Below are positions 1 to 64,000 of a DNA stretch of 64,000 bases, piece after piece. Each line of letters opens with the position of its first letter. The first letter of the stretch is position 1. The position numbers and the translations under genes are program-made. The DNA comes from Piromyces finnis finn (taxonomy: Eukaryota > Fungi > Neocallimastigomycota), in the NCBI GenBank assembly GCA_002104945.1, contig MCFH01000011.1, positions 186,001 through 250,000 of the forward strand. Reading direction: 5' to 3'. Under the pieces are notes generated by a model, which did no database searches, was not told the DNA's origin, and saw only the letters and a list, made by a program, of their open reading frames with translations.

Positions 1-31
1 TTTATATTAATATATATTTAAATTATTATAG

Positions 32-1498
32 GTTAAGGAACCAATTCATAGATATATTATTGAAGGTGTTGTTGAATTATTAAGCCTACAAAAAGCACCT
101 CCAAATATTATAAATACAACAATTGAAGAAGAACAAACAATAAGCTCAGCCAAGGAAACTAAAAGTTCTAAAAATCATTCAGGTAGAAGAAAAAGAACTA
201 ATTCAACAGCACCAATAGGTTCTGTTGCTAATACAAATGTAAATACTCAATCAAAAGATAAAAAAAGTGATTCAAAGGAAAAAGATACAAAAGACTCAGC
301 TGTTAAACAAGATCAATCTAATAATAATAATGTTGAATTTTCTTACAAGTTAAAATTAATATCTTCTGATAATGCATCTGTAATAGTAACAAAAGATACC
401 GAAAAGGATGAGAAATTTAAAGTAATAAAAGATTCTTGGGAGACAACACAATCTGGAAGAGCTATAAAAGCAAAAGAATCAAGAATTAATTATTTAAAAC
501 AATTAGAAAAGGGAACAATTAAAACTGTTCCTTTATTTACTAAAAATTTTATAGAATTAAATGGACCATCTTTAATAATGAATCATTATATTAGTGCTTA
601 TTATGGTAATACTTCTAATCCATCTACCGCAAATACTAGTGCTACTGCTGAAAGCAATGTATCACCTTCAACTTCAAATGAATATAAATTAAATAATTCA
701 GCATCTTTTAGATATGGTAACGATCTAGATAATTCAGAAAATACAGATAATTTATTGGAAAAAAACCTTTATGAATTATTAGAAAAAACTAATATAAATT
801 CAGCTATTACAAATCCAAAACATCTTCACAAGAAATATTATTCAGAATCAAATCTTAACGATATACATCAATACTCAAAAAACTTCAATCGTATGAATTC
901 ACAACAAGATGTAGTGAAAGGTTCAAAAGATATAATTGAAAAAATATTATACTCTAAGCCAATTAAATCATATGAACAATTACTCAATGAAAATAATGTG
1001 GTTATGACGGATGAAGAAGTGTCACTTTTAAGAACTAAGAGTACAACACTTTCCTATAATAATTATTTAGCTAAATATATACGAAAAGTAAATGAAATAC
1101 CTAAACCTCCACTTCTTTATAAACCATGGTCTATTGTTTATGAATTAGATAATCCACCAAAAATGAAAGATGAAGAACTTATTAATAAACGTATTGAAAA
1201 AATTGAAGAAATTAATAAAAATTTCAACGATTTCCAATCTTCAATAGTTAATAATAGAGATGAAAAAAGAAAAATGAGAGTTCATGAAAAACAAGCACAG
1301 ATTGATCGTTTAATAGACAAGCGCCAAATTGCTGAACAATTACATAAAATAGATTTTGAGAGAAGGAAATTATACAAAATTAATTTACTTGAAGAATTAA
1401 AACAATTAAAAATACATATTGAACAAGAAAAACAGTTACAAGCTAATATAAAATCCATTCAAGAATCACAATCATTTTTAGCAGACACCGATTATTAG
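32..1498 (+). CDS. ADGB: 3'-terminal exon of an androglobin-like protein (gene starts upstream of the window)
   Basis: An AG acceptor sits at 30-31. The frame is open from 32 to the stop at 1498 and includes track ORF 578-1498. The translation HRYIIEGVVE...YKLKLISSDN...VTKDTEKDEKFKVIKDSWETTQSGRAIKAKESRINYL resembles the remembered ADGB C-terminal segment (KKDTERADEIRAMKQAWETTEPGRAIKASQARLHYL) and is followed by a terminal coiled coil. The calpain and globin domains are not in the window. Confidence 0.7.
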   Translation, partial: VKEPIHRYIIEGVVELLSLQKAPPNIINTTIEEEQTISSAKETKSSKNHSGRRKRTNSTAPIGSVANTNVNTQSKDKKSDSKEKDTKDSAVKQDQSNNNNVEFSYKLKLISSDNASVIVTKDTEKDEKFKVIKDSWETTQSGRAIKAKESRINYLKQLEKGTIKTVPLFTKNFIELNGPSLIMNHYISAYYGNTSNPSTANTSATAESNVSPSTSNEYKLNNSASFRYGNDLDNSENTDNLLEKNLYELLEKTNINSAITNPKHLHKKYYSESNLNDIHQYSKNFNRMNSQQDVVKGSKDIIEKILYSKPIKSYEQLLNENNVVMTDEEVSLLRTKSTTLSYNNYLAKYIRKVNEIPKPPLLYKPWSIVYELDNPPKMKDEELINKRIEKIEEINKNFNDFQSSIVNNRDEKRKMRVHEKQAQIDRLIDKRQIAEQLHKIDFERRKLYKINLLEELKQLKIHIEQEKQLQANIKSIQESQSFLADTDY

Positions 1499-2112
1499 AA
1501 ATCTATTTATACTTATATATATAAATAAAGAAAATATATTTAATTTATACCGACTTATTTTTTAGTTAATAACCAGGCAACTTGTTTTAAAATCTGTTAT
1601 TAATATAGAACTCCTTTTTTTTTTTTTTTAAATAGTATTTTTATGATAATCGAAATTAATAAAACTTTGTAAATAATAAGTTTATAAATTCATAGAATAT
1701 AAATATATTTTCTTTTTATGTATATTTTATTTTTTTATAACTTAAAATTTAGATTTTTATTACTATTACTTCTATTATTGTTATTATTATTGTTATTATT
1801 ATTATTTTTTTTAAAATAGTTTTTTAATAGGTGATTTTTTAATTTCTTATTAATTTATAATTGTGAAAAATAGATATCGAAAACGCATAATTATTAATTA
1901 ATTGGTATTATCAATATTTGATATGAAATAATTAATAATTATATATATATTACAGTGGTGTATATATAATTCTAGAATAGTTATTATAAGAGTGTAAAGT
2001 ATTTATTTATTATTATTATTATTGTTGTTGTATTAATTGAATAATAATTTAATTGTAATTTTGTAATTCTTTCTCTTTTATATACTTTGATAGTAATTTT
2101 TCTTTCAATCGT

Positions 2113-2139
2113 AAAAAAAAAAAAAAAAAAAAAAAAAAA
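2113..2139. repeat. Poly(A) tract
   Basis: A homopolymer run just downstream of the TIM10 stop codon. Confidence 0.9.
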
Positions 2140-2165
2140 CAAATTTGAATCTGCTTTAATATATT

Positions 2166-2735
2166 TTAGCTACCATATTTTTTTCTTCTTCTTTTTTCTT
2201 GGAATTCTTCTACTCTTTTTTGTTGTTCTATTTTAGCTTGTGAAGCAGCTTGCAATCTATCATTAATATTTTTATTAACCTCAAAGTATTTCAATACACA
2301 TTTGTCCATACATAAACTTTCTCTTGTTGTAACATCTCCTGATTCATAAGTTTTATCGTAACATTTTTGATAACAACGATTTGTTATTCTGTGAAATGAA
2401 TTTAAATTAAAATTACGTATTTATGAATTTTTCAATTAATAACTTTTTTTAATTTACATTAAATTACTATCATATTATATTTTGATTACATACTTTCTCA
2501 ATAATTCTGTAACAAGTTCAAATTCTAAATTTTTTATAATTATTTTATTTTATTTTTTAAAAAAAAGTTATTGTGGATTAGATTTATAGTTATAAATATA
2601 TTAATTATACTAATAAAAATATAATATTAAAAACATATATATATATATCTAAAACTAAATTATATTTTTATAATTTCAATTTAATTCGAGTTTTATACCT
2701 TGTTCAGCCATACGCATTTGCATTTGATTATCCAT
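2166..2735 (-). CDS. TIM10: Small Tim chaperone, Tim10-like (3 exons)
   Basis: Exons are 2735-2699, about 2524-2494 and about 2388-2166, with GT-AG introns. They give MDNQMQMRMAEQEFELVTELLRKITNRCYQKC...RESLCMDKCVLKYF...KKYGS*. The twin CX3C motif and the AEQEFE and ESLCMDKC segments match Tim10. The ORF track misses this gene. Confidence 0.85.
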
Positions 2736-4029
2736 TTCTTTTTTATATTTTTTTAGCATAAATTATTTCTTTTTATAAAAATTTAATTTTGAATAATTTT
2801 ATTTATTAATATTTTTTTATAAATTTTTGATTGGAGTCTAAAGTTTTAACCTTTTCGCAACTTTAAAAGGTTAATCCGCTTAAGTGAGATATTCTTTGAT
2901 TTATTCTTATTAAACATTTTATTACTTAATTATTTTATAATTCGTTAATAACATACAACTATAAAAATTGTAACTATTAATTAAAAAATAAGTAAAGAAT
3001 TGTAGTGTATTTAATTTTATATATATATATGATAATTTAAACCTTATAATTTTTAAAACCCAAATATCTGAGTTTAATTTTTTTTTAATATTTTTTTAAA
3101 AAAATAAATCCATTAGGACATGAAAATAAATAATGATATATATAATATAAACTATTCTAATAAAGGTAATAATTTCTTAATAATAATAAAAATATAAAGT
3201 ATTAAAAACAACTTTCTTAAAATATGAAAAAATTATAAAAAAAAATTATTAAATCATAATAATTATTTTATATATTTAATTAGCAAAAAGGATAAAAGAA
3301 TTTTAAAACTTGTGTATATTTGTTGAGTATAATAGTATAATATATATATACTTCATTTTATTATTACTATTTTTAATATTATTGTTTAGTTACAGAAAAA
3401 ATAAAACAAATTATAAAGATAATAAATTTATAGATGTTATTCTTAATATTATAAAATATACAATTAAATAAGAAAGAAAGTGAATAAAAAGAGTTAAGTA
3501 TAAATGTAAAATAACTAATATAAATATTATTATTTTTCCATCTTTATTATAATGCGATATTAATGGCTAGTAATAAATTTGCATAAATTTATTATAAATA
3601 AAATTTTTTTTAATAAAATATTATAAGAAAATTATATAACTAATTAAACTTTTAAGAGTTTAAAAATTTTAATTATTTTTAATATTTAATTATTAAATAT
3701 GAAATAAATAAATTTAATCAAATTTTATTTTCAAGTTGTATTTTTTAATAATATTTTCATATTTTTATTATATTAAAATTACATAAGAATAAAATAAAGT
3801 AGGAAGAAATATAATTATAAAAAGGATTTTAAAAATATAATGCTCAAAAAGTGATTATTATTTATATTATAAATAATAATTGGAATTGGAAATATTTTAA
3901 ATAAACAAACTACGGTTTTTTATTATATCTATTTTTTATATATAACAATTTTACTATATATTACCATTTTATTAATAATATAATTCAACAAAGTCTTAAA
4001 TAAATATTATAAGTACATTTAAAATAAAA

Positions 4030-5944
4030 ATGAATAAACATATAAAATACTTATTACCATTGTTATGCATTCAATTGGCTACTATTAATTGTGAAATAGT
4101 TGGTGCTAATGAATATTCAAGTAACCATTTTAAAACCCAATTAGATGGAAGTTTTAAAAAATATTTTAATGATAATATTTATAAAATTAAGGAATACTCA
4201 AGAGAAAGAAAATTCTTTAATAGACGTCAAGATACAAACAATGAAGGTGCACCTCCTGATAATAATTTAGTTCATGATTTATCATGTGGCGGTAATTTTA
4301 TTGCTAATTTGAATACTTGTTTATCTCAAGAAACTGAAAAAAATAATTTTTCATGTTTACAAGATATAACTGTTGATCAATTTAGTGCATACCTTAGCTG
4401 TGATAATTCTGATGTACCAAATTATGGTAATTTAATTAATGCAATTGTTCTTAACAACTTAAAAAATAAAGATTATATAAATACTTTAGCAAAAGCAAAG
4501 GAAGCAAAGAAAGATAATGATAGATTAAGTGTAGGGGAAATTGTTATTGATGTTATAGAAAAGTTAAAAATTGTCGCTAATAAGAATTCTCTTCCATATA
4601 CAACAACTCATTTTATTGAGGAAATGAAAGAGATACAATTAGAAGAACAAAAAGATGAAAAATTAATAAGTACAGACTATTATAATTGTTTGAAATTGGT
4701 TGATGATGAAATTTATTCAGTTGATACTACATCTGTATGCTTATGTGGTTATGGTTATAATAAAGAGATTAAAGGATATAATAATGATATTAAATTAAAT
4801 GCGTTATATTCATATTATGGTTTTTCTGAACAAAGTTTTACTGATGTTTGTTCACCAATTCTTGAAAATTCAGAAGTTTTTAATAATGAAAATCAGTTCA
4901 TTTCTGAAAAAGTTAGAGATTCAAGTTTATCTACGTTACTTAAGGAATATAATATCCCAAATTATGGTTCAGTATTTAATGAAATGATGATGAATACATT
5001 AAAAAGTCAAACCCTTTCTTTAAAGAAAGTTGTTTATAATTTATATACTGAAATTGGTGATATTAGTCGTAACAATTATAATGAAAATGAAGCATCACAT
5101 GAATTTGGAAGATGTATGGTTCAAGCAAATAATAGAGTTTTTGATAATTCTGGATTAAGTTATTGTTTATGTAATGCCGGATATAATTCATTTTCTGCTT
5201 TAAATGAAGTTTTTAAAAGTCACAATTTAAGCGAAGATACTTATAATGAATTATGTTCACAAATAAAAGAAGAAAGAAATAAGGAAATATATTGTCGTTT
5301 AGGAAATAATGGTAAATATTTTTACTAATTTATTTTTTCTTTTTTTCTTTTTTTTTTTTTTTTCTATTTGTAATTTCTTTTATTATAATATGTATGTATT
5401 ATTCAATATTAATAACATTACATTTTATTTTTATTTAGTTCAAGAATGCATTGATAAAAAGGTTACATCAAACGAAGAATTAAAAATTTCAAAACAAAAT
5501 TATACTGATTGTTTAGATATTGGTGTTGAACAAAATTACTTAAGACAAACTAAATGTTTATGTGATCTTTACAAGGCCGAATGGAAAGATAATGAATTTT
5601 TATCATGCTATGGTTATACAGAATTAAGTTTCATTTTAGGTTGTAGACAATTCTACCCAAATCAAATGTTTTCAGATAATCCAGCAAGAGGTATTGAAAA
5701 CTTTTATAGTGAAAATTATGATGATAAATGTGGTGACAGTGGTACAGGTGGTGGTCACATTGTTCATGATCCATGCGTTTGTAAGATTAGAGAAGAAAAT
5801 CAAGAAGTAAGTTTAGAATTAGAAGATATTTGTTCAAGAGTTGGTACTGAACCAAGGACATGCTCTAATAGTGTATTATCATATAAAATATCCGGAGCTT
5901 TAATGCTTTTTATTATTATTTTTAGTTTCTTCTTATATATATAA
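4030..5944 (+). CDS. Secreted, probably GPI-anchored Cys-repeat protein (~595 aa, 2 exons)
   Basis: Exons 4030-5311 and 5439-5944 join in frame (GT-AG). The protein has an N-terminal signal peptide, three C-x14-16-CLC repeats, and a C-terminal SNS followed by a hydrophobic tail. Confidence 0.75.
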
Positions 5945-6010
5945 TAAAATTAAAATTATTATTATTTATTTTTTTCAAAAAAAATATAATGTATATATAA
6001 ATAACAATTA

Positions 6011-6044
<34 letters not shown>

Positions 6045-6068
6045 TTTTTATTATTATTATTATAATTA

Positions 6069-7833
6069 TTACAATTCTTCAATTAATTTTTTTCTTTTAT
6101 TTATTGTATTTTTTTCTTTTATTCTATCGTATTTCTTTTTATTTTCAGATATATCCATTTTTATTGCTTTCATTTCTTCGTTTTTTAATTCTAAACTTTG
6201 AACTAGAATTTTTATTAGATCATCAGACAATATTTCTTCTGTATTTGAGTAACAAAGGTAGTAATATAACTTTTTTTCTGTTCTAAAACCTTTTTTAATT
6301 AATGTATTTAAATGATTATACTTTTCTTTACTTTCTTTCTTTCTTTTCTTTTCTTCTTTTACTTGTAATTGATATTGTTTATATAATTCAATTAAATCAG
6401 AAAATGCTAATAAAATATTTTCTCTTTTGTGTATTATTTTTATTGAGTCTTCAATAGTCATTATATTCTGCTCAATATTATTAATTATTTGTTTCTATTT
6501 ATATTATTTTATATAAATTAATTATATTTAATAAAATTTTTTTTTTGTTAGGTTAATATTATAAATAACCTTTTTACCTTTTGAAAATATATAGTTTTTG
6601 ATTCTAGAATTTCCTCGATATTGTTAAAATTATATTGTAAATTGTTATCAAGAATTGTCGTTAGTTCCCATATAGTTTCCGAGGCTTCTTTTATGAAGCT
6701 AAACATTTCACCATTAAAGTAACGAGTTATATAGGCATATGTGAATCTATTTGTAATTACAATTAAAACTTAATATTCAATCTTATATTATCACTATTTT
6801 TTATTTAATTTAAAAAATAGATATATTATTATTACATTATATCAATTATGTTAAATCCTAAAAAAATCTTTGGCTTATTTGAAATATTATTTATCTTTTG
6901 TATATTATTATTTAATATTGGATATTTTATATTAATTATTGATTGTTCAATTTCTTTTTGTTCAATTTCTTTAATAAGAACATTTTCATTTTCATTTATT
7001 TTATATTCCCACCATGGTTTCCATGGTATTATAATTTCATCTAATTGAGAATCTAAATCTTTTTGACTATTTAATAACTTTTTAAATTGTTCCTTTTCTT
7101 TATTATTAAGTTTATTCCATATTGCTTCTGTATTCATGTTATCTATGATAAATTAAGATATATTATATATTACTATTAATTATTATATCAATAATTAATT
7201 AATTATTATTATATATATATATTTTAAAAATTATAAAAATACCTAAATTTAATCCCGAAAATCTACTTATAATTTCGTCTTCACTATCACTTTCTATTAT
7301 TAATTTTATATATAAAATTTGTAAAGAATTAGTAAATTTCATTTTATTAATTAATAATAATTATTATATCAAAGAAAAAACCTTGTTCACAATCGAGTTC
7401 ATAGGAATCCTCTTCTTCTATTTTTCTTAATATCCTCATAATTTCATTTTTACTATTTTCTGGTGCTTTTTCACCTTTTAATAAATTCATGAAATTTTCT
7501 TTAAAAAAAATTTCTGCACATTTATGTTCCTATTTTATTATGATTTTTAAATAATATAGTCTGTTAATGTCAATAATATATTTTTATATATTTATACTAT
7601 TTATACTACTTTTGATTGATAACAGGTTTTACTACAATATTGAAGATTACATCTTGGGCATACATATTTTTTATATTGCTTTAAACAACTTTAAAATTAT
7701 AAGAAATTGAAATTGTGTGAAATAATAATTAAAAATCTGAATAAGTTATATTTATGTATATATAAATAAATTACATTTGACAAATTTGTGTTTCATTATT
7801 AGAATTTATTATGGGATTATAAGCAGTACTCAT
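6069..7833 (-). CDS. ZNHIT2: zf-HIT protein of the ZNHIT2 family (7 exons)
   Basis: The spliced N-terminus reads CQICLKQYKKYVCPRCNLQYCSKTCYQSKEHKCAE (HIT zinc finger). The later IWNKLNNKEKEQF...IIPWKPWW segment matches the ZNHIT2 LWERL...LPPWRPWW motif. Confidence 0.85.
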
Positions 7834-8152
7834 TTTATTTTCGATTTTAAATCTATAAAGAAATAAAATTATAAAATACTTATTTATATTTATATTTTTA
7901 AATATTAAAATATTCTATATACATATGATTAAGTATATAGATAATATATAGTTTTAATATAAATTTTTTATAATCATTTTTTTTTTTAATTTTTTTTTTT
8001 TTTTTTATTTTTTTATTTTTTTTTTTTAACATTAAAATTATTTATATACTTTATATATTTGTTTTTTCAAAGTAATTTTAGGAGATTAGGAGTAATAAAA
8101 CAACAATTGTTATTATAAATTATTATAAATTTTGATTTTACTATATTTCAAA
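7834..8152. promoter_or_regulatory. Probable bidirectional promoter between ZNHIT2 and SNW1
   Basis: Only 319 nt separate the two divergent start codons, and the region contains poly(T) tracts. Confidence 0.55.
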
Positions 8153-10678
8153 ATGAGTTTAGCAAGGTAAGGAAAATAATAACATATTTACAAACTATAT
8201 GTAATTTTTTATATTAATGATAAATAATTTATTGACCATTTATTTTATGAAATTTATATAAAATAAAACAAATGAAAACAAATGAAAACAAATGAATACA
8301 TACAAAACAAACAAAATTTTATGGATTTTATTTAATTAAAAATGAAATATAAATAATTATTAAAATCAATAATAAAATCAATAATATATTTATTGCGCAT
8401 CTTATATTGGATTTTTAAATAATTATTGCAATTAATGATTTATAATTTCTTTATTATCTTACCATAAAATAATAATTTTCTGTACATTGGGTTTAATGAA
8501 AATAGTTTTTTACCAAAACCCAAAAATCAGCAATTAAATACGGAAACTATATACGATCATTCTTCAATAATCTCAGATGAAATAATTGGTCCACCTCCTT
8601 ATAGACAGAGAAAAGGTTTTATTCCAAAAACAGTTGAGGTGTTTATTTTATCTTTTATACATCCTTATTATTTTTATCTATAAAATAGTATTAATATCAA
8701 TGAAAAATTAATTATAAGTAAATTTAATTAATCAATATAATCCAAATAATTTCTCTTTATTTTTTTTTATATTTTTATTAAGGATTTTGGTAATGGTGGA
8801 GCGTTTCCAGAAATTCATGTTGTTCAATATCCATTAGATATGGGTAGAAAGAAGAGTATGAAAACTTCTTCTACCAAAACACTTCCTTTACAGGTTGATA
8901 AAGATGGAAAGATTAGATATGATTCTGTTTTAAGACAAGGTCATAGTGAGAATAGAATTATTCATTCTCAATTAAAAGATATTGTTCCAATGGAAAAACA
9001 TGAATTTAACGCAAGACCAAATGATGAAGAAATTAAAAAGACTACAGAGAAAACACAAGCTGCTTTACAAGCAATTTTAGAAGGTCGTTCAAAGACATCA
9101 CAAGGTAATTTAGGAAAAGATAAGAAGTCAGGAGCATCATTTGTTAAATATACGCCGGCTTCAAGATCCACAGTAGGTTCACGTATTATTAGGATGGTAG
9201 AGGCCCCAGTTGATCCCATGGAACCACCAAAATTTAAACATAAGAAAATGCCAAGAGGTCCACCATCACCACCAGCTCCAGTTTTACATTCACCACCAAG
9301 AAAAGTTTCAGCCGAAGATCAAAGCAATTGGGTTATTCCTCCATGTATTAGTAATTGGAAAAATGCTAAAGGTTATACTATTCCATTAGATAAGCGTTTG
9401 GCTGCTGATGGTCGTGGTATTCAAGATATTCAAATTAATCCTAAATTTGCCAGTTTTTCTGAAGCCCTTTCCATTGCTGATCGTCATGCACGTGAAGAAG
9501 TAAGATTAAGAGCAAATATGCAAACCAAGTTGGCTGCTAAAGAAAAGAAAGAAAAAGAAGAAAGATTAAGAATGCTAGCTCAACGTGCTCGTGAAGAAAG
9601 AGCAGGTAATATAATTATTTAAATTTATATGAAAAAAATATTAAATATTTACAAAGTATATTTTGTTTAATATTAATAAACGTATTAAAATACATTCATT
9701 TACATTAATAGGTTTAATTAATAATACATCTAATGAATATGAAAATGAAAGACGAAAAGAAAGAGATGTTTCAGAGAGTAGTTCAGAATCAGAATCAGAA
9801 TCAGATTCAGGTAATGGATCACCTAGATCTGAGCATTCCTACAAAGAACGCAGATCATCAAGACATAGAGACGAAAGTGAAAGTGAAAGAAAGGCTAAGG
9901 AACGTGATGATTTAAGACGTAGTAGACAAAAACAACGTGAAAGAGAAATGCGTTTATCTCATATGGGTCAAGAAACAAAATCTAAAGTTATGCGAAAACT
10001 GTAAGAATACATTATATATAACATTTTTATATAATATTATTTATAGTCAACAAATAGTATTTATTTTATATATTCTTAATTATATAAGAATTAATGATAA
10101 TTTATATATTTTTAATTTTTTATAAACTAATTTAGTGGTGACCGTGATATATCAGAAAAAATTGCATTAGGTTTAGCCCAACCAACTACATCAAAAGAAT
10201 CTATGTATGATCAACGTCTATTTAATAGATCAGAAGGTTTATCATCAGGTTTTGGAAGCGAAGATAGTTATAATATTTATGATAAGCCATTATTTGCTGA
10301 ACGTAGTTCAAATACAATATATAGACCAAAGAAGACTGTATCAGATGATAATTTTGATTCAGAAGCTATTGAAAAAATAGTTAGCAATAAAATGGGTAAT
10401 TATTACGAGAATAATAAGATCATATATGTATTATAAACAAAAATCTTTTATTATAGTAAATAAATTATAATTTTATTAATTTTTTATGATGTAAATATTT
10501 TATTTTTATAGGGGAAGGAAGTCGTGGATTTAAGGGTACTGATGGAACTTCTTCAAGGTCTGGTCCAGTTCAATTTGAAAAAGAATCAGATCCATATGAA
10601 TTAGAAAAATTTTTAAAAAATAAAAGAAATCATGAAAGTAGTGATGATAAAGGTGATGAAAAAAGAAGAAGACATTAA
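8153..10678 (+). CDS. SNW1: SNW domain splicing factor SKIP/Prp45 (6 exons)
   Basis: Motifs seen: MSLASFLPKP, PPPYRQRKGFIP, DFGNGGAFPEIHVVQYPLDMG, DPMEPPKFKHKK, IPPCISNWKNAKGYTIPLDKRLAADGRG, YDQRLFNRSEG, GPVQFEK. All introns are GT-AG. Confidence 0.97.
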
Positions 10679-11397
10679 TAATTATAAAATAATCTTATAA
10701 AAAATATCATAAATAAATTATCTATATTATTAGATACAATTCGTTATAATAATCATATCGCAAAATTTTATATAATTGATAAAATAAACTATTTTTTTTT
10801 TTTGTAAATAATTAATAAAAATAATTTATATATAGAAATAATTATATTATTATAGTTATAGTATAATATGTATTCATCATAGATTATTATTTATAATTTT
10901 AAAATTTTGTATATGAATATATAATTTCTCTAAGTGCATTAAAAAAAAATAATTATTTAAATTTAAATATCTTTTACTTGTTTCTGTTTTTTAAGAAAAA
11001 ATAATTAATATAAGTTTATATATATTATAATTATATAATTTAACAATGTTAAAATATTTATAATAACAAATTTTAATAAGAATGTAAAATCTTGTGTAAT
11101 ATGAAATGTTAATGGAAAACAAAACTAAATTATTTCATCTATAAGCGGAGTAATAATTTTATTTATAATAATTTTTATGATTTTTAATTTATAATAAATT
11201 AAAACGAATTAATTCTCATTTTTAATTAATTTTTATAAAAATTAAAATTTATTGTGGGAAAATATATAGAAAGAATAAAATAAATATATTTATAGCTTCA
11301 TTTTTTGTAATAGAAAAGAAATATTTGAAAATAAAACCAATATATATATATATATACATTACTATAATAATTTGTAGTTATGAATAATTAAAAATAA

Positions 11398-29027
<17,630 letters not shown>

Positions 29028-29538
29028 TGCTAATAAAACATATACCTTATTAAAATGATAACTATCAGAATAAATTTATTTCAATAATGTATTTTCATTT
29101 TTATTAATTTAATATAGTTGTAAAAATGATTGAATTGTACTTCTATTATGTAAAGATTAGAACTAGTTAAAATTTATGTAATTTCGTGTTACGAAACAAT
29201 GTAAATTATTTTAATCAATGAAAAAAAAACTAATAAAATTAGATTATATTATAAAATAAAATTAATTATTTTAATATAAAATTATATTATATACAGTTTT
29301 ATTTTATGATAGAAATTATTTAAAATTTATAAACTTTAAATGATTTAAAAATAAAACTTATTCAAAATATAACTATATTATTTATAAGATTTATTTATAA
29401 GGAGTTTTTTATTTTGAATTTAGTTATAATAGATTATAATTGTATTTTATTTTATTAAATATTTTATCCAAATAGAAATATAAATTATTATCATTAATAA
29501 CAACAAAGGCTTCTAAATGATATTATAGTTGAAACATA

Positions 29539-32500
29539 ATGGAAATAAAATCAATAAATCAATTTGTAAATATACTGAATATTTAATAGAGAATTATATT
29601 ATATCGAATTTTTATTTTATATATGTATATTTAATATTACATTAATCAATGCCTTTTCTAATGTTCTATATAAAAATTTATCTAATTTTTAATTGGAAAT
29701 TTTTAAATATTTCTATTTTGATTATAAGCAATTGGGTGATTGTATTGGTAAAGGTGCATTTGGAAGTGTTTATCGAGCTTTAAATTTGGAGAATGGAGAA
29801 GTTGTAGCAATTAAACAATTAAAATTAAATAAAATATCTAAATCAGAACTTGATGTTATTATGGTAATTTCAATACTTTAATTGCTTTTTAATATAAATA
29901 TAAAATTAATTTGTATTTTTCAATAAAATTATAATTCTTAATTAAAATATTCAATATTTATTTTATAAAAAGACCGAAATTGATTTACTGAAAAAACTGA
30001 AGGTATAAATGGATATCATAGAAAAGTAGAAAGATATATTAAAACAAATTAATATATAGTAACAAACTATTTAAACTATTATATATAGCATCCGAATATT
30101 GTCAAATATTATGGGTTTATTAAAACTAAAGATTTTTTAAATATTATACTTGAGTAAATATTATCATTAAAATTATAATAATTATATAAATAACAATTGA
30201 AAAACTTAATTAATAAAAAAAATAAAACCTACGAAATTATAAGATATTGTGAAAACGGCTCATTGCAAACGATTTATAAAAGATTTGGACAATTTCCAGA
30301 AAATCTTGTAGCCGTCTATATCAGTCAAGTATTAGATGGATTACTGTATTTACATGAGCAAGGTGTAATTCATAGGGATATAAAAGGTAAATAATTTGAA
30401 ATTAATTTTTTTTAATGATGTAGAATATAATTATATAAAATTATTATTTTATTTATCTTTTTATTTATTTATTATTTATTACTTAAAAAAAAAAACAAAA
30501 GGTCCAAATATTTTAACAACAAAAGATGGATCTGCTAAATTAGCTGATTTTGGTGTTGCTACATGTATGGGTGAAAATGAAGATAAATCTGTTGTTGGAT
30601 CACCTTATTGGAGTAATATATATATATATATATTAATAAAAATAAATACAATTGTAATTGTTTATATATAATTATATAAATTATTAATGGATAAAAGTGG
30701 CACCTGAAGTTATTGAATTGAATGGTGCAACAACAGCTTCTGATATTTGGTATATTTTAATTTTAATAATGAAAATATTAGTTTTCTGAAATTCAGTATA
30801 TTTTTGACATTAATATTTTTAAATGTTTAAATATAACATATCTCCATACATTAATAAAACAATAAAAAAAAAATTGTTACATAATAAAAAACAAAAAAAA
30901 GGAGTGTTGGTTGTACAACAATTGAATTATTAAGTGGTGAACCACCGTATTATAATTTATCTCCAATGTCTGCATTATTTAGAATTGTTGAAGATGAACA
31001 TCCCCCAATTATGGAAGGAATTTCAAGTGTAACTTTATATTAAATTATTAAATAAACATTAATATATAAATTAATAATAATTAATACAAAAAATTAATAT
31101 TAAAAATATATTAAAAAGGCATTGAAAGATTTTTTACTTCAATGTTTTCAAAAAGACTATAATTTAAGAATTTCAGCAAAGAAACTTTTAAAACATCCGT
31201 GGATTCAAAATGCAAGAAAAAAAGTATAATTATATTATTTTATGTTTATACTAATAGTAATAATTATTTTTAAATAAATAATAATAATAACAATATTTAA
31301 AACTTTTTGATATTAATAAATATTATATTATAAGCTTAACTCTGATGTAGAAAATATTGGATGCTGGGATGAACAAATTAATACAGTTAAGAAATGGAAT
31401 GAAGCATTAATAGGTATAAAAATAATTTGAATAATGTTATATTATTGTATAAATTTTTTATATATAATAAAAGATAGCAATATTAATAAATTAATAAAGA
31501 TATTGAAAAGAATCCAGTAGTCTTGGAGCTTCCTCAACAAAGTAATTCCGAGAGACCAATACATGAAGCAAATTTCAACAACTTATTAGCTGAACCAGAA
31601 AATGAAGGTAAAATTAAATTAATTTAAACATATATCTCATGTACAATATCTAATATATCGTCTATTCATTTTTTAAGATGAAAATTGGGATGAAGACTTT
31701 CAATATGAGAGTATGGGAAATACTGAATTTATGAATAAATTGCAGTTCCCTCAAATTATTAATAATACATCAAATAAAGGAGAAATAAAAGATAAAGAAA
31801 ATACAATAAAACCAAAGAAGATTTTAGTAGATACTGAAGCATCAATTAGAGCTAGTAGTATATCATTATATAATTGTAAAGAAGGTGTATTAGAAAATTG
31901 GGATGATGATTTTGATGTAGAGGATGAAGAATCACAATTATGTGATTCATCTGTAACATATACAATTACACCTGGAAATTATATGAATTTAAAAAATGAA
32001 AAAGAATTATTTGAAAAGAAAAAACCATCGATTTATAAAAATGAAAACAATAATAATAACAACAACAATAACAGTAACAATAAGAATAATAATAAAAGTA
32101 ATAAAAATAAAATCACATTTAACATGTATATAGAAGATGAGAATGATAATAATGATTTTGAAGATATATCATGGACTGAACGTAAGTTTAATAATATGAA
32201 GAAAAATAAATACTTGAATATATGTTAATTTGTTTAATTTATATATAAAATAGAGGATGATTTAAAATTGGAAAAAATAAAAACAACGAAGGGTGTATGT
32301 ATATAAAAATATTACTTATAACTAAATTATTTATTAAGCTAAATATCATATATACTAATTTTATAAAAAAATGAAAAGTTTGTTTCATTCTCAACTGCGG
32401 ATGATGATGATGATAATGATCCATTTTCAGATATATGTGAAGAATTTAATGAAATTGGTATTATAATATAGTTAAATATTATTACTCAAATAATTTATTC

Positions 32501-34783
32501 ATATTTTATTTATGCTAATGTATAAATATATTAATATATCAATATTTTTTAATTAGAACTTGAAAAAAATATTCAAAAAGAAAAAATAGCGAAATTGACA
32601 GCGGAAATAAAACAACATATTGTTTCGTTATCATCATCAAATATTGAAATCTTTACTAATAGTGCACAAAAATTGGTAATTTCTAATTTGTAATATGTTT
32701 TGAAATGGTATATAAAAACATCACTATTAAATCTATATTTTATTTAAATAAAAATCTTATTGCAGAAAACATTATTCACAGAGCAGCCAGATTTAACGAA
32801 TGTCTTAATTACGAATCATTTTATTTTGCCTATTATTGATGTATTAGAGAAATCAAAGTCATCACAAACAATATGTGAAATATTGGAATTAGTAAAAATT
32901 GTATGTATAAGAATATAATAAAATAATTATAATTTATTAAATAAATAAGCATACTAATAATATATTATATAAAATATATTTAATATTTTAAGATATCTTT
33001 AAAAAATAATGAAATTCAAGAACATTTTATTTTATTAGGTGGTCTTCCATTAATTATATCATATGCAGAAATGCAATATGAGCACAAGATTAGATATTTA
33101 GCTTCTTTTATTATTCAAACAATATGTAAAAATACAAAGTCTGTTACATTCCAAACATTTATTTCTTGTAGAGGCCTTCCTGCATTAGTTGAATTGCTTG
33201 GTGGGGATTATGTAGAAAACAAAGATTTAATTTTTATGACTATTGATAGTATTTATGATATATTTGAATTACAGGTAATTATATGTTTTATTAATTATAG
33301 CAGAATTAATATATATTTACAAAACTCTTGATTTAATATATATATGTATAAAGAACTCAACACCAAAAAGTGACTATTTACAATTATTTATCGTAAGTTT
33401 TAAAAATAATGTATTAATTTATGAATATGAATGGTATTATTAATATTTAAAATATATTAATTTCTTGTTATTATTTTTATAATTAATAAAATTCTAGAAA
33501 TGTGATTTAATACCCAATTTATTAGATGTTATGAATAATATTATAGTGGATAATGACATATTTGATGCTGAAGAGTATGAAAACAAAATTGTAAATATAT
33601 TTTTGAAGTTTTCAAGAGGGGATGCAGCTATTAAAGAAGCTGTTGCAACCAAAGAAGCAATAGAAAGTTTATTAAAAGAAATTGATAAATTATATCTTCG
33701 CCAATCAATAAATATTTTAAAAGCATTAAAAAATCTTTCATCAGATTCAAGCACATTAGATAATTTATTTAATGCAGGAATTATTCCAAAATTAATTGAT
33801 TTTATTAATATATATAAGAATGATGAAAAGGTATATTATTATTTATTTAAATTAATATATATTAATAGCGTACCTAATAATTTTTTTAATATTATTTTAT
33901 AATAAATAATTTAAATGAAATAGTATCAGGAGATTTCAAATCAGGTTTTAAATATCATTTATAATTTATGTCGTATTAATAAAAATAGACAAGAAAGCGC
34001 AGCAAAAGCAGGTGTAGTGCCAATTCTACAAGAATATGTTTATAACCCAAGTCCATTAAAAGAATTCGCATTACCAGTACTATGCGAAATGGTTCACGCA
34101 GGGAAAGTAACTAGAGACATTTTATGGGAAAATAATGTATTAAATTCATATATTTTATTAATGAAGGATACCTTTTGGCAAATTAATGCTATTGATGCTA
34201 TTTTTGCATGGTAATAATATAAAATATATAAAACTCCACATAAGAACATAATTTTATTAATTAAATTTTAAAAATTATTGATAGGCTTTTAGAAGATCCA
34301 TTGCCAATTGAATCTGTAATTGAAAAACAAGACAATATTGAAATAATAATTAACGCTATCAATTTATGTTGTTCAACAAATTCAAAATTTGATACGAAAT
34401 TTGTAAATTTTCTTGAAATATTACAAAAATTAATGTTTATTTCTAAAACTATTAATGAACGTATAACTATTGTTACATTGGAACAATTTAGTACACTTGG
34501 AATTCAATTCTTTGGTAAATTAGTTGGAAAACTTTTACATCCAAATGCTCTTGTCAAAGTTAATATATTAAAGATTTTAACATCGATGTTTGAATGTCTT
34601 ATAACTGAAAAAAAGAGAGAATTATATCATAAATTAAATAATAATTATGATATATTAATAAAGTTAGATTCTTTAATGAATGATTCAGCAATTCTTGTAA
34701 AAGATTTAGTTACTAATTTAAAAAATAATTTAGAAGAATTTATCGAAGAAGAAGAAGAAGTGTTTGATATTGATGATAAATGA
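29539..34783 (+). CDS. CDC15: Cdc15/SepH/S. pombe Cdc7-family Ser/Thr kinase with C-terminal ARM/HEAT-like repeats (~21 exons)
   Basis: Motifs seen: [96 protein letters not shown]. Downstream, [19 protein letters not shown]- and [12 protein letters not shown]-type segments are typical of SepH/Cdc7. Confidence 0.9.
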
Positions 34784-35198
34784 ATTTTTAATTAAGAAAA
34801 AGTACAGAATATATATATATTTATATATAAAATTATAATTATATTCTATATAAAAACTATTTATGATATTATCATGACTAAAATAGGCATAAATATTTTT
34901 TTTAAAAAAATGAAACTAAACACCTAAATTCAAGACTATTTATAGTTTGTAAAATACAAATTGTAAAATACATATACATATAATTATTTAATACACTATT
35001 TTATTTGTGTTATTATTTATAAAAATAATAATTTAATAACTATTGAATATTCTCTGTATATCTGTTACTTTGATTATATATAAAATGTATAAAATATAAT
35101 AATAATATTTATAATAACAATAATAAAATAAAAAAAAAAAACAAAAACAAAAGCAAAACAGAACTTTCTAAAAACACAGAAAAATTTATATTATAAAT

Positions 35199-35201
<3 letters not shown>

Positions 35202-35232
<31 letters not shown>
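35202..35232. repeat. Poly(T) tract
   Basis: A homopolymer run between the convergent kinase and SDA1 genes. Confidence 0.9.
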
Positions 35233-35239
<7 letters not shown>

Positions 35240-35302
35240 TAAATAAATTTAGGTTTGTAATTCATAAAAGCATGAATATCCAGATAGAAGTAGATATATT
35301 GA

Positions 35303-38300
35303 TTACTTTAACTTCATTTTTTGTTTCTTTATATGGGCTCTTAAAATTTTCTATTTTAATTTAAATATAAAGTATGAATTTTTTTATTATAAAATAATAG
35401 ATAGACATTATATTAATTATAAACAACATACTTGTTTTTCTCTCAATGATTTCTTTGCCTTATTTTGAACGCTTCTCTTATGTACAACCATCATGAAAGC
35501 CTTATTCTTCTTTGCCTTTTCCTATTTTTTTTTAAGAAATATACAATTGCAGTTAATATTTCTTAATATTTTTATAAATAACAAATAATATTTATTAATT
35601 ATACACTTACAGCATTTGTAACACTTGCTCTTTCCTTTCCTTTTCTGGAACCGAACTTTTCACGGCCTTCACGACCACGCTATTATTTATAAAGCAAATA
35701 AACAATTTTATTTAAATTTATAATTTAATAAAATAATAAAATAAATATGTTTTTAAATCGTATTATAATATACCTTAATACTTTCAATACGTTCTGCATA
35801 ATCTGACTTCTTTCTTTTTATATGAACAGTAAGATCATCAGCATCAAGATATTCTTTTTTTTCATCTTCATCTTCTTCTTCTGAAGAATCCGAAATATAT
35901 TCATCTTCCTTATTGCCTGTCATTCTTTTTATTTCTTCATGATGACGAAGTCTTTTTAATTTATTGAAATCTTCATCTGTTAAAATCTATTATTATATAA
36001 TGTCGTACATGTGTATTAATATATAATTAACGATAAATATATTATATAATTATTTAAAATAATATTACTCTTGTTGTTAATTCTTCAGTAGCTTTTTTCT
36101 TTTCAATCATTTTTATTCTTTCCTTTTCAGCCTTATCTTCCTCAGTTTCTTCATCTTGAATTTCATCATTTTCATCACTAAATACTTCAGCTTCACTATC
36201 AACTTCCCATCCTTCCCATCCTTCTCCAGGATCTTCATTGTCATTATTTTCATTATTTTCTTTTTCTTCTTTCTTTTTTTCATATTTCATCAAAAGCTAA
36301 AATATTTGTAATTATAAATATTATAAACAATTTTAATGTAATTTTAATAAAATAATTATCAAAACAAAACTTATTATATTTGTTAACTTACATCCATTCC
36401 TTCTACTGTATCGTTAATCTTAACTTCACCATATTGTGGAGCTTTAATATCCTTAAGATTAATTGAAGCAATTTTACCCTATTTTTATTATTATATTTAA
36501 AATATATATATTAGGAAACAAACGAACGAACAAAAAAAAAAAAAAAAAACCCTATTTAATAATATTTTACTCTGTCTTTTTTCTTCAACATTTCTGGGTT
36601 AATTTCACGATATAAACTTATCAAGGATTTAGCAGCAGCAGTAACACCTTATTTATTATTATTTAATCAATATAATCAATATATATATATTAAATTATTA
36701 TCAAATAAATGATATTTTATAAATTTATAAATATAAAAATATTAATTTTTAATTTACCACTATCTTGATGAATCTTGAAGTCAGCAACTAAACTTTGTAA
36801 TAATCTTTCATTCATTGATAATGGTGCACGATTACAAATTTCTCTTAAACTATTCAAACTGTTTTTTGTTGTAAAAACAATAAAAGTTGATAATAAATAT
36901 TTTTTTTCATTATATATAAAATTTAAAAAGTTAATATATTATTTACCCAACAATAATAACTTCAGATGCACAATTTGTCCATAAGAAATTATTTGAAATT
37001 GCTTCAACAATGGGTTCTATAGCATCTGGTGGAATTAAATCATGAATACTTTGTGCTGTATATGCTAAAATTTGTGTAACATCACGTTGATGGGGTACTA
37101 AATATTTAATAATAAATGTATAGAAGTTCAATAATATAAGCTTATGAACACCAATTAAACGTGAAATAAGATTGATCATTTGAACCCTAACTTCAAAAGA
37201 AAATTCAGATGTTGAGGTAACTTGCTTTAATCTTGAGAATAGTTTTTCAGTAAAACCTTTATTTAAAAAATTTACATTTAAAGTTTTTTTTAATATATAA
37301 ATTAAGATAGGATTTTTTTATCGCTTTTATAATTTATTTTTTTATTATATTTTTAATACCTTGTGGATCATTAATTAAATGTAATGCAGAAAAGTTAAAG
37401 ACTTCGGCCTTGTTTCTTTGTCTTTCTTTCTATTAAATTATATAAAATAGTAAATACTATATAAATATTTTTTTATAATAATTAACTTTGAATTTTGTAA
37501 AAAATTTATTTATGTCACCTTTTTTAATGTTGTTAATGCTCTTTCCATTTGTGCTTGCTTTGATTTTGTTTTTTTAGTAATTTTCATTGTTCTTTTCATA
37601 TATCCAATATCAATATCCTAATGATTTTCATATCCATAATAATTATAATAATTATAATAATTAAAAATACAATAACAAATAATTAATTTTAAGAAAGTAT
37701 GAATAAGTATTTATTTTCCTTACCTCTTCTTCTTCTTCTTCTTCTTTATTATTATTAACACCTAAAAAAAAGGCTACAGCAGTTGCAGCAATCTTTTGAG
37801 TTTTAGATAAACAAGCTTGTGCAATAATATTTACTGTTTTTTCATCATTCCTTTTTTTATCAATAGAAAATAATAATAATAATGATAATAATAATAATAA
37901 TATAATAATAATAATTAATTACCATTTAACATTATTTAATAATATATATTTATTATTAAATAAATTCGAAATTTACCAAATATTCTTTCTATATAAGTCA
38001 ATCATTACTTTTAATGATTCTCTTGCAGCAATCTAAGTTTATAAAAATATTTATAATTAGCTTTTTTATGTTATATATAAAAATATTTTAAATTTTTGAT
38101 TAAGGTTACATCATCAGTATCATTCAACATTTTGAACATAAAATTTTGGAGAGTCTTATTTAATTTATTATTTTTATGTTTAGCATTCGAATTTTTGATA
38201 TCGGTTACAATATATGTATGTAATAAAGTACGTAAAAGTTTATCCTTACAACGGAATAAAGTGAAAAATAATGATAATAAACTAAATTGAAATACAATTG

Positions 38301-38716
38301 TGAGTAAAATATTAATTTCAAAATTATAAATATATATTATTACTATTATCAATAATTAATTACTTTGCAGTCGAAACAACATCTTTGTTTTTTAATAAAA
38401 TTAATGCTTGAACCATAGTTTTTCTTAAATCTGGTGATAGTATCATATAATGTTGAGAAAGAATATCAATAATTTGCTGGGGAAACTCAGTTGTTTCTTT
38501 TGGATAGCAATTGGAAACATGACTTAAAAAGGTAATCAATTCACCAAATTCTTCACTTTCGCTTTCGGGTTTTAATTGAAAAATAGCTAATTGAGATTCA
38601 TAATGTCTCCATTGTCTAAAAAACTCATCTTTATATGAAATAGGATCTCTTTTAATAAGATTTTGTAATTGAGGTAAATTTTGAATTAAGGTACTTCCTC
38701 TATTTTTTCTACCCAT
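35303..38716 (-). CDS. SDA1: SDA1, 60S ribosomal subunit biogenesis factor (~15 exons)
   Basis: Motifs seen: [92 protein letters not shown]. The last exon is [15 protein letters not shown]. Confidence 0.95.
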
Positions 38717-39054
38717 TTTTATTTAACATATATTATTATATTTTTATTAAATATGATAAAAATTTATAATTTGAAATATAACAAATTTCTTATATTAATT
38801 AATAATAAAAATATAATAATTTTATTTATTGAAATTTTTTAAAACTTTTTTTTTTTTTTTTTTTTAAAATTTTTTTATTTTTTTTTTATTTTGAAATATC
38901 AAAAATTTTGAATTAATGATTGGATAAAAACGTTTTTTTAAGGTTATAATATTTTAAATAGAAAATTTTTTTGAATATTTTCAAAAATCTTTAAAAATAG
39001 ATTATTAAAATAATTATATTTTGTTCTATATAGTAAAAAATTATAAATGTTAAA
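38717..39054. promoter_or_regulatory. Probable bidirectional promoter between SDA1 and EFL1
   Basis: There are 338 nt between the divergent ATGs. The region has a poly(T) tract, GAAA(A)TTTTT RRPE-like words at 38831 and 38961, and ATTGG (reverse CCAAT) at 38919. The motifs are weak evidence in AT-rich DNA. Confidence 0.55.
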
Positions 39055-42000
39055 ATGACAACAGTACATAAAATATCTGCGCTTCAAAAAAATGTCAAAA
39101 ACATACGAAATATCTGTATTTTAGCTCATGTGGATCATGGTAATTCTTAATAACTTTATTTATTATATATTTTTATATAATAAAAATGAATATATATGTA
39201 TTTTATTTTCATTTCTAAACCAAATATTTTTTTCTAAATAAAATTTAAATTTACATATAATAATTTAATATATAATATTTGTTATAAATATTTTATTATT
39301 TTTTTTATTTCATTTCCATAATTAAATTTAAATATTACGAAATTCAAGGGAAAACAACACTTTCTGATAGTTTGTTAGCTTCAAATGGTATTATTTCTGA
39401 AAGATTAGCAGGAAAGGTTAGATACTTAGATAGTAGAGAAGATGAACAAGAAAGAGGTATCACTATGGAATCGTCCGGAATCTCATTATCTTTTCAAGTA
39501 ATTTCTAATATTCTTAATAGTGAGACCCAAAAAGGTAAATAAAATAAATAAAAGAATTAAATTATGCTTATAATATTAATTAAAAAAGAAAGGAAAAAAT
39601 AATTTTTTTTTTAAATTTAATTTTTAATGACAAATTTTTATTTATCTCATTTTAATATAATACACTATAATAAAATAGCTGAATTAAAAAGAGAAGACTA
39701 TTTAATTAATTTAATTGATTCCCCAGGACATATAGATTTTTCAAGTGAAGTTTCAATTGCTTCAAGATTATGTGATGGTGCCTTAGTATTGGTTGATGTA
39801 GTTGAAGGTATTTGTACTCAGGTAATAAAAAAATGCAATAGTTGAAATATAATAAACCATTATTTTTATTTTTTATTATTGTTTAATAATAAATTATTCA
39901 TTATTTGAAATGTAATAAAGACACATACTGTTCTTCGACAAGCTTGGGATGAAAATATTCGTTGTATTATTGTTTTTAATAAAATTGATAGATTAATTAC
40001 AGAATTAAAATTAACTGCAACTGAGGCATACATTCATATAAGAAATATTCTTGAACAAATTAATGCTATAATGGGTTCTTTCTATGCCGGAGGAGTAATG
40101 GAAGAAGATAATTTAAAGAGGGAGGTAAGTACGTGATATATTTATTATGGTAAATTTTAAATAAGTATTATTAAACTTTATTATTTTATAGAACAAAAAT
40201 AATACAAATGAAGAAAATGAAGAAAGCGAATGGGATGAAGAAAAAGAAAAAGAAATTTTCTTTTCACCTGAAAAAGGAAACGTCATTTTTGCTAGTGCCA
40301 TTGATGGTTGGGCATTTAGGTAATATTTTTAATTTGAATATATATATAAAAGTTTAATAAACAAGAAAATCTAATTTTGTAATTTTGTAATTTTGTGTTG
40401 AAATTTAAATATAATTTTTATTTTATTATATATAAAGAATTGATTCATTTGCAAAAATTTATGCTAAAAAGCTTGGTATAAAGGAAGCACTTCTTAAAAA
40501 ATGTTTATGGGGTGATTATTATTTAGATCCAAAAACTAAAAAGGTTATTGGTTACAAACATTTAAAAGGAAGAAACTTAAAACCAATGTTTGTTCAGTTT
40601 ATTTTAGATAATATTTGGACAATCTTTGAAGCTGTTGAAAATAAGTAATATTTAAATAATAACTTATTTCATTTAATATTATTTCATTTAAATATTTAAA
40701 TATCAATGCATTATTTATTAAATTAAACTTAAGTGATAAGGAAAAAGTTGATAAGATTGTAAAGTCATTAAATTTAAAGATTTTACCAAGAGATCTTAAA
40801 TCAAAGGATATTAGGGCCGTACAATCAACAATATGCAGTACATGGCTTCCATTAGCACAAACTGTACTTTATATCCTTTTAATAACATTATTTTATATTT
40901 AAATATAATTATAATAGATAACAGTATTGATATAATTATTTTTAATAATACTAATTAAAAAACCCTTAACTAAATATTTACATAGTATTATTGAACAACT
41001 TCCATCTCCATTAGAAGCTCAAAAAATTCGTTTACCAAAACTTTTATATCCACAAAATATTGATAATGTTCCTGATCAAGAATTAACAGAAAATCAAAAG
41101 AAACTTGAAAATGCTCTATATGAATGTGATTCTAGTGAAGATGCTCCAGTTATTGTTATTTTGTCTAAAATGGTTGATGTTAAACCAGAAGATTTACCAA
41201 CAAATCGTAGAGTTCAATTGACAGCTGAAGAAATGAGAGAAAATAGAAGAAGATTATTAGAACAAAGAAAATTACAATTAGAAGGACAAATCTCATCTCA
41301 ATCATCTGGAGCTGTACCTATATCTGAAGTTCAAACATTAATTTCAACTGAAAATAGTAATTCAAAATCTGAAGAAGAAAAAAAGAAGAAAGAGGGTACT
41401 TTAATTGGGTTCGCAAGAATTTTTTCAGGCACTATTCACGAAGGTCAAACAGTTTATGTTATGGGTCCAAAATATGATCCAATGGATCCAACAAAATTCT
41501 GTACCCAAGTTAAAGTAGAAAATTTATATTTAATTATGGGAAAAGAATTAGAAACTCTTTCATCTGTTCCAGCAGGTAATGTTTTTGGTATTGGTGGCTT
41601 AAATGAAGCCGTTTTGAAAAGTGCTACAATTTCCACATTAACCGAATGTCCAAGTTTAGTTAATGTTAATATGAAAGCTCCACCAATTGTTAGAGTTGCT
41701 GTTGAACCATATGATCCAAGTAGTGTAGCTTTCTAATAATATTAAGAAATAATTAAGAATAAAACAGAAATGTAATTTTTTATAACATTTGCAATAAATG
41801 AAATTTTAATAGGTGACATGCCAAAATTAGTTGAAGGTTTAAAACTTCTAAATCAAGCTGACTCTTGTGTTGAAGTATTAATTCAAGAAACAGGAGAACA
41901 TGTTATTGTTACAGCTGGTGAATTGCATTTAGAAGTAAAATAATAATTTAATGATTAATATCATTACTTAATTTAATAATATTATTAATAATTAATATGA

Positions 42001-43461
42001 CTATTGGATTAATTTTGTTATTATTTTTGATAACAATATATATATTATTGATATATTAAATATAATAGAGATGTTTAAAGGATTTAAGAGAAAAATATGC
42101 GAAAATTGGCCTTCATGCTTCAGATCCTATTGTACCTTATAGAGAAACTCTTTCAAATCAACCTGCAATTAATACCAATCCATTCCAAGAATATAGTGAT
42201 GGTATGTTATGAACCATATAATAAATAATAAGATTAAAAACATTTATTTCATCATATATAAAAACTATAATTATTAAATAAAAAATTAGATGAAGAAGAA
42301 AATGATGATGATGACAATGATGAAAATGAAAAAGCTGAAAAAACTAAAACAAAAAAGGATAACTTACCAATTGGTACTAAAATTGTTAATACTTCTAAAA
42401 ATATGTGTACAATTCGTATAAGAGCTGTCCCATTACCTGAAAAGGTCACTAAATTCTTAGTAGACCAATCAGAAACTATTAAAAAAATTGTTGAACACTA
42501 TGACAATAGAAGAAAGAACATTGCCTCAAATGATGAGGCTTTAGATGAACAAAAAGAAATTAAAGATAAAAATGAACGTCAGAAATTCTTAGATGAATTA
42601 CAAAAATTATTTGATGAAGCAAGCGAAAGTTCTACAAATATAATTGATAGTAATAGACAATTTTGGAAGAATATTGTTTCTAAGTATGTAATAAAAGAAG
42701 GATAATAAATAATGAAAATATGCATATATATTTATTTATTATGTTTATTTATTATGTTTGAATTTACATAACAACTATTATATTATTGACAATACTTAAA
42801 ATATTAAAATATTAAAGAATATGGTCCTTTGGTTCAAAGAGAATTGGTCCAAATATTCTGGTTAACAACATTCCTGATTATGAAAGAATTCCGTAATATA
42901 TTTAAGATCGTATTACAAAAATAAAATTTAAATATAGTTAAAATATTATTAATAATGACTATATTATTAAAATTAAATATATACATAGATGGTGTTCTAC
43001 AAGTAATAATGATAAGATTGAAAAAAATTCACAAGATATAGTTTCTGTTAGGGATTTTGAAGGTAGTATTAATTCTGGTTTCCAAATTGCTACCAATTCC
43101 GGTCCATTATGTGCTGAGCCAATGATGGGTGTTTGTTATATATTGGAAAATTTTGATATTAATATAGACATTAATCAAGAAAACAATGATGGTAATTAGA
43201 ACTATTTCATTTATTTTTTTATAAATTATTAAAACTTATTATATTATATTATTGAAATTGTTTTGTTTTAAAACATTGTATATTCAAACTTTTTTTTTAT
43301 TAAAATTTAAAAGCTTTATCTATGAGTACCTTATCTGGTCAAGTTATTTCAACAATCAAAGAGGGTTGTCATAGAACTTTTCTAGAATGGTCACCACGTT
43401 TATCATTAGCTACATATTCTTGTGAAATTCAAGCAACTGGTATGTATAATAATTTAAAAGA

Positions 43462-43499
<38 letters not shown>

Positions 43500-44247
43500 T
43501 AATTTATATTTATTAATTATATTATATTACTATGCTATTTTATTTTATTATTAATCATTTCAGCTGAAGTGCTAGGAAAAATTTATGGTGTTCTTTCAAA
43601 AAGACATGCAAGAATTTACGAAGAAGATTTGAAGGAAGGCACTCAATTTTTCCAAATCAAGTCATTATTACCAGTTATTGAAAGTTTTGGTTTTGCTGAT
43701 GGTAAGTTTATGCATAATAATTAATACAATTAGTTGAAGTTTATAAAAAAATATATTTAAATTCATTTCTTTTTTTTTTTTTTTTTATTCTTTTATTTCT
43801 TTTTTTTTTTTTTTTTTTTTTTGTCTATAAAAAGAAATCCGTAAAAGGACTTCTGGTGCAGCTAGTCCACAACTTCTTTTCCATGGGTAATTAAATGCTG
43901 TATAAATATTTATAAGTTTGATTACACTAAATTTATATTAAATTCTAATATAAATTATATATTAGCTATATTGTGTTAGATCAAGATCCATTCTGGGTAC
44001 CAAATACAGAAGAAGAACTTGAAGATTTAGGTGAAAAGGCTGATAAAGAAAACGTAGCTAAGAAATATATGGACAGTGTTAGAAAGAGAAAGGTAAATAT
44101 ATATATAATAAAAAATTATTTAATGATTTATATTCAGATAAATTAATATTAAAAAATAATTTTATTTCTAATAAAAAATAGGGTCTCTTTGTTGATAAAA
44201 AAATTGTTGAGCATGGTGAAAAACAAAGAACACTAAAGAGTAAATAA
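39055..44247 (+). CDS. EFL1: Elongation factor-like GTPase 1 (EFL1/Ria1), 18 exons
   Basis: Motifs seen: [139 protein letters not shown]. Confidence 0.96.
40871..40981 (+). other. U12-type (minor spliceosome) AT-AC intron 7 of EFL1
   Basis: The 5' site is ATATCCTTTT, the branch site is CCCTTAAC (40963-40970), and the terminal AC is at 40980-40981. Splicing gives [11 protein letters not shown]|SIIEQLPSP, in frame with ORF 41161 and the same length as the conserved WLP...LPSP segment. Confidence 0.93.
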
Positions 44248-44909
44248 GTTCTTTTTTTAACGCCAGTAAAATGAATAAAATCCTTAAATATTATATAAAT
44301 AAATAAAAAAAATTTTTTTAAAAAAAATTGTTTAATATATAGATAAAATATTTTATAGCATATAAAGTATATAAAGTGAAATTATTTATTAATGTTATAT
44401 TAATTCATATTTAAAATAGCCTCAATGTTTTCATAGTAATTTATAAAACATTAATAATACTTGGTTTGAATGTAAAAAATTATAATTATATTCTTATCAT
44501 TGTTTAAATATATGAAAAAAAGCATCTTTTTTCATAAAAAATATTATTAAAAATATTAAAAATATTAAAAAATTAAACTAAATTAATTATATTAAATATT
44601 TTTAATATTTTGAATCTAAAAAGGTTATCTTAATTAATAAATCTAAAAATTTATTAATTTTAAAATAATAATTTTTTAAATATTTGAAATTAAAAATGAA
44701 ATTTCAATTTTAGTAATTTATATAAAAATAATTAATGTTAAATTACTTAATAGTTAATAACTTATATGAAGAAATTTCAAAATCTCGATATAAAATATAA
44801 AATAGAGATTTTAATAAATATTATATATTAAGAAATTACATTTTCCAAAGTATTTGTTTCTTTTATATATTTGATTCTTTATTATATTATAAATACAAAT
44901 AAAATCAAC

Positions 44910-45787
44910 ATGGAAATAAGCTCGAAAAAATGGTTCGATCATATTATTAATGAATTTGATATAAGAGATAAAAAAAAAAATTACTGTACTGAATATATCA
45001 ATGAAAGTATGTACTTCTAAATGTTTATATATAATTTGAAAAAGTATTTCAAGAAAAGTTTATTTTAATTCACAATTATTTATTATTATCTATTATATAT
45101 TTAATAAAAATTTACAATTTATATAAAAGTCCAAAAATTACAAGAATATCAAGTTGAATGCCAAAGTAATAAAGAAGAAATTACAAAATTAAATGATAAT
45201 ATTAATAAACTTTATATTTCTTTGGGTAAAAAACAATCTGAAATTGAAGAACAAAAAGATATAAATAAACATTTAAATGAAGAATTAAAGGAAAAAAATG
45301 ACATTATAAAATATTTAGAAAATATGTATTTATACTTTCCATGTTATTGTTATTCAAAATAAATGTAAAAGGATTTCTTTAAACTAATTTTTAATTATTA
45401 TTATTATTATTAGGAAAATACAAAATGAAAATGAAATTAAAAAATTAAATCAAAAAGATATTGATAATAAAAATCTTTGTGATAAAAAAAACGATGCTAT
45501 TCAAGTAAAGATAGAAATATATACTCATTTCAATTAAAAATTATAAAATATTATCGGAAATGCTTATATTTAATAAAATATGCATTTTATTATTAAAGGT
45601 TTTGCAAGACGAAATTTTAGCTCTAAAATTAGAATTAACCAAAACAGAAGAAAAAAATGAAGCCTTAAAAAATGAAAATGAAATTTGGGTTAAACAATTG
45701 AAAGATCAAGCGAATAAATTTGCACAACTTTTAAATGAGCAGAATGCTATTGTAGAATCATCAAAGAAACCAAATATTGGAGGGTTT

Positions 45788-45824
<37 letters not shown>

Positions 45825-48037
45825 TATATATATATATATTTGTATTAATAACAATCTTAATATATATTTAAACAATTATTTAATATATTTAAATAGCAAT
45901 TCCAATATTAATTTTAAAACTGATGAGTAAATATTATATAAACAAAATAATTTATAAAGTATTAATTATATATAATATATTATAATATATTATAATTAAT
46001 AATATAAAATAGTGCATTTGGTTCAAACATAACTCATAAAATTGCTTCGAAAATTCCAGTCAATTTGTATAGCAAAATTGTAAATTAAAGATTATTTTTA
46101 GGATTCATTTTTTATAAAATAATTAAATATTTAATATCAAACATTATTATTATTAAATATTTTTAATAGACTACAAATGGACAAGTTAACTGTATGGAAC
46201 TTAGTAATGATGCCAAACATGTACATTTTATTTAATTTTATAAGTGATATTTAAAGACTAAATAAATTATGAGTAGATATTAATAAATTAAATATCAATA
46301 TAAATGAATAGATCTGTGTTGGTATTGATAAAAAATTATTTATATATGAGACTGAAATAGGTACATCAAAAATAAAATATATTTTTTTTATCTATTCAAT
46401 TTATATACATTTTATTTAAATTATATCAATTATTACTAACTATAAAGGTAGGGTAAAGGTATCATTATCTGGTTTAGTAAAAGAAGTGACTTCTGTCTGT
46501 TTCAATTCCAATAATAGTTTAGTATTGGGTACATCATTTGATAAGTCTATAAGAATTTGGAATATCAACGGTTCATCAAAAGTAATTTTATGATTTAATT
46601 AAATATATAAATTCATGAAAAATTAAATTTATATTATATATATTTCTATATTGACTTTATATATATAAGGATGTTTTGACAGGTCATACAAATAAGGTTA
46701 GCGCAGCAAAATTTAGTATTGATAATAATATTGTAAGTTAATCAAAATAAAATATTTTATATTTATATACATATCATATTTAGATTTTCATATTTATTTA
46801 TTTATTTTTAATTTCAATAAATAAGATTTCTTGTTCACAGGATCGTACTATTAAATTATGGAATATTAATTCTGGATCATGTATAATATATTTTTTAAAA
46901 AAAAAAAAAAGAAAAAAAAATTTTTTTTAGCCATTTTCTAAATTTTATCTGTATTTAAATTGAAAAATAGGTGATACATCAATATTTACTCATTCTAGTT
47001 GTAATGATTTAGATTTAATGGATAATTCTGGGTAATATATTAGTTTTTTATAGAAAAATTTACATGATATAGTGATATTAATAATATTTTAATAATATAA
47101 TTATATTGGTATTTAAAGTAATTTGGTGGTTACAGCTCATTTGGATAACAGTTTAAAAATATGGGATATGCATAATAAAAAATTAATACAAGAAATTACA
47201 AATATCCATTCATCACCAGTTATTTCTGTTAAAACTTCACCAAGTAAAATATAATAAAATGTATATATTATATTTTTTAAAATAAACACAAAAATTATTA
47301 ATCATTAATAATTAAATAATATTAAATAGCTGGTAATGAAATATTATCTTTATCAAGAGATAATTCCTTAAAAACATTGGATATCCGTATGTATAATACT
47401 CTATTAACATTCAGGTAATACTTTTACAAGTCAGTTCAATTTTATTTTATTAATTAAAAAGTAATGAAAGTTTTTTAAATACAAACAAAATTCTCTATTT
47501 ACTGACCGAATATTACTTCTAAAATAGGGATGATAATTTACGAACCTTTAATAATTCCCAAAATGCTTGTTATAGGTATATTAAAAATATATATTATTAT
47601 ATTATTTTATTAATGAAAATAATAAAAAAAAATAAATAATTATTATTAATATTTATATTTATTATCATTCAAAGTTCCGATGGTAAATATGCTATTTGTG
47701 GTTCGGGTAATGGATCAATTTATATATTCAACACCTTTACTAATAAGAAAGAAAAAGTATTAAAACAAAGCAGGTAATAATGTCTTATAAATTCCTATAA
47801 TTATTTTGTTAGTTTATTCTGTTTTAGTTTTGCTTTTTATATATGTATTTTTGTTTATTTTTTATATTTTAATAATATATACTAAATTAAACTTCAAATA
47901 AATATTAAAGTACACCAATTATGAAAGTTAAATGGGATCCTACTGGTAAAAGTTCACTCTATACATCAGAATTTAAAAATAATATTATTAATATATGGAG
48001 TGATAAACAGCCATTAAACGGATGGATAGATATTTAG
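44910..48037 (+). CDS. ATG16: ATG16L-type autophagy protein (N-terminal ATG5-binding helix, coiled coil, WD40 propeller), ~17 exons
   Basis: The N-terminus reads WFDHIINEFDIRDK and the coiled coil LQDEILALKLEL...LNEQN. WD repeats include LTGHTNKVSAAKF, SCSQDRTIKLWNI, SSCNDL, AHLDNSLKIWDM, SLSRDNSLKTLDIR and SDGKYAICGSGNGSIYIF, paralleling ATG16L1. Confidence 0.85.
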
Positions 48038-48106
48038 ATATTATTATAACAAATATAATTAAGTCTAATAATCATAATAATATATTAATAATAATATAAT
48101 AAATAA

Positions 48107-48376
48107 TGTGAACATTTATGGACACATAATTTTATTTATCTATATCATATATTTATTACACACGTGACTATTTTATAAAAACATAAACATGTATTAAAAG
48201 TGTTGTAAACGTAATGTCTACGTGTTGTAGAGAAAGTTATTTTTTATTTATTTTATTTTATTTTTTATGGTCACATGACCTTACATCACATTATATAACT
48301 GTAATATTTACAATGTAACTTTTTCTCTTTGTTAACCTTATTAATAAAATTATTTATTAATTAAATTTATTTTACA
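48107..48376 (+). repeat. 5' LTR (270 bp)
   Basis: Runs TGTGAAC...TTTTACA. It differs from the 3' LTR by one substitution (CATCACA vs CATCTCA) and one T-run indel. Confidence 0.97.
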
Positions 48377-48390
48377 GATTAAGAGTCTCA
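48377..48390 (+). other. Primer-binding site complementary to the anticodon arm of tRNA-Lys(CUU)
   Basis: GATTAAGAGTCTCA directly abuts the LTR. Its reverse complement TGAGACTCTTAATC equals tRNA positions 27-40 around a CTT anticodon (tRNA sequence from memory). Confidence 0.75.
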
Positions 48391-48462
48391 AACTCTAATC
48401 AATAATAAAAATTTCTTAAAAAAAAAATTTAAAACAAAATTTTGTGTATTAAAAATTTTAAT

Positions 48463-51400
48463 ATGTCCCAACAATTCATTTTAGCCAATGACCAACGTCT
48501 TCATGGAAAGTCCAACTTTGATACTTGGAGTCTTTTAATCAGCCCCTACTAGACAGGGTCTAACTAGCTACCTTGAACAAGACATAGTTGGAACCATTAA
48601 AGACAACAACTTTGAGATAAACCTTAATCTCAAAGATGAATATAATATGGCTATTATGAGGATTATTGCTGAAGCCGCGGACTACCGTCCTAACAGCAAT
48701 CTTGCGTCTGTTTATAAAACCCTCATTAAGACTACGGGGGAGGACGCCAATACAAGCAGCAACATTAATAACAATGTTGTAGCCGCCAATAAATTGGCAA
48801 ACTTGTCAATTTATAAGGCCGAGATTATATCAGCGGCTGAAAAGCTAAATGCTGATACTTACCTTATGATCATTCAAAATGTGGATGAGAAGATCCTCTG
48901 AGAGATTGGTCATAGTTCCAATAGTTACCAAGTATTCAAAAAGTTGAATACAAAATACGGTAACGCCAATGCAGACATTGAATACTGGCTAAAGAAGTTA
49001 AGAAAATTACATACAGAAGATGTAAGCAAAGTCAGTAAAACAATCGATAAAATCAAGGAAATCTTCCTTGAGATGTCTGAATTAAAAATGTCCTTAAGTG
49101 AAAGGGAAAAACTAAAATATATGTACAATTCCCTTCCAAGAAGTGTCAAGAACCAAGTAAGTGTAACCTTAGATGAAACTTATGATCAGCTCTATGAGAA
49201 GGTCAAAAGTTATATCAACGCCAAATCCTACTTCGAAGATTGGACCAACAACGACCAAGATGAAGATGACGAAGTTGATGATCCAATGGATGTTGATTTT
49301 GTTAGTAGAGAAAACAAATCAACAAAGAATAAAAGCTACGGTAATAGAAGAAATATAAACAGAAGCCACCGTACCTACTGCCATATCTGTTGTGAACATG
49401 GACACTCTACCGAAATGTGTGAATACAACCAAAAGGCCAAAATGGAAAGGGACCAAAGAAAAAACAACAACAGGGCCTTTAACCAAAGTAAACAAAAGAG
49501 AAATTCACAACAAGGGAGGCAAGTTCACAAGAAAAAACAACAAAAGAAATTCGAACAAGAAGTAGATTTCGTCGAAGACTATGACGATAATGAAAATTAT
49601 GGAATTAACGTAGAATTCGAAGATATCAGACCTCTGACAGAAAGAAATATCTACCTAATTGAAAAGGATGAAGTTACAGAGGAAGACACTCCTAACACAA
49701 AGGATATAGATTATGTGTATGGAGAAAATAAATACGACGAATGGTTCTATGATACTGGTGCCGCCGAACATATCGTTAATAATAAGGACATTCTAGAGAA
49801 CTTCACAGAAGAGCACATTCAACTTAGATGTGCAAATGGAACTACATGTGAATTTAGTGGTTATGGTTCATATGAGTTTAAGGTAAAAGACAAAACTTAC
49901 AAGTTAGAAAAAGTTTTGTACTCAGACAAAGTTAGCAAGAATTTAATTAGTGGTGTAGGACTTGCTAAAGTTGGTTTAAGAAGCATTATAGATATTACTG
50001 ATGATGGAAAAGTCAGGCTTATTTTCAAGGACTCTGAAAATAAAAATATAATGCAAACGTATTCAAATGAATTAAACCAATTTAAAATTAAGCTCATAAA
50101 CATTGATAAAAAGATAAATGAACCATTTATTGCAAATTTTGAAGATGATTTAGGTATATGGCATAAGAGATTAGGCCATTTCTACCAGAAGGATCTGAAG
50201 AAATACCTAAAACAACATAAAATTAAAGTAACTCCTTGCCTAGACTGTAAAATATCTAAAATGAAGAAGTCTCCACATAACAAAACTGTACCCAAAGCCG
50301 GAAGAGTTCTAGAGACTATTCACTCCGATATTTCAGGCCCGTTTAATTCATCCGTCAATAATAAGAAGTATTTTATGACTATGCTGGATGAATACTCAAG
50401 AAAACTCTGGATTTATACTCTCAAGTCAAGGTCTGAGGCACCGGACATTATTATTGAATTCCTAAAGAATGCCAATAATACTTTTGACAAATATAAAGTC
50501 AAAGCATTCAAGACAGATGGTGCAAAAGAGTATAATAGTAGTAAAGTTATAAAATATTGTAAGGAAAACGGTATATCTAAGATAAATTCACCTCCTTACA
50601 TACATGAATTAAATGGTAAAGCAGAAAGAATAAACCAAACAATTCAAAATTCTGCTAAAACGCTTTTATATTGGGCTAAATTATCTGAAGACTTTTGGAG
50701 TTTTGCTGTTAAATATTCTTGTTATATTTACAACAAAATACCACACCAAGGAAACGATAACTTAATTCCTGATGAAGTGTTTACGAACGAGGAAGCCGAT
50801 CTAAAATACCTAAAGGTATTTGGATGCATATGCTACTTTAAGGACTATTCTCTTAAAAAGTCAAAATTCGCGCCTAACTCGAAGGAAGGAATATTTCTTG
50901 GGTTCAGTGAAGCACATCACTCATATATCGTCATGGAGATATGTGGTGATAAACTTAAAATCCACTATTCTAGGGAAATAGAATGCTGTGAAGATAAGCC
51001 GGCACATTATAATTATAAAAATAAAAATATAAACGATCCGTATTTCTCTTTCAATGATTCATATAATATCAATAATTACGACAGAAAGGACCCCTCAGAA
51101 TCATCAAAGAACAACAACAATACGGATACAAATTCAATCATAAATAAAGAAAATAATAACACAGAAAGGACTACTTCCAAGAAAATGGTGAATATCCACT
51201 CCAATAATAATGATGAAGAAGAAATAGAAAAAGAAGAAGTAGAAGAAGAAATGGTTGAAGAAGGTAATAACAACAATATGGACGAGGACCCAGCTTATGA
51301 AAATACCAAATATAAAGACGAAGAGATAACTACCAAAGAAAAAGAAGAAACTAATATAAGGACTAATATTAATTCCAAAATTGAAGAAAATTCAAAAAAC

Positions 51401-53722
51401 AATTTAAACAGTAATTTAAAAAGCGACACTCAAACCAATAACAAAAATAATAATTCAAATTCGAAATTTAATAAAAATAAATTTACAAATGACATTTTAA
51501 AAGTTTTAGAAGAAATTGCAAATGACAATTGCAATTTCGAAAAGAAAAATTACAAAATTTCTAATAATATTGACGAAAATAATAAATACCAATATCCTGT
51601 AACTCCTGGTCCTGATTACGTTTGTTATGGTAATACTCTTGCCGACAAAAACAAAAATGAAATCATTAAAAATCCTGAATATTATAAAAATTCTCCTACT
51701 GAATATTCTACCACCGAAAATATTTCCTATACCAAAAATACTGGTGAAAATACTACTGAATATCCTAATACTGATCATAGTGAAAAAAATTTTATTAATA
51801 AAAATTTTTCAAAAATTCAAATTAAAAATGAAGACATTCTATTGGATGATAAACCAAATAATCCACGTCATAATTCTAGCAAAAATTCTAACGTTACACA
51901 GGATAATTCTACCTACTCTGATAATATTCACATTAATGATACTAAAAATTTAAATTCAAAAATTTCTGATTCTCCTGATATGACACGTGATTCCCATTCT
52001 TATATTTCAGATGACAATAAATCTATGGATGATCCTGATCCAAACTTGGAAGATGAAAATGATATCATGGATGATATCATGGCCGATAAATCTGATGATT
52101 CCTACCATCCTGAAAGAAAAAGGCCTTGCAGTCCTACCTCTCTGAATAATTCCAGTACTCCTAAGAAGCACAAAAACAAATTTATAGCTACCGTTTTTAC
52201 TGATGCTCCCACTACGTACAAAGAAGCTATGTCTTGTACGAATTCTAAATATTGGAAAGCAGCCATTCAAGATGAATTAAATAATTTATATTCTAACAAA
52301 ATTATGTCCCTGGTTAAAAATATCCCAAAAAACAAGAATATTATATCTACCAAATGGGTTTTTGCTGTTAAAAGGGACAGCAATAATAATATTGTACGTT
52401 TTAAAGCTAGACTTGTCGCTAGAGGTTTCTGTCAAAAACAAGGTATTGATTTTGACTTAACCTATTCCCCTACATTAAATATTGACAGTCTAAAATTTAT
52501 TATTGCTATTGCTGCAAAATTTAAGTGGGATATATATCAGCTTGATATAAAAGCTGCCTACCTCAATGCTCCATTGGATACAGATATTTATACCACAATT
52601 CCGCTTGGAGATAGCAACTTTGGGGGAGGATACTGGAAGCTGAATAAAGCTCTCTATGGTTTAAAACAATCAGGAAGACAATGGAATAAAACAATAGATA
52701 AATTCCTGAAAAATAATAACTTTAAACCATTAAAATCCGAACCATGTATTTATACGTTAAAAGAAAATAAATACGTAAAATGTATAATTGGTCTATATGT
52801 AGACGACATGGTTATAATTGGAAAAACAAATACAATAGAGAGAGTAATAAGCAAAATTAAAAGTAAATTTAAAATATCAAATAGCGGCCCTATTAGTTAC
52901 ATTCTAGGAATAAAGATTGAAAAGAAAGGATCCAAATACATTATTTCCCAAGAGAATTACATTAATAATGTATTACAAAGATTTCATATGGAAAACGTAC
53001 GTAGAAGAAATACGCCATGTACAACAACCGACAAGAACACCTCAAATAATAACCAATTTAATAAAACAAAATATAAAAGTGCAATAGGTGCATTAATATA
53101 TCTGTCAAAATGTACAAGACCGGATATAGCGTTTGCAGTAAACAAAGCTGCAAGAAAATCTGAAAATCCAACAGTATCTGACTGGAATACAATTGTAAAT
53201 ATTTTCAGATACATATCTACTACCAAACATTACAAAATCGAATACAGTGGAGAAGGAAAAATACAAGGATACACTGATTCGGACTACGGAGGCGCAGAAG
53301 ACTTTAAATCTACCTCTGGAGGGATAATCCTAATGGGAAATAGCCCAATATGCTGGTTATCCAAGAAACAAACTTGTGTGGCAACATCTACCGCTGAGGC
53401 TGAGTACATTAGTACGTCCATGAATACGAAGAAAATCTTATGGATCAAAAACATGGTGGACGAAATTTTTAATTACAACAAAAATATAACTTTATTCACC
53501 GACAACAAAGCAAGCAAGAAAATAATAGAAAACGGTGAAATAAACACAAAGTTAAAACACATAAATATACACTACCACTTCATTATTGACAACATAGAAA
53601 AGAACAATATAAAAATCGAATATGTAAATACTAAAGAAATGTTAGCTGACCCTCTAACTAAAGATCTACCTGGTCCAAGAATGTTTGATTATACAAATAA
53701 GATATTCTTAAAGAAAATCTAA
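48463..53722 (+). pseudogene. Copia gag-pol with a disrupted gag and an intact downstream frame
   Basis: ATG 48463 (MSQQF...LHGKSNFDTW) shifts frame near 48545, and an in-frame TGA occurs at 48899-48901. The frame then runs uninterrupted to 53722 with a CCHC knuckle (CHICCEHGHSTEMC), protease (WFYDTGAAEH), WHKRLGH, integrase (HSDISGP, TDGAKEY, NGKAER), RT (KARLVARG, YVDD) and RNase H (DSDY, EAEY, DPLTK). Confidence 0.9.
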
Positions 53723-53725
53723 TTT

Positions 53726-53734
53726 GAGGGGGAG
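53726..53734 (+). other. Polypurine tract
   Basis: GAGGGGGAG lies immediately before the 3' LTR. Confidence 0.9.
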
Positions 53735-54005
53735 TGTGAACATTTATGGACACATAATTTTATTTATCTATATCATATATTTATTACACACGTGACTATT
53801 TTATAAAAACATAAACATGTATTAAAAGTGTTGTAAACGTAATGTCTACGTGTTGTAGAGAAAGTTATTTTTTATTTATTTTATTTTATTTTTTTATGGT
53901 CACATGACCTTACATCTCATTATATAACTGTAATATTTACAATGTAACTTTTTCTCTTTGTTAACCTTATTAATAAAATTATTTATTAATTAAATTTATT
54001 TTACA
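53735..54005 (+). repeat. 3' LTR (271 bp)
   Basis: Near-identical copy of 48107-48376. Confidence 0.97.
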
Positions 54006-54572
54006 AATAAATACAAATATAATAAAATAATAAAACTAAAATAAATATTACTCAAAATCTTATTTTAATTAAAATTTTTTTATTTATTTTTTTTTTACAT
54101 TTTTTTTTTTTGTTTATGTTCTTGTTTTTTTTTTTTTTTACTAAAATTAAAAATACATTTTTTTTTTCTTTAAATTAAAGATTATTACCTAAAATACTAA
54201 ATCCTTTTCAATAAAATATATTTTTATTTTGAAATGCGCTATTTTCTCATTAATATTGGTTAATAAAAAATTATTTTATGAATTTATATATTATAAAAAT
54301 GATATATTTTAATAATTATTATTTATAAAAGATTTAAAGATTTTAAAAATATAATTTTATATATTATATTAATACAATATTATTAAAATTTAAGTAGTTA
54401 TTAGTAGTTATGCTATATAAAAATATAAAAACAATAAAATACTAAAAATAAAATTTTAGTTTTATGAAATAAGATTTTTTCTAGTTTAAGTTATTCCAAT
54501 TTTTTAAAATCATAATTTTTTAAACCATCGTGCTATTTATATATATTTAATGATTATATATATTGTTAAAAT

Positions 54573-57500
54573 TTAATATCCAAATTGTTGGTTTTCAACA
54601 GTTTCTTCACTATCATACTTTTTTTCATTTTCATATTTATCAAATGTATCATCCATGCTATTAAAATTACCATAGACATCTAAGCAGTCAGGATTATTAG
54701 CTTTATATTCCTTTACCATAGAAATGGTATCCTTTAAATATGCAGCAAGTGAATTAATTTCACTGATACTGTTATTCTTATAAGCTTCTAAGGAAATTTT
54801 AGTTTCTTTAAGATATTCAGCAAGAGAAGCTATTTCTTCGGCATTATCAGTAGTAGTTGGAGCGTTATTTAAATTTTGTAATGATGTAGCACAAGATTTA
54901 GTTTCCTTTAAATATTCAGAAATAGATTGCATTTCTTTACGCATACTTTCGATAATAATATTTAATTCTTTATTTTTTATTCTTTCATTATTTAATTCTT
55001 CAATTAATGTAGAATCATTAATAGGTATAACTTCTCTTAAAATTTCACCAATTTTTGGTTGTTCAAAGAGGTAATCAACAGCCAATGGCAATTTAATTAA
55101 TGGTTGAATAATATTATCAGATTTTGAAGAAGTTGTTGGTTTTTCAAAAAGATAGTCGACAGCTAATGGTAATTTGATAAGTGGTTGAATAATATTTTCA
55201 GATTTTGGAGTATCAATAATTTGTATTGTTCTTTGAGTTGATTCCTTATTTTGTTGATTTTCAATGTTTGAATTGAATGTTAAATCCTATTTATTCATTC
55301 AAATAAAATAAAAAATTATTATTATTAATATCATTTTATTTAATCTATATATTGTTTTAATAGTTATATTTACAATAATTTGGCGGTTCATTGAAGCTAA
55401 TTTACTACGTAATTCTTCAATTAATATATCCTTTTCAGAAAGTTGTTTCTTTAAATTATTAATTTCATCATTACTACTTAAGGTTAAAACCTATTTAATA
55501 ATTATATATTTTAATTAATTTAAGGGTTTTTACTTATATTTATACAAAAACTCTATTTTTATTTAACTTACAGCCAATCTTTGATTAAGATTAATAGCTT
55601 CATTTTGGAAGTTTTGAATATTTCTTTCATTATTGTAAATAATATTTTTCTTAATTTGTTTAGTTTGTGGTTTGCTAAATAACCACCATAAACCAGTATC
55701 ACTTCTACATTCAACAATTGACTGTTCATATGAAACTTTACGTGAAGTTTCATTATTTTGCATTTGGGAAATTTTTCTTTTTAATGCGTTAACTTCATCG
55801 TTAGTACTTAAAGTTAAGATCTGTTTTTTTAAAAAAAATATAAAGAAATATTTAATAAAACGCTTATTAATTAATTTATTTAATATTTCTTATTACTTAC
55901 AGCTAATCTTTGATTAAGATCAATTACTTGGTTTTTAAAACTACCTTGTTCCTTTTGAGAGAGTTTTCTCTTTAAGTTTTTAATTTCTTCATTAGAATTT
56001 AAAGTTAATACCTATTTATAATAATTGAGAAATAAACAAAAATATTTAGAACATTTGTAATTTAGAAATAAACAAAAAATTAATTATTTAATTGTAATAG
56101 TGTAAAATACTCACAGATAATCTTTGATTAAGATCAATAACTTGGTTCTTAAAGCTACCTTGTTCCTTTTGAGAGAGTTTTCTCTTTAAGTTTTTAATTT
56201 CTTCATTAGAATTTAAGGTTAAAACCTAATACATATAACAATAGAAATATTTAGAATATTTATTTTTTATTTTTTAATTAAATACTAATTTCTTAATTAC
56301 GCATTGTGAAATAAACAAAAAATTGATTATTTAATTGTGCTACTGTAATATACTCACAGATAATCTTTGATTAAGGTCAATAACTTGATCTTGAATTTTC
56401 TTAATGTATTCATCATTATTATTTTTAACACTCTTTGGTTTTTCATTGAATTCTAAAGATAATTTCTTTTTTTAAAAAATAATGAATGAATATCAACATT
56501 TTTATATATATATTTTTTTTCTTTTCCTTTTTTTTTTTTTATTATACCAAATAATAAGTATTTATTATATTTAAACTACTTACTGCTAATCTTGAATTTA
56601 AGTCAACAGCAATTTCACGGAAACGGTTAATTTCACTATCATCCTTAACAACATTGATTGGAACTTCATTTTGTGGAATGTCCCTTGTATATTGAATTTC
56701 ACTTTGTTGTGCCTTTAATTCTTCATTTTCAATAAGTAAATCCTAAAAGTATTATATATTTTGTATAAATTAGATACTCATTTAAAAATTAAAATTTTTT
56801 AAATTTTATATTATTTACGTTGATCTTAATAGTTAAGGATTGAATTAAATTTTCGTAATATTGAGATTGTTCATCATCAGTAATAGTGACATTTCTATCT
56901 TCAGTAACATTATTCATTTCTAAACTTAATAACTATTAAATACAATTTTAGTAAAATGTTTTATTAATATGTTATTTAAACTTTATAATTATTTTTTATT
57001 TACAGCTAATCTTGTATTTAAATTGGCTGCCATTTGTTGATAGTATTCTATCTTATCTTCAGAGTTTCTAATTAATTTTTCCTTATTAATTAATTCTTGG
57101 TTTTTAAAATCGTTATGTTCTAAAGTTAATTTCTATTTAAAATATATATTTTTTAAAATTAATATTAATGTTATATTTTATAAATGATATATTAATTGAA
57201 CGTACAGCTAAATTGGAATTTAAAGAAACAGCTTGATTTTTGAAGAAATTAATAGTAGATTTATCTTCAATGATTTCCTTATATTCCCCTGAAAATTCCT
57301 TTTCATTATATTTATTAAGTTTAAGAGAATCAATATCTAAGGAAAGCATCTATATATTGAAATAATAAAAAAATATAAAAAATAAAAAAACATAAAAATT
57401 AATATTTTTCTTTACTATTTATTAATATCTATAAATTAACATACAGCTACTCTATTGTTAAGATCTACAGCCATGTTTCTGTAATATTCAACCTTTTCAT

Positions 57501-60500
57501 CATCATCTGATGCACTAACGATTTCTCTTGATGGTTGATCGTCATTAACTTGTTCCTTACTAAATAACCACCATAAACCAGTATCTTCTCTGCATTCAGT
57601 AATAGGTTGTTGGATTTGCATTTCATGAACTTTTTGTGTTTTGTTAAATAACCACCATAAACCAGTATCTTCTCTGCATTCTACAAATGGATATTGAATT
57701 GAAATTTCACGAGAATTTACTTTAGTACCATCAGCCAATCTACTCATAAGCATCTTCTTTTCATTTTGAAGACTATTTATTTCAAGAGTAAATCTCTTTA
57801 TATTTATATTAATAATAAAACAATCATTAGAATTAATGTTTAAAGATTTAATATATAAATATATAATTTATTCCAATAAAAATAAATTATATTTACAGCA
57901 ATTCTTCCATTTAAGTCAGTACAATATTTAATTAAATTTTTATTTTTTTCAATTAAAATATCATTTTCATGATTTTTGTTCCAAATTCTTTGAAGAAAAT
58001 CACCAACATAATCCATCATTTGATTGTAAATTTGAGTAGAAAAATCACGATAATAAACAGCATCTTTTCTATTTAAGCGAATTTCTTCGTTCTTACTTCT
58101 TATTTGATCATTAACAGTAGAAGTCAATGTCTATAATATATGATAAAAAAAATATTTATAATATTAATTAAAATATTAAAATTGATAAAATAAAATAAAG
58201 TTATTTTAATAATATTACCAATAAATTACTGTTAATGGCAGCCCATTTAGTTTGTAAACTAGATATGGTTTCCATTAAATCTTTAACATTTCTCTTGTTG
58301 GCAATATCTTTTTCATTTGATAATAAAGAAATGACAGAAAGATTGTGATTCAATTCAGCAGTGGTTTTTCTTAATTTTTCAATTTGACATTCCTTATCCT
58401 TAATAATTTTGTTCTTGATATTGATTTCGGAATCGAATAATAAAGTAATATTCTGTTTTATTAAAATATTAAATTTTAATATATCAAATTTTTTTTAAAT
58501 TTTTTTTAATTTTATTCTTAATTTTATAATATTTTGAATTTCATTATTTAAATTTAATTTATAATATTTACAGCTAATTGAGTATTTAACTTTGCAGTAC
58601 GCTCTGTTAAATCATTTATTTTTTGTTCTTGACTTTTCATTAAACCACTCTTTTGTTGAATTTCAGTATCAAATAATAATGTAACATTCTATATTATAAT
58701 TATATTTATAATAGAGAAAAATGATATTAATTATAAAAATATATAAAATAAATACATATTTTTTTAAACATACAGATAAATTATGATTTAATATAACTAA
58801 ATCATTCTTGTATTTTTCTAAGGCATCATTGGATACAATCTTTGTTGATTCATTGTTTGATGTTTCCTATAATTCATTATAAAAATTTATTAACTATTAT
58901 TAGCATTCATTCATATTACTAATGATATTTATAAATCATACCATTTCTCTATTTTGAACTTCTGATTCATTAGCAATTAATCTTTGATTTAATGCTGATG
59001 TTAATTCTCTAATTTTGTGCTTTAAGGCATCAATTTCCTATATAAATGATGAATAATATCATTTAGTATTACTTTACAGTATAATTTATATTAATAATAT
59101 ATAGCAGTATCTATAAATAACGCGAAAAAAACATACGATTTCCTTAGAATTTTGATCACGAATAAACATTTCATCCTTTTGTTGAATAGTATTTTCATAT
59201 TCAGTAATTTTTTGGTTAACAGTTATAGCAGCTCTCTATTATAATTCGCCATTTAAATTTAAAAATAGTAAATAAAAATGACTTAACTTTCATTAATATA
59301 TTAAATATATCTTACATTTAATTGCTGTAAAATAACACTTAAAGATTGAATAGAGTTGGTCATATTTTCCTTTTGGAAATCTGGTGAATCTCTGAAATCA
59401 TCTAATTGCAATACAACTCTCTTAAATTCCAAATATATCAATAATTATTATTTATTTTATAATACTACTTTTTATTATATAAAATAATTTCTTACAGCTA
59501 ATTGACTGTTTAATCTAGAAGTAGTATCAGCAATAACATCAACTTGACCTCTCTTATCATTGTAAGTTCTCTCATCAAATCTATCGCATTCAAAATCTTC
59601 AATAAAGTTCTATTTTTAATATGTATTATTACAGAATATAAAATTAATATTAAAAATAAAAAAATTAATTATTTTATATTATAATTAAATTACATGGAGT
59701 TGACTATTTAAGTTAGCAGCTAATTCAACAAGACATTCAGTTCTATCATGTTGAGAATCAATGAAATCACTATTAAATTTTATCATTTCATTATACTCAG
59801 AAGAAAATTTCATTAAATAAGTACTCATTTTATTTATTAATGGAGTTAAATATTTATCATTAAATTCAAGTAATGTATCCTATTTTAATAATTATATAAT
59901 ATTAAATTTCATAATTAATTATTTCGTTTTTTTACTATCTTATAAAATTAATAATAATATTACTTCAGCAGAAACTTCATTTAACTTTCTTAAAATTTCT
60001 TGATCTGAGGTTAATTCCTATTTTTATAATATACACATTATTATACTAATTTTGGTTTTATTAGGTTAAGCTATACTAAAATTAGATATTTACTTGAATT
60101 CTGGCCTTTAAATTATTGATTTCTTCAGTTTGTTGATTAAGAACTCTTGAACTTCTTTTTGAGAATTCATTTAATGATTTTTTTGCAGATAATACACCTA
60201 TTTATTATATTATTTAAAAAAAAAGCAATTATATTTAATCAAAAATACAAATATATTATTAACTTATGAAAATTAATATTGTACTAGTAATTTTATTATA
60301 TATTATTTTTAAACATTACCAATTACACCAAGCTTTGGCTTTTGTAAAACATTATCAGATTTAGATTTAGTTGGATGACTTTGAGATCTTCTTCTATTGT
60401 CATAATTAACGGAATTTCTCTTATTATGACTCATTTTTGAAACTGGATATTGACCAATACTATTTCTTTTGCTAATATTTTGAGTGCTAGTTTTAGTATC

Positions 60501-61042
60501 CTTTGGAGAATTTGGTTTTTTAGTATCATCATTTAATAAGGACTTTGGAATTAAATTATAAGCAGAAAGAGAAGCTTTTGGTTTTTGACCTTCAGTTGGT
60601 GAAGTAATATTAGCATTGTAGCTTTTTGGAGAAGTGATATGACTACTGTAAGTCTTAGAAACTGGAGTTGTGTAAAGAGACTTTCTTTGAGGAGCATAAG
60701 ACTTTTTTTATTAAATAAAATTTTTTTTTATATTATTATTTATTTTATTTTGAATGTAAAATTTAAACTTTTTTATTTTATTTTTTATATTACCTTTTTG
60801 GATGGAATTCCATAATTATTTTTATTTAATAAATTAGAACTATCGCCTGCTGCGTTACCCCCGTATTTTTCATGATATTCAAAACTTTTATTTCTATAAT
60901 CTTGAGTACTAGACATTTCATAACCAGAAGAAGTGCCAGCATTTCTACTATTAAAATATTGGTCAAGATTATTGTAGATACTATTTGGTGAGTAACCAGT
61001 TGTTGCTCTTCTGTCAGTCTTAAATTTGGTTTCTGGATACAT
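54573..61042 (-). CDS. Uncharacterised large coiled-coil protein built from exon-encoded repeats (24 exons)
   Basis: The exons chain in frame from ATG 61042 to stop 54573. After a Ser/Pro/Lys-rich head, introns 3-23 are phase 0. Most exons end LNx[RQN]L[AS] and the next begins xL[TS]LE/N. Confidence 0.8.
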
Positions 61043-63845
61043 GTTTATTATATCTTAATTTAAATACTAATTTTTACTCTCTAAAATAATTTATTTACAA
61101 ATATATTGTTTTCTTTTTTTAAATCTATAATAAAAAAATATTAAAAACATGTCAAAATTAATAATTTTTATTTACACTCAATAATTTTTATGAAATATAT
61201 GTTTAAAAATTATTTTAATATTTTTATACAGAAACAAATAAAAATATTAGAAATAATCAATTCAATTATGTAGTTTAATTTTTATATACATATTTAGCAA
61301 TCCAAAATATAATAATTTATCTACAACAAAATTTAATTTGATTTTTACCTTAATTTATACAATAACAAATTAACTACTTTAAAAAATTGCTTAGTCAGAG
61401 GTTGGATTTAGATAAAAAAATTCTTTTGTTTTTTACTAATATATTTTACTATAGATGATTTAATTAATAATAACTATATATTTAGTTATTGAATAAATAT
61501 TTTATTCTTGTTTTGTTTTGCTTTTTATTTTAAATTTTGGAATAACTTTCTTACTAATAACTTTCAAAACTAAAAAAAAAAAAAAATAAATTTAAAAAAT
61601 AAAAAAAGTATTTTTTTATTTACTTTTTTTTGTTCAAAAATATTTTATATTAAAAAATAATGATTATATTTACACCTATGATTTATTATTTATTTATTAT
61701 TTAATTATTCATTCATTTATTCTAATATAATAAATATTTTATTAAGAATTTATTTATTTAAATTCTATATATCTATTTATTTTTAAATTAGTTTAACAGT
61801 TCTTCAATACTATTAATATATTATGTATTTGGTAGTTCAATATTACTAATTTATTACTAATATATTATAAAATAGACTACATTTATATATTTAATATAAA
61901 TAACATATATTGTATGGAAACATATATATAATCCAGTAATTTTATTTATAGTTATATTAAATATGGAGGTTAATAAACCTTGAAAGTTAATAAAAAAAAT
62001 ATACCATAAAAATTCAAAGAAAACTATATATTTATGTGCTACTTTTAAAACATACCATTTAATTAATTTATATTGATTTTACTTTTTCATAAATGATTAA
62101 TATAAATTTTTATATAGTTTAATATATGGAGTTAATATTATCATATTATGTAGTACTATATGTCTATATATGATATGTTTATTTAGTACTACAATGAATA
62201 AAAATACAAAAAATTAACCAATTATTCATATATATCATCATAATAAATTATATATAAAATCAAATATTTAAATTCAATGGGAATAATATATTTAGAATTT
62301 ATTATAATACATTAATAAATCTAATATTTAACTTTATTAATATATTTATTAATTTACTCTAATATATTATTTCTATTAAATAATATTTATTATTTTTAAT
62401 AAAAATCTTCAATTATAAAATATTAAATAATATATTAATAGTATAATTAGAGATTATTCCATTAATAAATAGTAATATAATGATATAATGATTAGATTTT
62501 TAATTAAGCAAAGAAAAGTATGAATTTATTATAATATAAAATCAAAAGTAAATATTTTTACGTTTTGTTTATATATTTATTGGTATAAAAAGATATTCAT
62601 TAGTTTTAACTCTTTAACCAAAATTTAATAATAAAATCAGTAGTTTTAATTTATTGAAGTATATTATTATTATATATGAAAAATATATTTTTACGGAATG
62701 TCAAATAAATTAAATTAAAAAAAGTATCTTATGAAATTCGAGATTTTAATTAATTAATATATCTTTCATATATTAATTAAAAAAATATGCCTATTTTAAG
62801 AAAATTAAAATTTAATTAATATATAAATTTTCTATATTTAGAAGGTAAAAAAATTAATGTTTCGTAATATATTAGTATAAAATATATTTTAATATATATT
62901 TTCAATATAATTTTAAAACATAATAAAAAACGGTTAATAATATAAAGTTTATTAAATAATAAATTTGTTAAATATTTAATATATCATAAAAAAATAGTAT
63001 TTTAAAATAACACTGAATTTTTTAAAAAAATTTTACACTAAACAAAACGGGTTAGTTTTTCACAACTAGAAATTTTCAAAAAAATTTAAAAATTCAATAG
63101 TTTAAGGAAAATAAAAAGATTATAATTATATTACTCAAATATGAATAATATATTGATGAGAAAAAGGTAAAATAAGATAACTTACAGTTATACTTTTAAA
63201 TGCAAATAATATTGAATAATTAAATATATATGATATATATATTTAAATAACATTAATTTTATAATTGATTTTTCTAATTTTTGGAATATATTGGAGAATA
63301 GGGAAATAATTTATTTTTTTTGAAATATAAAAAATCCTGCAGTTTTCTTAAATAGGCAAACTAAATAAATATTGATAATTTTAAGATTTGAAAATAAATA
63401 TCATAGTTAATGAGGGTTACACAAACATTAATTTAAGAAATAATTTAAAAAAAAATATTTATATAACAACATAAAAAAAATGAATGACCACTTAAAATAA
63501 TTTTTAAATTGTCATTACAACAATATTATTATAGTTTGAAATGAAATTAGTATTTAATACATATTTATCATTAATTATTATTTATATAAACAAATATTTA
63601 TTCATAATCTATATTTTTTATCCTTTTTTTAGCATATATTTATAACAAAAAAACTATAGATATTTTTTATACATTATTCATTTTTTTATTAAAAAGTTAG
63701 AAAATTAGAAAAAATAATAAACTTTTTTAAATGTATATTTGTTAATTTTATGTAGGTGTTATGTATAGGTGCTTTTTTAGTATTTAATTATTAAAACATA
63801 TTTGGTATAGAGTGAGAAATAAAAAGGTAATATAAATAATATATG

Positions 63846-64000
63846 TTAGAATTCACATCCAATACTAACTAAATCTTCATAACTTGGTTTTTTGCTACGA
63901 GCTAAATTATTCAAACTTGCATTAGAACTTGCAAATTGTGCACCAGCATATAATTGGGTATTTCTCTTTCTCTTCAAAACAAAAAAGGTAATGATAGATG
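63846..64000 (-). CDS. C-terminal end of a probable membrane protein (partial)
   Basis: The minus strand reads SIITFFVLKRKRNTQLYAGAQFASSNASLNNLARSKKPSYEDLVSIGCEF*: the end of a hydrophobic helix, a KRKR stop-transfer cluster and a short tail. Confidence 0.6.
   Translation of the reverse strand, partial: SIITFFVLKRKRNTQLYAGAQFASSNASLNNLARSKKPSYEDLVSIGCEF

Follow-up and report, generated by a model that had tools for sequence, protein, structure and literature searches.

Does a gene for a ribosome-maturation GTPase of the anaerobic gut fungus Piromyces finnis carry an intron that begins with AT and ends with AC, and would the minor, rather than the major, spliceosome remove it? The question is raised by a 111-nt interval at positions 40871–40981 of the 64,000-nt stretch of P. 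finnis DNA analysed here (the whole of which we call the window), which an earlier note had read as a U12-type AT-AC intron in EFL1. Letters, splice signals, reading frame and collinearity all agree with that reading, and we put the probability that the interval is a genuine U12-dependent AT-AC intron in EFL1 at roughly 0.95, with the minor spliceosome as the machinery that would remove it.

The EFL1 gene and its AT-AC intron

The interrupted gene, an EFL1 (Ria1/EFTUD1-type ribosome-maturation GTPase) gene of approximately 18 exons, occupies 39055–44247 on the forward strand, from an ATG at 39055 to a stop codon at 44245–44247, as judged from its domains, a structure match and the cDNA-like contigs of relatives. 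Pfam searches of the exons one by one recovered GTP_EFTU, GTP_EFTU_D2/EF-G_D2, EFG_III, PF25118 (the EFL1-specific domain) and EFG_C, so that outside the interval in question the gene is intact and has the full set of EFL1 domains. A search of solved structures gave human EFL1 as the top match (3e-36), against only 4e-19 for EF2. The predicted product is thus EFL1, an EF-2-like five-domain GTPase with an EFL1-specific insertion domain. EFL1 is the GTPase partner of SBDS in the release of eIF6 from the 60S subunit.

The interval separates exon 7 (40734–40870, forward strand), whose translation ends in ...WLPLAQTVL and whose last base (t) opens a Tyr codon, from exon 8 (40982–41719, forward strand), in which ‘at’ completes the Tyr codon, followed by SIIEQLPSP..., and which encodes domain II (Pfam D2 match). 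Both exons are bounded on their other sides by GT-AG introns on the same strand (40645–40733 before exon 7 and 41720–41812 after exon 8). GC content is 31% in each of the two exons flanking the AT-AC intron and 11.7% within it, the window as a whole standing at approximately 20%.

The intron (40871–40981, forward strand, phase 1) opens with ATATCCTTTT at 40871. Its 5′ splice site, ATATCCTTT (40871–40879), is a perfect match to the U12 consensus /ATATCCTTT and fits /RTATCCTTT; the exon bases at −2 and −1 are TT, not AG. The branch-point box, CCCTTAAC (40963–40970), differs from the consensus TCCTTAAC in its first base, C rather than T, which is a mismatch to U12, and its putative branch A (40969) lies 12 nt before the last intron base (40981). 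Between the box and the terminal AC (40980–40981) the spacer reads TAAATATTT, without a polypyrimidine tract, and BLASTN alignment with the relatives' cDNA-like contigs resumes exactly at 40982.

Removal of the interval restores the reading frame, since the t at 40870 and the first two bases of exon 8 together give Tyr. In alignment with human EFL1, exon 7 covers residues 311–356 through its final codon, which matches residue 356, and the second residue of exon 8 matches residue 359; the exons thus end at residues 356 and 358–359, and the split codon corresponds to human residue 357 without a gap. The conserved WLP...LPSP spacing that had been claimed for the spliced product was borne out, an identical 19-residue distance being found in homologues that have no intron here. 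Translation of the retained reading instead meets an in-frame TAA at 40900–40902 (forward strand): retention would bring a stop after 10 codons and truncate EFL1 past the GTPase domain, and because of this stop removal of the intron would be obligatory for EFL1 function.

Transcripts of related gut fungi

A metagenome scan with a single-exon query yielded no relatives, whereas a query built from a two-sequence alignment recovered three intronless, cDNA-like EFL1 contigs of related gut fungi, each a single open reading frame (L019, 1062 aa; L020, 1084 aa; L021, 795 aa). In exon 8, L019 and L020 share 82–85% nucleotide identity with the window, and at the site each has ...ACTGTACTTTATAGTAT..., the exact junction predicted. 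The cDNA alone does not force the AT-AC register, there being a 3-nt ambiguity because ATA stands at the start both of the intron and of exon 8; the register was taken from the splice-site consensus. Mapping of the window gene on L020 resolved 11 introns. Ten of these were GT-AG, with 5′ sites of GTAAGT/GTATGT type, and AT-AC ends occurred only at 40871–40981.

The same EFL1 site in other organisms

All introns compared between organisms lie in the same EFL1 codon and in phase 1. Five contigs, representing four other fungus-like lineages, carry AT-AC U12 introns at this site. The relative L005, with 78% amino acid identity in the exon, has the 5′ site ATATCCTTAA, the box TCTTTAAC and a branch A 11 nt from the 3′ end; the fungus-like L010 has ATATCCTTAT and CCCTTAAC, again with 11 nt; and the fungus-like L014/L015 and L016 (from GCA_009772055.1) both have ATATCCTTTA and TCTTTAAC, with the branch A 10 nt from the 3′ end. 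By similarity, L010, L014 and L016 group with fungus-type sequences and are not Glomeromycota-like. The fish Ameca splendens (L017) also has a U12-type intron here, of the GT-AG subtype, with the 5′ site GTATCCTC, the box TTCTTTAAC and a branch A 12 nt before the AG. Across six orthologous U12 introns the TATCCT core was invariant and the branch box was kept, while the interiors could not be aligned.

Two invertebrate-like metagenome contigs (L011:3974-4049 and L018:2149-2259) carry ordinary U2-type GT-AG introns, identical in position and phase to the U12-type introns but with GTACGT and GTAAGT as 5′ sites, AG at the 3′ end and no TCCTTAAC box. Conversion of U12-type to U2-type introns is a known process, and such a conversion, or else an independent history, is the likely reading of these two sequences. 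Four further contigs (L006, L008, L009 and L013) and the Glomeromycota-like open reading frames had no intron at the site.

The codon and phase shared by fungi and fish place the origin of the intron no later than the ancestor of fungi and animals. Judged from these sequences, the EFL1 minor intron is ancient, and would have been kept as U12-type in several lineages and turned U2-type or lost in others.

Public EFL1 models of the mudskipper (Periophthalmus magnuspinnatus) and the gray whale (Eschrichtius robustus), both labelled ‘hypothetical protein’, start at a Met right after the site, and the mudskipper has a separate gene model for the GTPase part that lies upstream. These starts are likely to be annotation breaks at the U12 intron.

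A separate observation concerns the partner gene. In a eukaryote represented by two ENA metagenome scaffolds (L006:1262-2989 and L007:1262-2989), whose introns measure approximately 23 nt and whose L006 copy is one of those without an intron at the studied site, SBDS lies head-to-head with EFL1 at a distance of approximately 60 bp. The two genes, both of whose proteins act in eIF6 release, appear to share a promoter region.

Minor-spliceosome components in the genome

Absence of the minor snRNAs, which the earlier note had named as evidence that would count against its reading, is not what the genome shows: U12 and U6atac score above their Rfam cut-offs, and candidates for U4atac and U11 fall just below theirs. 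The U12 gene (66.6 bits, cut-off 53) retains intact both the branch-pairing GAGUAAGGA and an Sm site. The U6atac gene (52.1 bits, cut-off 33; G000:C112:211500-211648, equivalent to L002:1501-1649) has GCCGA where an AAGGA box normally pairs with the 5′ splice site. The U4atac candidate (49.2 bits, cut-off 53; G000:C90:253883-254011, L004:1492-1645) scores as U4 too; between its 5′ region and U6atac a duplex of −38 kcal/mol is predicted, within which GUCCUUAUCU pairs with AGAUAAGGAC. The U11 candidate (38.2 bits, just under the cut-off of 39; G000:C152:317514-317628) has an Sm site, and its 5′ end, AAGAAAAG, pairs weakly with the 5′ splice site. On these scores the genome appears to hold firm U12 and U6atac genes and probable U4atac and U11 genes. 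All lie on other contigs, and an Rfam scan of the 64-kb window gave no match.

There is an apparently compensatory change between two of these RNAs: U6atac departs from the family consensus GUUAGCA in reading GUUGGCA, and the U4atac candidate has UGCCA facing it.

As for the proteins, zf-U11-48K had one match in the genome, which is weak evidence since this zinc finger occurs also in other proteins. PDCD7 (59K) was not found in the genome, a result that is uninformative, the genome being intron-rich and the controls having matched nothing either.

Alternative splice sites and the choice of spliceosome

Enumeration of the region's splice sites bears on whether some other pair might be used, or whether the interval might never be removed, the gene being a pseudogene or the interval an assembly artefact. 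The sole GT in range is at 40864, and the only other donors are GC at 40845 and 40855. It had been claimed that the GT at 40864 fails with the AG at 40984–40985, the only AG that could be used, and so it does: the intron would measure 122 nt, not a multiple of 3, and the product would read WLPLAQTYY-stop, ending two codons on. The GC at 40845 with the AG at 40985 (141 nt) is the sole open, frame-keeping U2-type pair and is formally available, and the transcripts that cross the junction are those of relatives. This pair, however, would drop the conserved WLP-containing segment present in every homologue, which the relatives' cDNA-like contigs keep together with the exact predicted junction, and no GT-AG or GC-AG pair preserves the frame without losing the WLP motif. 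Against a pseudogene or an artefact stand the otherwise intact state of the gene, with all EFL1 domains present, and the orthologous intron in five independent contigs of other organisms. We regard another splice pair, or an interval never removed, as having a probability close to negligible; AT-AC is the only splice solution that fits both the relatives' cDNA and the frame.

Granted AT-AC ends, the intron might still be excised by the major (U2-type) spliceosome, as are a few non-canonical AT-AC introns, for the type of spliceosome is not defined by terminal dinucleotides alone; moreover, the 5′-site box of U6atac is atypical in this genome and the U11 candidate is weak. U2-type AT-AC introns have an /ATAAGT-like 5′ site and a polypyrimidine tract. 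The EFL1 intron lacks such a tract and shows instead a complete /ATATCCTTT together with a TCCTTAAC-type box that lies 12 nt from its 3′ end; its 5′ site and branch box have been conserved across six orthologous introns, the interiors of which cannot otherwise be aligned; and the gene's other 10 resolved introns are of the GTAAGT/GTATGT type. We therefore give hardly any credence to excision by the major spliceosome, and infer that it is the minor spliceosome that cuts the EFL1 AT-AC intron in P. finnis.

Under removal by the minor spliceosome, the U11/U12 di-snRNP would, following the established pathway, recognise ATATCCTTT at the 5′ splice site jointly with the branch-point box CCCTTAAC, U12 pairing with the box through GUAAGGA and bulging out the branch A at 40969. 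U4atac/U6atac.U5 would then join, and ligation of 40870 to 40982 would rebuild the Tyr codon. One may go further and suppose that there is a reason why the intron has stayed at one codon from gut fungi to vertebrates, and that it acts as a conserved regulatory valve rather than being a neutral relic, slow or conditional splicing serving to throttle EFL1. Retained transcripts would in that case be non-productive, owing to the stop at 40900, and the final, eIF6-releasing step of 60S maturation would be throttled; we consider such a role highly doubtful.

Frequency of AT-AC signatures in the window and the genome

A composite AT-AC signature (ATATCCTT, 30–250 nt, YCTTAAC, 7–12 nt, AC) had two matches in the window, at 15990–16075 and 40871–40981, compared with a mean of 0.047 in dinucleotide shuffles, and 0/300 shuffles of the window reached two. 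The statement in the earlier note that two AT-AC introns were unlikely to have arisen by chance is upheld by these figures. The AT-AC intron at 15990–16075 (86 nt) reads ATATCCTTTA ... TTCCTTAAC, then 13 nt and AC; open frames adjoin it on both sides, in phase 2.

The further suggestion of an appreciable minor-intron load found no support. In the 56.46-Mb assembly (232 contigs) the strict signature had 46 matches against 43 for a reversed-pattern control, a figure that is not a census of the minor-intron load, since the signature misses GT-AG subtypes and introns with distant branch sites. At approximately 0.05 matches per 64 kb genome-wide, the two in the window represent a local fluctuation and cannot be scaled up.

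A repeated element containing ATATCCTTAACTTCTCAATTAAGTC..., to which several of the 46 matches belong, was seen to fit the strict signature by chance and, in at least seven copies, contributes false positives to counts based on motifs alone (G000:C24:324131-324222, C25:9033-9124, C25:36839-36930, C46:34655-34746, C57:729578-729669, C166:431695-431786 and C230:52842-52933).

Relation to known minor introns

Larue and Roy (2023; PMC10639083) list P. finnis and Neocallimastix californiae among fungi that possess minor introns along with most, if not all, of the minor snRNAs; in the part of their supplement consulted, no per-species count was found. The EFL1 intron shares with the Neocallimastigomycete U12 AT-AC introns of that study /ATATCCTTT, a TCCTTAAC-type box 10–15 nt from the 3′ end, the terminal AC, a non-zero phase and the lack of a pyrimidine tract, and differs from them in nothing substantial, the first base of its box being C, not T.

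A U12 intron has been published for EFL1 in both mouse (Efl1/Eftud1) and human (PMC10853781, PMC4601534). The vertebrate EFL1/EFTUD1 U12 intron, as read in the fish L017, is like the fungal one in gene, in codon (human 357, a site between ...AVL and MVC/SII..LPSP), in phase (1) and in the 12-nt distance; it differs in subtype, being GT-AG in the fish (GTATCCTC...AG), whereas the fungal introns are AT-AC. In mouse EFL1 the published CG at −2 and −1 would be compatible with an Ala codon split in phase 1 and preceded by a Leu codon whose last base is C.

For P. finnis, the EFL1 intron adds one example to the minor introns already published and its novelty is low: it is a well-documented, position-conserved addition to the published minor introns of anaerobic gut fungi, and carries little weight alone. 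For annotation there is some practical use, as EFL1 will be broken at 40871–40981 by any gene predictor that takes no account of AT-AC introns. For the gene family, the minor intron of EFL1 is shown to go back to the last ancestor shared by fungi and animals, or further.
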